From Anaeromyxobacter sp. (GTDB taxonomy: Bacteria; Myxococcota; Myxococcia; Myxococcales; Anaeromyxobacteraceae), in NCBI GenBank assembly GCA_031388695.1, contig JANMRY010000167.1:15206-79205 (forward strand): 64,000 nt of DNA, given 5' to 3'. The notes under the pieces were generated by a model, which was not told the DNA's origin, searched no databases, and saw only the letters and a program-made list of their open reading frames with translations. Made by a program: the position numbers and the translations under genes. Within the stretch, counting starts at the first letter, position 1, and every line of letters starts with the position of its first letter. This document shows positions 1 through 64,000 of the stretch, in pieces.

Positions 1-28
1 AGCAGCGCGAGGGGCCGGCCCCGGCCCG

Positions 29-1306
29 GTGAGCGACGAGGCCATCCCACCGCCCGACGGCGACGCCCCGCTCGAGGAGCTCTCGCGGGACGCCCTCTCG
101 GCCTTCCTCTACGCCGCGCTCCTGCCGGCCGAGGCGCTGGCGCTCGTCAAGTCGCTGCGGCTCTCGGCCCCCGGGTTCCGCGCCGAGGGGCTCTCCGAGG
201 TCGAGTGGTGCGACCTGCTGGCCGACGAGGTGCGGGCGGCGCCGGCGGCCCGGGTGGCCGTGCTCGACGCCCTGCGAGCCGGGCTGAAGGAGCCGGCCTT
301 CGCGCAGAGCCCGCTCGACCCGGTGGCGGCCGACGAGCTGCTCGAGGTGGCCGGCTCCGACCATGGCCTGGCCATCACGCTCTGGCGGCTGGTGGCCGAT
401 CCGCAGCCGGAGGTCCGGGCCCGCGGCGCCGCGGCGCTGGAGCGGCTGGCGGCCGAGTGGTACGGCCCGGCGCCGGGCCTGGCGCCGGAGGGTGAGGCGC
501 CGGCCCCCCGTCGCGGCGGGGCCGAGGGCTCGGCCGAGGCGCAGGTCGAGGCGCTGTCGGCGAAGCTGCGCGCCGCCGAGGAGAAGCTGGCGCGTGGCGA
601 GACCCGGGCCGAGGAGGCTCGGCGCAAGGGGGACGAGGCGCGCGAGAAGCTGCAGGCCCAGGTGAAGGAGGCGCGGGCCGAGGCGGCGCGCGCGGTGACC
701 GAGGCGGCGCGGGCCAGGGAGCAGGCGGAGGCGGCCCGGCAGGGCAGGGCCCTGCTGGAGAGAGAGCTGGCCGCGGCGCGCGCCACCGACCTGCATGCCG
801 AGCTGCAGCGGATGAAGGGGGCGGCCCGCGACGCCGAGACGGCCCGCCACGCCGCCGAGGGGCAGGCCGAGCGGCTGGCCGGGCAGCTGGCCAGGCTGGA
901 GGAGGAGCGGCGCAGCGCCGAGGCGCTCGAGACGCGCGAGGCGGTCACGGCTCACGGGGCGGCGGCCCGGAGCGTCGAGCCGGGCGAGGTCGAGCCGGAC
1001 GAGGCCCCGGCCACCTGGCTGCTGCCGGTCTTCACCGAGGAGTTCTACGCCTCCCTGGTCGGCTGGGACCGGCGCATCCAGCGGGCCGCGGTGAAGCAGG
1101 CCTTCCTGCTCTCGCAGGACCACCGCCACCCGAGCCTGCGGGCGCTGCCGCTCGGTGGGCTGCCCGGCTACTACCGGGTAAGGGTGGCGACCGACGTGCG
1201 GCTCATCTACCGGCGCGACGAGGCGCGGCAGGACGCCGTGGAGATCCTCTCGGTCATCGATCGCGAAGACCTCGACAGGTATGTCCGCCAGGCCAAGACC
1301 CGCTGA
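29..1306 (+). CDS. Coiled-coil protein with C-terminal RelE/ParE-like toxin-fold domain. The frame is open to position 2, so the true start may lie upstream of the window.
   Basis: The 425-aa ORF shows strong GC3 bias. The centre is an Ala/Glu/Arg-rich heptad-like region (EEKLARGETRAEEARRKGDEAREKLQAQVKEARAEAARA...). The last ~95 aa (FTEEFYASL...LPLGGLPGYYRVRVATDVRLIYRRDEARQDAVEILSVIDREDLDRY) match the RelE/ParE pattern G-x-YR-[IV]-R-V-x-D-x-R-[LI]-IY ... V-x-IL-x-[VI]-x-[HD]-R. Confidence 0.6.
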   Translation: MSDEAIPPPDGDAPLEELSRDALSAFLYAALLPAEALALVKSLRLSAPGFRAEGLSEVEWCDLLADEVRAAPAARVAVLDALRAGLKEPAFAQSPLDPVAADELLEVAGSDHGLAITLWRLVADPQPEVRARGAAALERLAAEWYGPAPGLAPEGEAPAPRRGGAEGSAEAQVEALSAKLRAAEEKLARGETRAEEARRKGDEAREKLQAQVKEARAEAARAVTEAARAREQAEAARQGRALLERELAAARATDLHAELQRMKGAARDAETARHAAEGQAERLAGQLARLEEERRSAEALETREAVTAHGAAARSVEPGEVEPDEAPATWLLPVFTEEFYASLVGWDRRIQRAAVKQAFLLSQDHRHPSLRALPLGGLPGYYRVRVATDVRLIYRRDEARQDAVEILSVIDREDLDRYVRQAKTR

Positions 1307-1311
1307 TGGTC

Positions 1312-1485
1312 GGCGCGTGATCCCGGCCTGCGTCGGGCGGACTCGTCGCTGCGCTGCTCGACGTACGGCTGCAGTACGCCTGCGCTGCTCGCTCCTTCGT
1401 GCGCCCGCCTCGGCTCGGGCTGACGCGCCTCCGACACGGGAGCGCCGGGCGCGTGATCCCGGCCTGCGTCGGGCGGACTCGTCGC
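1312..1485. repeat. Pair of perfect 38-bp direct repeats (1312-1349 and 1448-1485) in the convergent intergenic region
   Basis: GGCGCGTGATCCCGGCCTGCGTCGGGCGGACTCGTCGC occurs twice and is identical both times. An 11-nt motif, TGCGCTGCTCG, is also duplicated between the two copies. Confidence 0.95.
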
Positions 1486-1486
1486 C

Positions 1487-2176
1487 CTACTGCATCTTGC
1501 GATAGACGCCGACCACCACGCCCAGGATCATGGTGGAGCGGAAGTCCTCCTCCGCCACGTAGATGGGGGCCATGCGCGGGTTGGAGGGCTGGAAGCGGAT
1601 CCGCTTCCCCTCGCGGAACATCCGCTTCACGGTCGCCTCGTCGTCGATCATGGCGACCACGATCTCGCCGTCGTCGGCGTTGAGCTGCTTCTTCACGAAG
1701 ACGTAGTCGCCCGGCAGGATGCCGTCGCCGATCATCGAGTCGCCCTGCACCTTGAGGCCGTAGACCTTCTTGTTGGTGCCGAGCAGGAAGGAGTCGACCT
1801 GGACGGTGTCCTCGACCCGCTCCTGGGCCAGGATGGGCTGGCCGGCGGCGACCCGGCCGAGGATGGGGACCTCGACCATGCGCGAGCCGGGGCGGGTGGC
1901 GACCGGGAACTGGAGCACCTTGGCCCCCTTGCCGTGGCTGGACGGGGAGAGCGCCCCGCGGGCGGCGTCGGTCGGGATCAGGGCGCGGGACTTGACCGGG
2001 TCGCGGGTGAGGAAGCCCTTGCGCTCCAGCGCCTTCAGGTGGTCGTTGACCCCGTTGGTGGAGCGGATGTCGAGCGCCTCGCCGATCTCGCGGATGGTGG
2101 GCGGATAGCCACGCTCCTCGATCTCGCGAGCGATGAAGCGGAGCACCTCGAGCTGTCGGTCGGTCAATCCGGTCAT
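1487..2176 (-). CDS. lexA: LexA repressor (SOS regulator, S24 peptidase)
   Basis: MTGLTDRQLEVLRFIAREIEERGYPPTIREIGEALDIRSTNGVNDHLKALERKGFL forms the winged-helix domain. An Ala-Gly cleavage site (VAAGQP) is present, with the GDSM serine and a downstream Lys (EATVKR). The ATG at 2176 has a GGAGG 6 nt upstream. The longer track ORF (to 2287) adds a non-homologous leader. Confidence 0.93.
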   Translation of the reverse strand: MTGLTDRQLEVLRFIAREIEERGYPPTIREIGEALDIRSTNGVNDHLKALERKGFLTRDPVKSRALIPTDAARGALSPSSHGKGAKVLQFPVATRPGSRMVEVPILGRVAAGQPILAQERVEDTVQVDSFLLGTNKKVYGLKVQGDSMIGDGILPGDYVFVKKQLNADDGEIVVAMIDDEATVKRMFREGKRIRFQPSNPRMAPIYVAEEDFRSTMILGVVVGVYRKMQ

Positions 2177-2184
2177 GACGCCTC

Positions 2185-2215
2185 CTGAACAGGGGTATCC
2201 TGTCACGCCGTTCAG
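2185..2215. promoter_or_regulatory. Candidate LexA operator: CTGAAC-N19-GTTCAG inverted repeat containing CTGTCACGCCGTTCAG
   Basis: It lies 9-39 nt upstream of the lexA start, in the lexA / membrane-protein divergent region. It matches the published myxobacterial LexA box, as I recall it (CTRHAMRYBYGTTCAGS), at 13 of 17 positions including the GTTCAG core. It is not a perfect match. Confidence 0.35.
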
Positions 2216-2380
2216 TCCGCCGCAAGTTCCCGTCACCAGCGCCTGGGACCTTCGCGCCGGTCTACAGGTCCCCATGAAAGCGGACATCTTCAGGTGCTTA
2301 TGACCCGGACCTCTTCAATGCTCCTTGCACTTGTCGCCGTCGCCGTTGCCGCGCCACACGGCCCCCGGTACGGTGGGGCC

Positions 2381-3280
2381 ATGCAGGCGACGGTGGGCGA
2401 GGCGATGCGGCTCGGGCTGGCCGGACTGGGGCGGGAGCGCTGGCTGGTGGCCGTCGGGCTGCTGACCACGCTGCTGCGCCGGGCGCTCGGCCTGCCGGCG
2501 CTGCTGGTCGGGCTGCTGCTGCTGGCCCGCGGGGCCTGGCAGGCCCACCAGCTGGCCCCGTGGTCGGGCGAGGCGCCGTCGCTCGGCGCCGGCTTCGTGG
2601 CGACCCAGCCGCGGGTGGTGGCGCTGGTGGTCGGCCTCTCGGCCTGCGCCGGGCTGCTCGGCTGGCTGCTGCGGGTCGCCTTCCTGGCCGGGGCGCTGCC
2701 GACGCTGGGCGGGGCGATGGGTGCCGAGGCGGAGCGCCACCCGCGCTTCGCGGAGGGGCTGGCCTGGGGCTTCGCCCCGCTGCTCCCGACCGCGGCGCTC
2801 GGCCTGGCGCTCGAGTGGACCGGGCAGCTCCTGCTGGCCGGCAGCCTCTTCGGCGCCTTCCAGGTGACGCAGGCGGCGGCCGGGTCCGGGCGGGTGGTGC
2901 TGGCCGCGGCGGTGGCCTTCATGCTGGTGGTGGCGCTGCTGGCGATGCTGCTTACTTCGGCGGTGGCCGACGCGGCGCTGGTGCGGACGGCGGTGCGCGG
3001 CGACGGCCCGGTCGAGGCGCTGGTGCAGGCCGCCGGCCGGGTGCTGGCCCGCCCCTCGGCCTACCTGCTCGCCTCGCTCGCCTTCACGGTGCTCTCGCTG
3101 GTGGCGACGGCGGTGGTCCAGTCGGTGGCCGGGGTGGCGAGCGGCCTGCTGGCCGGGGCGCCCGGCCTGGCCTCGCTCGGCCCCTCGCTCATGCTCGGCG
3201 CGCTGGCGCTGACGGTGGCGGCGGCGCTGGAGCTCTGGTGGCTGGCCAGCCTCACGGCGCTGGCGGCCCGCGAGGGATGA
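2381..3280 (+). CDS. Polytopic membrane protein of unknown function
   Basis: Ala/Leu/Gly-rich protein with several ~20-aa hydrophobic segments and high GC3. I prefer the ATG at 2381 (GGTGGGG upstream). Codons between the track start (2294) and 2381 have atypically low GC3 (tct, tca, ctt, gca, ctt, gtt). Confidence 0.6.
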   Translation: MQATVGEAMRLGLAGLGRERWLVAVGLLTTLLRRALGLPALLVGLLLLARGAWQAHQLAPWSGEAPSLGAGFVATQPRVVALVVGLSACAGLLGWLLRVAFLAGALPTLGGAMGAEAERHPRFAEGLAWGFAPLLPTAALGLALEWTGQLLLAGSLFGAFQVTQAAAGSGRVVLAAAVAFMLVVALLAMLLTSAVADAALVRTAVRGDGPVEALVQAAGRVLARPSAYLLASLAFTVLSLVATAVVQSVAGVASGLLAGAPGLASLGPSLMLGALALTVAAALELWWLASLTALAAREG

Positions 3281-4940
3281 AGCGCCGGATCGAGATCTTG
3301 CGGAGCCGGAACGGGGCGAGGTGGAGGGTGAGGGCGAAGCCGGCCACCGCCGTGCCGACGCCGAGCGCCACCAGGCCGGGGAGCGGCGAGGCGCGGAAGG
3401 CGACGATGATCAGGCCGCCGACCGTGAGGGAGGCGGAGAGCAGCCCGAGGAAGAGCAGCGTGCCGACCGAGCGGACCTGCTCGCCGAGTTGCTCGACGTC
3501 GGCGGAGCGGACGTTGATGCGCAGCTTGCCGCCCTCGAGGTCGGCGAGGATCTGCTGGAGCTGGTGCGGGACGTCTTCGGCCAGCCCCTGGAAGCGCAGC
3601 AGGGTTCGCATCAGCGTGCCGGAGGGGTCCTCGGGGCTGAAGCGGGCCAGCAGCAGCTGGCGGGCGTAGGGGAGCCCGACCTCGAGGATGTCGAGGCGCG
3701 GGTAGAGCCGGCGGATGATCCCCTCCACGGTCATGGAGGCCTTGGCCAGCACCGCGTACTCCTTGGGGACCTTGATGCGGTGGCGCACCGCGAGGTCGAG
3801 CAGGTCGCCGAGCAGGGTGGCGGTCCGGATCTCGTCGAGCCGCAGGCCGAGGTAGCGCTCGAGGATGCCCCCGATGTCGCCGCGCAGGTCGCCGAGCGGG
3901 CCGCGCGGGTCGGGGGCGCCGATCTTGTCGAGCAGCCGCGCCATCGAGTCGGGGTCGCGCAGCGCCACCGCCACGATCAGCGTGACCAGCAGCTCCTGCT
4001 GCGGGCGGGTGAGCCGTCCCACCAGCCCGAAGTCGAGCAGCGCCAGCCGGTTGCCGGGGAGGATGAGGATGTTGCCGGGGTGCGGGTCACCGTGGAAGAG
4101 CCCGTCCTCGAAGAGCTGCCGGAAGGACATCTCGATGATGTTCCGGGCGATCCGCTCCGGGTCGAAGCCGCCCTCGGGCGTGATGTCGTTGAGCCGCGTC
4201 CCCTCGATGTAGTCGAGGGTGAGCACCTGGCTGGAGGAGAGGGCGTCGTGGACCCGCGGGATCACCACCTGCTCGCGCCCCTCGTTGGCGGCGCGCATGG
4301 CCCGGGCGTTGCGGGCCTCGTTCTCGAAGTCGAGCTCCTCGTGGATGGTCCGGTCGAACTCCTCGATGACCGCGGTCGGGGTGTAGACGCCGGTCTCCTC
4401 GATGACCGCCTCGAGCAGCTTGGCCAGGTACTGGAGCAGGGCCAGGTCGGCGTCGATGCGGGCGCGGATGTCGGGGCGCTGCACCTTGACCACCACCTGC
4501 TGGCCGTCGTGGGTGCGGGCCCGGTGGACCTGGGCGATCGAGGCGCTGGCCAGTGGGGCCGGGTCGAGCTCGGCGAAGAGGGCCTCGACCGGCTTGCCGA
4601 GGCTGCGCTCGATGACCGTTCGGATGTCGGAGAGCGGCAGGGGCGGGCAGTCGTCCTGCAGCGCCTCGAGCTCCTTGATCCAGGCGGCCGGGAGGACGTC
4701 GCGGCGGGTGGAGAGGAGCTGGCCGAGCTTGGTGAAGGTGGGGCCGAGCTCGGCCAGCAGCTCGCGGAAGCGGGCGGCGGTGGAGCGGCTTCCGTCGGCC
4801 GGTGCGCCGGAGGGGGGCGGGGTGCCGCCCAGCTGCTCGGCCAGCCGGCTGCGCGAGAGGTAGGCGCCGAAGCCATGACGGACCACCGCCGCCGCGATCT
4901 GGCGCAGCCGGTTCAGGTCGTTGAAGGCTTCGCGGAGCAC
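3252..4940 (-). CDS. ubiB: ABC1/UbiB-family atypical protein kinase
   Basis: LGPTFTKLGQLLSTRRDVLPAAWIKELEALQDDCPPLP, ASIAQVHRA, VVVKVQRP and FHGDPHPGNI are hallmark ABC1/UbiB motifs. Two C-terminal TM helices are present. Confidence 0.9.
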   Translation of the reverse strand: MLREAFNDLNRLRQIAAAVVRHGFGAYLSRSRLAEQLGGTPPPSGAPADGSRSTAARFRELLAELGPTFTKLGQLLSTRRDVLPAAWIKELEALQDDCPPLPLSDIRTVIERSLGKPVEALFAELDPAPLASASIAQVHRARTHDGQQVVVKVQRPDIRARIDADLALLQYLAKLLEAVIEETGVYTPTAVIEEFDRTIHEELDFENEARNARAMRAANEGREQVVIPRVHDALSSSQVLTLDYIEGTRLNDITPEGGFDPERIARNIIEMSFRQLFEDGLFHGDPHPGNILILPGNRLALLDFGLVGRLTRPQQELLVTLIVAVALRDPDSMARLLDKIGAPDPRGPLGDLRGDIGGILERYLGLRLDEIRTATLLGDLLDLAVRHRIKVPKEYAVLAKASMTVEGIIRRLYPRLDILEVGLPYARQLLLARFSPEDPSGTLMRTLLRFQGLAEDVPHQLQQILADLEGGKLRINVRSADVEQLGEQVRSVGTLLFLGLLSASLTVGGLIIVAFRASPLPGLVALGVGTAVAGFALTLHLAPFRLRKISIRRFIPRGPPAP

Positions 4941-4954
4941 GGTTGGAATCTAGC

Positions 4955-6133
4955 TCAGAACGCGACCACCGTGCCGAGCGAGAGGCGCGCCTCCTCCGAC
5001 AGCCGGTCGTAGCGGGCCTCGGCCACGACGCGGACGTTGCGCCGGAAGAGCCAGCCGCCGTTGAGCCCGACCGACTCGCGCCGGACGGCCGAATCGCCGG
5101 AGATCACCTTGTTGCCGAGCAGGGCGACCGAGAACGGGCCGTTCTGCCCGGTCGGCAGCCAGACCGCCTCCAGCCAGCCGCCCCGGGTCACCACGCCTCC
5201 GGCGTTGGCCGGGTCGAACCTGGGGTTCGAGTCGGTGCGGGAGAGCCACTGGCCGGAGATCGTGAGGTCCTCCCCGAGCGCGATCGCCAGGTCTGGCCCC
5301 CAGTAGACGGTCTCGTTCAGCTCGCCGACCGCGCCACCGAGCGCCTTGCCGATCGAGCCGAAGAGGCCGAGGCGCACCGGGCCGAGGGGCATGACAACGC
5401 GCAGGCTCCAGGTCTTGAAGCGGTCGTCGTCGAAGGCGGAGGTGGCCGGGCCGATGCCATTGCCGTTGGTCACCATGCCGACCAGGTCGATCTCGGCCGG
5501 GGCGTGCCAGACCAGGATCAGCCCGCGGTCGTAGGTGAGGTTGGTCTGCGAGAGCCCCGGCTTGACGCGCAGGATCTCGTAGTCCTCCCGGGTGAGCCGC
5601 AGCTCGCGCTTCACGATGGGGTCGCAGACCTGGAACTGCCCCACCACCAGGTCGAGCGGGGCGCCGAAGATGGAGGAGAACTGGACCCAGGCGTCCTCGA
5701 TCCCCATGGCCTCGCCGCCGTTCTCGATGATGAAGTAGGTGTAGTAGCTCACGTCCCGGGCGATCTGGCCGCCCATCAGCGCCTTGAAGACGAAGGGGGT
5801 CTGGAAGTCGACCTGCGGGTTCCGCTGCCGCGCCCACTCGCCGTAGAGGTCGAGCCGAACCGCCAGCGGGAAGTCGCGGGGGAGCTGGAGCGCCTCGTCG
5901 CCCACGTCGAGGACGGCGCGGGCCGGCTCCTGGCCAGGCTCCATGGCGAAGCCGCGGGCGGCGAACTCCTCGCCGTAGGCCTTGAGCCGCGGGACCGGGG
6001 CGTGGCAGGTGGTGCAGCTGACCCGGTACTTGCGGGCGAAGGCCGGGATGGCGGCGGCCTCCAGCGGCGCCGCCAGCAGGGCCAGCGTGGCGGCGGCGAG
6101 GAGCGCGGAGAGGGCGGAGTGGGACGGGCGCAT
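4955..6133 (-). CDS. Outer-membrane beta-barrel protein with a single N-terminal CXXCH heme motif (fused cytochrome-porin, Cyc2/Cyt572-like architecture)
   Basis: The ATG at 6133 begins a signal peptide, MRPSHSALSALLAAATLALLAAPLEAAA. CTTCH occupies residues 40-44 (nt 6002-6016). The remaining ~345 aa are heme-free with an alternating hydrophobic strand pattern and a C-terminal ...LSLGTVVAF (terminal aromatic). The track merges this gene into a 1009-aa run-on ORF. Confidence 0.7.
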   Translation of the reverse strand: MRPSHSALSALLAAATLALLAAPLEAAAIPAFARKYRVSCTTCHAPVPRLKAYGEEFAARGFAMEPGQEPARAVLDVGDEALQLPRDFPLAVRLDLYGEWARQRNPQVDFQTPFVFKALMGGQIARDVSYYTYFIIENGGEAMGIEDAWVQFSSIFGAPLDLVVGQFQVCDPIVKRELRLTREDYEILRVKPGLSQTNLTYDRGLILVWHAPAEIDLVGMVTNGNGIGPATSAFDDDRFKTWSLRVVMPLGPVRLGLFGSIGKALGGAVGELNETVYWGPDLAIALGEDLTISGQWLSRTDSNPRFDPANAGGVVTRGGWLEAVWLPTGQNGPFSVALLGNKVISGDSAVRRESVGLNGGWLFRRNVRVVAEARYDRLSEEARLSLGTVVAF

Positions 6134-6150
6134 GGGCGTTCCCCTGGGGG

Positions 6151-7524
6151 CTACGGCAGGACGGTGAAGGTCGAGACGTGGGTGTTGATCAGCACCGGCT
6201 GGTACTCCTCGGCCGGCACCTTCATGAACTCGGCCACCGAGGAGACCAGGCGCGAGTACCAGACCGTGGCGGTGATGGTGACCAGCCCGGGCGGGAGGTC
6301 CTGGCGCGGCGAGAGCGTAAAGGTCTCCGACACCGACTGCAGCGGCGCCAGCCGGTAGTCGGTCCCGAGCGAGGCGGTGTTCCACTGGGCGATGGTCATG
6401 CGCCCCTTCTCGTCGAAGTAGGGCATGCGGAAGATCCGGTCGCCGTCCGGTACGGCGCCGTCGCGCGGCAGGCCGGCGAAGCCGGGGATCCCCTTGATGT
6501 CGCCGAGGTCCTGGTAGGCGAGCGCCTTCTGGTCGGCGATGGTCCACGCCTCGCCGGGGAAGCCCTTCTTCTCCACCCGCAGGTGGTGGACCTTGCCACC
6601 GGCGTCCTTGGCCTCGACGTGGAGCCAGAGCACCCGCTCCTCGGCCGAGCCGGAGGGGATGCGGTGGCCGGCCTTGGCGTTGACCACCACCGCGGTGATC
6701 TTGACCGGGTCGCCCGGCTCGACCTCGCGGGCCTCGGGGTGGACCCGCACCTCGGCGACGCCTGCCAGCTTCCCCGGGTCGTGGGCGCCGTGGAAGAGGT
6801 GCTGCCGGACGTCGTCGCGCTCCGGCCCCATCTTGGCGGAGCGGCCCCTGGCCGGCGGCATGTGGCAGGCCTGGCAGGGGATGCCGGCCTTGCCGTAGGG
6901 CCCCTCCGCCCACTCCAGCTGGGTCGACTTCACGAAGACGCCCCACGCGTCCTTCTCGTTGTGGCAGGTGCCGCAGAACTCGGCGGTCTTGAGGAAGGGG
7001 TTGTCCCTTGACTCGTGGTACGGGCTGCTGGCGTCGGAGCGGTTGCCCTGCTTCATGCGGCCCGGCTCGGAGATCCAGTTGAAGTTGAAGGAGACGTCGC
7101 CGGCCCGGCCGGTGATGGTGTGGCAGAGGTCGCAGCTGACGCCCTCGTTGGCCCGGGAGTTCTTCTCGGGGCGCGGCGGCGGGGCGTCGCCGGCGAGGAA
7201 GGCGATGGGGGCGTGGCAGCCGTTGCAGCCGTTCTTGATGCCGGCCACCTTGGGGTTCTTGGCGGCGTGCGGCACCGCCAGCTCGAAGTACTCGATCTCG
7301 TCCCAGTGGTGCGTGAAGCTCTGCGACATCATCGCCTGCTCGTGCTGCCGGGCGATGTCGACGTGGCAGGCGGCGCAGGCCTGGGGCTTCTCGTAGTCCT
7401 CGTACTTGCGGGTGCCGAAGGCCTCGTCGGAGGCCTTGGGGGCAGGGGGAGAGGCGGCCGACGCCGCCGACGGGACCGCGACGAGGGCGAGGACGACGGC
7501 GAGGACTCGGGCGGCCAGGCGCAT
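6151..7524 (-). CDS. Secreted pentaheme c-type cytochrome with heme-free C-terminal beta-rich half
   Basis: Signal peptide MRLAARVLAVVLALVAVPSAASA. Five CXXCH motifs are present: CAACH, CNGCH, CDLCH, CGTCH and CQACH. It ends 17 nt upstream of the cytochrome-porin gene on the same strand. Confidence 0.9.
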   Translation of the reverse strand: MRLAARVLAVVLALVAVPSAASAASPPAPKASDEAFGTRKYEDYEKPQACAACHVDIARQHEQAMMSQSFTHHWDEIEYFELAVPHAAKNPKVAGIKNGCNGCHAPIAFLAGDAPPPRPEKNSRANEGVSCDLCHTITGRAGDVSFNFNWISEPGRMKQGNRSDASSPYHESRDNPFLKTAEFCGTCHNEKDAWGVFVKSTQLEWAEGPYGKAGIPCQACHMPPARGRSAKMGPERDDVRQHLFHGAHDPGKLAGVAEVRVHPEAREVEPGDPVKITAVVVNAKAGHRIPSGSAEERVLWLHVEAKDAGGKVHHLRVEKKGFPGEAWTIADQKALAYQDLGDIKGIPGFAGLPRDGAVPDGDRIFRMPYFDEKGRMTIAQWNTASLGTDYRLAPLQSVSETFTLSPRQDLPPGLVTITATVWYSRLVSSVAEFMKVPAEEYQPVLINTHVSTFTVLP

Positions 7525-7569
7525 GGGGCACTCCTCTGGAACGGCGCTGCAGTTGGTTGAGACGTCGGC

Positions 7570-7740
7570 CTAGCCCCGCGGGACCTCGGGGTAGTGCGTC
7601 GCCAGGCAGCCCGTGAAGCCGGAGAAGTCCTCGCTGAAGAGGGCGGTCAGCCGGTCGTCGCGGGTGGCGTACTTCTTGAGATAGTCGTCGAGCAGTCCCC
7701 GGATCGACTGCTGGTCGCTTGGTGCCACGGCGTCGGCCAT
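7570..7740 (-). CDS. Small ORF resembling the N-terminal third of an NTF2/SnoaL-like domain (possible gene remnant)
   Basis: MADAVAPSDQQSIRGLLDDYLKKYATRDDRLTALFSEDFSGF... has high GC3 but is only 56 aa, which is too short for the full fold. Confidence 0.35.
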   Translation of the reverse strand: MADAVAPSDQQSIRGLLDDYLKKYATRDDRLTALFSEDFSGFTGCLATHYPEVPRG

Positions 7741-7907
7741 GCTCGGGACGCTCCCCTCGACGGCCACTAAGCCGCGTTCGGCGCTCCCGGACAAGCGCCA
7801 CTACGGGTACTTCAGGTTCGGCACCTGCGACATGGCGTGCCTGACGTCCCCGCGCTCCCGCCCCGCCGCTGGCCCCGTGAAGCGCTTCACGGTACAAACT
7901 CCCACCC

Positions 7908-10565
7908 ATGGCGGAGATCGCGGCGGCGCCCACGCCGATGATGCGGCAGTACCTCGAGTTGAAGGAGAGGTACCCCGACACCATCCTCTTCTTCCGGCTC
8001 GGCGACTTCTACGAGATGTTCTTCGAAGACGCCGTCACCGCCTCGCGCGTCCTCCAGATCACGCTGACCGCCCGCTCCAAGGGGGACGACAAGGTCCCCA
8101 TGTGCGGCGTGCCCTACCACGCCGCCCGCGGCCACGTGGCCAAGCTGCTGGCGGCCGGCCTCAAGGTGGCCATCTGCGACCAGGTCGAGACCGCCAGCGC
8201 CGGCACGCTGGTGAAGCGCGACGTCACCCGGGTCATCACCCCGGGCACCGTCTTCGACGAGCAGGCGCTCGAGCCCGGTGAGTCGGTCTGCCTGGCGGCG
8301 GTCGCCTTCGGCGAGCAGGGGATCGGCCTCGCCCTGCTCGAGACCACCACCGGCCAGCTGCGCTGCGGGGAGGTCGACGGCGACGCCCGCCTGGTCGACG
8401 AGCTGCGGCGGGCCGGCGCCCGCGAGCTGCTCTTCCCGCGCGGCGCCCCTGCCGACCGGGCCAAGGCGATCGCCGCTGCGGCCGGGGCCCCCTGGGTCCC
8501 GCGCGACGACGCCGAGTTCACCCGCGGCGCGGCGGTGCTGCAGCGCCACCTCGGCGTGCCGACGCTCGACGGCTTCGGCGTGGCCGGCCTGACCGTCGGC
8601 CTCGGGGCGGCGGCGGCGGCGCTCGCCTACCTGGCCGAGACCCAGCGCACCCCGCCGAGCCACGTCGACCGGATCTCGCGGCTGGCGACCGACGGCGTGC
8701 TGCTGATCGACGAGGCGACCCGGGCCAACCTGGAGCTGGAGCGGACGCTGCAGGGTGGCAAGAAGAAGGGGACGCTGCTGGCCCAGCTCGACCAGACGGT
8801 GACCGCCCCCGGCGCGCGGCTGCTGGCCGAGTGGCTCCGCTACCCGCTGGCCGAGGTGGAGCCGATCCAGGCCCGGCTCGACGCCGTGGAGGAGCTCTTC
8901 GGCTCGGCGGTGGCGCGCGGCGACCTCGGCCAGGCGCTGCGGCCGGTGGCCGACGTGGAGCGGCTGGTCTCTCGGCTGACGCTCAAGCAGGGGAACGCCC
9001 GCGATCTCAGGGCCCTGGCCGGCGCGCTGCTGGCCCTGCCGACGCTGGCGGCGCTGCTCGAGGCTCGCGCCGCGCCGCTCCTCGAGGCGGCCGGTGCCGG
9101 TCTGCGCGGGCTGGAGCCGCTGGCGGCGGCGCTCGACGCCGCGGTGGCGCTGGAGCCGCCGGCCACGCTCACCGAGGGCGGGCTGATCCGGCGCGGCCAC
9201 TCGGCCGAGCTCGACGAGCTGATCACGCTCTCCGAGGACGGCAAGGGGTACATCGCCGGCCTGGAGGCGCGCGAGAAGGCCCGGACCGGCATCGGCTCGC
9301 TCAAGGTCCGCTACAACAAGGTCTTCGGCTACTTCATCGAGGTGACCAAGGCCAACCTCCATGCCGTCCCGGCCGACTACACCCGCCGCCAGACCACGGT
9401 GGGCGGCGAGCGGTTCATCACCGAGGAGCTGAAGGGGTTCGAGGAGAAGGTGCTGACCGCCGAGGAGCGGCGCGGCGTGCTGGAGCAGACGCTCTTCGAG
9501 GCGCTGCGCCAGCAGGTGGTGGCGGCCGGGGCGAGGCTGCGGAGCGCCGCCCAGGCGGTGGCGCTGGCCGACGTGCTCCGTTCGCTGGCCGAGGTGGCGG
9601 CCGAGAAGGGCTACTGCCGCCCCGAGGTCGACCGCTCCGAGACGCTGGAGCTCACCGACGCGCGCCACCCGGTGGTCGAGGCGGCGCTGCCGGCCGACTC
9701 GGGCGGCTTCGTGCCCAACGACATCACCGTCGCCTCGTCGGGCGAGGCGGCGGCCGAGCGCTGCGGTGCGCTGCTGGTGATCACCGGCCCCAACATGTCG
9801 GGCAAGAGCACCATCATGCGCCAGGCGGCGCTCTGCACGCTCCTGGCCCAGCTCGGCAGCTTCGTGCCGGCGCGGCGGGCCCGGATCGGCCTCTGCGACC
9901 GGATCTTCACGCGCGTCGGCGCCTCGGATGATCTCGCCCGCGGCCGCTCCACCTTCATGGTGGAGATGACCGAGACCGCCGCCATCCTCCACAACGCCAC
10001 CCGCCGCTCGCTGGTCATCCTCGACGAGATCGGCCGCGGCACCTCGACCTACGACGGGGTCTCGATCGCCTGGGCGGTGGCCGAGCACCTGCACGACACC
10101 ATCGGCTGCCGCACCCTCTTCGCCACCCACTACCACGAGCTGCAGGAGCTCTCGCGCGAGCGGCCGCGGGTGAAGAACGTCTCGATCTCGGTGCGCGAGG
10201 TGGGGGAGAAGGTGGTCTTCCTGCGCAAGCTGGTGGCCGGCGGCGCCTCGCGCAGCTACGGGATCGAGGTGGCCAAGCTGGCCGGCCTGCCTCCCGAGGT
10301 GCTGGCGCGGGCCCGGCAGGTCTTGAAGAACCTCGAGGCGATGGAGCTCGACGAGGCCGGTCATCCGCAGCTGGCGGTGGGGCGGCGCGAGAAGGGGCGG
10401 GCGGCAGCGAGCGGGGCCGGGAGCCAGCTCGGGCTCTTCGGCGCACCTCCCGACCCGGCGCTGGCGGCGGTTCGCGAGGAGCTGGCGTCGCTCGACATGG
10501 ACGCCCTGCGACCGCTCGACGCACTCAACCTGCTGGCCGGCTGGAAGAAGAAGCTGGGCGGCTGA
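7908..10565 (+). CDS. mutS: DNA mismatch repair protein MutS
   Basis: N-terminal TPMMRQYLELKERYPDTILFFRLGDFYEMFFEDA, Walker A GPNMSGKST, and STFMVEMTETA...DEIGRGTSTYDG. The protein is 885 aa. Confidence 0.97.
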   Translation: MAEIAAAPTPMMRQYLELKERYPDTILFFRLGDFYEMFFEDAVTASRVLQITLTARSKGDDKVPMCGVPYHAARGHVAKLLAAGLKVAICDQVETASAGTLVKRDVTRVITPGTVFDEQALEPGESVCLAAVAFGEQGIGLALLETTTGQLRCGEVDGDARLVDELRRAGARELLFPRGAPADRAKAIAAAAGAPWVPRDDAEFTRGAAVLQRHLGVPTLDGFGVAGLTVGLGAAAAALAYLAETQRTPPSHVDRISRLATDGVLLIDEATRANLELERTLQGGKKKGTLLAQLDQTVTAPGARLLAEWLRYPLAEVEPIQARLDAVEELFGSAVARGDLGQALRPVADVERLVSRLTLKQGNARDLRALAGALLALPTLAALLEARAAPLLEAAGAGLRGLEPLAAALDAAVALEPPATLTEGGLIRRGHSAELDELITLSEDGKGYIAGLEAREKARTGIGSLKVRYNKVFGYFIEVTKANLHAVPADYTRRQTTVGGERFITEELKGFEEKVLTAEERRGVLEQTLFEALRQQVVAAGARLRSAAQAVALADVLRSLAEVAAEKGYCRPEVDRSETLELTDARHPVVEAALPADSGGFVPNDITVASSGEAAAERCGALLVITGPNMSGKSTIMRQAALCTLLAQLGSFVPARRARIGLCDRIFTRVGASDDLARGRSTFMVEMTETAAILHNATRRSLVILDEIGRGTSTYDGVSIAWAVAEHLHDTIGCRTLFATHYHELQELSRERPRVKNVSISVREVGEKVVFLRKLVAGGASRSYGIEVAKLAGLPPEVLARARQVLKNLEAMELDEAGHPQLAVGRREKGRAAASGAGSQLGLFGAPPDPALAAVREELASLDMDALRPLDALNLLAGWKKKLGG

Positions 10566-10620
10566 CAGCGCGGCGGTTTGCCGCGCGACCGACCGTCGCC
10601 CGACCGACTCCACAAATGAA

Positions 10621-10644
10621 GAGGGGCCGGTTGCCCGGCCCCTC
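10621..10644. terminator. Perfect 10-bp GC stem / 4-nt loop hairpin between convergent mutS and the cytochrome c7 gene
   Basis: GAGGGGCCGG-TTGC-CCGGCCCCTC. On the minus strand it is followed by TTCATTTGT (a U-rich tail), so it fits best as the terminator of the minus-strand cytochrome gene. It may also act for mutS. Confidence 0.6.
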
Positions 10645-10670
10645 GGTACCTCAAGGCAGTCGCGAGGCGA

Positions 10671-10961
10671 CTACTTCTTGTGGCACTCGGCGCACTTGGT
10701 CGGGCCCTTCTTGGCCTCCTTGTGGCAGCCCTGGCAGAGGGCGTGAGCCTTGTCCTTGTTGAAGCCCTCCATCTTGCCGCCCGCCTTGGTGGCGTGGCAC
10801 TTGGTGCAGTCGCCGCCCAGCTTCTCGGCGTGCGCCTTGTGGCTGAAGGCGACCTTGCCCTGCTTGGCCTCGAAGGTGATGGTGGCGGGCGCGTCAGCGG
10901 CGACGGCGACCCCAGCGGAGAAGACGAGTGCAGCGACGATACCGGCGAAGATCTTGTTCAC
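10671..10961 (-). CDS. ppcA: Periplasmic triheme cytochrome c7 (PpcA family)
   Basis: The GTG at 10961 has an AGGAG 6 nt upstream. The signal peptide is NKIFAGIVAALVFSAGVAVA. The 75-aa mature part carries CTKCH, CQGCH and CAECH, and its near-PpcA strings GKMEGFNKDKAH and KKGPTKCAECHKK end at the C-terminus. Confidence 0.9.
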   Translation of the reverse strand: MNKIFAGIVAALVFSAGVAVAADAPATITFEAKQGKVAFSHKAHAEKLGGDCTKCHATKAGGKMEGFNKDKAHALCQGCHKEAKKGPTKCAECHKK

Positions 10962-11133
10962 TTTACAGCTCCTGGATTCGGGGGCGGACCAGCCCGCCCA
11001 TCTGGATGGACGCGGCATGCTAGCCAGAATTCACTGGATGGCTAGGAAAAAGTGGCGGAATGTCGCAGGGATGAGACTAAGTCTTGACTGACCGTAGGCC
11101 AGCCCTGGGGACCCGAGATCGTTGGGCGTTCTT

Positions 11134-11799
11134 TCAGGCCATTTCGAGCACGGCCGCCACCAGCTTGTCGATGCCGGCAGCGACCGGCGCGATCCAGGGT
11201 CCCAACATGTAGGCCGGCGTGCTCACCACCTTGAGCCGCTGGTCGACCACGATCTGGTCGACGGGGCAGTCGATGTGCTCGGCGCCCCAGCCACGGATGT
11301 GACCGGCGGTGCCGGGGTCGAGGCCGATGGTCACCTTGACCTTGTCAGCGCCGAAGAGCCTGGCGGCGATGACCGGGGCGATGCAGATGAAGCCGAGTGG
11401 CTTGCCGGCGGCGCGCATCGCCCGCACCAGCCGCTCGACGCCCTGGTCGACCTTCATGGCCGCCCCGTCGACGGCGTAGCTGCAGAGGTTCTTGGCCACG
11501 CCGAACCCGCCCGGAAGGATCAGGGCGTCGAGGTCGTCGGCCTTCACCTTGGCGAGCGGCGTGATCTGCCCGCGGACGATCCGCGCCGACTCCTGCAGCA
11601 CGTTGCGGGCGGCGCCGGCGACCGGCTGCTGCGCGACGTGGTCGACGACGTGGTGCTGCGGCTGGTCGGGGGCGGTCGCCACCAGCACGGCGCCGCGCCG
11701 GTCGAGGGAGAGGAGGGCGCAGGTCGCCTCCTGGATCTCCGCGCCATCGAGGAAGCCAGAGCCGGAGAGGAGCAGCCCCACGCGTTTGCCGGTCGCCAT
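11134..11799 (-). CDS. elbB: DJ-1/PfpI-family glyoxalase ElbB
   Basis: MATGKRVGLLLSGSGFLDGAEIQE...DALILPGGFGVAKNL...PLGFICIAP. An AAGGAGG lies 6 nt upstream of the ATG. Confidence 0.88.
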   Translation of the reverse strand: MATGKRVGLLLSGSGFLDGAEIQEATCALLSLDRRGAVLVATAPDQPQHHVVDHVAQQPVAGAARNVLQESARIVRGQITPLAKVKADDLDALILPGGFGVAKNLCSYAVDGAAMKVDQGVERLVRAMRAAGKPLGFICIAPVIAARLFGADKVKVTIGLDPGTAGHIRGWGAEHIDCPVDQIVVDQRLKVVSTPAYMLGPWIAPVAAGIDKLVAAVLEMA

Positions 11800-11888
11800 G
11801 TCGAACCTCCTTGGATGAGGGGGCGAGCATACCGCCGCCGCCGCCGAAAAGTGGACGGCGATATCGGCGGGGGCCAGAGTCCGGGACG

Positions 11889-13742
11889 ATGGGGACCCTC
11901 CTGCCGTTGCTGCTCTCGGTCATGCTGGCCGGCCCCTCGCCGGCGGCCCGGCCGTCGGCGAGGACCGTGGCGTCGGCGAGGACCGTGGCGTCGGCGAGGA
12001 CCGTGGCGTCGGCGAGGACCGTGGCGGGCGGCGCGAAGTTCGAGGCGGCCCGGACGCAGCTGCGCGCCCTGATGCGCGACCCGGTCAAGCGGCGCTATCA
12101 CCACAACTGGGAGCGGGCCATCAAGGCGCTCCTCCGCTCTGCGACCGGTAGAGACGCGGCGCCAGCCACGCTCGAGGCGGCCCGGGCCCGGTACGCGCTC
12201 TACCGCTGGTCGGCCAACGAGGCCGACCGTGATACCGCCCTCCGGCTGGCCAGGCGCGCCGAGAGGCTCGGGGCCCGCGACGCCGCCAGGTTCGCCGCCG
12301 CCATCCGCCGGGAGGCCGGCGACGAGCGGCCGGCCGCCGCGCCCCATGGGGAGAAGCCGGCCGTGGCGGGCTCGCCAGCCAGGTCGGGCAGGCCGGCCGA
12401 GGCGAGGCACCCGCAGAGCGCCACCGCGCCAGCGCCGACGCCGACGCCGGCGCCGGCCAGGCCGGAGCTGGAGGAGCCACCCGAGCCGGAGCTGGAGGCG
12501 GCGGTCGCCGAGCTCAAGGCACCGCCGGAGCTGAAGCTCGGCGCCTCCAACGGCGCCGGGACCGCCAGCATCGGCGAGGTCAAGGCCTGGACCGGCGACG
12601 ACTACACCCGCATCGCCATCTCGCTCGACCACTGGGTCGGCTGGCAGAAGCTCGAGCTCCCGGCGGTGGGTGGCGCGCCGCGGCGGCTGGCGCTCGACTT
12701 CCGGCCGGCCCGGCTCGACGGCGCTGCCCAGGCGCGGAACGTCGAGGGGGACCAGGTCGACCGGGTGCGGACCGCGCAGCGCGACCACGAGACGGTCCGC
12801 GTGGTCTTCGAGCTGCCCGGGCGCGACGACGTCCGCTTCTACCGGCTCGATGATCCGCCGCGGCTCATCGTCGACATCGGCACCCGCCTGGCCGAGCGCG
12901 AGGCGCGCGGCGCCCCTCGCGGCTCTCCCCACCCGTCGCCCGCAACCGTCGGGCCGGTCACCACGCCCTCCACGATCGGGCCGCCGCCGCATGCCCCGCC
13001 TGCGCTCTCCGGCTCGGGTGACGAGGAGGGTGGGGGGACTCGCCCCATCCGCCGCATCGTGGTCGACGCCGGCCACGGCGGGTATGACCCCGGCGCCATC
13101 GGCCCGAGCGGCGTGCGCGAGAAGGACGTGACGCTGGCCATGTCGCGCAAGCTGGCGCAGCGGCTCAAGCAGGCCGGCTTCGAGGTGGTCATGACCCGCA
13201 GCGACGACCGCTACGTGGCCCTCGAGGAGCGGACCGCCATCGCCAACGCCAGCAAGGGCGATCTCTTCGTCTCGATCCACGCCAACGCCAACCCGCGCCG
13301 GAGCCTGGCCGGCGTGGAGACCTGGATCCTCAACGTGGCCGACGACCGCTACGCCAACCGGCTGGCGGCCCGCGAGAACGGCGTCGACCCGGACGACGAG
13401 ACCGGCGCCCTCGACGCCCGGCGCATCCTCACCGACCTCGACGCCCGGTCCTCCACCGACGCCAGCCGCCGGCTGGCCCAGCAGGTACAGAAGGAGATCA
13501 CCGGCTCGGTGCGCGAGAGGGTTGGCGAGGTGCAGGACCTCGGCGTCAAGAGCGCGCTCTTCTACGTGCTGGTCGGGGCGCGCATGCCGGCGGTGCTGGT
13601 CGAGACCGCCTTCATCTCCAACCGGCGCGAGGAGCAGCGGCTGGCGTCCGCCAGGTACCAGGACGAGGTGGCCGCGGCGGTGGCCCGCGCCGTCGTCGAC
13701 TTCGCGTCCCAGCAGGGCACCCGCCTGGCCAGCGGCACGTGA
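11889..13742 (+). CDS. N-acetylmuramoyl-L-alanine amidase (AmiC-like) with AMIN domain and long N-terminal helical/Pro-rich region
   Basis: Amidase_3 motifs IVVDAGHGGYDPGA, EKDVTL and FVSIHANA...ETW. An AMIN-like segment runs IGEVKAWTGDDYTRIAISLD...VRVVFEL...PPRLIVDI. I prefer the ATG at 11889 with signal-like MGTLLPLLLSVMLAG. Confidence 0.9.
   Translation: MGTLLPLLLSVMLAGPSPAARPSARTVASARTVASARTVASARTVAGGAKFEAARTQLRALMRDPVKRRYHHNWERAIKALLRSATGRDAAPATLEAARARYALYRWSANEADRDTALRLARRAERLGARDAARFAAAIRREAGDERPAAAPHGEKPAVAGSPARSGRPAEARHPQSATAPAPTPTPAPARPELEEPPEPELEAAVAELKAPPELKLGASNGAGTASIGEVKAWTGDDYTRIAISLDHWVGWQKLELPAVGGAPRRLALDFRPARLDGAAQARNVEGDQVDRVRTAQRDHETVRVVFELPGRDDVRFYRLDDPPRLIVDIGTRLAEREARGAPRGSPHPSPATVGPVTTPSTIGPPPHAPPALSGSGDEEGGGTRPIRRIVVDAGHGGYDPGAIGPSGVREKDVTLAMSRKLAQRLKQAGFEVVMTRSDDRYVALEERTAIANASKGDLFVSIHANANPRRSLAGVETWILNVADDRYANRLAARENGVDPDDETGALDARRILTDLDARSSTDASRRLAQQVQKEITGSVRERVGEVQDLGVKSALFYVLVGARMPAVLVETAFISNRREEQRLASARYQDEVAAAVARAVVDFASQQGTRLASGT
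11954..12025 (+). repeat. Four perfect tandem copies of an 18-bp unit inside the amidase gene, encoding (SARTVA)x4
   Basis: GTCGGCGAGGACCGTGGC occurs four times with no mismatch. The array is in frame and sits just after the predicted signal peptide. Confidence 0.95.
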
Positions 13743-13785
13743 TGGGCGTGAGCGGCGGGGCCGGACGCGTTATATCGAGCCCCTG

Positions 13786-16569
13786 ATGAGCACCAGCCCG
13801 AGCACCGTCCTCCCCGCGCCCGCCCCCTACCAGTTCAGGGAGCTGCTCCCGGAGCTGCCGGCCCTGACCGGGGACGCCAAGGCCGACCTGGCGGCCAGGC
13901 GCCGCTTCACCGAGGCGCTCCACCGCGGCGGCGCCAGCGGGCGGACCATCGTGCGGCTCCAGTGCGCCGCCATGGACGAGCTGGTGCTCTCGCTCTGGGA
14001 GAAGGCCTGCGCCGAGATCGCCCGCGCCCGGCCCCCGACGCCGGTGGCGCTGGTGGCGCTGGGCGGCTACGGGCGGAGCGAGCTCAACCCTTACAGCGAC
14101 ATCGACCTGCTGGTGCTCCACGGCGACGGCGGCCCCGACGCCTACGTCAAGGCGGCCAGCGAGAAGTTCCTCTACTCGCTCTGGGACCTCAACCTCGAGG
14201 TCGGCTACGGGGTGCGCGACCTCAAGGCCTGCGACCGGCTCGCCAGCGAGGACCACACGGCCCGCACCGCGCTGCTCGACCTGCGCTACCTCGCCGGTGA
14301 CCGGGCGCTCTTCCGCGCGCTGGAGCGGGAGGAGTTGCACGGGCTCTCGCAGGCCAAGGTCGACCAGTTCCTCGGCGACAAGCTGGCCGAGATGCGGGAG
14401 CGGCGGGAGAAGTTCGGCGACTCGCTCTACCTGCTGGAGCCGAACGTCAAGTCGTCGGAGGGCGGGCTGCGCGACCTGCAGAGCGCCCTCTGGGTGGCCC
14501 GGGTCCGCTTCAAGACCGCCGGCATCAGCGACCTGCTCAGCCGGGCGCTCCTGCCCGAGCGGGAGATCCGCGAGATGCGCAGCGCCCGCGACTTCATCTG
14601 GCGGGTGCGCAACGAGCTGCACTTCCTCTCCGGGCGCAAGAACGACCAGCTCACCTTCGACGTCCAGCCGCAGGTGGCGGCCGCCATGGGCTACGCCGAC
14701 ACCGAGGAGACCTCGGCGGTTGAGCAGTTCATGCGCCACTACTACCTGGCGGCCAAGACCGTGCTGGTGGCCTGCGACGCCATCGTCGACCGCTGCCTCG
14801 AGCCGCAGGTGGCCGCGGGCTGGCGCATGGTGCCGCCCCCTGCGGCCATGACCGGCGCCGAGAAGGCGGTGCCGACCCGGCGGGGACAGGAGACCCGGTC
14901 GGCCGACCGGCCGCTCGAAGGGGGCGAGTTCAAGATCTTCCGCGGCCGGCTCACGCTGGTCGACAAGGACGTGCTGCGCCGCTCGCCGGCGGCGCTGGTG
15001 CGCCTCTTCGCCGCCGCCGACCGGGAGGCCCTCGACCTCTACCCCTACGCCCGCGACCAGGCGGCGGAGGCGGCCGAGTCACTCCCTGCCGGCGCCGCCA
15101 ACGATCCCGAGGTCAACACCGAGCTGCTCGCCTGCTTCACGCGGAAGGGGTCGAGGGGGCGCTTCCTGACGCGCATGCACGAGCTGGGGGTCTTCCAGCG
15201 GGTGTTGCCGGAGTTCGCCCTCATCACGGCGCGCCGCCAGATCGACGTCTACCACGTGTACACGGTCGACGTTCACTCCCTGTTCGCGGTGCGCCGGCTG
15301 CTGGCGCTGCGCTGCGGCGACGTGCAGGAGGAGGTGCTCGCGCCGCTGATGCGGGCGCTGGAGCGGCCGCTGCCGCTCTACCTGGGGACGCTCTTCCACG
15401 ACATCGGCAAGGGGAGCGGCAAGGACCACTCGGCGCGCGGCGCCGAGATCGCCGCCGAGGCCTGCGTGCGCATGGGGCTCGACCCTGCCGACGCCGCCGA
15501 CATCGAGTGGCTGGTGGCCCGGCACCTGCGCATGTCGTCGATCTCCCAGCGGCGCGACCTCTCCGATCCCGACCTGATTCACGCCTTCGCCGCCGAGGTC
15601 GGCACCATCGACCGGCTCGAGAAGCTCTACCTGCTCACCTACGCCGACATCGCCACCGTGGGGCCGCGCACCTGGACCGAGTTCAAGGCCCGGCTGCTGC
15701 GCGAGCTCTTCGAGAAGACCCGCGCCGTGCTGGCGCGGGGCGAGCGTCGGCCCGAGCCGGGCACCGCCGAGTCCGAGGGGCGTGGGCGGGCGGCCCTGGC
15801 GTTGGCCGAGCACGCCAACGGCATCCCGACAGAGGAGCAGGCCCGCTTCATCGAGGCGATGCCGGCCCGCTACTACGTGACCATCCCGCCCGGGCAGGCG
15901 ACGCGGCACCTGCGGCTCTTCCGGCGGGGGCGGCAGAGGGCCATGGCCGCCTGGATCCGCCACCGGCCCGATCTCGGCCACTCCGACCTGCACCTGACCG
16001 CCTTCGACCGGCCCGGCCTGCTGGCCACCGTCACCGGCGTGCTGGCGGCGCACCGCATCGACATCCAGCACGCCGAGGTCTTCTCGACCCCCGACGAGCC
16101 TGCCCTCGGCCCGCTCGCGGGGCGGGCGCTCGACATCTTCGAGCTGCGAGGCCCGGAGGATGGCCCGGTCGGAGCGGCGCGCTGGCGCGCGGCACGGCGG
16201 GATCTCGACCGCGTGCTGGGCGGGCGCGAGTCGCTGGAGCAGGTGCTCGATCGCCGGCTGCGGACCTCCACGCTTCCCGCCAAGCCGCTGCCGCGCCTGG
16301 CCGTCAAGGTGGTCATCGACAACGAGAGCGCGCGCAGCCACTCGGTCGTCGACGTCTTCTGCGCCGACCGGGTCGGGCTGCTGCACACCCTGGCCCGGAC
16401 CTTCTTCGAGCTCGGGCTCACGGTCGATCTGGCCCGCATCACCACCGAGGGGCACCGCGCCGCCGACGCCTTCTACGTGCGGACCGAGCAGGGGGCCCGG
16501 CTCCAGGGGGAGGTGGCGACCGAGGTGGTCGAGGCGATCACCGCCGCGCTCTCCCGTCCCGACCGGTAA
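13786..16569 (+). CDS. glnD: [Protein-PII] uridylyltransferase / uridylyl-removing enzyme GlnD
   Basis: Nucleotidyltransferase region (LVALGGYGRSELNPYSDIDLLVL), HD domain (LFHDIGKG) and two C-terminal ACT-like segments. The ATG is at 13786. The track ORF starts earlier, inside the amidase gene. Confidence 0.92.
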   Translation: MSTSPSTVLPAPAPYQFRELLPELPALTGDAKADLAARRRFTEALHRGGASGRTIVRLQCAAMDELVLSLWEKACAEIARARPPTPVALVALGGYGRSELNPYSDIDLLVLHGDGGPDAYVKAASEKFLYSLWDLNLEVGYGVRDLKACDRLASEDHTARTALLDLRYLAGDRALFRALEREELHGLSQAKVDQFLGDKLAEMRERREKFGDSLYLLEPNVKSSEGGLRDLQSALWVARVRFKTAGISDLLSRALLPEREIREMRSARDFIWRVRNELHFLSGRKNDQLTFDVQPQVAAAMGYADTEETSAVEQFMRHYYLAAKTVLVACDAIVDRCLEPQVAAGWRMVPPPAAMTGAEKAVPTRRGQETRSADRPLEGGEFKIFRGRLTLVDKDVLRRSPAALVRLFAAADREALDLYPYARDQAAEAAESLPAGAANDPEVNTELLACFTRKGSRGRFLTRMHELGVFQRVLPEFALITARRQIDVYHVYTVDVHSLFAVRRLLALRCGDVQEEVLAPLMRALERPLPLYLGTLFHDIGKGSGKDHSARGAEIAAEACVRMGLDPADAADIEWLVARHLRMSSISQRRDLSDPDLIHAFAAEVGTIDRLEKLYLLTYADIATVGPRTWTEFKARLLRELFEKTRAVLARGERRPEPGTAESEGRGRAALALAEHANGIPTEEQARFIEAMPARYYVTIPPGQATRHLRLFRRGRQRAMAAWIRHRPDLGHSDLHLTAFDRPGLLATVTGVLAAHRIDIQHAEVFSTPDEPALGPLAGRALDIFELRGPEDGPVGAARWRAARRDLDRVLGGRESLEQVLDRRLRTSTLPAKPLPRLAVKVVIDNESARSHSVVDVFCADRVGLLHTLARTFFELGLTVDLARITTEGHRAADAFYVRTEQGARLQGEVATEVVEAITAALSRPDR

Positions 16570-16586
16570 GCTGGTAAAACGAGGTC

Positions 16587-17210
16587 ATGGCGGTCGCCAA
16601 CATCCTCGAGGTCGATCCGGTCAACCCGCAGCCCCGTGTCATCGAGAGAGCCGTCTCGGCCCTCTCCGGCGGCGGGCTGGTGGCCTTCCCCACCGACACC
16701 TACTACGGGCTCGGCTGCGACCTGTTCGACAAGCGGGCCATCGAGCGGATCTACCTGCTGAAGCAGCTGCCGCGGACGCAGGAGCTCTCCTTCATCTGCC
16801 AGGACCTGGCCGAGATCGCCCGCTACGCCATGGTCGACAACGCCGCCTACCGGGTGCTTCGGCGCAAGGTGCCGGGGCCGTTCACCTTCATCCTGCCGGC
16901 GACGCGGCTGGTGCCCGACCTGGTGCTGCGGAGGCAGAAGACCGTCGGCATCCGCATCCCCGACAGCGCGGTGACGCTGGAGCTGGTGCGCCGGCTCGGT
17001 CACCCGATCATCTCATCCTCGGCCGCCACGCCGGACGGCGAGGTGCTGATCGACGCCAAGGAGATCAAGGAGAAGCTCGGCCACGGGCTGGAGCTGATCC
17101 TCGACGGCGGCTACCGGCCCAACGAACCCTCGTCGGTGATCGACCTCTCCGGCCCCGAGCCGGTGGTGGTGCGGGTCGGCAAGGGCGACGTCTCCGACCT
17201 GCTGACCTAG
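16587..17210 (+). CDS. tsaC: L-threonylcarbamoyladenylate synthase (YrdC/TsaC family)
   Basis: GGLVAFPTDTYYGLGCDLFDKRAIERIYLLK...PGPFTFIL...SSSA...PSSVIDL. Confidence 0.9.
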   Translation: MAVANILEVDPVNPQPRVIERAVSALSGGGLVAFPTDTYYGLGCDLFDKRAIERIYLLKQLPRTQELSFICQDLAEIARYAMVDNAAYRVLRRKVPGPFTFILPATRLVPDLVLRRQKTVGIRIPDSAVTLELVRRLGHPIISSSAATPDGEVLIDAKEIKEKLGHGLELILDGGYRPNEPSSVIDLSGPEPVVVRVGKGDVSDLLT

Positions 17211-17272
17211 CAGGACTCGGATCCGTGCGACCCGTTTCTGGACTCGGCCAGCCCCGGCGATATCGTCGCAGC

Positions 17273-18169
17273 GTGTCCCCGCTCGACGCCGCCCTCGATC
17301 TCTTCCTGCTCCACGTCCGCGTGGAGAAGGGGCTCTCGGCCAATACGGTCGAAGGATACGGCCACGACCTTCGCCGCTACCTCGACCACCTGGCCGCCTC
17401 CGGCCTCACCGACTGGACCCGGGTGGAGCGACGCGACGTGCAAGGCCACCTGGCCCGACTGGTCGCCGCCGGCCTCTCGCCCCGCTCGCAGGCCCGCGCC
17501 CTCTCGGCCATCCGCTCGCTCCACCGGCTGCTGGCCTCCGAGAGGCTCACCCCGGGCGACCCGGCCGACGAGGTCGACTCGCCGCGCCGTGAGCGCAAGC
17601 TCCCCCAGCCGCTCTCGCCGGCCGAGTGCGAGGCGCTGCTGGCCGCCCCGGATCCCCGCACCCCGGCCGGTCGCCGCGACCGGGCCATGCTGGAGCTGCT
17701 CTACGCCACCGGCCTGCGGGTCTCCGAGCTGGTCGGGCTCACGCTCAACGACCTCGACCTCGAGTCGCGGGTGCTCAAGGCGCGGGGGAAGGGGAACAAG
17801 GAGCGGCTGGTGCCGGTCGGCGCCCCCGCGGCCGAGTCGGTCAAGGCCTACCTCGGCGGCGCCCGCGAGCTGCTGCTCAAGGGGCGGCGCTCGCCCGATC
17901 TCTTCGTGACGCCGAGAGGAGGTCGGATGACCCGCCACGGCTTCGCCCGGCTGCTCGATCGCCACTGCCGCGCCGCCGGGATCCGCCGTCGGGTCTCGCC
18001 GCACAAGCTGCGCCACTCCTTCGCCACGCACCTGCTGGCCGGCGGCGCCGACCTGCGGGCCGTGCAGGCCATGCTCGGCCACGCCGACGTCGCCACCACG
18101 CAGATCTACACCCACGTCGACACCACCCAGGCCCGCCGGCTCTACGACCGCTTCCACCCGCGGGCCTGA
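17273..18169 (+). CDS. xerD: Site-specific tyrosine recombinase XerD
   Basis: FLLHVRVEKGLSANTVEGYGHDLRRYL, RDRAMLELLYATGLRVSELVGL, HKLRHSFATHLL, LGHADVATTQIYTHV. GTG start at 17273. Confidence 0.9.
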   Translation: MSPLDAALDLFLLHVRVEKGLSANTVEGYGHDLRRYLDHLAASGLTDWTRVERRDVQGHLARLVAAGLSPRSQARALSAIRSLHRLLASERLTPGDPADEVDSPRRERKLPQPLSPAECEALLAAPDPRTPAGRRDRAMLELLYATGLRVSELVGLTLNDLDLESRVLKARGKGNKERLVPVGAPAAESVKAYLGGARELLLKGRRSPDLFVTPRGGRMTRHGFARLLDRHCRAAGIRRRVSPHKLRHSFATHLLAGGADLRAVQAMLGHADVATTQIYTHVDTTQARRLYDRFHPRA

Positions 18170-18292
18170 GCACCGAAGCCAGCGCGGCGACGGCGCTTTC
18201 CGGCGCTGGGTCTCGCGTTGACCCCCGGGCGCGGCGCTGCTACACCACGTTACTTTCGAAGGGGCTCCCCCTTGTTCACCGCCGAAGCATTC

Positions 18293-18949
18293 ATGGCAGG
18301 ACTCGCTTTCCTGCCGATCATGATCACCTCCCTGTCGATCCACGAGTTTGCCCATGCCTGGAGCGCGTGGAAGCTCGGGGACGACACCGCGTCGCGCGAG
18401 GGCCGGCTCACCTTGAACCCGCTGTCGCACATCGACCTGCTGGGCACCATCATCCTTCCGCTGGCCGGGATCCCGTTCGGCTGGGCCAAGCCAGTTCCAG
18501 TCAACCCGGCCCGGTTCCGCAGGGAGGTCACCATGGGCCGGGGGATGGCCATCACCGCCGCTGCGGGGCCGCTCTCCAATCTCATCCTGGCGCTCCTCGT
18601 GGCCGTGGCCCTGGGACTGATCGCGCGGCTGGCTCCGGACCTGCTCGACGGCAAGACGGCCCTTCGGCAGCTGCTCCTCGGGGGCGTGGTGAGCGGTCGC
18701 TGGCTCCCGGGCCTCCTGCAGCTCAACGTGAGCCTGGCGCTCTTCAACCTCATCCCGCTGCCGCCGCTGGATGGCAGCCGGATCGTGGCCTGGCTGCTGC
18801 CCTACGACCTGCGAAACCGATGGCACGAGCTGGAGCGGTTCTCTCCCTTCCTGCTGCTGTTGGTCTTCTGGTTCGGTGGACGCCTGGTCTCCGGCCCCAT
18901 CCTCGCCTTGACCGACATCCTCCTCGGCATCAGCCGAGCCATCGCCTGA
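18293..18949 (+). CDS. Site-2 protease family (peptidase M50) membrane protein
   Basis: It carries the HEFAHAW (HExxH) motif, multiple TM helices and NLIPLPPLDGSRI. The start is ambiguous; 18218 and 18272 are alternatives. Confidence 0.8.
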   Translation: MAGLAFLPIMITSLSIHEFAHAWSAWKLGDDTASREGRLTLNPLSHIDLLGTIILPLAGIPFGWAKPVPVNPARFRREVTMGRGMAITAAAGPLSNLILALLVAVALGLIARLAPDLLDGKTALRQLLLGGVVSGRWLPGLLQLNVSLALFNLIPLPPLDGSRIVAWLLPYDLRNRWHELERFSPFLLLLVFWFGGRLVSGPILALTDILLGISRAIA

Positions 18950-18956
18950 CAGGCAC

Positions 18957-19949
<993 letters not shown>

Positions 19950-19979
19950 GCTCGGGCCCTGAGGGGGACCGCACCGCGC

Positions 19980-20867
19980 ATGACCACGCAGCAGGTAGAG
20001 ACGGGCGCCACGGGCGCCGCCGAGGGCGCACCGGCACGTCCGGTCGACGCCTTCCGCCTCTCGCTGCCTCCCTTCAAGGCCGGCGAGCCGCCCTTCGAGG
20101 GGCCACTCGACCTGCTGCTCCACCTCGTCAAGGAACACCAGGTCGAGATCCTCGACATCCCCATCGCCCGCATCACCGAGGCCTACCTGGCCGCGCTCGA
20201 GCTGCTGCGCGAGCTCGACATCGACGTGGCCGGCAGCTTCCTCGACATGGCGGCGCAGCTCATGCTCATGAAGAGCAAGCTGCTGCTACCCCGCACCGAG
20301 GTGGCCGAGGACGCCGAGCCCGAGGACGCCGGGGCCGACCCACGCGCCGAGCTGGTGCGGCGCCTGCTCGTCTACCAGAAGTACAAGGCGGCCGGGGCCG
20401 AGCTGGGCGAGCGAGACATCCTCGACCGGACCGTCTTCACGCGCCGGGTCCGGGTGGAGCGCCCGGCCGCGGCCGACGGTCCGGAGGGGCTGGCCGACGT
20501 CTCGGTCTTCAAGCTGATCGAGGCGCTCGACCGGGCCCTCAAGAACGCCAGGCCCGAGATCAAGCACGAGATCTACACCGACCGGCTCTCCATCACCGAC
20601 GCCATCGCGCGGGTGGTGGAGGTGCTGCGGCTGCACGGGCGAGCCACCTTCGAAGAGCTGCTGCGCGGCAGCGAGGGGGCGCCCAACACCCGCTCCGAGG
20701 TGATCGCCACCTTCCTCGCCATCCTCGAGATGGCCAAGCTCAGGCTGATCCGCCTCTACCAGGCCTCCCATGACGAGGCCGGCGCCTCCGGCGCCGAGAT
20801 CCTCGTCGAGGCCCAGGACACGCTCGGCGACGGGTCGACGCCCGGCTCGCAGGAGGAATACCGATGA
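19980..20867 (+). CDS. scpA: Segregation and condensation protein A
   Basis: FEGPLDLLLHLVKEHQVEILDIPIARITEAYL...LLMKSKLLLP. Confidence 0.92.
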   Translation: MTTQQVETGATGAAEGAPARPVDAFRLSLPPFKAGEPPFEGPLDLLLHLVKEHQVEILDIPIARITEAYLAALELLRELDIDVAGSFLDMAAQLMLMKSKLLLPRTEVAEDAEPEDAGADPRAELVRRLLVYQKYKAAGAELGERDILDRTVFTRRVRVERPAAADGPEGLADVSVFKLIEALDRALKNARPEIKHEIYTDRLSITDAIARVVEVLRLHGRATFEELLRGSEGAPNTRSEVIATFLAILEMAKLRLIRLYQASHDEAGASGAEILVEAQDTLGDGSTPGSQEEYR

Positions 20868-21841
20868 GTGAGTCGCACCCCCCGCCCGAGCCCGGCGTCT
20901 CCGCCGAGGAGCTGGCACGGCTGCAGGCGGCCGAGGAGGCCAAGGCCGATCCGGCGCTCGACGAGGTCGAGCCGGCCGAGATCGACGTGGCCGAGGAGAA
21001 GGAGGAGCCGTTCGAGAAGCTGGCCGCCTCGGCCCGGCGGCTCGGGGCCGACCGCGTCCGGACCATCGTCGAGACCCTGCTCTTCCTGGCCGAGCGCCCG
21101 CTCACCGTCGAGGAGCTGCGCCAGGCCAGCGGCGTCGAGGCCGAGCGGCTCGAGAAGGCGCTCGACCAGCTCTCCGGCCACTACCGCGAGGGGCCCTGCG
21201 GCGTCGTGCTCCACGAGGTCGCGGGCGGCTGGCAGCTGCGCAGCTCGCCCGACAACTCGGCCTTCGCCCGCCGCTTCCTCAAGGTCAAGCCGCAGCGGCT
21301 CACCCGCGCCGCGCTCGAGACCCTCGCCATCATCGCCTACCGCCAGCCGGTGACCCGCCCCGAGGTCGAGGAGATCCGGGCCGTCGACTGCGGCGCGGTG
21401 GTCAAGGCGCTGCTCGACCGCAAGCTGATCAAGATCCTCGGCAAGAAGGAGGAGCCGGGGCGCCCCATCCTCTACGGCACCTCGCGCGAGTTCCTCGAGT
21501 TCTTCGCCTTGAAGGACCTGGCCTCGCTGCCGACGCTGCGCGAGTTCCACGAGCTCTCCGAGGAGCACCGCGAGATCGTGGAGAAGGCGCCCGAGCCGCC
21601 CATCGCCTGCATCGTCGACACGCTCTCCGACCCGACCCTGCGCGCCGAGCTCGACGCCAGGAAGGCCGAGTCGGACGCGGCGCTCGATGAGTTGGAGAAG
21701 GCGCTGGAGACCGCAGACACCGTCTCCCGCGCCGCCGAGGCGGCGCTGGCCCCCAGGCCGGCGCCCGAGCCCGACGCACCCGCCGAGCCGGGCGGCGCAC
21801 CAGGTGCACCGCGAGCCCCAGGCGAACCAGGAGCGACATGA
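20864..21841 (+). CDS. scpB: Segregation and condensation protein B
   Basis: IVETLLFLAERPLTVEEL..., TRAALETLAIIAYRQPVTRPEVEEIR, GRPILYGTS. It overlaps scpA by 4 nt (ATGA). Confidence 0.92.
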   Translation: MSESHPPPEPGVSAEELARLQAAEEAKADPALDEVEPAEIDVAEEKEEPFEKLAASARRLGADRVRTIVETLLFLAERPLTVEELRQASGVEAERLEKALDQLSGHYREGPCGVVLHEVAGGWQLRSSPDNSAFARRFLKVKPQRLTRAALETLAIIAYRQPVTRPEVEEIRAVDCGAVVKALLDRKLIKILGKKEEPGRPILYGTSREFLEFFALKDLASLPTLREFHELSEEHREIVEKAPEPPIACIVDTLSDPTLRAELDARKAESDAALDELEKALETADTVSRAAEAALAPRPAPEPDAPAEPGGAPGAPRAPGEPGAT

Positions 21842-23046
21842 GCAAGCCGACCACCGGGACCGTCCGACTGCAGAAGTTCCTCGCCGAGGCCGGCCTGGCC
21901 TCACGCCGCAAGGCCGAGGAGATCATCCAGTCGGGCCGGGTCAAGGTGAACGGCCTGGTGGTCAAGGAGCTGGGGACCAAGGTGACGCCGGGGCGCGACC
22001 TGGTGGTGGTCGACGGCGCCGCCATCGAGGTGAGCTCCACGCGCCGCTACATCCTGCTCTACAAGCCGCCCGGCTGCGTCACCACGCTCTCCGACCCGCA
22101 GGGGCGCCCCACGGCGCGCGGCTACCTCTCCGGGGTCGAGGAGCGGGTCTTCCCGGTGGGGCGGCTCGACTACGACGCCGAGGGGGCGCTGCTCTTCACC
22201 GACGACGGCGAGCTGGCCAACCGGTTGGCCCACCCGCGCTACGGCCACCGGCGCATCTACCTGGTCAAGACCAAGGGCGTCCCCGACGAGGCGGCGCTGC
22301 GGCGCATGGTCGAAGGGGTACGCCTCGAGGACGGCCCGGCCCAGGCGCTCAGCGCCGAGGTGCACGAGAAGGCCGAGACCAACACCTGGATCAAGATCGT
22401 GGTCGGGGAGGGTCGCTTCCACCTGGTCAAGCGGCTCTGCGAGTCGGTCGGCCTCCCGGTGCTGCGGCTCTACCGACCCGAGTTCGGCGGGATCACCGTG
22501 GCGCGGCTCCGCCCCGGCCACTGGCGCGACCTCTCGCACGAAGAGGTGCAGGTGATGCGGTCGGCGGTCGGGATGTCGGGCGGCGAGGCGGGGCGTACCG
22601 CGCTGGCGCACGACCTGCCCAAGGCCGGTCGCCGTCACGGCCACGGCCCGCCGCCCCAGGCGGCGGTCCACGCGGGCACCCGTCGCCCCGGCCACGCCGG
22701 TGACCAGCGCGCCTTCGAGGAGAACAACGCGCCGGCGCCGGGGCGGCCCGGGAAGCCGGCCCGCAAGGAGCCGCGGAAGGAGCTGCGCAAGGACCCGCGC
22801 AAGGATCCGAGGGAGCGCGCGGGGCAACGCGGCGGGCGCGCCGAGCGGCCGGCCCGAGGCGACCGGATCGAGCGGCCCGGGAGCGAAGCCCGGCAGGAGC
22901 GTGGCGCTGCGCCGGCGTCGGTCGACCCGGGAGCGCGGAAGGCCAGGCCGAGCCGGGGCAGCCGCCAGGAGCGCGCCGCTCGAGGCGGCCAACCGCAGCG
23001 ATCCTTCGCACCGCGCGGCGGGCGTCCTGGTGGCCGCGGCAAGTAG
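21838..23046 (+). CDS. rluB: 23S rRNA pseudouridine synthase (RluB/RsuA family) with Arg/Lys-rich C-terminal tail
   Basis: S4 domain (RLQKFLAEAGLASRRKAEEII) and catalytic GRLDYDAEGALLFTDDGELANRLAHPRY. It overlaps scpB by 4 nt. Confidence 0.9.
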   Translation: MSKPTTGTVRLQKFLAEAGLASRRKAEEIIQSGRVKVNGLVVKELGTKVTPGRDLVVVDGAAIEVSSTRRYILLYKPPGCVTTLSDPQGRPTARGYLSGVEERVFPVGRLDYDAEGALLFTDDGELANRLAHPRYGHRRIYLVKTKGVPDEAALRRMVEGVRLEDGPAQALSAEVHEKAETNTWIKIVVGEGRFHLVKRLCESVGLPVLRLYRPEFGGITVARLRPGHWRDLSHEEVQVMRSAVGMSGGEAGRTALAHDLPKAGRRHGHGPPPQAAVHAGTRRPGHAGDQRAFEENNAPAPGRPGKPARKEPRKELRKDPRKDPRERAGQRGGRAERPARGDRIERPGSEARQERGAAPASVDPGARKARPSRGSRQERAARGGQPQRSFAPRGGRPGGRGK

Positions 23047-23137
23047 CGGCGGCAGGTAGCGGGGAGTAGTGGGACGTCGCAGGCCGTGCGCCGCTTTCGC
23101 TTGCGGCGCTCGGCGCTGGCGCGAGACAGTGGCGACG

Positions 23138-25099
23138 ATGGTCCTCCACCGCTCACTCGCCCTGCTGGCCGTCGGCCTTTTGGCCGGCTGCTCGTCGAGG
23201 GCCGACCTCGACGCCCCCGACCCGGGGCGCCGCGCCGCCGCAGTGCGCAGGCTGGGAGACGACCCCGCGGAGCAGGCGCTCCCGGCGCTGCTGGTGGCGC
23301 AGGCCGACCGGAGCGTCGAGGTCCGGCTGGCCGCGGCCGAGGCCTTTCAGCGCCTCGGTGGTGCTCGCGCCGCCGAGGGGCTGGGCGGGCTGCTGGCCGA
23401 CGTCGACCCCGGTGTGGTGGGTGCGGCGGCGCACGGGCTGGCAGCGCTCCCGGCCTCCGCTGGAGGCAAGGACCGACTGCTCGCCGGTTACGGCCAGGCC
23501 AGCTCGGTGGGCCGCGCCGCCATCGCCGCGGCGCTGGTCCAGATCGGCGCCACCCTGCGCGAGGCGGTCGAGGTCGAGGCGCGGCTCCGCTACGAGCGGA
23601 CGCTGGCGGCGCTGGAGCGCGGCAGCCCGGCGGAGCGGGCCGGCGCGGCCGAGGAGCTGGGGGCAAGCGGCCGAGCCGAGGCGGTGGCCAGGCTGCTGGC
23701 GCTGCTGGCCGATGGTGACCGGCTGGAGCCGGCGCTGCTGGCCGGGGTGGCCCGCGGGCTCGGCGCCTCGGGGGACCGCGCGGCCCGGCTCCGGCTGGAG
23801 CGGCTGTTGGCGTCGCAGCGGCCGGGCGTGGCCGAGGCGGCGGCCGACGGCCTGCGGCAGCTCGGCGATCCCGGCACGGCCGACAGCCTGGCCGGTGTGG
23901 CCGAGCGGGGCGGGGCCCCCGGTGCCGCGGCCATGACGGCGCTGGCGGCGCTCCCCACGGCGGCGGAGGTGGGGGCCGCGCTCTGCGCCGTGGCCTTGCG
24001 GGCCGCCGACCCGGCCCGGGCGACGCAGGCGGCGCGCCAGGCGCGTGGACGTGGGGCGGCCTGCCCGGTCAGGCCGCTGCTCAACCGGCTGGGGCGACCC
24101 GGGGAGCAGGCGGCGCTGGCGGCCCTGGCGGAGCTGCGCTGGGACGGGGCCGACGCCGAGGCGGCCAGCCGCAGGCTGCTGGCGCTGCTGGCCGGTCGGG
24201 GCGGCGACCCCGCGGTGCGCGCCGGCGCGGCGCGGGCGCTGGGGGCGATCGGCTGGCCTGGGGCCGCCGGCGAGGTGGCCGAGCGGTCGGCCGCGATCTT
24301 CAAGCGGATCGACGAGGCCCGCGCCCGGCTCGACACCGATCCGAAGCGCCCGCCGCCCTTCCTCGAGCCGCTCGAGGCCGCGGAGCTCGGTGCGCTCCTC
24401 GCCGCCGGGGGCCGGCTGCGGGCCGACGGGCTGTCGCCGCTCGCCGCCCGGGGACTGTTCGAGCCGGCGGCCGCCATCCGTGCCGGTGCCCTGGAGGCGA
24501 CCGGCTGGCTCGACGGCGCGGGGTCGATCCCGGCGCTGGAGAAGGGGCTGGGGGACCGGGCGCCCGAGGTCCGCTCGGCCGCGGCTCGGTCGCTGGGGCG
24601 GCTCGGAGAGGCCGGCGCGCCTGCCCTGGTGCGGGCGGCGGCGCAGACCACCCCGGCTGAAGACAGCTGGCGCGTCGAGCTGGCCAGCGCCCTGGCCCAG
24701 ACCGGCAGCGGAGAGGCGGCGACCGGGCTGGCGCGGCTGCTGGAGGGCAGCTCGACCGGCGCGGCGATCACCGGGCTGGCGCGGCTCGGCTCCTCGGGCG
24801 GCGCCAAGCCGCTCGGCGAGCTGGTGGAGCGGGGGGAGGGGCGCTGGCTGCCCGAGGCGATCGAGGCCATGGCGACCCTGGGCGGAGCGGAGGCCGGGGC
24901 CGGCATCGCCCGGCAGCTCACCTGCGAGCGGGTCGAGGTCCGGGAGGCGGCGGTTCGAGCCCTGGGCCGGCTCCGCTACGAGCCGGCGGCGGCCGGGCTC
25001 GTGGCGCTCAAGAGCGACTACGTGGCGAAGGTGCGCCGGGCTGCCGTCGAGGCGCTGGCGCGGCTCCCGAGCCGCCGACCAGGGGCCAAGCGGCCGTAA
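23138..25099 (+). CDS. HEAT-repeat lipoprotein
   Basis: MVLHRSLALLAVGLLAGCSS provides a lipobox. It is followed by many repeats of the pattern P-x-VR-x-AAA-x-ALG-x-[LI]G. Confidence 0.75.
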   Translation: MVLHRSLALLAVGLLAGCSSRADLDAPDPGRRAAAVRRLGDDPAEQALPALLVAQADRSVEVRLAAAEAFQRLGGARAAEGLGGLLADVDPGVVGAAAHGLAALPASAGGKDRLLAGYGQASSVGRAAIAAALVQIGATLREAVEVEARLRYERTLAALERGSPAERAGAAEELGASGRAEAVARLLALLADGDRLEPALLAGVARGLGASGDRAARLRLERLLASQRPGVAEAAADGLRQLGDPGTADSLAGVAERGGAPGAAAMTALAALPTAAEVGAALCAVALRAADPARATQAARQARGRGAACPVRPLLNRLGRPGEQAALAALAELRWDGADAEAASRRLLALLAGRGGDPAVRAGAARALGAIGWPGAAGEVAERSAAIFKRIDEARARLDTDPKRPPPFLEPLEAAELGALLAAGGRLRADGLSPLAARGLFEPAAAIRAGALEATGWLDGAGSIPALEKGLGDRAPEVRSAAARSLGRLGEAGAPALVRAAAQTTPAEDSWRVELASALAQTGSGEAATGLARLLEGSSTGAAITGLARLGSSGGAKPLGELVERGEGRWLPEAIEAMATLGGAEAGAGIARQLTCERVEVREAAVRALGRLRYEPAAAGLVALKSDYVAKVRRAAVEALARLPSRRPGAKRP

Positions 25100-25136
25100 A
25101 GGCGACCGTTCCGGTGGCCTGTGCTAGGGATCGAGC

Positions 25137-26801
25137 ATGGCCGACCTGCGCAAGCTCAAGGACAAGGCCGCCGAGCTCGCCTCGAAGGGAAAGGTCGAGA
25201 AGGCAGCCGAGCTCTTCCGCGAGATCCTGCGCGCCGATCCCAAGGACGTCGCCTCGTGCCAGAAGCTGGCCGAAGTGCTGCGGCGGGGCGGCGAGGTCGC
25301 CGAGGCGGTGGAACGGTACGCCGAGGTGGCCGAGCGGTTCGCCCGCGACGGCCTGCTGATCAAGGCGATCGCCATCTGCAAGACGATCCTCGAGCTCGAC
25401 CCCGAGCACGTGGCGACGCAGCGCCAGCTGGCCGAGCTCTACTCCAAGCGCAACATCGCCGACACAGGGCGGGCGCCGGTGCGCCCCAGGCCGGTTCCGG
25501 CGGCGCCCCCGCCGCCCGAGCCGGCGCAGGCAGAGGACGAGGGCATCGAGCTGGCGGTCGAGCCGGAGTTCGACGGTGGCGTGGCGCTGCCGCTCGCCGC
25601 CGCCAGCGGACAGCCCGAGGGGCGCGCCGAGCCGACGATCGTGCCGTTGCCGGTCTCGAACCCGGCCGGGGACCTCTTCGACCCCTCCGAGCTTCCTGCC
25701 GAGCTGGGCGGTGGGCCGGACCCCTTCGCGGTCTTCGGCGCCGACGAGCCCCTGGGCGCGCCGGCCCCACCTCCGCACGTGGCCCACCCGACCGCCTTCA
25801 ACCTGATCGTGGCTGCCGCCGAGGAGGCGGTCGAGGCCGGGGTCGAGGACCAGTTCGAGGTCGACGTCGACCTGGTCGACGACGAGGTGCTGGCGCTGAC
25901 CGAGGTCGAGCCGATGCCCGAGCAGGCCGAGCCGGCCGAGCCGGTCACCCCGGCCGACGCCCGGCTGCCGCACTTCCCCATCTTCTCCGACCTGGGGCCG
26001 GAGGCCTTCGTGGCGCTCACCGAGGCGCTGCAGGTCACGCGGCTCGCCACCGGCGAGACGGTGGTCACCGAGGGTGACGTCGGGACCGCCTTCTTCGTGA
26101 TCGCCACCGGCCGGCTGGTCGTCAAGAAGCGGGACGAGAAGGGCGACCAGGTGGTGCTGGCGCACCTCGGCGAGGGGGAGTTCTTCGGCGAGATGGCGCT
26201 GCTCTCGGCCGCACCGCGCAACGCCACGGTGATCGCCGAGGAGCCGACCGAGGTGCTGGTGCTCGAGTTCGAGGTGCTGCGCGGGCTGGCCGGCCGCTAC
26301 CCGCACCTGGCCAGGTCCCTGCGCCGCTTCTACCGCCAGCGGCTGCTGGCCAACGCGCTGGCGATCAGCGCGCTCTTCCGTCCCTTCGGTCGCGAGGACC
26401 GCAAGGCGGTGATGGAGAAGTTCCGCGAGCGGACCGTCCAGGCCGGCGAGGTGATCGTCCGCGAGGGGCTCCCGGCCGATGGCCTCTACGTGGTGCTGGA
26501 GGGGTCGGTCGACGTGACCCGGTCCACCGAGGCCGGCGACGTGCTGGTCGGCCAGCTCCGCGAGGGGGACCTCTTCGGCGAGATGAGCTGCATGCGCAAG
26601 ACCGGGGCCACCGCCACCGTGACCGTGAAGCGCGGCGGGTCGCTGCTCAGGCTGCAGCGCAGCGACTTCGACGCGCTGGTCATGACCTACCCGACCGTGC
26701 TCGAGCTGGTCTCGCAGCTCTCCGAGGAGCGCGCCCAGAACCTCGACGCCATCCTCTCCGGCTCGGCCGCCTTCACCGAGGACGGGCTGGTCCTGATCTG
26801 A
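25137..26801 (+). CDS. TPR-like N-terminal domain protein with two cyclic-nucleotide-binding domains
   Basis: Two cNMP-binding cores are present: FFGEMALLSAAPRNATV and LFGEMSCMRKTGATATV. An acidic/Pro-rich linker precedes them. Confidence 0.85.
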   Translation: MADLRKLKDKAAELASKGKVEKAAELFREILRADPKDVASCQKLAEVLRRGGEVAEAVERYAEVAERFARDGLLIKAIAICKTILELDPEHVATQRQLAELYSKRNIADTGRAPVRPRPVPAAPPPPEPAQAEDEGIELAVEPEFDGGVALPLAAASGQPEGRAEPTIVPLPVSNPAGDLFDPSELPAELGGGPDPFAVFGADEPLGAPAPPPHVAHPTAFNLIVAAAEEAVEAGVEDQFEVDVDLVDDEVLALTEVEPMPEQAEPAEPVTPADARLPHFPIFSDLGPEAFVALTEALQVTRLATGETVVTEGDVGTAFFVIATGRLVVKKRDEKGDQVVLAHLGEGEFFGEMALLSAAPRNATVIAEEPTEVLVLEFEVLRGLAGRYPHLARSLRRFYRQRLLANALAISALFRPFGREDRKAVMEKFRERTVQAGEVIVREGLPADGLYVVLEGSVDVTRSTEAGDVLVGQLREGDLFGEMSCMRKTGATATVTVKRGGSLLRLQRSDFDALVMTYPTVLELVSQLSEERAQNLDAILSGSAAFTEDGLVLI

Positions 26802-26820
26802 TCGCCGCTCGCCCCCGGCC

Positions 26821-28605
26821 CTACCCGGCGTAAGGCGGCGGAGGCGGGGCGGCAGGCGGTGGAGGCGGAGGCATGGGCGGCGGGGTGGTGGCCACCACCG
26901 TCTCCAGCACCGGGGTCTGGCCGAAGCGGGTGCGCAGCACGGCGCCGAAGGTGGCCATCACCAGGGTGGCCCAGAGCATCCAGCCGAGGAAGGGGATGGC
27001 GAAGGCCAGCAGCACCAGCCCGAGCCCGACGGCCAGCTGCAGGATGCCGGTGCCGCGGTGGAGCGTGGTCGGCATGGCCCGGCCGATCAGCACGGCCACC
27101 GCGGTCACGCCCATCAAGTAGGCGACGCCGAGGCCGAGCACCTGGATGACCAGCAGCGGGATGCCGACGATGGTCACCACCAGCAGCAGGGAGAGCAGCG
27201 GCTGGGCCAGCAGCCCGAGCAGGCCGGCCAGCACCGACTTGGCCGGGTTGGCCACCAGCGAGGCGGCCACCGCCTCGACCCGGCGCGGGAAGAAGGTCAG
27301 CAGCAGGAAGCCGAGCAGCAGCATGACGCCGAACTGGGCCACCCACTTGGCCAGCACCCAGCCGCCGCTGCTGCTGCCCTCGTCTGGCGCCTTGAGGCTG
27401 AGGGCCTGGAGGAACTGGCCCGCTCCCGGGAAGCCGATGGTCACCTTCTGGCCGCCGACGTCGCCGGCCGGGTCGATGAGCACGCGCCCGCCGATGGCGA
27501 CGGCGTCCTTCTCGACCGCGGCGCCCGGGCCGACGTGGACGTCACCGCCGATGGCCACCACCTGGCGGGCCGAGGCGCCGGCCTCGAGCGTGACCGAGCC
27601 GAGCACCGCCACCACCTCGCGGGCCTCGGCGCCGGGGCGCAGGGTGACGCTGCCGCGCACCGCCGAGACGTCGCGGGCGGTCTGGCCCGGCTCGATGACC
27701 ACGTCACCGCCGACGCTCTCGCGGTCGGAGCGGGAGCCGCCCTCGGCGAGCCGCACGGCGCGCTCGGCGCTGCGAGCCTCCCGCTCGGCGCTCCGGGTGG
27801 CGTCCTCGGTGAGCCGCTCGATCTCCTCGCCGATCTCGGAGAAGGCGTCGGCGAAGCGGGCCCGGTGGCCGGCCCGCGGCGTCAGCATGACCACGTTGCC
27901 CTGGCGCTCGGCGGTGAGGCCGGCCAGGGGCAGGATGGCCCGGAGCACGTCCTCCACCGGGGCGTCCTTGAAGGTGGCGGTCACCTTGCCGTGCATCCCG
28001 GGCGGGAGGGAGATGGAGAGGCCGGTCTTGCGCCCGACCTCCATCAGGGCGTCGCGTCCGTCGATGTCCTCGAAGTCGCCGGTGAAGAGCTTGCCGGTCG
28101 GCTTGTCGAAGCCGGAGAGCAACGGCCTGGCCGGCTGGGGCGGCTTGACCGGCCCGAGTCCCGGGGCCACGGCGACGATGGTGCCGCGGCGCGTGGCCAC
28201 CAGCCCGGAGCCGGAGAGCACGGCGCGCAGCGCCTCCTCGACGGGGACGTCCTTGAGCCGCAGCAGCAGCATCCGGTCGCCGAGGCGGCCGGTGTTGGTG
28301 GCCACGCTCCAGCCGGCCGCCTTGCCGATCTCGGCCACGGCGTCGTCGATGGTCTCCTTCCCATCGAGGGTGATCCGCTTGCCGGAGGGATCGGCAGGCC
28401 ACTCGCCGCGCAGCAGCTCCCCGTCGATCGCCAACGCCTGGACGCGGGTGACCTCGATCCGGGTTGCCGGCCGACCCGGAGGGGCGGGCGGCGCGGGGGG
28501 CGCAGGGGGTGCGGGGCGGATCTGCGCCGGGGGCGCCGGCGGGGCCGCTGGGGCCTCGAGCTCGGGGGCCTGGAGCAGGAGGATGGAGGCTGCGAGGACC
28601 AGCAT
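26821..28605 (-). CDS. Membrane protein with signal peptide, poly-Pro linker, two STN-like domains, beta-helical (bactofilin-like) repeats, a polytopic C-terminal region and a poly-Pro tail
   Basis: ATG at 28605. The (APP)n linker is followed by two segments with the STN-like pattern (...VEEALRAVLSGSGLVATRRGTIVAVAP and ...VEDVLRAILPLAGLTAERQGNVVMLTP). A repetitive V-x-G-x-V region follows (GDVVIEPG...VRGSVTLRPG...VLGSVTLEAG...IGGDVHVGPG...IGGRVLIDP). There are four to five hydrophobic helices, and the protein ends PPPMPPPPPPAAPPPPPYAG. Confidence 0.75.
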   Translation of the reverse strand: MLVLAASILLLQAPELEAPAAPPAPPAQIRPAPPAPPAPPAPPGRPATRIEVTRVQALAIDGELLRGEWPADPSGKRITLDGKETIDDAVAEIGKAAGWSVATNTGRLGDRMLLLRLKDVPVEEALRAVLSGSGLVATRRGTIVAVAPGLGPVKPPQPARPLLSGFDKPTGKLFTGDFEDIDGRDALMEVGRKTGLSISLPPGMHGKVTATFKDAPVEDVLRAILPLAGLTAERQGNVVMLTPRAGHRARFADAFSEIGEEIERLTEDATRSAEREARSAERAVRLAEGGSRSDRESVGGDVVIEPGQTARDVSAVRGSVTLRPGAEAREVVAVLGSVTLEAGASARQVVAIGGDVHVGPGAAVEKDAVAIGGRVLIDPAGDVGGQKVTIGFPGAGQFLQALSLKAPDEGSSSGGWVLAKWVAQFGVMLLLGFLLLTFFPRRVEAVAASLVANPAKSVLAGLLGLLAQPLLSLLLVVTIVGIPLLVIQVLGLGVAYLMGVTAVAVLIGRAMPTTLHRGTGILQLAVGLGLVLLAFAIPFLGWMLWATLVMATFGAVLRTRFGQTPVLETVVATTPPPMPPPPPPAAPPPPPYAG

Positions 28606-28616
28606 GGAGGCTCCGT

Positions 28617-29144
28617 TCAGATCGACTCGGTGCGGGGCGCCGGCATGAGCCGGGAGAGCCCGTAGAAGAGGGGCAGGGAGAGGGCGGTGGTGGCGAGCAG
28701 CAGCGGCAACCGCAGCGCCGAGAGCAGACCGGGCAGCACGCCGGCGCCGACCCGGATGGCGCGCATGGCGAGGTCGAGCTGCTCGGAGGCGGCGCTGACC
28801 ACGCTGCCGAGGCCGGAGGCGCCCGCGGTGGCGACGCCCAGCCCGGAGACCAGCAGGACAGCGGCGGCCAGCGCCATCCCGGCGCGCCGCTCGCGGGCGG
28901 CCGCCCGCTCCACCTCGTCGATGCAGCACATCACCCCGGCGGTGAAGTCGGCTGGCAACTCCGGCGCCGAGAGCCCGGCCAAGGCGTCGCCCAGGGCCGA
29001 GAAGGAGTCGACCAGCGCGCAGCACTCGCTGCAGCAGGCCAGGTGCTCCTCGACGCCGGCGTCGCTGGAGGGGTCGAGCTGCCCGTCGAGGAGCCGCTGC
29101 GCCTGGGCTTCGGTGAGGTGTCCGCTCAAGGTGGTCATGGTCAA
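28617..29144 (-). CDS. Anti-sigma factor (zf-HC2 type) with one TM segment
   Basis: HLACCSECC fits H-x3-C-x2-C. Its start overlaps the sigma factor stop by 4 nt (ATGA). Confidence 0.8.
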   Translation of the reverse strand: MTMTTLSGHLTEAQAQRLLDGQLDPSSDAGVEEHLACCSECCALVDSFSALGDALAGLSAPELPADFTAGVMCCIDEVERAAARERRAGMALAAAVLLVSGLGVATAGASGLGSVVSAASEQLDLAMRAIRVGAGVLPGLLSALRLPLLLATTALSLPLFYGLSRLMPAPRTESI

Positions 29145-29722
29145 CTCTCCAGTCCCTGCTCGGTGAGCGTCACGCGCAGCTTGCTGCGGGCGCGGTGCAG
29201 CCAGGTCATCACGGTCCCCATGGGCACGTCGAGCGTCTCGGCGATCTCCTTGTAGGAGAGCTGCTCGACATGGAAGAGCTGGATCACCTCGCGGTAGTTG
29301 GCCGGCAGGGCCGCCACCGCCGCCTCGAGGGTGGCCCGGGTCTGCGACCGCTCGAGCAGCGCATCGGCGGCCGGACCGTCGCTGGCCAGCTCATGAACCG
29401 GGGCGCCCTCCTCGGGCGTGGCGTCGAGCGCCACCTGCCGGCCGGCCGGGACGCGGCGGCGCAGCTGGTCGAGCGCGTGGTTGCGGGCGATGCGCAGCAG
29501 CCAGGGGCCGAAGGGCTGCGCCGCGTCGTAGGTGGAGATGGCGCTCCAGGCCCGGACGAAGGTCTCCTGCGCGGCGTCACGGGACTCCTCGGGGTCGCGC
29601 AGCAGGCGGAAGACCAGGCCGTGGACCGAGCGGCGGTGGAGGTCGACCAGCCGGGCGAAGGCGGGGCGATCGCCGCGGGAAGCGGCGCGGGCGAGGAGCG
29701 CATCTGGTTCGAGCTCCTTCAC
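29141..29722 (-). CDS. ECF (group IV) RNA polymerase sigma factor
   Basis: Region 2 is FARLVDLHRRSVHGLVFRLLRDPEESRDAAQETFVRAW. Region 4 is LPANYREVIQLFHVEQLSYKEIAETLDVPMGTVMTWLHRARSKL. The start is uncertain: GTG at 29722 or ATG at 29791. Confidence 0.88.
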   Translation of the reverse strand: MKELEPDALLARAASRGDRPAFARLVDLHRRSVHGLVFRLLRDPEESRDAAQETFVRAWSAISTYDAAQPFGPWLLRIARNHALDQLRRRVPAGRQVALDATPEEGAPVHELASDGPAADALLERSQTRATLEAAVAALPANYREVIQLFHVEQLSYKEIAETLDVPMGTVMTWLHRARSKLRVTLTEQGLES

Positions 29723-29972
29723 CTGGGGCAGCACCTCGGCGAGGGCGGGGAGGGAGAATAAGTAACCTGGGGATGTCGTGGCGCCAACCATGCCATTCCA
29801 TACGGGAAACGGCGGGCGGTATTTCAGCCCCCGCCGATTCCTTCGATCCCTTCCCGGAGCAGCTCGAAGAGCCGGGCCGGCGAGGACGGTTTGCAAGGAA
29901 CTACAATGAGTTAGGCGCTCGCACCGACCCTTCGGGCGCCCCGGCTCGGCGGGACGCGCTAGAGTCGAGCCA

Positions 29973-31091
29973 ATGGCGCTCGCGCTGCCCATCCTGATCG
30001 ACGGCTCGCGCGGCGAAGGGGGAGACCAGCTGCTGCGGACGGCGCTGGCGCTCTCCGCGTCGACCGGCCGTCCCTTCTCCATCACCCGGCTGCGCACCGG
30101 GCAGGAGCGCCCCGGGCTGAGCGCCGAGCAGGTGGCGGTGGTCCGGGCCGCGGCGTCGCTATGTGATGCGCTGCTGGAAGGGGACATCGAGGGGAGCGAG
30201 CGGCTCGGCTTCGCCCCGCGTCGCCGGGCGGTTGCCGGCGACCATGCCTTCGACCTGCCGGGCGCCGGCTCGGTCCCGCTGCTGCTCCAGACCCTCTGCT
30301 GGCCGCTGGCGCTGGCCGGGGCCCCCTCGACGCTGACGCTCCGGGGCGCCACGCACCTGGCGGGTGGCCCGAGCTTCCACGAGCTGGCGCTGGTCTGGGC
30401 GCCGGCCATGGCCCGGCTCGGGTTCGGCTTCGAGCTCGGCCTGCAGGCGGCCGGCTTCGCGCCGGAGGGTGGCGGCGCCTGCACCGTCCGGATCGAGCCG
30501 GCCCACGCCATGCCGCCGCTCGACCTGCGCCAGCGCGGCCTGCTCCGCTCGGTCGAGGTGCTGTCCCTGGTCGGAGGCCTCCCCTGGGCCGACGCGGTCG
30601 CCGAGGCGGCCCACGCCGAGCGGGGGCTGCGGGCGCTCGGTGTCCCGGCCGAGCTGGAGCGGATCGCCATGCCGGTGCACGGCTCGCGAGGCCGCCAGAC
30701 CCTGCTGGTGGCCAGCTTCGAGCGGATCCGCTCCGGCCACGCCGCCATCCGCGCAGGCGACCGGGCCGGGGAGGGTGCCGCCGGCGAGGCGGTGGCCGAC
30801 CTGCAGGCCCACCTGGAGCGAGGCGGGGCGGTCGACCCGCACCTGGCCGACCAGCTGCTCCTGCCGGCCGCGCTGCTGGCCGCGGGACTGGTGGCGCCGG
30901 CCGCTGGAGTCGAGCCGGCGACCCGCTTCACCACCTCGGCCCGGACCCCGCAGCTCACCGGGACCGCCGAGGTGATCGAGCGCTTCCTCGACGTCGAGGT
31001 GAGCCTGGTCGGCCACCTGGGCGAGGAGGTCGAGGTCCGGGTCCAGCCGCCCGGCGGCGGGGCCGGGCTGTTGCCGCTCCCGGGCCGCTGA
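29973..31091 (+). CDS. rtcA: RNA 3'-terminal phosphate cyclase
   Basis: IDGSRGEGGDQLLRTALALSASTGRPFSITRLR...RPGLSAEQ and ...DPHLADQLLLPAAL are typical RtcA strings. Confidence 0.88.
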   Translation: MALALPILIDGSRGEGGDQLLRTALALSASTGRPFSITRLRTGQERPGLSAEQVAVVRAAASLCDALLEGDIEGSERLGFAPRRRAVAGDHAFDLPGAGSVPLLLQTLCWPLALAGAPSTLTLRGATHLAGGPSFHELALVWAPAMARLGFGFELGLQAAGFAPEGGGACTVRIEPAHAMPPLDLRQRGLLRSVEVLSLVGGLPWADAVAEAAHAERGLRALGVPAELERIAMPVHGSRGRQTLLVASFERIRSGHAAIRAGDRAGEGAAGEAVADLQAHLERGGAVDPHLADQLLLPAALLAAGLVAPAAGVEPATRFTTSARTPQLTGTAEVIERFLDVEVSLVGHLGEEVEVRVQPPGGGAGLLPLPGR

Positions 31092-31158
31092 GGCGGGGCG
31101 GGGTGCCACTCCAACCAGCATTGTCGCGCCCGGGGCGGGCGGTTATAAGAGCCACCCC

Positions 31159-32247
31159 ATGGCCATCGACAAGAACAGCGCGCTGGAAGCCCTCAAGAAG
31201 GTCGACGATCCTGAGCTGCACCGCGATCTCGTCAGCCTCGGGATGATCAAGGACCTCGAGGTCCAGGGAGGGGCCGTCTCCCTCAAGGTGGAGCTGACCA
31301 CCCCGGCCTGCCCCCTGAAGGATACCATCGGCAAGGACGTCGAGGCGGCCCTGCGCGGCGCCGGCGCCACCGCCGTCAAGATCACCTGGGGCGCCCAGGT
31401 CCGCTCCGCCCCGGGCGTGGCCGCCGCCTCGCTCACCCCGGGGGTGAAGAACATCATCCTGGTCGGCGCCGGCAAGGGCGGCGTCGGCAAGAGCACCGTC
31501 GCGATCAACCTCGCCGTGGCGCTGGCCCAGCTCGGCGCCAAGGTCGGCATCCTCGACGCCGACATCTATGGCCCGTCGGTGCCCATCCTCACCGGCGTCA
31601 CCGAGAAGCCGACCTCCAAGGACGGCAAGAAGATCTCGCCGCTGCGCGCCCACGGCGTCGACGTGATGTCGATCGGCTTCCTGGTCGACCCCGACCAGGC
31701 GCTCATCTGGCGCGGCCCCATGGCGACCGGCGCGCTGCTGCAGCTGCTCCGCGAGGTCGAGTGGGGCGAGCTCGACTACCTGGTCCTCGACCTCCCGCCC
31801 GGCACTGGAGACATCCCGCTCACCATCTCCCAGAACGTCAAGGCGGCCGGCGTGGTGCTGGTCTCGACCCCGCAGGACGTGGCGCTGGCCGACGTCATCC
31901 GCGCCAAGCTGATGTTCGACAAGGTCTCGGTCCCCATCCTCGGGCTGGTCGAGAACATGTCGGCCTTCATCTGCCCGCACTGCCACGTCGAGACCCCCAT
32001 CTTCGACAAGGGCGGGGCCAGGGACGCGGCCGAGAAGATGGGGATCCGCTTCCTCGGCGAGGTGCCGCTCGATCTCGCCATCCGGGTCGGGGGCGACAAG
32101 GGGCTGCCGGTGGTGGCTGGAGCGCCCGACAGCGCCCAGGCCAAGGCCTTCATCGACGTGGCCAGGCAGGTGGCCGGCGCGGTGAGCCAGCAGGTGGTCA
32201 CTGCCCCCCGGCTGCCGGTGATTGGTCAGCCGGCCGTCCGGGGGTAG
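31159..32247 (+). CDS. apbC: Mrp/NBP35-family Fe-S cluster carrier ATPase (ApbC) with N-terminal DUF59-like domain
   Basis: VDDPELHRDLVSLGMIKDL, GKGGVGKST, the CPHC motif, and DYLVLDLPPGTGD. Confidence 0.92.
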   Translation: MAIDKNSALEALKKVDDPELHRDLVSLGMIKDLEVQGGAVSLKVELTTPACPLKDTIGKDVEAALRGAGATAVKITWGAQVRSAPGVAAASLTPGVKNIILVGAGKGGVGKSTVAINLAVALAQLGAKVGILDADIYGPSVPILTGVTEKPTSKDGKKISPLRAHGVDVMSIGFLVDPDQALIWRGPMATGALLQLLREVEWGELDYLVLDLPPGTGDIPLTISQNVKAAGVVLVSTPQDVALADVIRAKLMFDKVSVPILGLVENMSAFICPHCHVETPIFDKGGARDAAEKMGIRFLGEVPLDLAIRVGGDKGLPVVAGAPDSAQAKAFIDVARQVAGAVSQQVVTAPRLPVIGQPAVRG

Positions 32248-32273
32248 GATCCAGAGCGCCTCAAGGGGGTGCC

Positions 32274-32675
32274 ATGGACGAACCGCGCACGGACGAGCAG
32301 GGGACCGAAGGCGCCAAGGGGCTGCAGGACGCCCTGCGCAAGGTGATCCTGACGGGGATGGGCGCGCTCTTCCTCACCGAGGAGGGGGCGCGCAAGCTGG
32401 CGCGCGAGTGGAAGCTGCCGAAGGAGCTGGTCGGCTACCTCGGCCAGCAGGCCAGCGGCGCCAAGGAGGAGGTGCTGCGCATCTTCTCCGACGAGGTCCG
32501 CCGCTTCTTCGAGTCGGAGGCGGTGCGGCGCGAGGTGGCCCGCACCCTGTCGTCGATGGTGATCGAGGTGAAGGCCGAGATCAGGGTCCGCCCCGACGCC
32601 TCCGGCGAGCCGAAGCCGGAGGTCAAGGCCGAGGTGAAGGCCCGCGCCGCCGGGGACGAGCCGGCCGAGGACTGA
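32274..32675 (+). CDS. Small helical protein, phasin-like (COG3937-type pattern), function unknown
   Basis: ATG preceded by AAGGGGG. LQDALRKVILTGMGALFLTEEGARKLAREWKLPKE resembles PHA-granule phasin-like proteins. The assignment is weak. Confidence 0.55.
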   Translation: MDEPRTDEQGTEGAKGLQDALRKVILTGMGALFLTEEGARKLAREWKLPKELVGYLGQQASGAKEEVLRIFSDEVRRFFESEAVRREVARTLSSMVIEVKAEIRVRPDASGEPKPEVKAEVKARAAGDEPAED

Positions 32676-32777
32676 CGGCGCTCCATCCGCTGGAGCGGCG
32701 ATCCACCGCCCGCGGGATCGGGCCGCCTGATCGTGGTCAAGAGCGCGACGGGCCGGGCTGGGCGCGCGTTTGACGCG

Positions 32778-32806
32778 TTGACTTCCGCCCGGACGTTCTC
32801 TTACAT
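32778..32806 (+). promoter_or_regulatory. Sigma70-like promoter candidate TTGACT-N17-TTACAT upstream of the hbd-crt-acd genes
   Basis: TTGACT is at 32778-32783, followed by a 17-nt spacer and TTACAT at 32801-32806. It lies ~30 nt upstream of the GTG at 32836. Confidence 0.4.
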
Positions 32807-32835
32807 GCGGTGAACCGTTGCAAGCGGAGGTGCGC

Positions 32836-33684
<849 letters not shown>

Positions 33685-33693
33685 GGGGGCCGG

Positions 33694-34485
33694 ATGTCAT
33701 TCCAGAACATCACCTGGGAGGTGTCGGACGGGCTCGGCACGCTCACCATCAACCGTCCCAAGCAGCTCAACGCCCTCGACGCCGCCACGCTCACCGAGAT
33801 CGCCGGGGCGCTGGAGCTGGCCCGGGCCCAGCCCGACGAGGTCCGGGCGGTGATCCTGACCGGGGCCGGCGAGAAGGCCTTCGTGGCCGGCGCCGACATC
33901 GCCGCCATGTCGAAGCTCGGTCCGGGCGAGGCCCGCGAGTTCGCGGCGCTCGGCCACCGCACCTTGAACGCCCTCGAGGCCCTGCCGGTGGTCACCATCG
34001 CCGCCGTCAACGGCTTCGCGCTCGGCGGCGGCTGCGAGCTGGCCATGGCCTGCGATCTCATCTACGCCTCGGAGAAGGCCCGCTTCGGCCAGCCCGAGGT
34101 CAACCTCGGCCTCATCCCCGGCTTCGGCGGGACCCAGCGGCTCATACGCAGGGTCGGGTTGATGCGCGCCAAGGAGATGATCTTCACCGGCGAGGTCCAA
34201 GACGCCGCCACCGCCCGGGCCATCGGGCTCTGCCTCGAGGTGCTGCCGCCCGAGAAGCTGCTGGAGCATGCCCGCGCCAAGGCCAGGGTGATCGCCTCGC
34301 GCGGCCCGGCCGCCGTGGCCACCTGCAAGCGGGTCATGCAGCAGGGGGCCGACCAGCTGCTGCCCCAGGCGCTCGACGCCGAGCGGCTCGCCTTCGCCGG
34401 TCTCTTCGGCACCCCGGAGACCCGGGAGGGCATGGCCGCCTTCCTGGAGAAGCGCCCCGCCAGCTTCACGCCCCGCGCTCCCTAG
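33694..34485 (+). CDS. Enoyl-CoA hydratase (crotonase family)
   Basis: LTINRPKQLNAL, GAGEKAFVAGADI, AAVNGFALGGGCELAMACD, GQPEVNLGLIPGFGGTQRL. Confidence 0.92.
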   Translation: MSFQNITWEVSDGLGTLTINRPKQLNALDAATLTEIAGALELARAQPDEVRAVILTGAGEKAFVAGADIAAMSKLGPGEAREFAALGHRTLNALEALPVVTIAAVNGFALGGGCELAMACDLIYASEKARFGQPEVNLGLIPGFGGTQRLIRRVGLMRAKEMIFTGEVQDAATARAIGLCLEVLPPEKLLEHARAKARVIASRGPAAVATCKRVMQQGADQLLPQALDAERLAFAGLFGTPETREGMAAFLEKRPASFTPRAP

Positions 34486-34578
34486 CGCCCGACCACCGCA
34501 GGCAGAGACCACCGCAGGCAGAAACCACCGCGGCGACCCGCTTCGAAGGGCGCCGACCGCAGCAGAGAGGACGCCTCC

Positions 34579-35721
<1,143 letters not shown>

Positions 35722-35762
35722 GGTCTGACGCCGGGGCCGGGGAGGCTTCCCGGCGAGACGCC

Positions 35763-36911
35763 ATGAACTTCCAGCCGAACGATGACCAGGCGGCCGTGGC
35801 CGCGACCACCCGGGCCTACGCCCGGGAGCGGATCGCCCCGGCGGTGCGGGAGAACGATCGCTCGGAGAAGTTCCCGGTCCAGCTCATCCGCGGCCTCGGC
35901 GAGCTGGGGCTGCTGGCGGTCAACGTCCCGGCCGAGCACGGCGGCTCCGAGGCCGGCGCCGTGGCCGCGGCCCTCTCGATGATGGAGCTGGCGGCCGTCG
36001 ACGCCTCGGTCACGGTCATCGTCGGGGTCACCAACATGGTGGCCGAGACCATCGCCAGGTACGGCACGCCGGAGCAGCAGGCCCGCCACCTGCCGAGGCT
36101 CGCCTCGGGGGAGTACCTGGCCGGCGCCTTCGGCCTCTCCGAGCCCGGGGCGGGCAGCGACCCCTCGGCCATCGCCACGCGCGCCGAGCGGCGCGGCGAC
36201 CGCTGGGTGCTCGACGGCGCCAAGCAGTGGATCACCAGCGGCGACGTGGCCGGGGTGGTGGTGGTCTGGGCCCGCACCGACCCGGCGCTGGCCGGGGGCC
36301 GGGGCATCACCGCCTTCCTGCTGCAGCCCGGGATGCACGGCTTCAGCGTCGGCAGGCACGAGGAGAAGCTGGGGCAGCGCTGCTCCTCGACCGTGTCCCT
36401 GGCCTTCGAGGGCGTCGAGGTGCCCGACGAGGCGAGGCTGGGCGCCATCGGCCAGGGGCTGGCCATCGCGCTCTCGGCGCTCGACGGCGGCCGCATCGGC
36501 ATCGCAGCGCAGGCGACCGGCACCATGCGGGCCGCGCTCGACGCCGCCAGCGCCTACGCCAAGGAGCGCAAGACCTTCGGCAAGCCGATCGCTGAACATC
36601 AAGCCATCGCCTTCATGCTGGCCGACATGGCGACCTGGCACGACGCCGGGCGGCTGATGACGCTGCGGGCGGCGGCGCTCAAGGAGGCGGGGGAGTCGAT
36701 CACCCAGGCCGCCTCGATGGCCAAGCTCTTCGCCAGCGAGGCGTCGCAGCGGGTGGTGGACGCCGCGGTGCAGATCCACGGCGGCTACGGCTACACCGAG
36801 GAGTACCCGGTGGCCAAGCTCTACCGCGACGCGCGGGTGCAGCGGATCTACGAGGGCACGAGCGAGATCCAGCGGATGGTCATCTCTCGCCACCTGCTGC
36901 GCGAGCGCTGA
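35763..36911 (+). CDS. Acyl-CoA dehydrogenase (second paralogue)
   Basis: MNFQPNDDQ..., [53 protein letters not shown]. Confidence 0.93.
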   Translation: MNFQPNDDQAAVAATTRAYARERIAPAVRENDRSEKFPVQLIRGLGELGLLAVNVPAEHGGSEAGAVAAALSMMELAAVDASVTVIVGVTNMVAETIARYGTPEQQARHLPRLASGEYLAGAFGLSEPGAGSDPSAIATRAERRGDRWVLDGAKQWITSGDVAGVVVVWARTDPALAGGRGITAFLLQPGMHGFSVGRHEEKLGQRCSSTVSLAFEGVEVPDEARLGAIGQGLAIALSALDGGRIGIAAQATGTMRAALDAASAYAKERKTFGKPIAEHQAIAFMLADMATWHDAGRLMTLRAAALKEAGESITQAASMAKLFASEASQRVVDAAVQIHGGYGYTEEYPVAKLYRDARVQRIYEGTSEIQRMVISRHLLRER

Positions 36912-36961
36912 GCCGGCCTTCCCTTCCGACCCCGGCGAGACCCGGCGCGCCTGACGACGGC

Positions 36962-39900
36962 TCAGGCGAGGCGGAGCCGGGCGGTGGTCCGGAGCCCCGA
37001 GTCGTGGTCCTTGATCAGCGCTCGCAAGTCCCCGACCGGCCCGGGGTTGTCCTGGGACGGCGGCAGGACCTCCATCCAGCGGGCCACCTTGCTCCGCAGC
37101 CGGTCACGGGCCTCGACGGCCCAGTGCGCTTCGTCGACGTCCGCGAGGAGTGGCGCCCGGTAAAGGCGCGCGATCTGCTCCGCCTCCATTGAATCGGGGC
37201 CCTGGTTGCGTCCCTGCCTCCTCGAAAGCGCCGCCCCCAGGAGCCTCTCGACCTCGAAGGCATCGACCCAGCAGTGCTCAGGCGCGAGCGAGAGCTTGCG
37301 GTCCCGCTGCAACACCACCTCTCCTCCCACGGCACGGCGCAAACGGTACAGGGTAGTCTCGAGCGCGTGCTGGGCGGCGTCACCATCGGCGTCGGGCCAG
37401 AGCATCTCGGCCACCAGGTGCTCGGGGACGTCTCTGCCGCCACGAGCGATCAGGACCCGCAGCAGGTCGAATGGCTTGCGCGGCACCCGACCGCCGGCGC
37501 CGACCAGCCGCCCGTCCCGCTCCACCGTGAGCGGACCCAGGGCCTGGATCCGGACCGGCCAGGGCCAGGCCCTGGGGCGCGGGCCGGCCACGGGTGGGGT
37601 GAGTCGCCACGCGGCGATGAAGGGGAGGACGCTCTCCACCTGGGTCCCCCGCTCCAGCGCCGCGGCGCAGAGCCGCGAGATCTCCTCCAGGCCAAAGTGC
37701 AGGAAGGGGTGAACTCCCTTGTCGCGCCAGGCGGCGAAGGCCTCCACGAGTGGCGCCGCCAGGAACTCTCCGCGACCATCATCCAGCAGCTGCTCCGCTT
37801 CGATGAACGCCGTCACGCAGCGGAGCCAGGCGCTGCCGGTCCGCTCACCGAGCGCCCTGGCCTGGTGGAGCGCGGTCCGGGCGCCCGACCGGTCTCCCGC
37901 CCGGGCGCGGGCTCGCGCAAGCAGCAGCCACGCCATGACCTGGCCCACCGCATAGCTGCTACCGATGGCCAATTTCAGCGCCTCCTCACCGCAGCGGACC
38001 GCCTCGACCGCCTCACCGCGGCGGAGCGCCGCCATGCCGCGCGCGCAGCTGAAGACGGCCCGGTCCACCGCGGCGCCGGGGCGGAGCGAGCGGTCCATGG
38101 CGCGAAGGCGTTCGTTCACGGTCTCGGGCGATCTCAGGAGGGCGACCGAGAACTCCTGTAGCCTGGCCACGAAGTCGAGCGTCCTCAGCCCGTGCGAGGC
38201 GCCGTAGGCCAGGGCCCGCTCCGCCGTCCTGGCGCAGGCGTCGAGGTCTCCGGCGGCGAACTCCGCCGGTGCCTGGCAGCCGAACCAGAGCGCGGCCAGC
38301 GGTGCCGGGGTCCCTCCTCCGAGCGCCAGCTTCGACAGCTCCTTCACGAGGTCGTGGTGTCGCTCTACCTCGCCGATGAGCCAGGTCTCGTGGAGGACCA
38401 GCTGGGCGCCGGCGGCGAGTCGCAGCGCCGGGACCGGGGAGGCCAGGGCCAGGCCGCGCAGCGCCTGGCACCAGGCCGGCAGGGCCGGGTGGTCGGGCTG
38501 AACCAGCATGGCGGCCGCCTGGGCGGAGAGGAGCACCCGCACCTCCAGCTCTCCTGGAGCCACCGGGAAGCGGTCGCGAAGCCGGTCGTGGTCTGCGAGT
38601 GCCGACCGGAGCGGGCTGAGGTCGTTCCACTCCGCGACCACGGCCTGCACTCCGGCCGCCCAGGCCATCCAGGTTCCGGACGCGTTGCCGGCCACCTCGA
38701 ACATCCGGAGCGCGAGCCCCAGCGCCCCCCTGGCCTCGCCTGGGCTTCGTCCCATGGCGGCCATGCCGGCCCAGAGGAGGAGCCACGGGTTCTCGGCGCG
38801 GAGCTCGGCCGGGATGGAGCCGAGCCAGCGCTCGACGGTCTGCCAGCGCCCCTCCTCGAGGGCGTGGGGTGCCTCGCGGGCCACCAGGGCGGCCAGCTCG
38901 AGGACCGCATCGGCCTCCTGCAACAGGCCGATGGCCGCTTCCGCCCCGGCGCGACCCTCCTCGGCCAGCACCAGGGCGGCCGCGCGCCTCACCTCGGCAC
39001 GCCTGGCAGCAGGGAGCTCCTCCTCGGCCCTGGCGCGAAGGAACGCCCTGAAGAGCGCATGGAAATCGAAAGTAGGTGGGCTGGTCTCGAGGCGGAGCGT
39101 GAAGAGCCCGCGCTCCGCCAGGCCAGCGACCAGGGTGCCCGCCTTCGGGTCGCCGGTCGATGCGCCGAGGAGCGCCTCGGTAGCCGGCGGCAGCAGCGCC
39201 GTCTCCATCAGCAGCTGCCGTGTGCTCGGATCGAGCCGCTCGAAGACCTCTCCGGCGAAGAACTGGTGTTCTGCGGAGGTCGGTGATGCCACTCGCCCCC
39301 TTTGGGCCACCAGCACCCGAAGGACCACCCCTGCGGGCCAGCCCTGCGCGTCGCGGGTCAACGCTTCCAGGTCGACACGAGACCCGACGAACCCTCGTCG
39401 CCTGGCCAGGGCCCTGGTCTCGGTCCGCGTGAAGGCGAGCTCGGAGTCGGCCAGGAGGGCGAGCTGGCCGCTGGCGCGGAAGCGGGACAGGGCCGGCGGC
39501 GGTGCAGCCCGGCTCGACAGGTAGACCGGGATGGAAGGGACCGCCTCCTCGAGCAGGGCGCGGAGGAGGCCGTGGAACTGGCCGTTGGCCTCCTGGACGT
39601 CGTCGAGCACCAGGAGCGTTCCGGCCGGCAGGGCCAGGAAGAGCTTTCGGAAGAAGACCCGGGCGAAGGTCTCCTCTGAAGTGCCGTACTCGGCCGTCAA
39701 GGAAGGCAGCGGAGTGCGCGACGGGGCGACCTCGCTCGCGGCCAAGGCCAAGTAGTGGAAGAACGTGGCGTGGTCCTTGTCCGCCTCGTCCACCTTGAAC
39801 CAGAGGACCCGAACGCGCTGGGACTGGAGCCAACTGGAGAGGAGGGTGGTCTTCCCGGCGCCGGGTGCCCCCTCGATCCAGAGCGCCCCTCCCTTCCGGC

Positions 39901-39985
39901 GCAATGCGTTGAGGCGCTTGAAGAGGCGAGGGCGCTCAACGGCGCCAGCTTGGCGTGGCTGGACGATCTTGGCCAGTTGACTCAA
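36962..39985 (-). CDS. STAND-class transcriptional regulator: MalT-like N-terminal ATPase, long helical (TPR-like) region, C-terminal OmpR/PhoB-type winged helix plus BTAD-like segment
   Basis: Walker A is WIEGAPGAGKTTLL and Walker B is LLVLDDVQ, within a MalT-like N-terminus (ERPRLFKRL...). The C-terminus reads IQALGPLTVERDGRLV...RKPFDLLRVLIARGGRDVPEHLVAEMLWPD...ALETTLYRLRRAVG, followed by CWVDAFEVERLL...LYRAPLLADVDEAHWAVEARDRLR. The apparent start is a TTG at 39985. Confidence 0.85.
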   Translation of the reverse strand: MSQLAKIVQPRQAGAVERPRLFKRLNALRRKGGALWIEGAPGAGKTTLLSSWLQSQRVRVLWFKVDEADKDHATFFHYLALAASEVAPSRTPLPSLTAEYGTSEETFARVFFRKLFLALPAGTLLVLDDVQEANGQFHGLLRALLEEAVPSIPVYLSSRAAPPPALSRFRASGQLALLADSELAFTRTETRALARRRGFVGSRVDLEALTRDAQGWPAGVVLRVLVAQRGRVASPTSAEHQFFAGEVFERLDPSTRQLLMETALLPPATEALLGASTGDPKAGTLVAGLAERGLFTLRLETSPPTFDFHALFRAFLRARAEEELPAARRAEVRRAAALVLAEEGRAGAEAAIGLLQEADAVLELAALVAREAPHALEEGRWQTVERWLGSIPAELRAENPWLLLWAGMAAMGRSPGEARGALGLALRMFEVAGNASGTWMAWAAGVQAVVAEWNDLSPLRSALADHDRLRDRFPVAPGELEVRVLLSAQAAAMLVQPDHPALPAWCQALRGLALASPVPALRLAAGAQLVLHETWLIGEVERHHDLVKELSKLALGGGTPAPLAALWFGCQAPAEFAAGDLDACARTAERALAYGASHGLRTLDFVARLQEFSVALLRSPETVNERLRAMDRSLRPGAAVDRAVFSCARGMAALRRGEAVEAVRCGEEALKLAIGSSYAVGQVMAWLLLARARARAGDRSGARTALHQARALGERTGSAWLRCVTAFIEAEQLLDDGRGEFLAAPLVEAFAAWRDKGVHPFLHFGLEEISRLCAAALERGTQVESVLPFIAAWRLTPPVAGPRPRAWPWPVRIQALGPLTVERDGRLVGAGGRVPRKPFDLLRVLIARGGRDVPEHLVAEMLWPDADGDAAQHALETTLYRLRRAVGGEVVLQRDRKLSLAPEHCWVDAFEVERLLGAALSRRQGRNQGPDSMEAEQIARLYRAPLLADVDEAHWAVEARDRLRSKVARWMEVLPPSQDNPGPVGDLRALIKDHDSGLRTTARLRLA

Positions 39986-40106
39986 CGAGACCCCCCGGAC
40001 CTTGGACCTTCAACTATTCGACTGCCCGGCAACCCTGCTGTGACAGCGCGGCTGCGACATTTGGTCAAAACAGGGATCCGGACTTGACGCGGGTCAAGCG
40101 CCGAAG

Positions 40107-40156
40107 GTGTGAGCCGTCCAGGGGGCCGGGTACGGGGTGTGAGCCCCGTGTGAGCC
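40107..40156 (+). promoter_or_regulatory. Three direct copies of GTGTGAGCC (40107, 40137, 40148) in the divergent promoter region
   Basis: The three 9-mers are exact. The last two are spaced 11 bp start to start. They lie between the STAND/SARP regulator and the repeat lipoprotein. A CTTGAC-GCGG-GTCAAG palindrome sits at 40083-40098. Confidence 0.4.
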
Positions 40157-40221
40157 TGCGGCCGCTAGTCTCAGGGACTCCGCGTTTCCTACCTCGTGCC
40201 CGGCCTGCCCGGAGCCAACGC

Positions 40222-42267
40222 ATGCGCTCGATCCTCTCCGCCGCCCGCCTCGTTTCCCTCCTGCTCGTCGCCTTCGCCGCCACGGGTTGTTCCAAAGAAG
40301 CCGGCCCCACCGGCAAGGATGGCGCCGACGGCTCCTCCACGCTGGCGTCGACCACCTCCTTGGCGCCCGGCGCCGCCTGCGCGGCCGGCGGCACCCGGTT
40401 CGACTTAGGGCTCGACGCCAACGGGAACCGCGTCCTCGATCCATCCGAGATCAGCAGCACCGTCAATGTCTGCAATGGCGCTCAAGGCCAGGGCGGTGCC
40501 GAGACCGTGGCGACGGTGGAGCCTCCCAGCGCGAACTGTGCCGAGGGGGGCGTCAAGGTCCAGGTGGGTTCCGGCGCGGCGACCTACGTCTGCAACGGCG
40601 CGGCTGGAACGAACGGCCTGGGCGTCACCATCACCGCCGAAGCACCGGGTGGCAACTGCGCCGCCGGAGGGCAGAAGCTCCAGGTCGGCGCAGGGACGCC
40701 CACGTACGTCTGCAACGGCGCCGCCGGGACGAACGGCCTGAGCGTCGCCATCACGGTCGAAGCATCGGGCGGCAACTGCCCCGCCGGAGGCCAGAAGCTG
40801 CAGGTCGGCACAGGGGCCGCCACGTACGTCTGCAACGGCGCGGCTGGAACAAGCGGCCTGAGCGTCACCATCACGGCCGAAGCACCGGGTGGCAACTGCA
40901 CCGCCGGGGGCCAGAAGCTCCAGGTCGGCACGGGGGCACCCACCTATGTCTGCAACGGCGCCGCCGGGACGAACGGACAGGGCGTCACGCTCACGGGCGA
41001 GCCGGCCGGTTCCAACTGCCCGACCGGTGGTCAGAAGCTGCAGGTCGGTGCCGGTCCCCCGAGCTATGTCTGCAACGGCGCGGTCGGTCCGGCCGGCAGC
41101 GTCCCATGGAGCGTGGTGACGACGGCCACGCAAGCGCTTCCGAACCGGGGCTACATGGTCAACGGAGCGGCGCAGCTCACCGTCACGCTTCCAGCAACCG
41201 GCCTCGCGGTCGGGGACCAGGTCGCGGCGCAGGCGATTGGCCCCGGCGGCTTCGAGCTGGCAGCCAATTCCGGGCAGAGCATCGCCTTCGGCTCCGGTGT
41301 CACGGCGAGAGCGGGGCGCAGCTGGACGCAGCGGGACTCGGTCAGGGCCTGGTATGCCGTTGCGTCTTCGGCGGACGGCGCCCGGCTCGTAGCCGCTGTG
41401 TATGGTGGCCTAATCTACGTCTCGACCGACGCCGGATTGAACTGGGCACCACGACTCTTCTATCGGTCGTGGCAAGCCCTGGCGTCCTCCGCGGACGGTA
41501 CCAGGCTGGCCGCCGCGGCCTATGGTGACCAACTCTACACCTCGACCGACGCCGGCACGACCTGGACGTCCCGGGACTCCGTAAGGAACTGGTATGCTGT
41601 TGCGTCCTCCGCGGACGGTTCCAGGCTGGTCGCCGCAGTCAACGGTGGTCAGATCTACACCTCGACCGACGCTGGCGTGACCTGGATTCCGAGAGACTTG
41701 GCCAGGAACTGGGTTGCCGTGGCCTCCTCTTCGGACGGCACCAGGCTGGTCGCTGCAGCTTATGGTGGGCAGCTCTACACTTCGACCGACGCCGGCGTGA
41801 CCTGGATTCCGAGGGACTCTGCCAGGAACTGGGCTGCGGTGGCCTCCTCCGCGGACGGCAGCAGGCTCGTTGCCCCAGTTTTTGGTGGTGGGATCTACAC
41901 CTCGACCAATACCGGAGCGACCTGGACGCTGCGGGACTCGCCCAGGAACTGGTATGCAGCGGCCTCCTCCGCGGACGGCAGCAGGCTCGTCGCCGTAGAG
42001 CAAGGTGGCCTGCTCTACACCTCGACCGACGCCGGCGTAACCTGGATTCCACGGGGTTCGGCCAGGAGTTGGAAGTCCGTGACTTCGTCCACGGATGGAA
42101 CCAGGCTGGTCGCCGCGCCCTATTTGGGCCAGCTCTACACTTCCACCGCACCGGTCGGAACCGCTTCCTGGATCGTCGCCCCGCACGGCTCGAGCGCGAC
42201 GCTTTTCTACGAGGGGTCCGACACCTTCTTCGTCGGTGACGGCTTCGGCTCCGTCTTTGCTGAGTAG
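40222..42267 (+). CDS. Repeat lipoprotein: short collagen-like Gly-X-Y stretch, five Cys-pair 40-aa repeats, then a seven-blade Asp-box (BNR-like) beta-propeller
   Basis: MRSILSAARLVSLLLVAFAATGCS provides a lipobox, followed by GPTGKDGADG. Repeats carry the core NC-x2-GG-x-K-[LV]-QVG-x-G-x3-YVCNGA-x-G. Seven further repeats have the core W-x3-ASS-x-DG-x-RLVA-x4-G-x-[IL]Y-x-STD-x-G-x-TW. Confidence 0.8.
   Translation: MRSILSAARLVSLLLVAFAATGCSKEAGPTGKDGADGSSTLASTTSLAPGAACAAGGTRFDLGLDANGNRVLDPSEISSTVNVCNGAQGQGGAETVATVEPPSANCAEGGVKVQVGSGAATYVCNGAAGTNGLGVTITAEAPGGNCAAGGQKLQVGAGTPTYVCNGAAGTNGLSVAITVEASGGNCPAGGQKLQVGTGAATYVCNGAAGTSGLSVTITAEAPGGNCTAGGQKLQVGTGAPTYVCNGAAGTNGQGVTLTGEPAGSNCPTGGQKLQVGAGPPSYVCNGAVGPAGSVPWSVVTTATQALPNRGYMVNGAAQLTVTLPATGLAVGDQVAAQAIGPGGFELAANSGQSIAFGSGVTARAGRSWTQRDSVRAWYAVASSADGARLVAAVYGGLIYVSTDAGLNWAPRLFYRSWQALASSADGTRLAAAAYGDQLYTSTDAGTTWTSRDSVRNWYAVASSADGSRLVAAVNGGQIYTSTDAGVTWIPRDLARNWVAVASSSDGTRLVAAAYGGQLYTSTDAGVTWIPRDSARNWAAVASSADGSRLVAPVFGGGIYTSTNTGATWTLRDSPRNWYAAASSADGSRLVAVEQGGLLYTSTDAGVTWIPRGSARSWKSVTSSTDGTRLVAAPYLGQLYTSTAPVGTASWIVAPHGSSATLFYEGSDTFFVGDGFGSVFAE
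40498..41097 (+). repeat. Five tandem 120-bp coding repeats (40-aa Cys-pair module)
   Basis: The 40-aa periodicity is visible in translation. A more degenerate sixth copy lies upstream (~40370-40497). Confidence 0.85.
41320..42150 (+). repeat. Seven tandem ~120-bp coding repeats (propeller blades with S-x-D-x-G-x-TW Asp-box)
   Basis: The string CTCTACACCTCGACCGACGCCGGCGTGACCTGGATTCC recurs almost identically at ~41775, ~42015 and (with changes) in other blades. Confidence 0.8.
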
Positions 42268-42294
42268 CTCCCCGCTCACCGGAGGTTCAACCAG

Positions 42295-42882
42295 ATGTTG
42301 CTCTCTCTCACGCTCCTGCTGTTGATCGCGCCCGTCGCCCCCAACCCGACCACGAAGGTCGAGGTGACGGCGCCGATGGTCGAGAAGTTCGCCCCGGCCC
42401 AGAAGCTCATCTTCGAGAAGACCATCGCCTTCTACAAGCAGCTCAATCAAGAACTGGAGCAGCGGAGAGCGGCCGGCACCCAGGCAACGCCGGCCCAGCT
42501 GCAGGACCTGGCGAAGCGGGGAAAGACGCACGACGAGGAGGTGAAGAGGCTGGAGCGCGAGTCGGGCCTCTCAGCCGAGGAGTGGAAGGCGACGGCGAGG
42601 CTCTTCGAAGACGTCCGCTCCGAGCGAATGGCTTGGCGCATCGCGGGTGGCGATGAGGGGATCGCCAAGACCGAGGCGAGCCTGACTGGCAAGACCGCCA
42701 AGATGACCGAAGCGCAACGCGCCCAGGTCATGGACCAGATGACCGGCGGGTTGCGGCGGGCCAAGACCGCGGAGAAGGCGCGAAAGACCCATGGGAGCGC
42801 GCTGGTCGACCTGGTCATCAAGGTGGGCGATCCGCTCGATCTCCAGATGCAGGAGATGCAGAAGCAGGCCGTCAGGAAGTAG
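42295..42882 (+). CDS. Secreted Lys/Glu-rich helical protein of unknown function
   Basis: A GGAGG lies ~10 nt upstream of the ATG. It has a hydrophobic N-terminus, MLLSLTLLLLIAPVAP. It starts 27 nt downstream of the repeat lipoprotein gene and has lower GC than the surrounding sequence. Confidence 0.6.
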   Translation: MLLSLTLLLLIAPVAPNPTTKVEVTAPMVEKFAPAQKLIFEKTIAFYKQLNQELEQRRAAGTQATPAQLQDLAKRGKTHDEEVKRLERESGLSAEEWKATARLFEDVRSERMAWRIAGGDEGIAKTEASLTGKTAKMTEAQRAQVMDQMTGGLRRAKTAEKARKTHGSALVDLVIKVGDPLDLQMQEMQKQAVRK

Positions 42883-42906
42883 GCCGTCGGTTCAGGCCGT
42901 GAATGC

Positions 42907-43578
42907 TCAGCTGCCGGTCCGGGCCTTGGCCAATTCGTCGTCGGTGCTGATGAGGTGGCCGGTCCGCTCCCGCTTCACCCTCAGGTAGTCCTCCGAGTGC
43001 GGGTTGGAGGGCGAGGGGAGGGCGATCCGCCGCCGCACCTCGACGCCGGCCCTGGAGAGCCCCTCGAGCTTGAGCGGGTTGTTGGTGATGAGCTGGACGC
43101 TCCGCACCGAGAGGAGTCGCAGCATGTCGGCCGCCACGTCGTAGCTGCGCAGGTCGTCACCGAAGCCGAGCAGCCGGTTGGCCTCGTAGGTGTCGTGGCC
43201 GCGGGCCTGGAGCGCGTAGGCCTTGATCTTGTTGCCGAGCCCGATGCCGCGACCTTCCTGGCGCAGGTAGAGCAGGACGCCGCGGCCGCGGGCGGCGATG
43301 GCGTCGAGGGCCCGGTCGAGCTGGGCCCGGCAGTCGCACTTGAGCGAGCCGAGCACCTCGGAGGTGAGGCACTCCGAATGGACCCTGGTGAGGACGGCGT
43401 CGCCGGCGACGTCGCCCATGACCATGGCGACGTGCTCGGCGCCGGTCTTCTTTTCCCGGAAGACGACGGCCCGGAAGGGCCCCCGGTGGGTCGGCAGCGG
43501 GGCCTCGGAGTAGAGCTCGAGCCGCTGGGTCTCACGCCGGTTGGTCCGGTCGGCCATCGCCACCACGGTCTCTGCCAT
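42907..43578 (-). CDS. ribA: GTP cyclohydrolase II
   Basis: TRVHSECLTSEVLGSLKCDCRAQL, LLYLRQEGRGIGLGNKIKAY, DTYEANRLLGF, and ITNNPLK. The start is at 43578 or 43557. Confidence 0.9.
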   Translation of the reverse strand: MAETVVAMADRTNRRETQRLELYSEAPLPTHRGPFRAVVFREKKTGAEHVAMVMGDVAGDAVLTRVHSECLTSEVLGSLKCDCRAQLDRALDAIAARGRGVLLYLRQEGRGIGLGNKIKAYALQARGHDTYEANRLLGFGDDLRSYDVAADMLRLLSVRSVQLITNNPLKLEGLSRAGVEVRRRIALPSPSNPHSEDYLRVKRERTGHLISTDDELAKARTGS

Positions 43579-43865
43579 TTCTGGGTGCCCCCTTGGACCG
43601 GGCTGGTCCGCGCTTGGGATATATGCCCAGCGCGGCGCGCTGCGGCAACCGGATCGACCGGGCCCATCTGGGCCTCGACGCACCGGAAACCGCAGTGATG
43701 ACGGGCGGATCAGGGTGACCGTGGCTGGGCGCCCCCGGCCGTCACGATGAAGTTACCCCACGGCTGGTCACCGTGGGGCAACCGGGGGAGAACCGCTTGC
43801 TGCAGGGCTACTGCAGGAGCTTTCAGGGCCATCTGCTGGCCGCCTCAACCTCCTTTTCGCCGAGT

Positions 43866-43944
43866 CACCATAATACATATTATCGGACATCCGCGTGTAG
43901 CGCCCAAGTGCAAATGTCCGGTCCCAGCCAAGTAGAAATGTCCG
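43866..43944. promoter_or_regulatory. AT-rich island with repeated GGACATTT/AAATGTCC motifs and a possible sigma70-type promoter facing ribA
   Basis: CACCATAATACATATTATCGG is at 43866-43886 and CGGACATCCG at 43884-43893. AAATGTCCG occurs at 43912-43920 and 43936-43944, 24 nt apart. Read on the minus strand, TTGGGC-N17-GATAAT is present. Confidence 0.35.
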
Positions 43945-44006
43945 CCTGCGGCGACCTCCCGTCGCCGTCTCATCCCAGCGAATCGTCCGGTGCGCTGGGA
44001 CACACT

Positions 44007-44039
44007 GGGCGGGGCCCCTCGACGTCGAGAGCCCCGCCC
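44007..44039 (-). terminator. Long GC-rich hairpin immediately downstream of the large surface protein gene
   Basis: GGGCGGGGC ... GCCCCGCCC encloses the 12-nt palindrome CTCGACGTCGAG. There is no clear U tract. Confidence 0.5.
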
Positions 44040-44072
44040 GAACCAACGTCGACGAGCCTGACGGCCCGTTGC

Positions 44073-47000
44073 CTACCGCTTCACGTAGGTGCTGACCAGC
44101 CCCGCAGCGCCGTTGGGGCTTCCCCCGGCCCCCCCTGTTCCGAAGCCCAGGACCAGATTGGTCCTCGTGGTCGAACTGGTGAGGTCCTCCAGGATCGCGA
44201 TAGACGGTCCGCCGCCGCCGCCACCACCACGTCCGCCCGCCCCGCCAGAGCCGCCGGTGCCGCCCCTGCCGCCACCGCCGATCTCAGTCCAGCAGTAGGA
44301 CGACCCGTTGGCACCGGATCCGCCGTAGCCCCCGGATCCGCCGTAGCCCCCGGCTCCACCAGCGCCGCCGCTGCTGGCCTGGATGGTGCTGTTTCGGAGG
44401 GTGACTCCGGTCGACGCCACCACCACGACGCCGAAGGATCCGCCACCGCCGCCGCCTCCTGAGCCGGGGGAACCTCCGTAGCCACCCCCGCCGCCGCCAC
44501 CGCCGCCATTGCCCGCACCGTCGGTCACCGTGGCACCCCACTGGCCGGAGCTGCCTCCACCGCCGCCGCCGCCGTAGCCGTTGGAGCCATAGCCTCCATT
44601 CCAACCTTGGGACGGGGAGTAGGCGAACGAGTTGGTGACGTAGTAGCCGAAGGTTGCTCCGCCCGAGCCGGAGTATCCGATCCCGCCCGCGTATCCGCTC
44701 CCGCCATTCCAACCGTCCCCCTCGCTGCCGCTGCCGCCCGAGCCTCCAATACCTCCGCCCGTGCCGCCGCCCGAGGCGCCGTTGAAACCGAAGTGCGCGG
44801 AGCTGTACCCGCCGGCCCCGCCCCTGCCACCAGCCGTGGCGCCGGCGCCACCCGCGCCTCCAAGGCCTGCATAGGAGTAGCTCGAGTGATCGCACGCGCC
44901 GCTGCCTCCGGGCGAGCCCTGGAATCCACTTGATCCCGAGGCCCCGTTCCAACCGGCCCCCCCACCCAGTCCCAACCCGGCGCGGATCGTGCAGTCTGCG
45001 ATGTTGATGGTCATCGAGTTCTCCACCAGCACCCCCACCGAGCTGGCGCCGGTGTAGCTCGCGTTGGACGGCTGGATGGTCAGGCCATTGAGCACGGCGC
45101 CGCTGCCTCGGACGATCACCCCGTAGGAGTAACCGTTGATGAGCACCGGCCAGCTCGGGACGCTCCGGTCCCAGGTGGTCGTGCTGAAGCCACCGTAGAG
45201 CCCCAGGCTCCCAGTGACGTACAGGTAGGCCGCCTGGGGGTAGGTGCCGCCCGCCACGTATACAGCGGCGCCCGTTCCTAGGGTGGCGGCCCTGTTCAAG
45301 CCGGCCTGGATGGTCCGCATGGGAGCCCCGAAGGTCCCCGAGTTGGCGTCGTTGCCCGCCGTGGAGACGAGGACCACGCGGGTCCGATCGACCCAGACCC
45401 GGATCACCACGGTGTCGGCGACGCTCGAGGCGCCGAGCGCGTCGGTGACGATGAGCCGGAAGGTGAGCGTACCTACCTCGGCCGGGGCGGTGAAGGCGGC
45501 GGACACGCTGGTGGCCCCGTTGAGCGCCACCGAAGTGCCACCGGTCTGGGCCCAGCTGTAGGTGAGTTCCGCGCCCTCCGGGTCGCTGCTGGCCGCTCCG
45601 CTGAGCGTCACCGCCTGGGCCTGGCTGACGTTCTGGTCGGTACCCGCGTTGGCGGTCGGCGACAAGTTGGGGACGGTGTTGAACGACCAGCTGAACGGGG
45701 AGGCCATCGCGTTGCCGGCCAGGTCCCTCACGCCGGTGGTGAGCGTCACGATGTACTGGGCGCTCGGGCTGAGCGCCGCCGCCGGCTCGAAGAGAACCTC
45801 GGGTCCGGCCACCGAGAAGGTGCCCGTCACCGCGCCGACGCCGACGCGGACCAGGGCGAACGTCGAGGCGCCGATGCTGGAGACCAGGACGTCCTCGGAG
45901 AGGACCACGCGGATGGAGGCGTTGGTCGGGACGCTGGTGGCGCCGGCGGCCGGCTGGATGGACAAGACCGTGGGCGGCTGGGCGTCGAGCGTCCGGAAGG
46001 TCCAGATGGCCGGGGTCGCCAGGGGATTGCCCGACAGGTCGGTCACCGCCGGGGAGACGCTCACGGTGTAGGTGGTGTTGCCCGAGAGGCTGGCACTGGG
46101 GCTCAAGGTGGCCACGGCGCCGTCCACCGAGATGGCGCCGGTGACGCCGGCGACCGCGAACGAGGAGGCGGTCACCGTGTCCGGGTCGACGGGTTCGGAG
46201 AAGGTGACGACCACCGTGGCGGCCAGGCCGACGCCTGTCGCTCCCGGTGCCGGCGTCCGGTTGACGATGCTGGGAGGGAGGGTGTCGACGGTCCTGAACG
46301 TCCAGGAGTAGGCGGCCGGGAGCGCGTTGCCGGCCAGGTCGGTGATGGCGGTGGTCAGGGTCACGCTGAAGGTCGCATCGGAACCGAGCGGCGCCGCCGG
46401 GGTGAGCGTGACGGTGGCGCCGTCCACCTGGATCACTCCGGTCACGCCGGCGACCGAGAAGGAGGCGGCGGTGACGGTCGCGGCAGCCAACGGCTCGGAG
46501 AAGGTGACCTGGATGGCCGCGTCGAGCGGAACCATGGCCGCCCCAACCAGCGGGCTGGTGGCCACCACCGCGGGCGGCACGTTGTCGAGGGTGGTGAAGG
46601 AGAAGGCATGCTCGGCCTGGAGTGCGTTGCCGGCCAGGTCGGTCACCGTGGTGGTGATGGTCACGCGGTACACCGTGTTGGACTGGAGCGCCGCGGTCGG
46701 GGTGAAGGTTGCCGTGGCGCCGCTGGCGGAGGCGGCGCCGAGGACGATCGAGGATGTCCCGTACTCGACCTTGAAGGAGGTGGCGCTGACCGTGGCCGCC
46801 AGGACCGGCTCGGAGAAGGTGACCTGGATGGTGGCATCGAGAGCGACGTCCCGGGCGTTGGCCCCAGGGTTGGTGGAGACCACCGCCGGCGAAAGGTAGT
46901 CCACGGTGGTGAAGCTCCAGCCGTAAGCCGAAACCAGCGCGTTCCCAGCCAGGTCCTTGACGTCGGTCGATACGGTCACCGTGTAGCTGGTGCTCGACGC

Positions 47001-47276
47001 CAAAGGCGCCGACGGCGTCAGTGTGATGGTCGCGTTCGAGACGGAGACGGTGGCCGAGACGCCGCCGCTGATGGTCACGGTGGCATTCCCGACCGTGGCC
47101 GGATTGATAGCCTCCGAGAAGGTGACGGTGAGCACGGCGTCGGCGGCCACCCCCGCGGCCCCGGTCGCCGGCCTGGTCGAGATGACCGTGGGCGGTGTCG
47201 TATCGGTTGGCGACTTCGAACCTCCGCCGCAGGCGGAGACGAGCAACGACATGGCAAGGCAGATGGTCCTTCGCAT
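44073..47276 (-). CDS. Large surface lipoprotein: five SbsA-type Ig-like domains, one PKD-like domain, a right-handed beta-helix-like region and an extremely Gly-rich C-terminal part
   Basis: MRRTICLAMSLLVSACGG provides a lipobox. Five ~100-aa units follow the pattern P-[PS]-x-V-x3-P-x5-V...VTFSEP...TVT...F...TLTP...Y-x-V-x-[VL]...DLAGN-x-[LM]. ANAGTDQNV...SSDPEG..LTYSW is PKD-like. STAGNDANSGTFGAPMRTIQAGLNRA...GGTY is pectate-lyase-fold-like. It ends with GGxGG runs. Confidence 0.85.
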   Translation of the reverse strand: MRRTICLAMSLLVSACGGGSKSPTDTTPPTVISTRPATGAAGVAADAVLTVTFSEAINPATVGNATVTISGGVSATVSVSNATITLTPSAPLASSTSYTVTVSTDVKDLAGNALVSAYGWSFTTVDYLSPAVVSTNPGANARDVALDATIQVTFSEPVLAATVSATSFKVEYGTSSIVLGAASASGATATFTPTAALQSNTVYRVTITTTVTDLAGNALQAEHAFSFTTLDNVPPAVVATSPLVGAAMVPLDAAIQVTFSEPLAAATVTAASFSVAGVTGVIQVDGATVTLTPAAPLGSDATFSVTLTTAITDLAGNALPAAYSWTFRTVDTLPPSIVNRTPAPGATGVGLAATVVVTFSEPVDPDTVTASSFAVAGVTGAISVDGAVATLSPSASLSGNTTYTVSVSPAVTDLSGNPLATPAIWTFRTLDAQPPTVLSIQPAAGATSVPTNASIRVVLSEDVLVSSIGASTFALVRVGVGAVTGTFSVAGPEVLFEPAAALSPSAQYIVTLTTGVRDLAGNAMASPFSWSFNTVPNLSPTANAGTDQNVSQAQAVTLSGAASSDPEGAELTYSWAQTGGTSVALNGATSVSAAFTAPAEVGTLTFRLIVTDALGASSVADTVVIRVWVDRTRVVLVSTAGNDANSGTFGAPMRTIQAGLNRAATLGTGAAVYVAGGTYPQAAYLYVTGSLGLYGGFSTTTWDRSVPSWPVLINGYSYGVIVRGSGAVLNGLTIQPSNASYTGASSVGVLVENSMTINIADCTIRAGLGLGGGAGWNGASGSSGFQGSPGGSGACDHSSYSYAGLGGAGGAGATAGGRGGAGGYSSAHFGFNGASGGGTGGGIGGSGGSGSEGDGWNGGSGYAGGIGYSGSGGATFGYYVTNSFAYSPSQGWNGGYGSNGYGGGGGGGSSGQWGATVTDGAGNGGGGGGGGGYGGSPGSGGGGGGGSFGVVVVASTGVTLRNSTIQASSGGAGGAGGYGGSGGYGGSGANGSSYCWTEIGGGGRGGTGGSGGAGGRGGGGGGGPSIAILEDLTSSTTRTNLVLGFGTGGAGGSPNGAAGLVSTYVKR

Positions 47277-47540
47277 GATTACCCCCTTGGGGGGCAGACA
47301 GCGTTTCACGGCAGACCTGACGGCGGCGGGGCACGCCCTGATGGGTCCCCCCGTGAGGGGTGTCGCGAGTGATCTGCTTCAGCGGAGTGCCATCAGCTTC
47401 ACCCGAATTCATTTAGGGAATCGGGGGCGGGCATCGGTCACGGATCGCCCCTTCGCGCCTCACTTCTCCTCGTCGACCCCGTCCTGCGGAGGGGACCTCC
47501 TGGAATCCATCCCTTTTCACGGTCAAGAGGCTCAACGCCC

Positions 47541-49706
47541 ATGCTCATCCCTTCGCTCGCCTGCTCGCTGATGCTGACCTCCGCACCCGCCACGCTGGCC
47601 GCACCCGCCGCGCCGACGCCCAACCCGCTGCTGGCGCCCTGGGCCGGCTCCTACGGCGGCGTCCCGCCCTTCGACAGGGCCAGGGTCGAGCAGCTCATGC
47701 CGGCGCTCGAGGCCGGCATGGCCGAGGAGAAGGCGGCGGTCGCGGCCATCGCCGCCGACCCGGCGCCGCCCACCTTCCAGAACACCATCGCGGCGCTGGA
47801 ACGCTCCAGCCGCTCGCTCGACCGGGCCCGGGCCGTCTACGGCGTCTTCGGCACCTCACTGAGCTCCCCGGCCTTCGAGGCGGTCGAGACCGAGATGGAC
47901 CCGCGGCTCGCCTCCCACCGCGACCAGGTGATCCAGAACGAGCAGCTCTTCGCCAGGATCCAGGCCGTCTACGACGGGAGGGAGAAGGCCGGGCTCACCG
48001 GGGAGCAGCAGCGGCTCACCTGGCTCTACTGGAGCTCCTTCATCCGGGCCGGCGCCCGGCTCGACCCGGCCGCCAAGGCTCGCGTCGCCGCCATCAACCA
48101 GCGGCTCGCCTCGCTCTTCACCACCTTCTCGCAGCACCTGCTCGGCGAGGAGTCGGAGCTCCGGCTGGTCCTGGAGAAGGAGTCGGACCTGGCGGGCCTC
48201 TCGCCCTCCGCCCGCGCCGCGGCCGCCGAGGCCGCCACCGCCGCCAAGCTCCCGGGCAAGTGGGTGATCTCCAACACCCGGTCGAGCGTCGACCCGTTCC
48301 TCGCCAACTCGACCAACCGGGCGCTGCGCGAGCGGGCCTGGAAGATGTTCGTCTCGCGCGGCGACCACGGCGACGCCCGGGATAACAAGGCGATCATCAG
48401 CGAGATCCTGCTGCTGCGCGGCGAGCGGGCCCGGCTGCTCGGCTTCCTCTCGCACGCCCACTGGAACACCGACGACAACATGGCCAGGACCCCGGAGCGC
48501 GCCGTGGCGCTGATGGAGGCGGTCTGGCCGGCGGCGGTGGCCCGGGTCAAGGAGGAGGTGGCCGACATGCAGGCGGTCGCCGACCGGGAGGGCGCCAAGC
48601 TCACCATCGAGCCCTGGGACTACCGCTTCTACGCCGAGAAGGTCCGCAAGCAGAAGTACGATCTCGACGAGGCCGAGGTGAGGCCCTACCTGCAGCTGGA
48701 GCGGCTGCGCGAGGGGATGTTCTGGGTGGCCGGACAGCTCTTCGATCTCCACTTCAGCCCGGCCGTGGGCGTCCCGGTCTTCCACCCCGACGTCAGGGCC
48801 TGGGAGGTCAAGGACGGCGCCGGGAAGCTGGTGGGGCTCTGGTACTTCGACCCCTACGCCCGGACCGGCAAGCGCTCGGGGGCCTGGATGGACGCCTACC
48901 GGAACCAGGAGCGCTTCGACGGGGAGATCACCACCATCGTCTCCAATAACTCCAACTTCGTGAAGGGGGCGCCCGGCGAGCCGGTCCTGATCGGCTGGGA
49001 CGACGCCGACACCCTCTTCCACGAGTTCGGCCACGCCCTCCACGGCCTCTGCTCCAGCGTCACCTACCCGTCGGTCTCCGGGACCTCGGTGCCGAGCGAC
49101 TACGTCGAGTTCCCCTCCCAGATCCTGGAGCGCTGGCTCACCACGCCGCAGCTGCTCGAGAAGTACGCCAGGCACGTCAAGACCGGCGCCCCGGTGCCGG
49201 CGGCGCTGCTCGCCAAGATCGAGAAGGCCTCCCGCTTCAACCAGGGCTTCGCCACCGTCGAGTACCTCTCCTCGGCGCTGGTCGACATGAAGCTCCACCT
49301 CGCCGCTGGGCCGGTCGACCCGGCCGTCTTCGAGCGCGAGACGCTCCAGGCCCTCGGCATGCCCCGCGAGCTGGCGATGCGCCACCGGCTGCCCCAGTTC
49401 AGCCACCTCTTCTCCAGTGACGGCTACGCCGCCGGCTACTACAGCTACCTCTGGTCGGACACCATCAGCGCCGACGCCTACGAGGCCTTCACCGAGGCCT
49501 CCGGCCCCTACGACAAGGCGGTCGCCGGCAGGCTCAAGGCCCACGTCTTCTCGGTCGGCAACACCATCGACCCGGTCGACGGCTACCGGGCCTTCAGGGG
49601 CCGAGACCCGGGCGTGGGTGCGCTGATGCGGCGGCGCGGCTTCCCCGAGCCGAAGCCGGCCCCCTCCCCCGCCCCCGCCCCGGCGCCAGCGGCCGGAAAG
49701 ACCTAA
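47541..49706 (+). CDS. dcp: M3-family zinc metallopeptidase (peptidyl-dipeptidase Dcp type), secreted
   Basis: HEFGHALH zinc motif, signal-like N-terminus and overall M3 pattern (...YVEFPSQILE...GYYSYLWS...). Confidence 0.9.
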   Translation: MLIPSLACSLMLTSAPATLAAPAAPTPNPLLAPWAGSYGGVPPFDRARVEQLMPALEAGMAEEKAAVAAIAADPAPPTFQNTIAALERSSRSLDRARAVYGVFGTSLSSPAFEAVETEMDPRLASHRDQVIQNEQLFARIQAVYDGREKAGLTGEQQRLTWLYWSSFIRAGARLDPAAKARVAAINQRLASLFTTFSQHLLGEESELRLVLEKESDLAGLSPSARAAAAEAATAAKLPGKWVISNTRSSVDPFLANSTNRALRERAWKMFVSRGDHGDARDNKAIISEILLLRGERARLLGFLSHAHWNTDDNMARTPERAVALMEAVWPAAVARVKEEVADMQAVADREGAKLTIEPWDYRFYAEKVRKQKYDLDEAEVRPYLQLERLREGMFWVAGQLFDLHFSPAVGVPVFHPDVRAWEVKDGAGKLVGLWYFDPYARTGKRSGAWMDAYRNQERFDGEITTIVSNNSNFVKGAPGEPVLIGWDDADTLFHEFGHALHGLCSSVTYPSVSGTSVPSDYVEFPSQILERWLTTPQLLEKYARHVKTGAPVPAALLAKIEKASRFNQGFATVEYLSSALVDMKLHLAAGPVDPAVFERETLQALGMPRELAMRHRLPQFSHLFSSDGYAAGYYSYLWSDTISADAYEAFTEASGPYDKAVAGRLKAHVFSVGNTIDPVDGYRAFRGRDPGVGALMRRRGFPEPKPAPSPAPAPAPAAGKT

Positions 49707-49765
49707 CTCCCGGGAGCCCTCGACCGGGGAAAGCCCTGCGGTGGGCGCGTGGTACCTTTCGCACC

Positions 49766-50308
49766 ATGCGCTCACCGCTCCTCCTCGCCCTCGCCGCGCT
49801 CTCGCTGGCCGCCTGCCGGCCCCCGGCGCCGGTCGACGCCGGCCCCGCCGCCGCGGGCAACAGCGCCGCGGCAGGGAGCGTCGCCGCCGGCAACGCCGTG
49901 GCCCTCCCGCCGCCGGTCCTGGAGCTCAAGGGCACCTCGGCCTTCGCCATCGGCCAGCCGCCCAGCACCCTCTCCCTGGCCACCGAGACGACCGTGGCGC
50001 CGGGCAGCACCTTTCGCGTGGAGCTCCCCGTGGCCCTCGCCGACGCCCGACTCTCGCTCCTCGACGGCAGCGACGCCATGGTGCCCTCGACCGGCGAGCG
50101 CGAGATCGGCCAGGCCACCCTGCTGACGCTCAAGCCGGCGGCGGGGCTCCCCCCCGGCGCCCGGCTGCGGCTGCGGGTCGACGGCGCCGCCACCCTGGAG
50201 CTGCACGGCGCCGACGGCCGCCGCTTCGCGCCGCTGGAGTGGCCGTTGCTGGTGACTGGGGAGCCGGAGCCGGCCCGCGGCGCCGCCCGCCGGAAGCTGC
50301 GGAGGTAG
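49766..50308 (+). CDS. Small lipoprotein of unknown function
   Basis: MRSPLLLALAALSLAACRPP provides a lipobox. The protein is beta-rich and Ala/Pro/Leu-rich. Confidence 0.6.
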   Translation: MRSPLLLALAALSLAACRPPAPVDAGPAAAGNSAAAGSVAAGNAVALPPPVLELKGTSAFAIGQPPSTLSLATETTVAPGSTFRVELPVALADARLSLLDGSDAMVPSTGEREIGQATLLTLKPAAGLPPGARLRLRVDGAATLELHGADGRRFAPLEWPLLVTGEPEPARGAARRKLRR

Positions 50309-50327
50309 CGCGCGCCGGTCCGGTCGA

Positions 50328-50726
50328 TCAGCGCCGGGCCGCCGCCTCGATGGCCGGCAGCACCGGCAGGTCGGCGGCGCAGAAGTCGTAGCTGGCCAGC
50401 GTCCCCGGCTCGGCCCAGTCGAGCTGCGCCACGCCGAGCGCCCTCGGCTCGGCCCCGGCCGGCAGCCGGCAGTCGTAGCAGGCCAGCTCGACCTCGAGGT
50501 CAGGGTAGCGGTGGGTGGTGCGGGCCAGCAGCGCTCCGACCTCGACTCCGCAGCCGAGCTCCTCGGCGATCTCGCGGACCAGCGCCACCCGCTCCTCCTC
50601 GCCGGCCTCCACCTTGCCGCCGGGGAACTCCCACTGCCCTCCCCGCTCGGCCCCAGCCAGCCGGCGGCTCAAGAGGATGCCGCGCGGACCGCGGATGACG
50701 GCGGCGACCACGCGGACGGCGCGCAC
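50328..50726 (-). CDS. mutT: NUDIX hydrolase, MutT-like (8-oxo-dGTP diphosphatase family)
   Basis: Nudix box GGQWEFPGGKVEAGEEERVALVREIAEELG. The GTG at 50726 lies 10 nt after the upstream stop. Confidence 0.85.
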   Translation of the reverse strand: MRAVRVVAAVIRGPRGILLSRRLAGAERGGQWEFPGGKVEAGEEERVALVREIAEELGCGVEVGALLARTTHRYPDLEVELACYDCRLPAGAEPRALGVAQLDWAEPGTLASYDFCAADLPVLPAIEAAARR

Positions 50727-50736
50727 CGGCCTGCGC

Positions 50737-51834
50737 CTACTGGAGATCGAGCGCCAGCAGGACGCCGCCGTTGGAGAGGACGTAGACCCGGCCGTCGCGC
50801 AGCCCGGGCGTGGAGGAGCTGCCCGAGCCGGCGTCGAGCACCCGCAGCAGGCGGCCGCTGGCCGCCTCGAAGAAGCGCAGCCCGCCGTCCATGCCGGCCG
50901 GCACCAGCAGCCAGCGCCCGGCCACCTGGAGCGACCCGGAGGCGGCCCCTGACCCCAGCGGCACCTTCCATGCGAGCGCACCGTCCCGCGCCGAGAGCGA
51001 GAGCACCTCGGAGCCGGCCACCGCCAGCACCGAGCCGCGGTCGTGGACCACCCGGGACGCGGTCGGCCAGGCCTGGCTCCAGAGCGTCTTCCCGGTGGCG
51101 GCGTCGACGGCGAGGATGGCGCCCGAGTAGGCGGCGGCGTAGAGCCGGCCGTCGGCGAGGGCGAGCGAGTCGATGTCCTGGTAGCTGCCGGCCGGCGCCA
51201 GGTGCTGCTCCCAGCGTGGCTGGCCGGTGGCCCCCTCGAGGGCGGCGACGGTCCCGTCCGAGTAGGCGGCGTAGACGCTGCCGCCGTCCGCGACCACCGC
51301 GGCCGCCCCCTGGATGGTGAACCCCTCGTGCAGGTCGCGGCGGTGGTGCCACTTCCAGGCCCCGCTGGCGGCGTCGACCGCGAAGACGGTGTCCTGCAGG
51401 CTGGCCACCACCACCAGGCCGCCGACCAGCGCCGGCCGGGTGCCGAGCTGCTCCCGGGCCTCGTACTTCCAGCGCAGCGCCCCGGTGGAGAGCTCGAGCG
51501 CGTAGAGGTTGCCGTCGTGGCTGCCGGCGTAGACCACCCCGCCCTCGATCAGCGGCGTGGCGCCGAACGGGCCGCGAGCCTTGAACTCCCAGGCCAGGGC
51601 GCCGTCGGGCCGCAGCGCGTGGAGCCAGCCGTCGCGGGTCCCGACCACCACCCACTGGCCGGTGGCGTCGACGGCGGTGCCGCCCATCTCCAGCACCTGG
51701 AAATCGCCGAGCTCGGCGGCCACCAGGGCCTTCTTCCAGGCGATCCGGTAGAGCTCGCGCGGCGCCGGCGGGAGGCGGCCGGTCTCGGCGGGCGCGGCCG
51801 AGAGCGCCAGCGCGGCCAGGGCAGCGAGGATCAC
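50737..51834 (-). CDS. bamB: PQQ-like repeat beta-propeller protein, BamB-like
   Basis: Repeated G-x-V-Y-x3-x-DG-x-[LV]-x-A-[LV]-D-x-x-[ST]G-x-x-x-W blades. Synteny with a yfgM-like gene and der matches enterobacteria. No lipobox Cys was seen, so the identity is tentative. Confidence 0.7.
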   Translation of the reverse strand: MILAALAALALSAAPAETGRLPPAPRELYRIAWKKALVAAELGDFQVLEMGGTAVDATGQWVVVGTRDGWLHALRPDGALAWEFKARGPFGATPLIEGGVVYAGSHDGNLYALELSTGALRWKYEAREQLGTRPALVGGLVVVASLQDTVFAVDAASGAWKWHHRRDLHEGFTIQGAAAVVADGGSVYAAYSDGTVAALEGATGQPRWEQHLAPAGSYQDIDSLALADGRLYAAAYSGAILAVDAATGKTLWSQAWPTASRVVHDRGSVLAVAGSEVLSLSARDGALAWKVPLGSGAASGSLQVAGRWLLVPAGMDGGLRFFEAASGRLLRVLDAGSGSSSTPGLRDGRVYVLSNGGVLLALDLQ

Positions 51835-51860
51835 TTCGTGCCCCTCACCAGGCGAGGCAC

Positions 51861-52589
51861 TTACCGACCGCCCAGCTTGGCGAGCCGTTCGGCGGCCTCG
51901 CCGGTCAGCATCGAGCCCTTGTGGTTGTCACCGAAGGCGGCCAGCAGGGTGCGGGCCTCGTCGGCCTTCCCGGCGGCGGCCAGCAGCCGGGCCCGCTCCA
52001 GGTCGGCCCGATCGGCCTGGGCCGTCACCTCGCCGCCGAGGCGGACCCAGCCTGCCAGGGCCGCCTCGGAGTCACCCTTCCCCTCGGCCGCCAGCGCCAG
52101 CCCCTCGAGCGCCGCGAAGCGGAAGGAGTCGTTGCGCCGGGCGGTGGAGAGGTAGAGCTGGTAGGCGGCGATCGACGGCTCGTACTGGGCGAGCCGGAGC
52201 AGCGCGTCTCCCTTGGCCAGGGCCGCTAGTGCCGCCTGGGAGGTGCCGGGCGCCTCGGCCAGCAGCCTGTCGGCCGCGGCCACCACCGCCTGCTGCCGGG
52301 CCCCGTCGCTCGGGAAGAAGGGCCCGGGCACGCCGGGGAGCGGGACGGCGCTGATCTCGGCGCCGGAGGTCCGGTAGAGCTCGGAGAGGAGCGTGGCCGC
52401 CGCGGTCGAGCGGCGCTCGCGGACCGCCAGGAAGGCGATGGCGCCTACCAGCAGCACCGCCGCGGCCCCAACGACCAGCAGCGTCTGGCGGCGGTGGCCG
52501 GTCATCCAGGAGGCGGCCTCCCCGGCGACCACCTGGAACTGGTCCGGCTGCTTGATCTCCTTGCGGCTCAGCTCGGCGCTCTTCGACAT
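51861..52589 (-). CDS. YfgM-like single-pass membrane protein with TPR-like periplasmic domain
   Basis: It has the N-terminal KEIKQPDQFQ...W..., one TM helix and an Ala-rich helical repeat region. Its position between der and bamB supports the call. Confidence 0.65.
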   Translation of the reverse strand: MSKSAELSRKEIKQPDQFQVVAGEAASWMTGHRRQTLLVVGAAAVLLVGAIAFLAVRERRSTAAATLLSELYRTSGAEISAVPLPGVPGPFFPSDGARQQAVVAAADRLLAEAPGTSQAALAALAKGDALLRLAQYEPSIAAYQLYLSTARRNDSFRFAALEGLALAAEGKGDSEAALAGWVRLGGEVTAQADRADLERARLLAAAGKADEARTLLAAFGDNHKGSMLTGEAAERLAKLGGR

Positions 52590-52687
52590 GGACCCTCACG
52601 GGCGCCAAGCGCCCAAGCATTGGAAAAGTCGCAGCAATCTAGGTGGGAGGCCCGCAGGCGTCAAGCCTCAACCACCTGCTTGCGCTG

Positions 52688-54103
52688 TCACTCCTGCTTG
52701 CGCTTGGGCCGCTTGCGCCGCTTCCGCTCCCGGAAGACCAGCCGCATGGGCACCTCGAGCCCGAAGGCCTGGCGGAACCGGTTCTCCACGTAGCGGCGGT
52801 AGCTGTCGCCGATCGCCTCGGGCCGCCCGCAGTTGATGACGAAGGTGGGCGGCGCGTAGGCGACCTGGGCGATGTAGAAGAGCTTCACCGGGCGTCCGCC
52901 CGAGCTCGGCGCCGGATGCTCCTCGGTGACCCGCTCCAGCAGCTCGTTGAGCTGCGGGGTGGGGAAGCGGGCCCGGTACTGCTCGACGAGGCGGGCCGCC
53001 TTCTCCAGCACCTTGCCGACCCCGGTCCCGTCCTTGGCCGAGACGAAGACCATGGGGGCGAAGGCCACGAAGGGGAGCCGCTTCCCCAGCTCCTCGCGAT
53101 ACCAGGCCTGGGTCGCCCCCTCCTTCTCGGCGATGTCCCACTTGTTGACCACCACCACCAGCGCCTTCGACTTCTCCAGCACCAGCGCCAGCAGCTTGGC
53201 GTCCTGGTCGACGCCGGCCTCGGTGGCGTCGAGCATCACCGCCACCACCTCGGCGTCGTCCATGGCCTTCATGGAGCGGACCACCGAGTAGCTCTCCACG
53301 GTGGTGGAGATGGTGGCCTTGCGGCGGATGCCGGCGGTGTCGGTGACCACGAAGCGCTGGCCGCCGTGGACCACCAGCGAGTCGATGGCGTCCCGGGTGG
53401 TGCCGGCCACGTCGGAGACCACGAACCGCTCCTTGCCGAGCAGCGTGTTGACGAAGGTCGACTTGCCGACGTTGGGCCGGCCGACGATGGCGAGGCGGAT
53501 GTCGCCGGTGGGCCGGTCCGACTCGGCCACCTCCTCCGGCTCCTCCTCGCCCTCCTCGGGGAAGGGCTCGAACTCGGGCGGCTCGGGGGCCGGCTGCAGG
53601 CCGATGGCGGCCACGATCGCCTCGAGCAGGTCCTCGGTGCCGCGCCCGTGCTCGGCCGAGACCGCGAAGACCTCGCCGAAGCCGAGCTCGTAGAACTCGG
53701 CCAGCGGGATCTCCCCCTCGGTCTTGGAGGTGTCGACCTTGTTGACGGCCACGAAGAGCGGCTTCTTGCTGCGGCGCAGCAGGTCGGCCACCGAGCGATC
53801 GACGTTGGTCAGCCCCTCGCGGCCATCGACCACCAGCACCACGGCGGCCGCCTCCTCGGTGGCCAGCTGGGCCTGCTGCCGGACCTGCTGCATGAGCCGG
53901 TCCCGCGACTCGGGCTCGAAGCCGCCGGTGTCGACCAGCGACATGGCCCGCCCCTGCCAGACCAGGTCGGCGTAGTTCCGGTCGCGGGTGACGCCGGGCA
54001 CGTCCTGGACGATGGCGAGGCGGCGCCCCACCAGCCGGTTGAAGAGCGTCGACTTGCCGACGTTGGGCCGACCCACCAGGGCGATGACGGGGCGCGCGCT
54101 CAT
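52688..54103 (-). CDS. der: Ribosome-associated GTPase Der (EngA), tandem G domains plus KH-like domain
   Basis: There are two GRPNVGKST P-loops. DTGG and DTAG motifs and two NKxD motifs are present. Confidence 0.96.
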   Translation of the reverse strand: MSARPVIALVGRPNVGKSTLFNRLVGRRLAIVQDVPGVTRDRNYADLVWQGRAMSLVDTGGFEPESRDRLMQQVRQQAQLATEEAAAVVLVVDGREGLTNVDRSVADLLRRSKKPLFVAVNKVDTSKTEGEIPLAEFYELGFGEVFAVSAEHGRGTEDLLEAIVAAIGLQPAPEPPEFEPFPEEGEEEPEEVAESDRPTGDIRLAIVGRPNVGKSTFVNTLLGKERFVVSDVAGTTRDAIDSLVVHGGQRFVVTDTAGIRRKATISTTVESYSVVRSMKAMDDAEVVAVMLDATEAGVDQDAKLLALVLEKSKALVVVVNKWDIAEKEGATQAWYREELGKRLPFVAFAPMVFVSAKDGTGVGKVLEKAARLVEQYRARFPTPQLNELLERVTEEHPAPSSGGRPVKLFYIAQVAYAPPTFVINCGRPEAIGDSYRRYVENRFRQAFGLEVPMRLVFRERKRRKRPKRKQE

Positions 54104-55029
54104 GGCACCAGCCTGCGGACCGCGGCGTCCTTCTCGGTCCAGCGCGCGTCGACCTTGACGGTGAGCGCGAGGAAGACCTTGGCCCCCAGCAGCCGCTCCA
54201 GCCGCAGCCGGGCGGCGGTGCCGATCTCCTTGAGCAGCGCCCCCTTCTTGCCGATCACGATCGCCTTCTGCGAGTCGCGCTCGACGCGGATCAGCGCCGA
54301 GATGCGCACCAGCCCGCCGTCCTCGCGCCGGCCCGACTCGTCGAACTCCTCGACCTCGACGGCCGCCGAGTAGGGGAGCTCCTGGCGGGTCTTGAGCATG
54401 ATCTGCTCGCGCACGTACTCGGCCGCCAGCTGCCGCTCGGCCTGGTCGGTGAGCTGGTCGGCCGGGAAGAGCGGCGCCTCGCTCTCCGGCAGCAGCTCGA
54501 CCAGGGTGGCCACCAGGTCGTCGACGTTGTCCCCCTCCAGCGCCGAGAAGGGCACGATGGCGGCCCAGCGGTGCAGGTCCTTGTAGGCCTCGATGACCGG
54601 CAGCAGCGTCTCCTTGGGGGCCCGGTCGGCCTTGTTGATGCCGAGCACCACCGGCTTGCCGCTCCGCGCCACCTCGGCGATGACGGCGCGCGTCCCCTCC
54701 CCGATCTCGACGCGCCCGCCCGGCCCGGTGCCGGCCTCGATCATCAGCAGCGCGCCGTCCACCTCCTTCAGCGTTGTCAGCGCGGTCTCGACCATGCGCC
54801 GGTTGAGCGCCCCCTTGGCGGCGTGGATGCCGGGGGTGTCGAAGAAGGCGAGCTGGAAGTCCTCGCCGTTGACGATGCCGAGGATGCGCGTCCGGGTGGT
54901 CTGCGGGCGCGGCGTGACGATGGCGATGTGCTCACCGAGCAGGCGGTTGAGCAGCGTCGACTTGCCGACGTTGGGGCGGCCGATGAGCGCGATGAAACCG
55001 GCGCGGAACTGGGGTTTCTTGCTGGGCAC
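54100..55029 (-). CDS. era: GTPase Era
   Basis: GFIALIGRPNVGKSTLLN, DTPG, NKAD, and a KH domain C-terminus. Its stop overlaps the der start (ATGA). I prefer the GTG at 55029 just after AAGGAGG. The track start is 55044. Confidence 0.95.
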   Translation of the reverse strand: MPSKKPQFRAGFIALIGRPNVGKSTLLNRLLGEHIAIVTPRPQTTRTRILGIVNGEDFQLAFFDTPGIHAAKGALNRRMVETALTTLKEVDGALLMIEAGTGPGGRVEIGEGTRAVIAEVARSGKPVVLGINKADRAPKETLLPVIEAYKDLHRWAAIVPFSALEGDNVDDLVATLVELLPESEAPLFPADQLTDQAERQLAAEYVREQIMLKTRQELPYSAAVEVEEFDESGRREDGGLVRISALIRVERDSQKAIVIGKKGALLKEIGTAARLRLERLLGAKVFLALTVKVDARWTEKDAAVRRLVP

Positions 55030-55117
55030 GCCCCTCCTTAGCACGCGAAGGGCTGCCCGGTCGCGGGCGGGAACGTTCCCGGACGTCCGTTCGACCGGCG
55101 CGGCCCCCCCCGGCGCT

Positions 55118-55495
55118 TCAGTAGCCGCAGTTGCGCAGCGTGCTGTTGTCGATCACCCAGAGCTGGTCGGAGAAGCAGAGGTCGAGGTTGCCCAGCACGC
55201 AGTCGCGCAGCCGGTCGTCCGTGACCATCACGTCGTAGGTGCTGCAGGCCACCTGGACGGTGATCTGCTCGGCGGGGAAGAGATCGTCGTAGACCAGGTT
55301 CGGTCCCCAGTTGTTCTGGTACACCGGCACCACGTAGAGCCCGATGATCACGTGCGAGGAGCTGTTCCGGATGGTGATGGTCCCGTCGGGGTTGCCGTCG
55401 CCTCCAGCGTCGGTGGTGACACCGCAGCCCAGCGTGCCCAACAACGCGAGGCTGCAGAGGAGGCCCAGCAGCGATCGCCCTGGATTCTTGAGCAT
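55118..55495 (-). CDS. Small Cys-containing lipoprotein of unknown function
   Basis: MLKNPGRSLLGLLCSLALLGTLGCG provides a lipobox. The mature part has four Cys, is Asn/Val/Asp-rich, and has visibly lower GC than its neighbours. Confidence 0.55.
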   Translation of the reverse strand: MLKNPGRSLLGLLCSLALLGTLGCGVTTDAGGDGNPDGTITIRNSSSHVIIGLYVVPVYQNNWGPNLVYDDLFPAEQITVQVACSTYDVMVTDDRLRDCVLGNLDLCFSDQLWVIDNSTLRNCGY

Positions 55496-55723
55496 GGCTC
55501 TTCCCGTCTTCCGGCTCGCCAGGGGTGGAGAGGCTCGCGACGACGCGGCAGGCGCCCGGACCGCGATCGCATCCACCAGCCATTGCACGACGCGCGCCAA
55601 CGCCCGGAGCGCGGCGACGCGTCCTCCGGAGGCGCTCCTCGGGCTGGCCAGGAAGCCGGCGTGAGCCCCAGGTGGGCCCACGCCGGAAGGAAAGGAAGGG
55701 CAGCGGAAGGAAACCCTGCTGCT

Positions 55724-56230
55724 CTAGGCGACCGGTCCGCGGGTGATGGTCACCTTCTCCAGCGCCACCTTCTTGTTGCCGGCGCGGCCGATCTTCGGCA
55801 CCAGGTCGCCGCCCTTGACCACCTCGCCGAAGATGGTGTGGCCCCGGTTGAGGTGCGGCGTCGGGACCTCGGTGATGAAGAACTGGCAGCCGTTGGTGTT
55901 GGGGCCGGAGTTGGCCATGGCCAGCAGCCCGGGCTTGTCGAACTTGTTGTCCGGCCCGATCTCGTCCTCGAAGCGGTAGCCCGGCCCGCCGGTGCCGGTG
56001 GCGGTCGGGTCGCCACCCTGGATCATGAACTCGGGGATGACCCGGTGGAAGACGGTGCCGTCGTAGAGCGGCGTTTTCGACTTCTTCCCGGTCCCGGGGT
56101 GGGTCCACTCCTTGGTCCCCTCGGCGAGGCCGAGGAAGTTCTCCACCGTCTTGGGCGCCTTCTCGGGCAGGAGGCGGATGACGATGTCACCGAGGGAGGT
56201 CTTGAAGGTGGCGTGGAGCTGGTCGGCCAT
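55724..56230 (-). CDS. ppiB: Cytoplasmic cyclophilin-type peptidyl-prolyl isomerase
   Basis: FHRVIPEFMIQGGDPTATGTGGPGY, LAMANSGPNTNGCQFFIT, HTIFGEV. Confidence 0.93.
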   Translation of the reverse strand: MADQLHATFKTSLGDIVIRLLPEKAPKTVENFLGLAEGTKEWTHPGTGKKSKTPLYDGTVFHRVIPEFMIQGGDPTATGTGGPGYRFEDEIGPDNKFDKPGLLAMANSGPNTNGCQFFITEVPTPHLNRGHTIFGEVVKGGDLVPKIGRAGNKKVALEKVTITRGPVA

Positions 56231-56241
56231 GGTGGTCTCCC

Positions 56242-56898
<657 letters not shown>

Positions 56899-56908
56899 GC
56901 CCCGGATG

Positions 56909-57661
56909 CTAACGGTCGGTCGGCGGGGCGGCAAGCGTCTCGAGGGCCTGTCGGGCCGCGGCCTGCTCGGCGTCCTTCTTGGAGCGCCCGGTGGCGCGAC
57001 CCACCACCTCGCCGCGCAGCTCCACCTCGACGTCGAACAGCTTGGCGTGGTCGGGGCCGAGCTCGGCAGCGACCCGGTAGCGCGGAGCGACCCTGAAGCG
57101 GGCCTGGGCCACCTCCTGCAGCTGGGTCTTGAAGTCCCGGTCGAGGGTCCCGGCGGTGGCCCGGTCGAAGACCGCCTCCAGCGAGCCGTCGACCAGCCGC
57201 AGCACCGCCGGAAGGCCTCCTTCCAGGTAGACCACCGCCACCACCGCCTCCATGGCGTCGGCCAGCAGCGAGGGCTTCTCGCGGCCACCGGTCAGCTCCT
57301 CGCCGCGGCCGAGCCGCAGCAGCGGGCCGAGCTCGAAGCTGCGGGCCAGCGCGGCCAGCCCCGGCTCGTCCACCACCGCCGCGCGCATCTTGGAGAGCTC
57401 TCCCTCGCGCGCCGCCGGGAACCGCTCCATGAGCCGGTGCGAGACGGCCAGGTCGATGACGGCGTCGCCGAGGAACTCGAGGCGCTCGTTGTCCTCCAGC
57501 CCATCGTCGGGGTGCTCGTTGACGAAGGAGCGGTGGGTGAGCGCCGCCAGCGCGGTGCTCGCCGCGAGGAACGTGAAGCCGGTGCGCGCCTCCAGGGCGT
57601 CGACCAGCGCGCGCTCCTCGGGGGAGAGCGCGGCGTCGGCGGGCGGCTCGGTCGGTTCCAT
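56909..57661 (-). CDS. rnc: Ribonuclease III
   Basis: The NERLEFLGDAV signature and a dsRBD at the C-terminus (FKTQLQE...GPDHAKLF...GRSKKDAEQAAA). Its start overlaps the meaB stop (TGATG). Confidence 0.95.
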   Translation of the reverse strand: MEPTEPPADAALSPEERALVDALEARTGFTFLAASTALAALTHRSFVNEHPDDGLEDNERLEFLGDAVIDLAVSHRLMERFPAAREGELSKMRAAVVDEPGLAALARSFELGPLLRLGRGEELTGGREKPSLLADAMEAVVAVVYLEGGLPAVLRLVDGSLEAVFDRATAGTLDRDFKTQLQEVAQARFRVAPRYRVAAELGPDHAKLFDVEVELRGEVVGRATGRSKKDAEQAAARQALETLAAPPTDR

Positions 57662-58689
57662 CAGGGGTGGAGGCGGGCCGCCAGCTCGGCGGCCAGCGCG
57701 TAGGGATCGGCCTCGCGGCTGGCGATGCGTGCCGCCACCGCGTCGAGCCGCCCCAGCTCCGACTCGAGCCGGCTCAGGGCGCCGGCCAGCAGCCGCTCGC
57801 GCAGCAGGGCGATGAAGCCGGCCCTCGCCCGGGCCACCTCGCGGGCCCGCTTCTGGCCGCTGACCTCCAGCCAGGTGAGGTGGCGCTGCATGGCCGCGCC
57901 GAGGTCGTCGATCCCCTCCCCGGTCACCGCCACCGCTCTCACGATGGGCGGCTCCCAGTCGGGATCGGGCTGGTTGGCGGCCGCCGGCACCGGCGCCGGC
58001 CCGGCCGGGCGGTGGTGTGCGTCGTGATCCTGGGGCGGCGCCTGGATGATGCGGCGCACCTCGAGCATGCCCTGCAGGTCGCGGATGGTGCGGTCGGCCC
58101 CCTCGCGGTCGGCCTTGTTGACGCAGAAGATGTCGGCGATCTCCAGCACCCCGGCCTTGATGGCCTGCACGTCGTCGCCCATCCCCGGGACGGCGACCAC
58201 CACCACGGTGTGGGCCAGCGAGGCGATCTCGATCTCGTCCTGTCCGACCCCGACCGTCTCCACGATGATGACGTCCTTGCCCATGGCGTCGAGCACCCAG
58301 ACCAGGTCGGAGGTGGAGCGGGAGAGGCCGCCGAGGTGGCCCCGGGTCCCCAGCGAGCGGATGAAGACGCCGGGGTCGGTGGCGTGGTCCTGCATGCGGA
58401 TCCGGTCGCCGAGGATCGCCCCGCCCGAGAAGGGGCTGGTCGGGTCGACGGCGATCACCCCCACGGTCCGGCCGGCGCGGCGGTGGTAGCCGATGAGCCG
58501 GTCGGTGAGCGTCGACTTCCCGGCGCCCGGCGACCCGGTGATGCCGACGACCCAGGCCTTGCCGGTCCTGGGGAAGAGCGTCCGCAGCGTCGCCTCGCTC
58601 TCGCCGTAGCGGTCGTCGAGGTCGCGCATGAGGCGGGCGGTGGCCCGCACCTCGCCCGCCAGGATCCGGTCGGCCAGGGTGGTGGTCAT
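57661..58689 (-). CDS. meaB: G3E-family GTPase MeaB/ArgK
   Basis: GITGSPGAGKSTL, DPTSPFSGGAILGDRIRM, VETVGVGQ, and NKAD. A His/Pro-rich insertion (QDHDAHHRPAGPAPVP) is present. Confidence 0.9.
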   Translation of the reverse strand: MTTTLADRILAGEVRATARLMRDLDDRYGESEATLRTLFPRTGKAWVVGITGSPGAGKSTLTDRLIGYHRRAGRTVGVIAVDPTSPFSGGAILGDRIRMQDHATDPGVFIRSLGTRGHLGGLSRSTSDLVWVLDAMGKDVIIVETVGVGQDEIEIASLAHTVVVVAVPGMGDDVQAIKAGVLEIADIFCVNKADREGADRTIRDLQGMLEVRRIIQAPPQDHDAHHRPAGPAPVPAAANQPDPDWEPPIVRAVAVTGEGIDDLGAAMQRHLTWLEVSGQKRAREVARARAGFIALLRERLLAGALSRLESELGRLDAVAARIASREADPYALAAELAARLHP

Positions 58690-60026
58690 CAGTAGGCCGC
58701 GGCCTCGGGGACGAAGTTGGCGACCAGGATGGCGGCCGCCATCTTGCGGGGCGCCCCGATGGGCTGGCGGGCATGGTCGAGCTGGCGGTAGAGCACGGCG
58801 CCGTCCTGGACCTGGTCGATGAGGATGAGGAGCCGCCACCCGGAGCGGGCCTGGGTGAAGACCGCCTCGAAGTCGCTCCGCTTGAGGACGCGGGCCGCGC
58901 CGTAGGGCTTGCCGTCGATGTCGGTGCCGACGTAGCGCACCTCGTCCGGGCCGGAGTCCTCCAGCACCACGTTCATCACCCAGACCTCGGTGGGGAGCGG
59001 GAGCAGGTGCTGCGGCAGCTCCCCGGTGGTGGCCTCGGCGCCGACCATGTCGAGCGGACCGCCAGCGGCCGCGGAGGCCCCGGTGACCGGCTCGGCGGGG
59101 GCCCCGAGCGCCCGGGAGACCACCAGGCGCGTGCCGGGGAAGTTCCCCAGCTCGAACCGGTCGGACCAGACGTCGCCGCTGGGGCCGATGAGCCGCCCCT
59201 TGAAGCGCGTCCCCATCTCCCGGCTGGCCACGAAGCGGTAGCGGGTGCCGGCGTGCTGGAACTCCTGGACCAGCTCGACCATGGCGTTGGGCGGCAGCAT
59301 GGCCTCGGGGCCGAAGACCTCGGCGAGCCGGGCCAGGGTGAGCGCGTTGCGCGGGGCCGGGGTGGCCTCGAGCCGGGACGGTGGCCCGGCGTCGGGAGGC
59401 GACTCGACCGCGACCTCCGGGGCCGTCTCCATGAGCGGGAGCGAGCCGACCAGGAAGGCCTCCAGCGCGGCCCCGCTCGTGAAGGTGCCGAGCTCGAGCG
59501 GCGGGAAGCTGGCCGCCACCTCGCGGGGGCGCCCCCCGACCGGCGCCACCCGGGAGACCCGGGCGCCGTCGGCGCCGCCGAGGATCTCGAAGGCGTGGTT
59601 CGGCGCCTTGACGACGGCGCGCAGCTGGAGCCGCTCGGCGTCGACCGCCACCTCCAGCTGAAGGGCCCGCATCCGGGCCGCCACGTCCTCGAGCTGGCCG
59701 TGGAGGGCCGCCAGCGCCGTGCCCACCGCCTGCTCGAAGCCGAGCAGCCGCTCGTGGAGGTAGAAGTCGACGGAGCCGAGCGCCGAGAGCGGCGGGTCGA
59801 CGAAGGTGAGCCGGTCGTGGCCCGAGACCACGAAGCGGGCCCGGGCGATGGTCTGGCCGGTGGCCGGGTGGACCACCCGCCCGCTGAAGCCGATCTCGCC
59901 CTCCAGGGTCTCGCGGTCGGTCCCGAGCCGCACCGGGACCCCCAGCGTGGAGAGCTTCCGCGAGGCGATCTGGTTGAGCCGCTCACGGGCGATGCGCCCG
60001 ATGATGGTGTGTTCGCCTTCACCCAT
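58689..60026 (-). CDS. Conserved-looking cytoplasmic protein of unknown function (445 aa)
   Basis: It has strong GC3 bias, no signal peptide or TM segment, and no motif I recognise. It starts 27 nt after the acyl-CoA dehydrogenase stop, and its stop overlaps the meaB start (TGATG). Confidence 0.7.
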   Translation of the reverse strand: MGEGEHTIIGRIARERLNQIASRKLSTLGVPVRLGTDRETLEGEIGFSGRVVHPATGQTIARARFVVSGHDRLTFVDPPLSALGSVDFYLHERLLGFEQAVGTALAALHGQLEDVAARMRALQLEVAVDAERLQLRAVVKAPNHAFEILGGADGARVSRVAPVGGRPREVAASFPPLELGTFTSGAALEAFLVGSLPLMETAPEVAVESPPDAGPPSRLEATPAPRNALTLARLAEVFGPEAMLPPNAMVELVQEFQHAGTRYRFVASREMGTRFKGRLIGPSGDVWSDRFELGNFPGTRLVVSRALGAPAEPVTGASAAAGGPLDMVGAEATTGELPQHLLPLPTEVWVMNVVLEDSGPDEVRYVGTDIDGKPYGAARVLKRSDFEAVFTQARSGWRLLILIDQVQDGAVLYRQLDHARQPIGAPRKMAAAILVANFVPEAAAY

Positions 60027-60053
60027 GGTACGTGGTCTAGCCTCCGGGCGACT

Positions 60054-61208
60054 CTACACCAGAACGCCGCGGGTCAGGAGGTCGCGCCCGATCACCATGC
60101 GCTGGATCTCGCTGGTCCCCTCCCCGATCTCGCAGAGCTTGGCGTCGCGGAAGTAGCGCTCCACCGGGAAGTCCTGGGTGTAGCCGTAGCCGCCGTGGAT
60201 CTGGATGGCCTTGCTGGTGGCCCGCATGGCCGCCTCGCTGGAGTAGAGCTTGGCCATGGCCGCCTCGCGGTTGAAGCGCACCCCGGCGTCGCAGAGCGCC
60301 GCGGCGCGCCGCACCAGCAGCCTCGAGGCGTCGACCTCGGTGGCCATGTCGGCCAGCATGAAGGAGATGGCCTGGTGCTCCGCGATGGGCTTGCCGAAGG
60401 TCTTGCGCTCCAGGGCGTATTTCCTCGCCTCCTCCAGCGCGCCCCGCCCCAGCCCGACCGCCAGCGCCCCGATGGTGATGCGGCCGCGGTCGAGGATCTG
60501 CAGGGTGTTGATGAAGCCCTGGTGGAGCTCGCCGATGCGGTGGTCGTCGCCCACCTCGACCTCGTCGAGGTGGAGCTCGGCGGTGTCGGAGGAGCGCATG
60601 CCGAGCTTGTCGTGGATGCGCCGCTGCGTGAAGCCCGGGGTCCCCTTCTCGACCACGAAGGCGCTGATGCCGTGCTGGCGCTTGGCCGGGTCGGTGAGGG
60701 CCAGGATCAGGAAGGTGTCGCCCACCGTCCCCTGGGTGATGAAGGTCTTGGCGCCGTTGAGCACCCAGCGCTCGCCGCGCCGCACCGCGGTGGTGCTCAG
60801 CCCCGAGGCGTCGGAGCCGCTGCCCGGCTCGGTCAGCCCCCAGGCCGCCAGCTTCTCGCCCCGGGCCAGCGGCGGGATCCAGCGCTGCTTCTGCGCCTCG
60901 GTGCCGAACTTGAGGATGTGCCCCTGCCCCAGGCCGTTGTGGCTGGCCACGGTGAGGGCCAGGGAGCCGTCCCAGCGCGCGATCTCCTCGACCACCACCG
61001 AGGTGGCCATGGCGCCCAGCCCGGCCCCGCCGTAGGCCTCGGGCACGGCGATGCCGAGCAGCCCGAGCCCGGCCAGCTGCTTGACGACGGCGAAGGGGAA
61101 CTCGCCGGTCCGGTCCCACTCGCGGGCGCGGGGGGCCACCTCGGCCTGGCACAGCTCGCGGACGGTGCGCTGGATCTCGACCAGCTCCTCGGGCAGCTCG
61201 AAGTTCAT
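60054..61208 (-). CDS. Acyl-CoA dehydrogenase, probably isovaleryl-CoA dehydrogenase
   Basis: Acyl-CoA dehydrogenase motifs ([12 protein letters not shown] and [35 protein letters not shown]). It sits next to carboxyltransferase, hydratase and HMG-CoA lyase genes. Confidence 0.88.
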
Positions 61209-61218
61209 GGGGCCTCTC

Positions 61219-62748
61219 CTAGACCGGGGTGACGCCGTGCTTGCGGGTGGCGGGCGGCTCGTAGCCCTCGGCGTAGAGCCGGTAGCGCCGGGCCAGCTCG
61301 TCGCGGAGGCCGCGCCCGGGCACCACCGCGTCGATCACCAACTCGCTGGCCAGCTTCACGAGGTCGATGTCCTTCTTGTACTCGTCGCGCAGGGAGGCCA
61401 CGAAGGCGGCGCGCTCGGCCTCCGGCTTCTCCTGGATCTTGTTGAAGTAGACGGCGTTGACGGCCGCCTCCGGCCCCATCACCGCGATCATCGCCTCGGG
61501 CAGCGCCAGCGTGGCCGAGGGGGCGAAGCCCGGGCCGTCCATGGCGTAGAGCCCGGCGCCGTAGGCCTTGCGGACCACCACGCAGATGCGCGGCACGGTC
61601 GCCTCGGAGACCGCGCTGATCATCTTGGCGCCGGAGCGGATGATGCCGGCCCGCTCCACCCGGGTGCCGATCATGAAGCCGGGCACGTCGGAGAGGTAGA
61701 GCAGCGGGATGTTGAAGGCGTCGCAGAGCCAGATGAAGCGGGCCGCCTTGTCGGCCGAGTCGACGAAGAGCACGCCGCCCTTGACCTTGGGCTGGTTGGC
61801 CACGATCCCGACCACCCGGCCGTCGATGCGCGCCAGCCCGGTCACCAGCTCGCCGGCCCAGAGCTTCTTGACCTCGAGGAAGCTCCCCTCGTCGACCAGC
61901 GCCTCGACCAGCTCGGTCATGTCGAAGGGGCGGTTCTGGTCGCCGGGGATGATCTCCTCGGGCGCGCGGGCCCCGGCCCTGGGGGCCCTGGCCGGCGCCG
62001 CCGGGGGCAGCTCGCGGTGGCTGCGCGGGAAGTAGGAGAACCAGCGCCGCGCCAGCGCCAGGGCCTCCTGCTCGGTCTTGACGAGGAAGTCGCCGCAGCC
62101 GGAGACCGAGCAGTGCATGCGGGCGCCGCCCAGCTCCTCGAGCGTGACCTTCTCGCCGATCACCATCTCGGCCATGCGGGGCGAGCCGAGGTACATGGAG
62201 GCGTTCCCCTCCACCATCACCACGATGTCGCAGAAGGCCGGGATGTAGGCGCCGCCGGCCGCCGACGGGCCGAAGAGCAGGCAGACCTGCGGGACCCGCC
62301 CGGAGAGGGCCACCTCGTTGTAGAAGATCCGCCCGGCGCCGCGCCGGCCTGGGAACATCTCGACCTGGTCGGTGATGCGCGCCCCGGCCGAGTCGACCAG
62401 GTAGAAGAGCGGGAAGCGGTTGGCCGCCGCCACCTCCTGGACCCGGAGGATCTTCTCGACGGTGCGGGCGCCCCAGGAGCCGGCCTTGACGGTCGAATCG
62501 TTGGCCATGACCGCCACCGGGCGGCCGCCGATGGTCCCCAGCCCGGTCACCACGCCGTCGGCAGGGAGCTCCGGGTCGAGGGCGTTGGCCAGCGCCCCGT
62601 CCTCCACGAAGGAGCCCTCGTCGAGCAGCAGCGCCAGCCGCTCGCGGGCGAAGAGCTTCCCCTGCTCGCGGTTCTTCTGGTGGTAGCGCTCGGCGCCGCC
62701 CTTGCGGACCCGGGCCAGCTCCGCTTCCATCTGCTCGTCACGGTTCAT
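61219..62748 (-). CDS. Acyl-CoA carboxylase carboxyltransferase (beta) subunit, methylcrotonoyl-CoA carboxylase-like
   Basis: [14 protein letters not shown], the two-lobed carboxyltransferase pattern, and GGAYIPA...[13 protein letters not shown]. Confidence 0.92.
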
Positions 62749-62791
62749 CGGTGGCTCCTGAAAAGTCGCCGCGCCTGGTGGCGTCGGCGCG

Positions 62792-63565
62792 TCACTCGCC
62801 CTTGAAGACCGGGGCGCGCTTCTCGGCGAAGGCCTGCAGCGCCTCCTGCCGGTCGGCGGTGGGGATGCAGGCCTGGTAGAGCCGGTTCTCGAGATCGAGG
62901 GCCTCGCCCATGGGCAGCGAGAAGCCGCGGTCGATGGCCCGCTTGGCCTGGCGCAGCGAGACCGGGGCGTTGCGAGCCACCCGCTCGGCCAGCGCCAGCG
63001 CGGCGCCGGGCAGCTGATCGATGGGCACCACCTGGCCCACCAGCCCCATGGCCAGGGCCTCGGGGGCGGTCACCCGCCGGGCGGTCAGGATCAGCTCCTT
63101 GGCGCGGGCCAGGCCGACCACCCGCGGCAGCCGCTGGGTCCCGCCCGCCCCGGGGATGATGCCGAGGCCGACCTCGGGGAGCGCCAGCTCGGCCGAGTCT
63201 GCGGCGAGGCGCAGGTCGCAGGCCAGGGCCAGCTCCAGCCCGCCGCCGAGCGCCACGCCGTTGATGGCGGCGATCACCGGCTGGGGCAGCGCCTCCAGCC
63301 CGTCGAAGGCGGCGCGGATCGCCTTGTGGAAGCCGGCCACCGCCCCCTCGTCCATCCGGGCCCGCTCCTTCAGGTCGGCGCCGGCGCAGAAGGCCTTGGC
63401 GCCGGTCCCGGTCAGGATCACCGCCCGCAGCGTCCGGTCGGCGGCGGCGCGGGCCTGGTGCTCGAGCAGCTCGCGCAGCAGGGCCACGCTCAGCGAGTTG
63501 CGGCGGGCCTCGCCGAGGATGGTCCACCGCTCGATGGCGCCGAACCGCTCGACGTTCCACTCCAT
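62792..63565 (-). CDS. Enoyl-CoA hydratase family, probably methylglutaconyl-CoA hydratase
   Basis: GTGAKAFCAGADLKER, AAINGVALGGGLELALACD, and LPEVGLGIIPGAGGTQRL. ATG at 63565, one nt after the upstream stop. Confidence 0.88.
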   Translation of the reverse strand: MEWNVERFGAIERWTILGEARRNSLSVALLRELLEHQARAAADRTLRAVILTGTGAKAFCAGADLKERARMDEGAVAGFHKAIRAAFDGLEALPQPVIAAINGVALGGGLELALACDLRLAADSAELALPEVGLGIIPGAGGTQRLPRVVGLARAKELILTARRVTAPEALAMGLVGQVVPIDQLPGAALALAERVARNAPVSLRQAKRAIDRGFSLPMGEALDLENRLYQACIPTADRQEALQAFAEKRAPVFKGE

Positions 63566-63566
63566 G

Positions 63567-64000
63567 TCAACCCTCCGCGTGCGTCGCGAGCGCAGCCCGG
63601 AGCGCCCTCCCCGGAAGTTCACGCCCGGTGAGCCGTTGCGCCAGGGCGCCGGCCTTCACCAGCTTGTCGAGATCGATGCCCGTGTCGTACCCCATGCCGT
63701 GGAGCAGGTACACCAGATCTTCGGTGGCCAGGTTGCCGGAGGCGCCGGGGGCGTAGGGGCAGCCGCCCAGGCCGCCCACCGAGGCGTCGAAGGTGGTGAT
63801 CCCCTCCTCCAGGCCGGCCAGGGCGTTGGCCAGGGCGGTGCCGCGGGTGTCGTGGAGGTGGAGCGCCAGCCGCTCGGCCGGGACCTCCGGCAGCAGCCGG
63901 CGCAGCACCGCCCGGACCTGCCGCGGCGTCCCGACGCCGATGGTGTCGCCGAGCGAGACCTGGTCGCAGCCGAGCTCGAGCAGGCGGACGGCCACCGCCG
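63567..64000 (-). CDS. Hydroxymethylglutaryl-CoA lyase, C-terminal part. The gene continues beyond the window end.
   Basis: LGDTIGVGTPRQV, LHLHDTRGTALANALAGLEEGITTFDASVGGLGGCPYAPGASGNLATEDLVYLL. Confidence 0.9.
   Translation of the reverse strand, partial: AVAVRLLELGCDQVSLGDTIGVGTPRQVRAVLRRLLPEVPAERLALHLHDTRGTALANALAGLEEGITTFDASVGGLGGCPYAPGASGNLATEDLVYLLHGMGYDTGIDLDKLVKAGALAQRLTGRELPGRALRAALATHAEG

What the first reader, a model, noticed from the sequence alone, without database searches (positions are those of the whole stretch)
4955..7524. Fused monoheme cytochrome-porin (Cyc2/Cyt572-like architecture) paired with a pentaheme cytochrome
The 392-aa product of 4955-6133 has a cleavable-looking signal peptide. 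It carries exactly one CXXCH (CTTCH, residues 40-44) right after that peptide. The remaining ~345 aa are heme-free with a beta-strand-like alternation and a terminal Phe, as expected for an outer-membrane barrel. A separately encoded secreted cytochrome with five CXXCH motifs and a heme-free beta-rich C-terminal half lies 17 nt upstream. A UbiB-family kinase gene follows 14 nt downstream on the same strand. The one-heme-plus-barrel layout matches Cyc2 of Acidithiobacillus ferrooxidans, Cyt572 of Leptospirillum and Cyc2 of Mariprofundus, which are implicated in Fe(II) oxidation. Pairing with a dedicated pentaheme partner in a genome that otherwise looks like a metal-reducing myxobacterial type (PpcA-like c7 at 10671-10961) suggests an unstudied outer-membrane electron conduit. 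The direction of electron flow cannot be guessed from sequence.
Basis: partly seen in the sequence, partly recalled or inferred. Interest (0 to 1): 0.7.

Follow-up and report, generated by a model that had tools for sequence, protein, structure and literature searches.

The report
Cyc2-type cytochrome-porin with pentaheme partner
This is a real two-gene cassette: an outer-membrane pore with one built-in heme (the Cyc2 iron-oxidase family) and a dedicated five-heme partner cytochrome. The pair is kept together in hundreds of bacterial species across many phyla, so it is probably a small, unstudied route for moving electrons across the outer membrane.

Summary
The 392-aa protein (4955-6133, minus strand) belongs to the Cyc2 fused cytochrome-porin family. 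It carries the published family-defining motif (AIPAFARKY, three residues, CTTCH, then PRL). Its cytochrome domain matches verified Mariprofundus Cyc2PV-1 profile-to-profile (97.9%, E 3.6e-13). Its model is a 16-strand porin.

The upstream 457-aa protein is a pentaheme cytochrome of the PHC family. Its closest solved structure is Thermochromatium tepidum cytochrome c552 (5ZE8), and it has a weak partial match to Geobacter ExtKL.

The main new result is the pairing. In 78 of 79 evaluable loci from Acidobacteriota, Ignavibacteria, Calditrichota, Zixibacteria, Gemmatimonadota, Krumholzibacteriota, Myxococcota and others, the pentaheme gene sits immediately upstream. The flanking genes differ everywhere. 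The UbiB neighbour is lineage-specific and not part of the module.

I read this as a minimal outer-membrane electron conduit for a soluble substrate, probably iron. Direction of electron flow and location of the pentaheme remain unresolved. Cyc2-like genes in some of these phyla are already called by FeGenie surveys. I found no description of the obligate pentaheme partner. Verdict: new variant of a known kind, moderate interest.

The parts
6151..7524 (-). Gene for the 457-aa secreted pentaheme c-type cytochrome (PHC family: N-terminal five-heme domain plus C-terminal Ig-like beta-sandwich). It is the first gene of the cassette.
   Evidence: Translation. Five heme sites are conserved in 68 orthologs. 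phmmer to PDB 5ZE8 gives E 1.3e-5. Foldseek top hit is 5ZE8 at E 5.3e-15, with the next hit at 3.9e-5. The NCBIfam ExtKL match is partial: 55.6 bits against a 250-bit cut-off.
7456..7524 (-). Signal peptide of the pentaheme (residues 1-23, MRLAARVLAVVLALVAVPSAASA|AS). There is no lipobox cysteine.
   Evidence: Read directly from the sequence. The model shows a helix at residues 2-21.
7363..7377 (-). Heme site 1 of the pentaheme (CAACH, residues 50-54). In many orthologs this site is CX3CH.
7213..7227 (-). Heme site 2 (CNGCH, residues 100-104).
7120..7134 (-). Heme site 3 (CDLCH, residues 131-135).
6961..6975 (-). Heme site 4 (CGTCH, residues 184-188).
6862..6876 (-). Heme site 5 (CQACH, residues 217-221, followed by invariant Met222).
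6134..6150 (-). 17-nt intergenic spacer with a purine-rich ribosome-binding site (AGGGGA) before the ATG of the cytochrome-porin gene. This implies co-transcription.
   Evidence: Sequence. Orthologous pairs are typically about 0-25 nt apart.
4955..6133 (-). Gene for the 392-aa Cyc2-family fused monoheme cytochrome-porin. It is the second gene of the cassette.
5984..6052 (-). Cyc2 signature region at the mature N-terminus (residues 28-50): AIPAFARKY-RVS-CTTCH-APV-PRL.
   Evidence: The motif definition is in PMC8406198. The region is invariant or nearly invariant in A1 and in the genomic loci. It aligns to Cyc2PV-1.
4958..5863 (-). Predicted 16-strand outer-membrane beta-barrel (residues ~91-392, C-terminal Phe).
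   Evidence: The AlphaFold2 model has 16 DSSP strands from residue 91, and pLDDT rises above 80 in the C-terminal half. Foldseek hits are 16-strand general porins such as OmpU, OmpT, Omp32 and OmpF, with E down to 1.6e-11.
5534..5629 (-). Long, highly conserved loop between strands 5 and 6 (residues ~169-200, ...CDPIVKRELRLTREDYEIL...). Its position is that of the pore-constricting loop L3 of general porins.
   Evidence: Invariant residues are D171, K175, R176, E177, L180 and R182. The L3 analogy is inference.
3252..4940 (-). ABC1/UbiB-family kinase gene, 14 nt downstream. It may be co-transcribed here, but it is NOT part of the conserved module.
   Evidence: Pfam and NCBIfam hits. It is absent next to the pair in 0 of 80 loci and in L082-L084. 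It is present only in the 84%-identical relative L081.

Best explanation
The two genes form a self-contained operon for a minimal outer-membrane electron conduit.

The 392-aa product is a Cyc2-family protein. After signal-peptide cleavage, its N-terminal ~60 residues bind one c-type heme. The rest folds into a 16-strand porin in the outer membrane, with the heme domain at or in the periplasmic mouth of the barrel.

The 457-aa product is a secreted PHC-type pentaheme cytochrome made of a five-heme domain and an Ig-like beta-sandwich. I propose it is the dedicated redox partner, and that it wires the single Cyc2 heme to the periplasmic cytochrome pool. A PpcA-like c7 gene lies 3 kb away.

A 16-strand barrel cannot sheath a multiheme protein, so the substrate must be a small soluble species that enters the pore. 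By homology with the three biochemically tested Cyc2 proteins, this is most likely Fe2+, oxidised at the heme, with electrons passing inward to the pentaheme.

Shown here: family membership of both proteins, the barrel size, and the obligate gene pairing.
Inferred: physical interaction of the two proteins, periplasmic location of the pentaheme, iron as the substrate, and the inward direction.
For: Cyc2 membership:
- The motif AIPAFARKY-x3-CTTCH-x3-PRL matches the published family-defining consensus AXPXFAR[Q/K][T/Y] + CXXCH + PXL.
- I recovered real Cyc2PV-1 (P0292) using its published MS peptides.
- BLASTP against it gives 32% identity over 74 aa, E 8e-8 pairwise.
- hhalign of the subfamily against Zetaproteobacterial Cyc2 gives 97.9% probability, E 3.6e-13.
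- A Zeta-Cyc2 HMM hits 76 of 76 members and 0 of 1,583 background proteins. The reciprocal HMM hits 32 of 32.
- The model has 16 strands, and the Foldseek hits are 16-strand porins.

The pentaheme partner:
- Its best structural match is 5ZE8 at E 5.3e-15, about ten orders of magnitude better than the next hit.
- The PHC family (c552, ExtKL, GSU2801) is described in PMC11976967.

The pairing:
- The pentaheme gene is immediately upstream on the same strand in 78 of 80 loci from many phyla. The two others are one contig edge and one true exception.
- The pair also appears in L081-L084, including the isolate Anaeromyxobacter terrae.
- Flanking genes differ in every lineage.
- The two proteins diverge in parallel: r = 0.79, Mantel 0 of 2,000 permutations.

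Functional precedent:
- Cyc2 of A. ferrooxidans, Cyt572 and Cyc2PV-1 oxidise Fe(II), and the small pore implies dissolved Fe2+ as substrate.
Against: - The direction of electron flow is not supported by anything in the sequence.
- The hosts are mostly anaerobic or facultative heterotrophs rather than lithotrophic iron oxidisers. Literature cited describes Ignavibacteria (Melioribacter) and Thermoanaerobaculum as Fe(III) reducers, and one search treats Anaeromyxobacter as an Fe(III) reducer.
- The only characterised PHC protein is a low-potential cytochrome. ExtKL lies in a Geobacter gene cluster implicated in selenite and tellurite reduction (abstract).
- Homology to Cyc2PV-1 is detectable only in the ~50-residue cytochrome domain. 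The porin part does not align.
- The His-to-PXL spacer is 3 residues, against 4 in Cyc2PV-1.
- No His or Met other than the proximal His44 is conserved, so the sixth heme ligand is unknown.
- The heme domains of both models have low confidence.
- The location of the pentaheme (periplasm or cell surface) was not tested.
Confidence: 0.5

Rival explanations
1. Same two-protein conduit, run in the opposite direction. Electrons from the quinol pool and periplasmic c7-type cytochromes pass through the low-potential pentaheme to the Cyc2-type heme. The heme then reduces a soluble acceptor that enters the pore, such as chelated Fe(III), humic quinones or flavins, or oxyanions such as selenite.
For: - Host range: the cassette is found in Melioribacter, Ignavibacterium, Thermoanaerobaculum, Anaeromyxobacter, Holophagales and many anaerobic members of the Fibrobacterota-Chlorobiota-Bacteroidota (FCB) group and Acidobacteriota. 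No classical iron oxidiser appears among the 80 loci listed.
- Several of these taxa are treated as Fe(III) reducers in the literature.
- Partner family: c552 is low-potential, and ExtKL is linked to extracellular or oxyanion reduction.
- Pfam and NCBIfam sub-threshold hits of the pentaheme are to MtrC/OmcA-type pentaheme domains.
- FeGenie notes cluster 3 cyc2 in Geobacter and Rhodoferax and allows 'possible iron reduction'.
Against: - Every Cyc2 tested biochemically so far oxidises Fe(II).
- Soluble Fe(III) is scarce at neutral pH unless chelated.
- No measured potential exists for this subfamily.
- Bis-His multihemes such as MtoA also work in oxidation.
Confidence: 0.3
2. Surface-cytochrome topology. 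The pentaheme is exported to the cell surface, like a 'half-MtrC' (pentaheme domain plus beta-sandwich), and docks on the extracellular face of the barrel. The Cyc2-type heme plugs the pore and links the periplasm to an extracellular pentaheme able to touch minerals or electrodes.
For: - The pentaheme hits the MtrC/MtrF domain II/IV model (E 1.8e-5) and the OmcA/MtrC TIGRFAM (E 3.9e-7), both below cut-off.
- Its domain order (heme domain plus Ig-like sandwich) resembles half of MtrC.
- The PHC family has been compared to nanowire-forming cytochromes.
Against: - There is no lipobox, and no secretion-system gene is linked to the pair.
- A single heme in a 16-strand barrel is unlikely to bridge the whole membrane unless partner hemes approach closely from both sides.
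- Nothing here measures location.
Confidence: 0.12
3. Not an energy-conserving conduit. The heme has an open or weakly ligated sixth position and acts catalytically or as a sensor at the outer membrane, for example in peroxide or NO detoxification or Fe2+ detoxification. The pentaheme serves as its electron reservoir.
For: - No conserved His or Met distal ligand exists in 61 orthologs.
- The cassette sits in unrelated genomic contexts, sometimes next to ferritin-like DUF2202 proteins or two-component regulators.
Against: - Zetaproteobacterial Cyc2 also lacks an obviously conserved distal ligand, yet Cyc2PV-1 behaves as an electron-transfer cytochrome.
- There is no similarity to peroxidase or c'-type families.
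Confidence: 0.07

Closest known systems
Cyc2 fused cytochrome-porins (Cyc2 of Acidithiobacillus ferrooxidans, Cyt572 of Leptospirillum, Cyc2PV-1 of Mariprofundus ferrooxydans; Keffer et al. 2021, PMC8406198)
   Same: - Signal peptide, and a single CXXCH at the mature N-terminus.
- The family-specific AXPXFAR[Q/K][T/Y] motif with the same spacing to the heme site, and a PXL after it.
- Length above 365 aa, and a 16-strand porin body ending in Phe.
- Cytochrome domain detectably homologous to Cyc2PV-1.
- No Pfam or NCBIfam model for either protein.
   Different: - A distinct, tightly conserved ~390-aa subfamily, shorter than most Cyc2.
- One residue fewer between the heme His and PXL.
- The porin part does not align with cluster 1 Cyc2.
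- The hosts are mostly anaerobic heterotrophs or iron reducers.
- An obligate upstream pentaheme partner replaces the Cyc1, rusticyanin or other partners of known systems.
- Cluster assignment (1, 2 or 3) was not determined.
PHC pentaheme cytochrome family: Thermochromatium tepidum cytochrome c552 (PDB 5ZE8), Geobacter ExtKL and GSU2801, cable-bacteria sPHC/lPHC (PMC11976967)
   Same: Five heme sites followed by an Ig-like beta domain. 5ZE8 is by far the best structural and sequence match in the PDB. There is a partial match to the ExtKL model.
   Different: - Only about 20% identity to c552.
- Far below the ExtKL equivalog cut-off (55.6 against 250 bits).
- No in-frame stop interrupts the ORF, so no selenocysteine is encoded.
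- Always followed by a Cyc2-type cytochrome-porin, a context not reported for c552 or ExtKL in the papers I could read.
Geobacter ExtHIJKL cluster (porin-like ExtI next to pentaheme ExtKL)
   Same: A PHC-type pentaheme gene lies next to a gene for an outer-membrane porin-like protein in a putative trans-outer-membrane redox system.
   Different: - From my own knowledge, not checked here: ExtI has no heme site.
- The Geobacter cluster contains extH and extJ and is followed by further cytochrome genes.
- Here the porin itself carries the heme, and the module has only two genes.
- Homology between ExtI and this barrel could not be tested because no ExtI sequence was available.
MtrCAB / MtoAB / PioAB porin-cytochrome complexes
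   Same: An outer-membrane barrel plus c-type cytochromes moving electrons across the outer membrane. The direction is reversible in principle.
   Different: Those use a 26-strand barrel sheathing a decaheme. Here the barrel has 16 strands with a fused monoheme and a separate pentaheme that cannot fit inside.

Membership tests
Cyc2 fused cytochrome-porin (criteria of Keffer et al. 2021 / FeGenie) | N-terminal signal peptide | tested here: met
   MRPSHSALSALLAAATLALLAAPLEAAA|IPAF: a positive n-region, a hydrophobic core and an AxA-type site. The model shows a helix at residues 5-21. No signal-peptide predictor was available.
Cyc2 fused cytochrome-porin (criteria of Keffer et al. 2021 / FeGenie) | Exactly one CXXCH, near the N-terminus | tested here: met
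   CTTCH at residues 40-44 is the only such motif. C40, C43 and H44 are invariant in 41 and in 61 homologs.
Cyc2 fused cytochrome-porin (criteria of Keffer et al. 2021 / FeGenie) | AXPXFAR[Q/K][T/Y] motif upstream of the heme site (FAR, five residues, then CXXCH) | tested here: met
   A28-I-P-A-F-A-R-K-Y36, then RVS, then C40. The spacing is identical to Cyc2PV-1 (AIPAFARQT-GAA-C).
Cyc2 fused cytochrome-porin (criteria of Keffer et al. 2021 / FeGenie) | PXL motif 4 residues downstream of CXXCH | tested here: inconclusive
   PRL is present, and P48 and L50 are invariant. However, only 3 residues (APV) separate it from His44, against 4 (FQTF) in Cyc2PV-1. The HMM alignment places a one-residue gap there. 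All loci where the pattern could be read show a gap of 3.
Cyc2 fused cytochrome-porin (criteria of Keffer et al. 2021 / FeGenie) | Length of at least 365 aa (375 in the FeGenie paper) | tested here: met
   392 aa.
Cyc2 fused cytochrome-porin (criteria of Keffer et al. 2021 / FeGenie) | 16-strand beta-barrel porin body | tested here: met
   The AlphaFold2 model (pLDDT 73, pTM 0.71) has 16 DSSP strands between residues 91 and 391. Foldseek best hits are 16-strand porins with E 1.6e-11 to 1e-8 and TM 0.5-0.57. The published comparison for Cyc2 was to OprO/OprP, which were not among the top 50 hits here.
Cyc2 fused cytochrome-porin (criteria of Keffer et al. 2021 / FeGenie) | Detectable sequence homology to a verified Cyc2 | tested here: met
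   Against Cyc2PV-1 (P0292, identified by 9 of 12 exact MS peptides):
- BLASTP E 8e-8 pairwise.
- hhalign 97.9% probability, E 3.6e-13.
- Reciprocal HMM searches are specific.
The homology is limited to the cytochrome domain, as the family's authors say is typical.
Cyc2 fused cytochrome-porin (criteria of Keffer et al. 2021 / FeGenie) | Placement in phylogenetic cluster 1, 2 or 3 / score above FeGenie HMM cut-offs | not tested
Indirect hint: FeGenie calls cyc2 in Aminicenantes and Krumholzibacteria MAGs, and both phyla carry this subfamily.
Cyc2 fused cytochrome-porin (criteria of Keffer et al. 2021 / FeGenie) | Fe(II) oxidase activity | not testable with these tools
   Requires biochemistry or genetics.
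PHC pentaheme cytochromes (T. tepidum c552 / ExtKL / GSU2801) | Five c-type heme-binding sites in the N-terminal domain | tested here: met
   Five CXXCH motifs are present. All five sites are conserved in 68 orthologs, with site 1 as CX3CH in many.
PHC pentaheme cytochromes (T. tepidum c552 / ExtKL / GSU2801) | Fold like c552 (5ZE8), including the C-terminal Ig-like domain | tested here: met
   phmmer gives E 1.3e-5 with three colinear stretches spanning both domains. Foldseek gives E 5.3e-15 and TM 0.48/0.55, with the next hit at 3.9e-5. The heme-domain part of the model has low confidence.
ExtKL (NCBIfam NF040886 equivalog) | Score above the curated cut-off over the full length | tested here: not met
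   55.6 bits against a 250-bit cut-off, matching residues 163-320 only. It is a relative, not an ExtKL ortholog.
MtrAB/PioAB/Pcc-type porin-cytochrome complexes | Large barrel (about 20-26 strands) enclosing a periplasmic multiheme cytochrome | tested here: not met
   The barrel has 16 strands. DmsE and MtrC family hits of the pentaheme are far below cut-off.
Three-gene module including UbiB kinase | Conserved linkage of the kinase gene with the pair | tested here: not met
   0 of 80 loci have a UbiB homolog within the fetched flanks. It is absent in L082-L084 and present only in the 84% relative L081.

The most novel reading that the evidence does not exclude
The pentaheme-Cyc2 cassette is a widespread, horizontally mobile, two-protein outer-membrane conduit. 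In anaerobic heterotrophs it runs outward or in both directions, reducing soluble extracellular acceptors.

If so, 'cyc2' hits in Ignavibacteria, Acidobacteriota, Zixibacteria, Krumholzibacteriota, Anaeromyxobacter and similar taxa would be systematically misread as iron-oxidation markers in metagenomic surveys. The PHC pentaheme family would also gain its first defined physiological partner.
Probability: 0.3. Interest if true: 0.75.

Novelty: new variant of a known kind. Interest (0 to 1): 0.55.

Why it matters
- Marker-gene interpretation. Cyc2 is the most widely used marker gene for microbial iron oxidation. This subfamily occurs in at least 588 species-representative genomes, mostly organisms not known as iron oxidisers. 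It always travels with a pentaheme partner that canonical Cyc2 systems lack. Knowing which way electrons flow through it would change how cyc2 hits are read in sediment, aquifer, hot-spring and soil metagenomes.
- A tractable model system. With only two proteins, the cassette would be the smallest genetically defined porin-cytochrome system. Cultured hosts are available, including Anaeromyxobacter terrae, Thermoanaerobaculum aquaticum, Melioribacter roseus, Ignavibacterium album and Rosettibacter primus.
- A function for the PHC family. It would give a first functional context to the PHC pentaheme family, whose role is still open.

Tried and rejected
- Pfam and NCBIfam scans of the 392-aa protein found nothing meaningful. 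This is not evidence against Cyc2 membership, because verified Cyc2PV-1 also has no hit in either library.
- A PDB sequence search with the 392-aa protein gave only chance-level hits.
- An exact-sequence lookup of the 100%-identical protein P0001 found no contig on record. The nearest named relatives of the pentaheme are Anaeromyxobacter terrae (78%) and an Anaeromyxobacteraceae MAG.
- UbiB as a third component was rejected.
- A search for other conserved neighbours found none beyond the pair. A sensor kinase plus sigma-54-type response regulator lies nearby (mostly upstream) in about 13-14 of 80 loci. A DUF2202 ferritin-like lipoprotein lies next to 8 loci.
- GSU2801 of Geobacter as part of an equivalent pair was not supported. 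GSU2802 is a nitrogen-fixation regulatory gene.
- Sigma-70 promoter and terminator scans of 3000-8100 were uninformative. No promoter-like site was found, as expected at 72% G+C.
- The porin parts of this subfamily and of Zetaproteobacterial Cyc2 did not align by BLASTP or hhalign.
- Literature searches for Cyc2 together with Anaeromyxobacter, ExtKL or a pentaheme partner found no description of the pairing. Two survey papers that mention cyc2 together with Zixibacteria, Calditrichota or Ignavibacteriales (PMC8478452, PMC9769843) could therefore not be read.

Full report
**1. Observation**

The minus strand of 3252-7524 carries three tightly spaced genes.
- 6151-7524 encodes a 457-aa protein with an ASA|AS signal peptide. 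It has five CXXCH motifs starting at residues 50, 100, 131, 184 and 217, and a heme-free C-terminal half.
- After a 17-nt spacer with an AGGGGA ribosome-binding site, 4955-6133 encodes a 392-aa protein. It has a Sec-type signal peptide, one CXXCH (CTTCH, residues 40-44) and a C-terminal ...VVAF.
- After 14 nt, 3252-4940 encodes an ABC1/UbiB-family kinase (PF03109, E 1.5e-75).

A scan of all six frames of the 64-kb window found only three open reading frames with a clear c-type cytochrome signature. They are these two and a triheme c7-like gene at 10671-11018.

**2. The 392-aa protein is a Cyc2-family cytochrome-porin**

Pfam, NCBIfam and PDB sequence searches found nothing for it. It nevertheless has more than 1,446 homologs of about 390 aa, all annotated 'hypothetical'.

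Keffer et al. 2021 (PMC8406198) define the Cyc2 family by these features:
- a signal peptide and a single CXXCH;
- an AXPXFAR[Q/K][T/Y] motif said to be unique to Cyc2;
- a PXL motif after the heme site;
- a length above 365 aa;
- a 16-strand porin.

The window protein reads A28-IPAFARKY-RVS-CTTCH-APV-PRL. This stretch is invariant or nearly so in 41 homologs and in the genomic loci.

To test homology directly, I recovered the biochemically characterised Cyc2PV-1. I queried the protein database with the MS peptides printed in that paper's Table S1. The top hit, P0292 (436 aa, Mariprofundus ferrooxydans), contains 9 of 12 peptides exactly. The comparisons gave:
- BLASTP against it aligns the cytochrome domain at 32% identity over 74 residues, E 8e-8 pairwise.
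- Profile-profile comparison of the subfamily (A1) with 32 Zetaproteobacterial Cyc2 (A2) gives 97.9% probability, E 3.6e-13 over 50 columns.
- An HMM of A2 hits 76 of 76 members of the subfamily and none of 1,583 background proteins from the same loci. The reciprocal HMM hits 32 of 32 Zetaproteobacterial Cyc2.
- As a control, Cyc2PV-1 itself has no Pfam or NCBIfam hit.

The AlphaFold2 model (pLDDT 73, pTM 0.71) has 16 strands between residues 91 and 391. A long conserved loop lies between strands 5 and 6. Foldseek finds 16-strand general porins, with E down to 1.6e-11.

Two caveats apply. The porin parts do not align between this subfamily and cluster 1 Cyc2, which the family's authors describe as typical. 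Also, the spacer between the heme His and PXL is 3 residues instead of the 4 in Cyc2PV-1.

**3. The partner**

The 457-aa protein is a relative of the PHC pentaheme family.
- Its only significant PDB sequence hit is 5ZE8, the pentaheme cytochrome c552 of Thermochromatium tepidum. E is 1.3e-5, with colinear stretches in both domains.
- Its model has a confident C-terminal beta-sandwich and a low-confidence heme domain. Foldseek matches it to 5ZE8 at E 5.3e-15, ten orders of magnitude ahead of the next hit.
- It partially matches the NCBIfam ExtKL model, far below cut-off.

The PHC family (c552, ExtKL, GSU2801 and the cable-bacteria pentahemes) is described in PMC11976967, which notes that no clear function is assigned. 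All five heme sites are conserved in 68 orthologs, and the first is CX3CH in many of them.

**4. The pairing is the main result**

A scan of one genome per GTDB species found at least 588 loci encoding relatives of the 392-aa protein. The hosts include:
- Thermoanaerobaculia, Holophagales and Aminicenantes;
- Ignavibacteria, including Ignavibacterium album and Melioribacter roseus;
- Calditrichota, Zixibacteria, Gemmatimonadota, Krumholzibacteriota, KSB1 and Bacteroidota;
- a Chromatiales MAG and deltaproteobacterial MAGs.

In 78 of the 80 loci fetched, a homolog of the pentaheme (52-80% identical) lies immediately upstream on the same strand. Of the other two, L075 is cut by the contig end and L067 is a true exception. 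In L073 both genes are fragmented. Typical gaps between the two genes are about 0-25 nt.

Lookups starting from one further cytochrome-porin (L081) and three pentaheme proteins (L082-L084) show the same pair, including in the isolate Anaeromyxobacter terrae.

Nothing else is conserved around the pair. The UbiB gene accompanies it only in the window and in an 84%-identical relative. Pairwise divergences of the two proteins are correlated (r = 0.79, Mantel 0 of 2,000). This fits inheritance as a unit, although shared vertical descent alone would also produce some correlation.

**5. Mechanism**

What is shown:
- an outer-membrane 16-strand barrel with a fused monoheme domain of Cyc2 type;
- a secreted pentaheme;
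- obligate co-encoding of the two.

What is inferred:
- The two proteins interact.
- The pentaheme is periplasmic. It has no lipobox and no linked secretion genes.
- The pentaheme connects the single heme to the periplasmic cytochrome pool.
- The substrate is a small soluble species that enters the pore. A 16-strand barrel cannot enclose a multiheme, unlike the 26-strand Mtr/Mto barrels.

By homology with the three tested Cyc2 proteins, Fe2+ oxidation is the default reading.

Against that direction:
- The hosts are mainly anaerobic heterotrophs, and several are treated as Fe(III) reducers in the literature.
- The one characterised PHC protein is low-potential.
- ExtKL sits in a reductive cluster.

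My estimates are about 0.85 that this is a two-component outer-membrane electron conduit, about 0.6 that iron is the substrate, and only slightly better than even that flow is inward. The overall confidence for the full statement is therefore 0.5.

**6. Novelty**

Cyc2 homologs in non-iron-oxidisers have been noted before. Examples are Ignavibacteriaceae and Bacteroidetes MAGs and Aminicenantes and Krumholzibacteria via FeGenie. The cytochrome-porin alone is therefore a new member of a known family.

I found no paper that links Cyc2 with a PHC/ExtKL-type pentaheme partner. This comes with limits: the library is incomplete, and the reading cap stopped me from opening two survey papers.

The closest analogue in layout is Geobacter ExtI-ExtKL, a porin-like protein next to a PHC pentaheme. 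From my own knowledge, not checked here, ExtI carries no heme. I classify the cassette as a new variant of a known kind.

**7. Limits**

- Cluster assignment within Cyc2 was not possible.
- The heme domains of both models are unreliable.
- No complex prediction was available.
- Location, redox potentials and direction of flow all need experiments.

Noticed in passing
window 4955-6133 (residues 28-392); alignment of 61 orthologs: No His or Met other than the proximal His44 is conserved in this Cyc2 subfamily. The only strictly conserved candidate ligands are Lys51, Lys117, Lys175, Lys240 and several Tyr residues. Zetaproteobacterial Cyc2 likewise lacks an obviously conserved distal ligand. The sixth heme ligand is therefore unknown.
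   Followed up: partly
window 7363-7377 and orthologs in L001-L080: The first heme site of the pentaheme partner is CXXCH in some lineages, including the window, and CX3CH (for example CGSSCH or CGTSCH) in many Ignavibacteria and Bacteroidota orthologs.
   Followed up: partly
L024, L041, L046, L058, L061, L068, L069, L071 (next to the pair): A ~200-aa lipoprotein with a DUF2202 (ferritin-like) domain lies within about 110-370 nt of the cassette in eight Ignavibacteria-type loci. It is upstream in six and downstream in two. The Pfam hit is E 2.3e-42. This may be a hint of an iron-handling context.
   Followed up: partly
L016 1-3305 and about 13 other loci: A sensor histidine kinase and a sigma-54-type (NtrC-like) response regulator lie within 5 kb of the cassette, mostly upstream, in about 13-14 of 80 loci. 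In A. terrae a dCache_3 sensor protein lies directly upstream.
   Followed up: no
window 10671-11018 (-): A small triheme c7/PpcA-like periplasmic cytochrome gene (three CXXCH; Cytochrome_C7 and class III hits) lies 3 kb from the cassette. It is separated from it by mutS on the other strand. It could be a periplasmic relay, but linkage was not tested in other genomes.
   Followed up: partly
window 7570-7794 (-): A 74-aa ORF just upstream of the pentaheme gene has only a weak partial SnoaL-like hit (E 0.046). It may be a gene remnant or not a gene at all.
   Followed up: no
window 1487-4940 compared with L081 2736-6126: The order pentaheme, Cyc2-like, UbiB-family kinase, Pfam-less protein on the opposite strand, LexA is shared with the contig of the 84%-identical relative. 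The UbiB adjacency is therefore lineage synteny rather than a module feature.
   Followed up: yes
proteins P0244, P0259, P0276 (480-543 aa) from the representative search: Longer cytochrome-porins carry the same (A/V)(I/V)P(A/T)FARKY...C..CH..FP.LN signature. They have a large Ala/Glu-rich insertion in the middle of the barrel region. This is another uncharacterised branch of the Cyc2 superfamily.
   Followed up: no
L073 7057-9104: In this MAG both genes of the cassette are split into fragments. This is either a pseudogenised cassette or an assembly error.
   Followed up: no
L083 2561-7783: In one 2.2-Mb contig the cassette lies just downstream of heme-biosynthesis-type genes (URO-D, HemN-like radical SAM, amino-oxidase-type protein) and a rubrerythrin-VIT1 fusion gene. 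This was seen in a single locus only.
   Followed up: no
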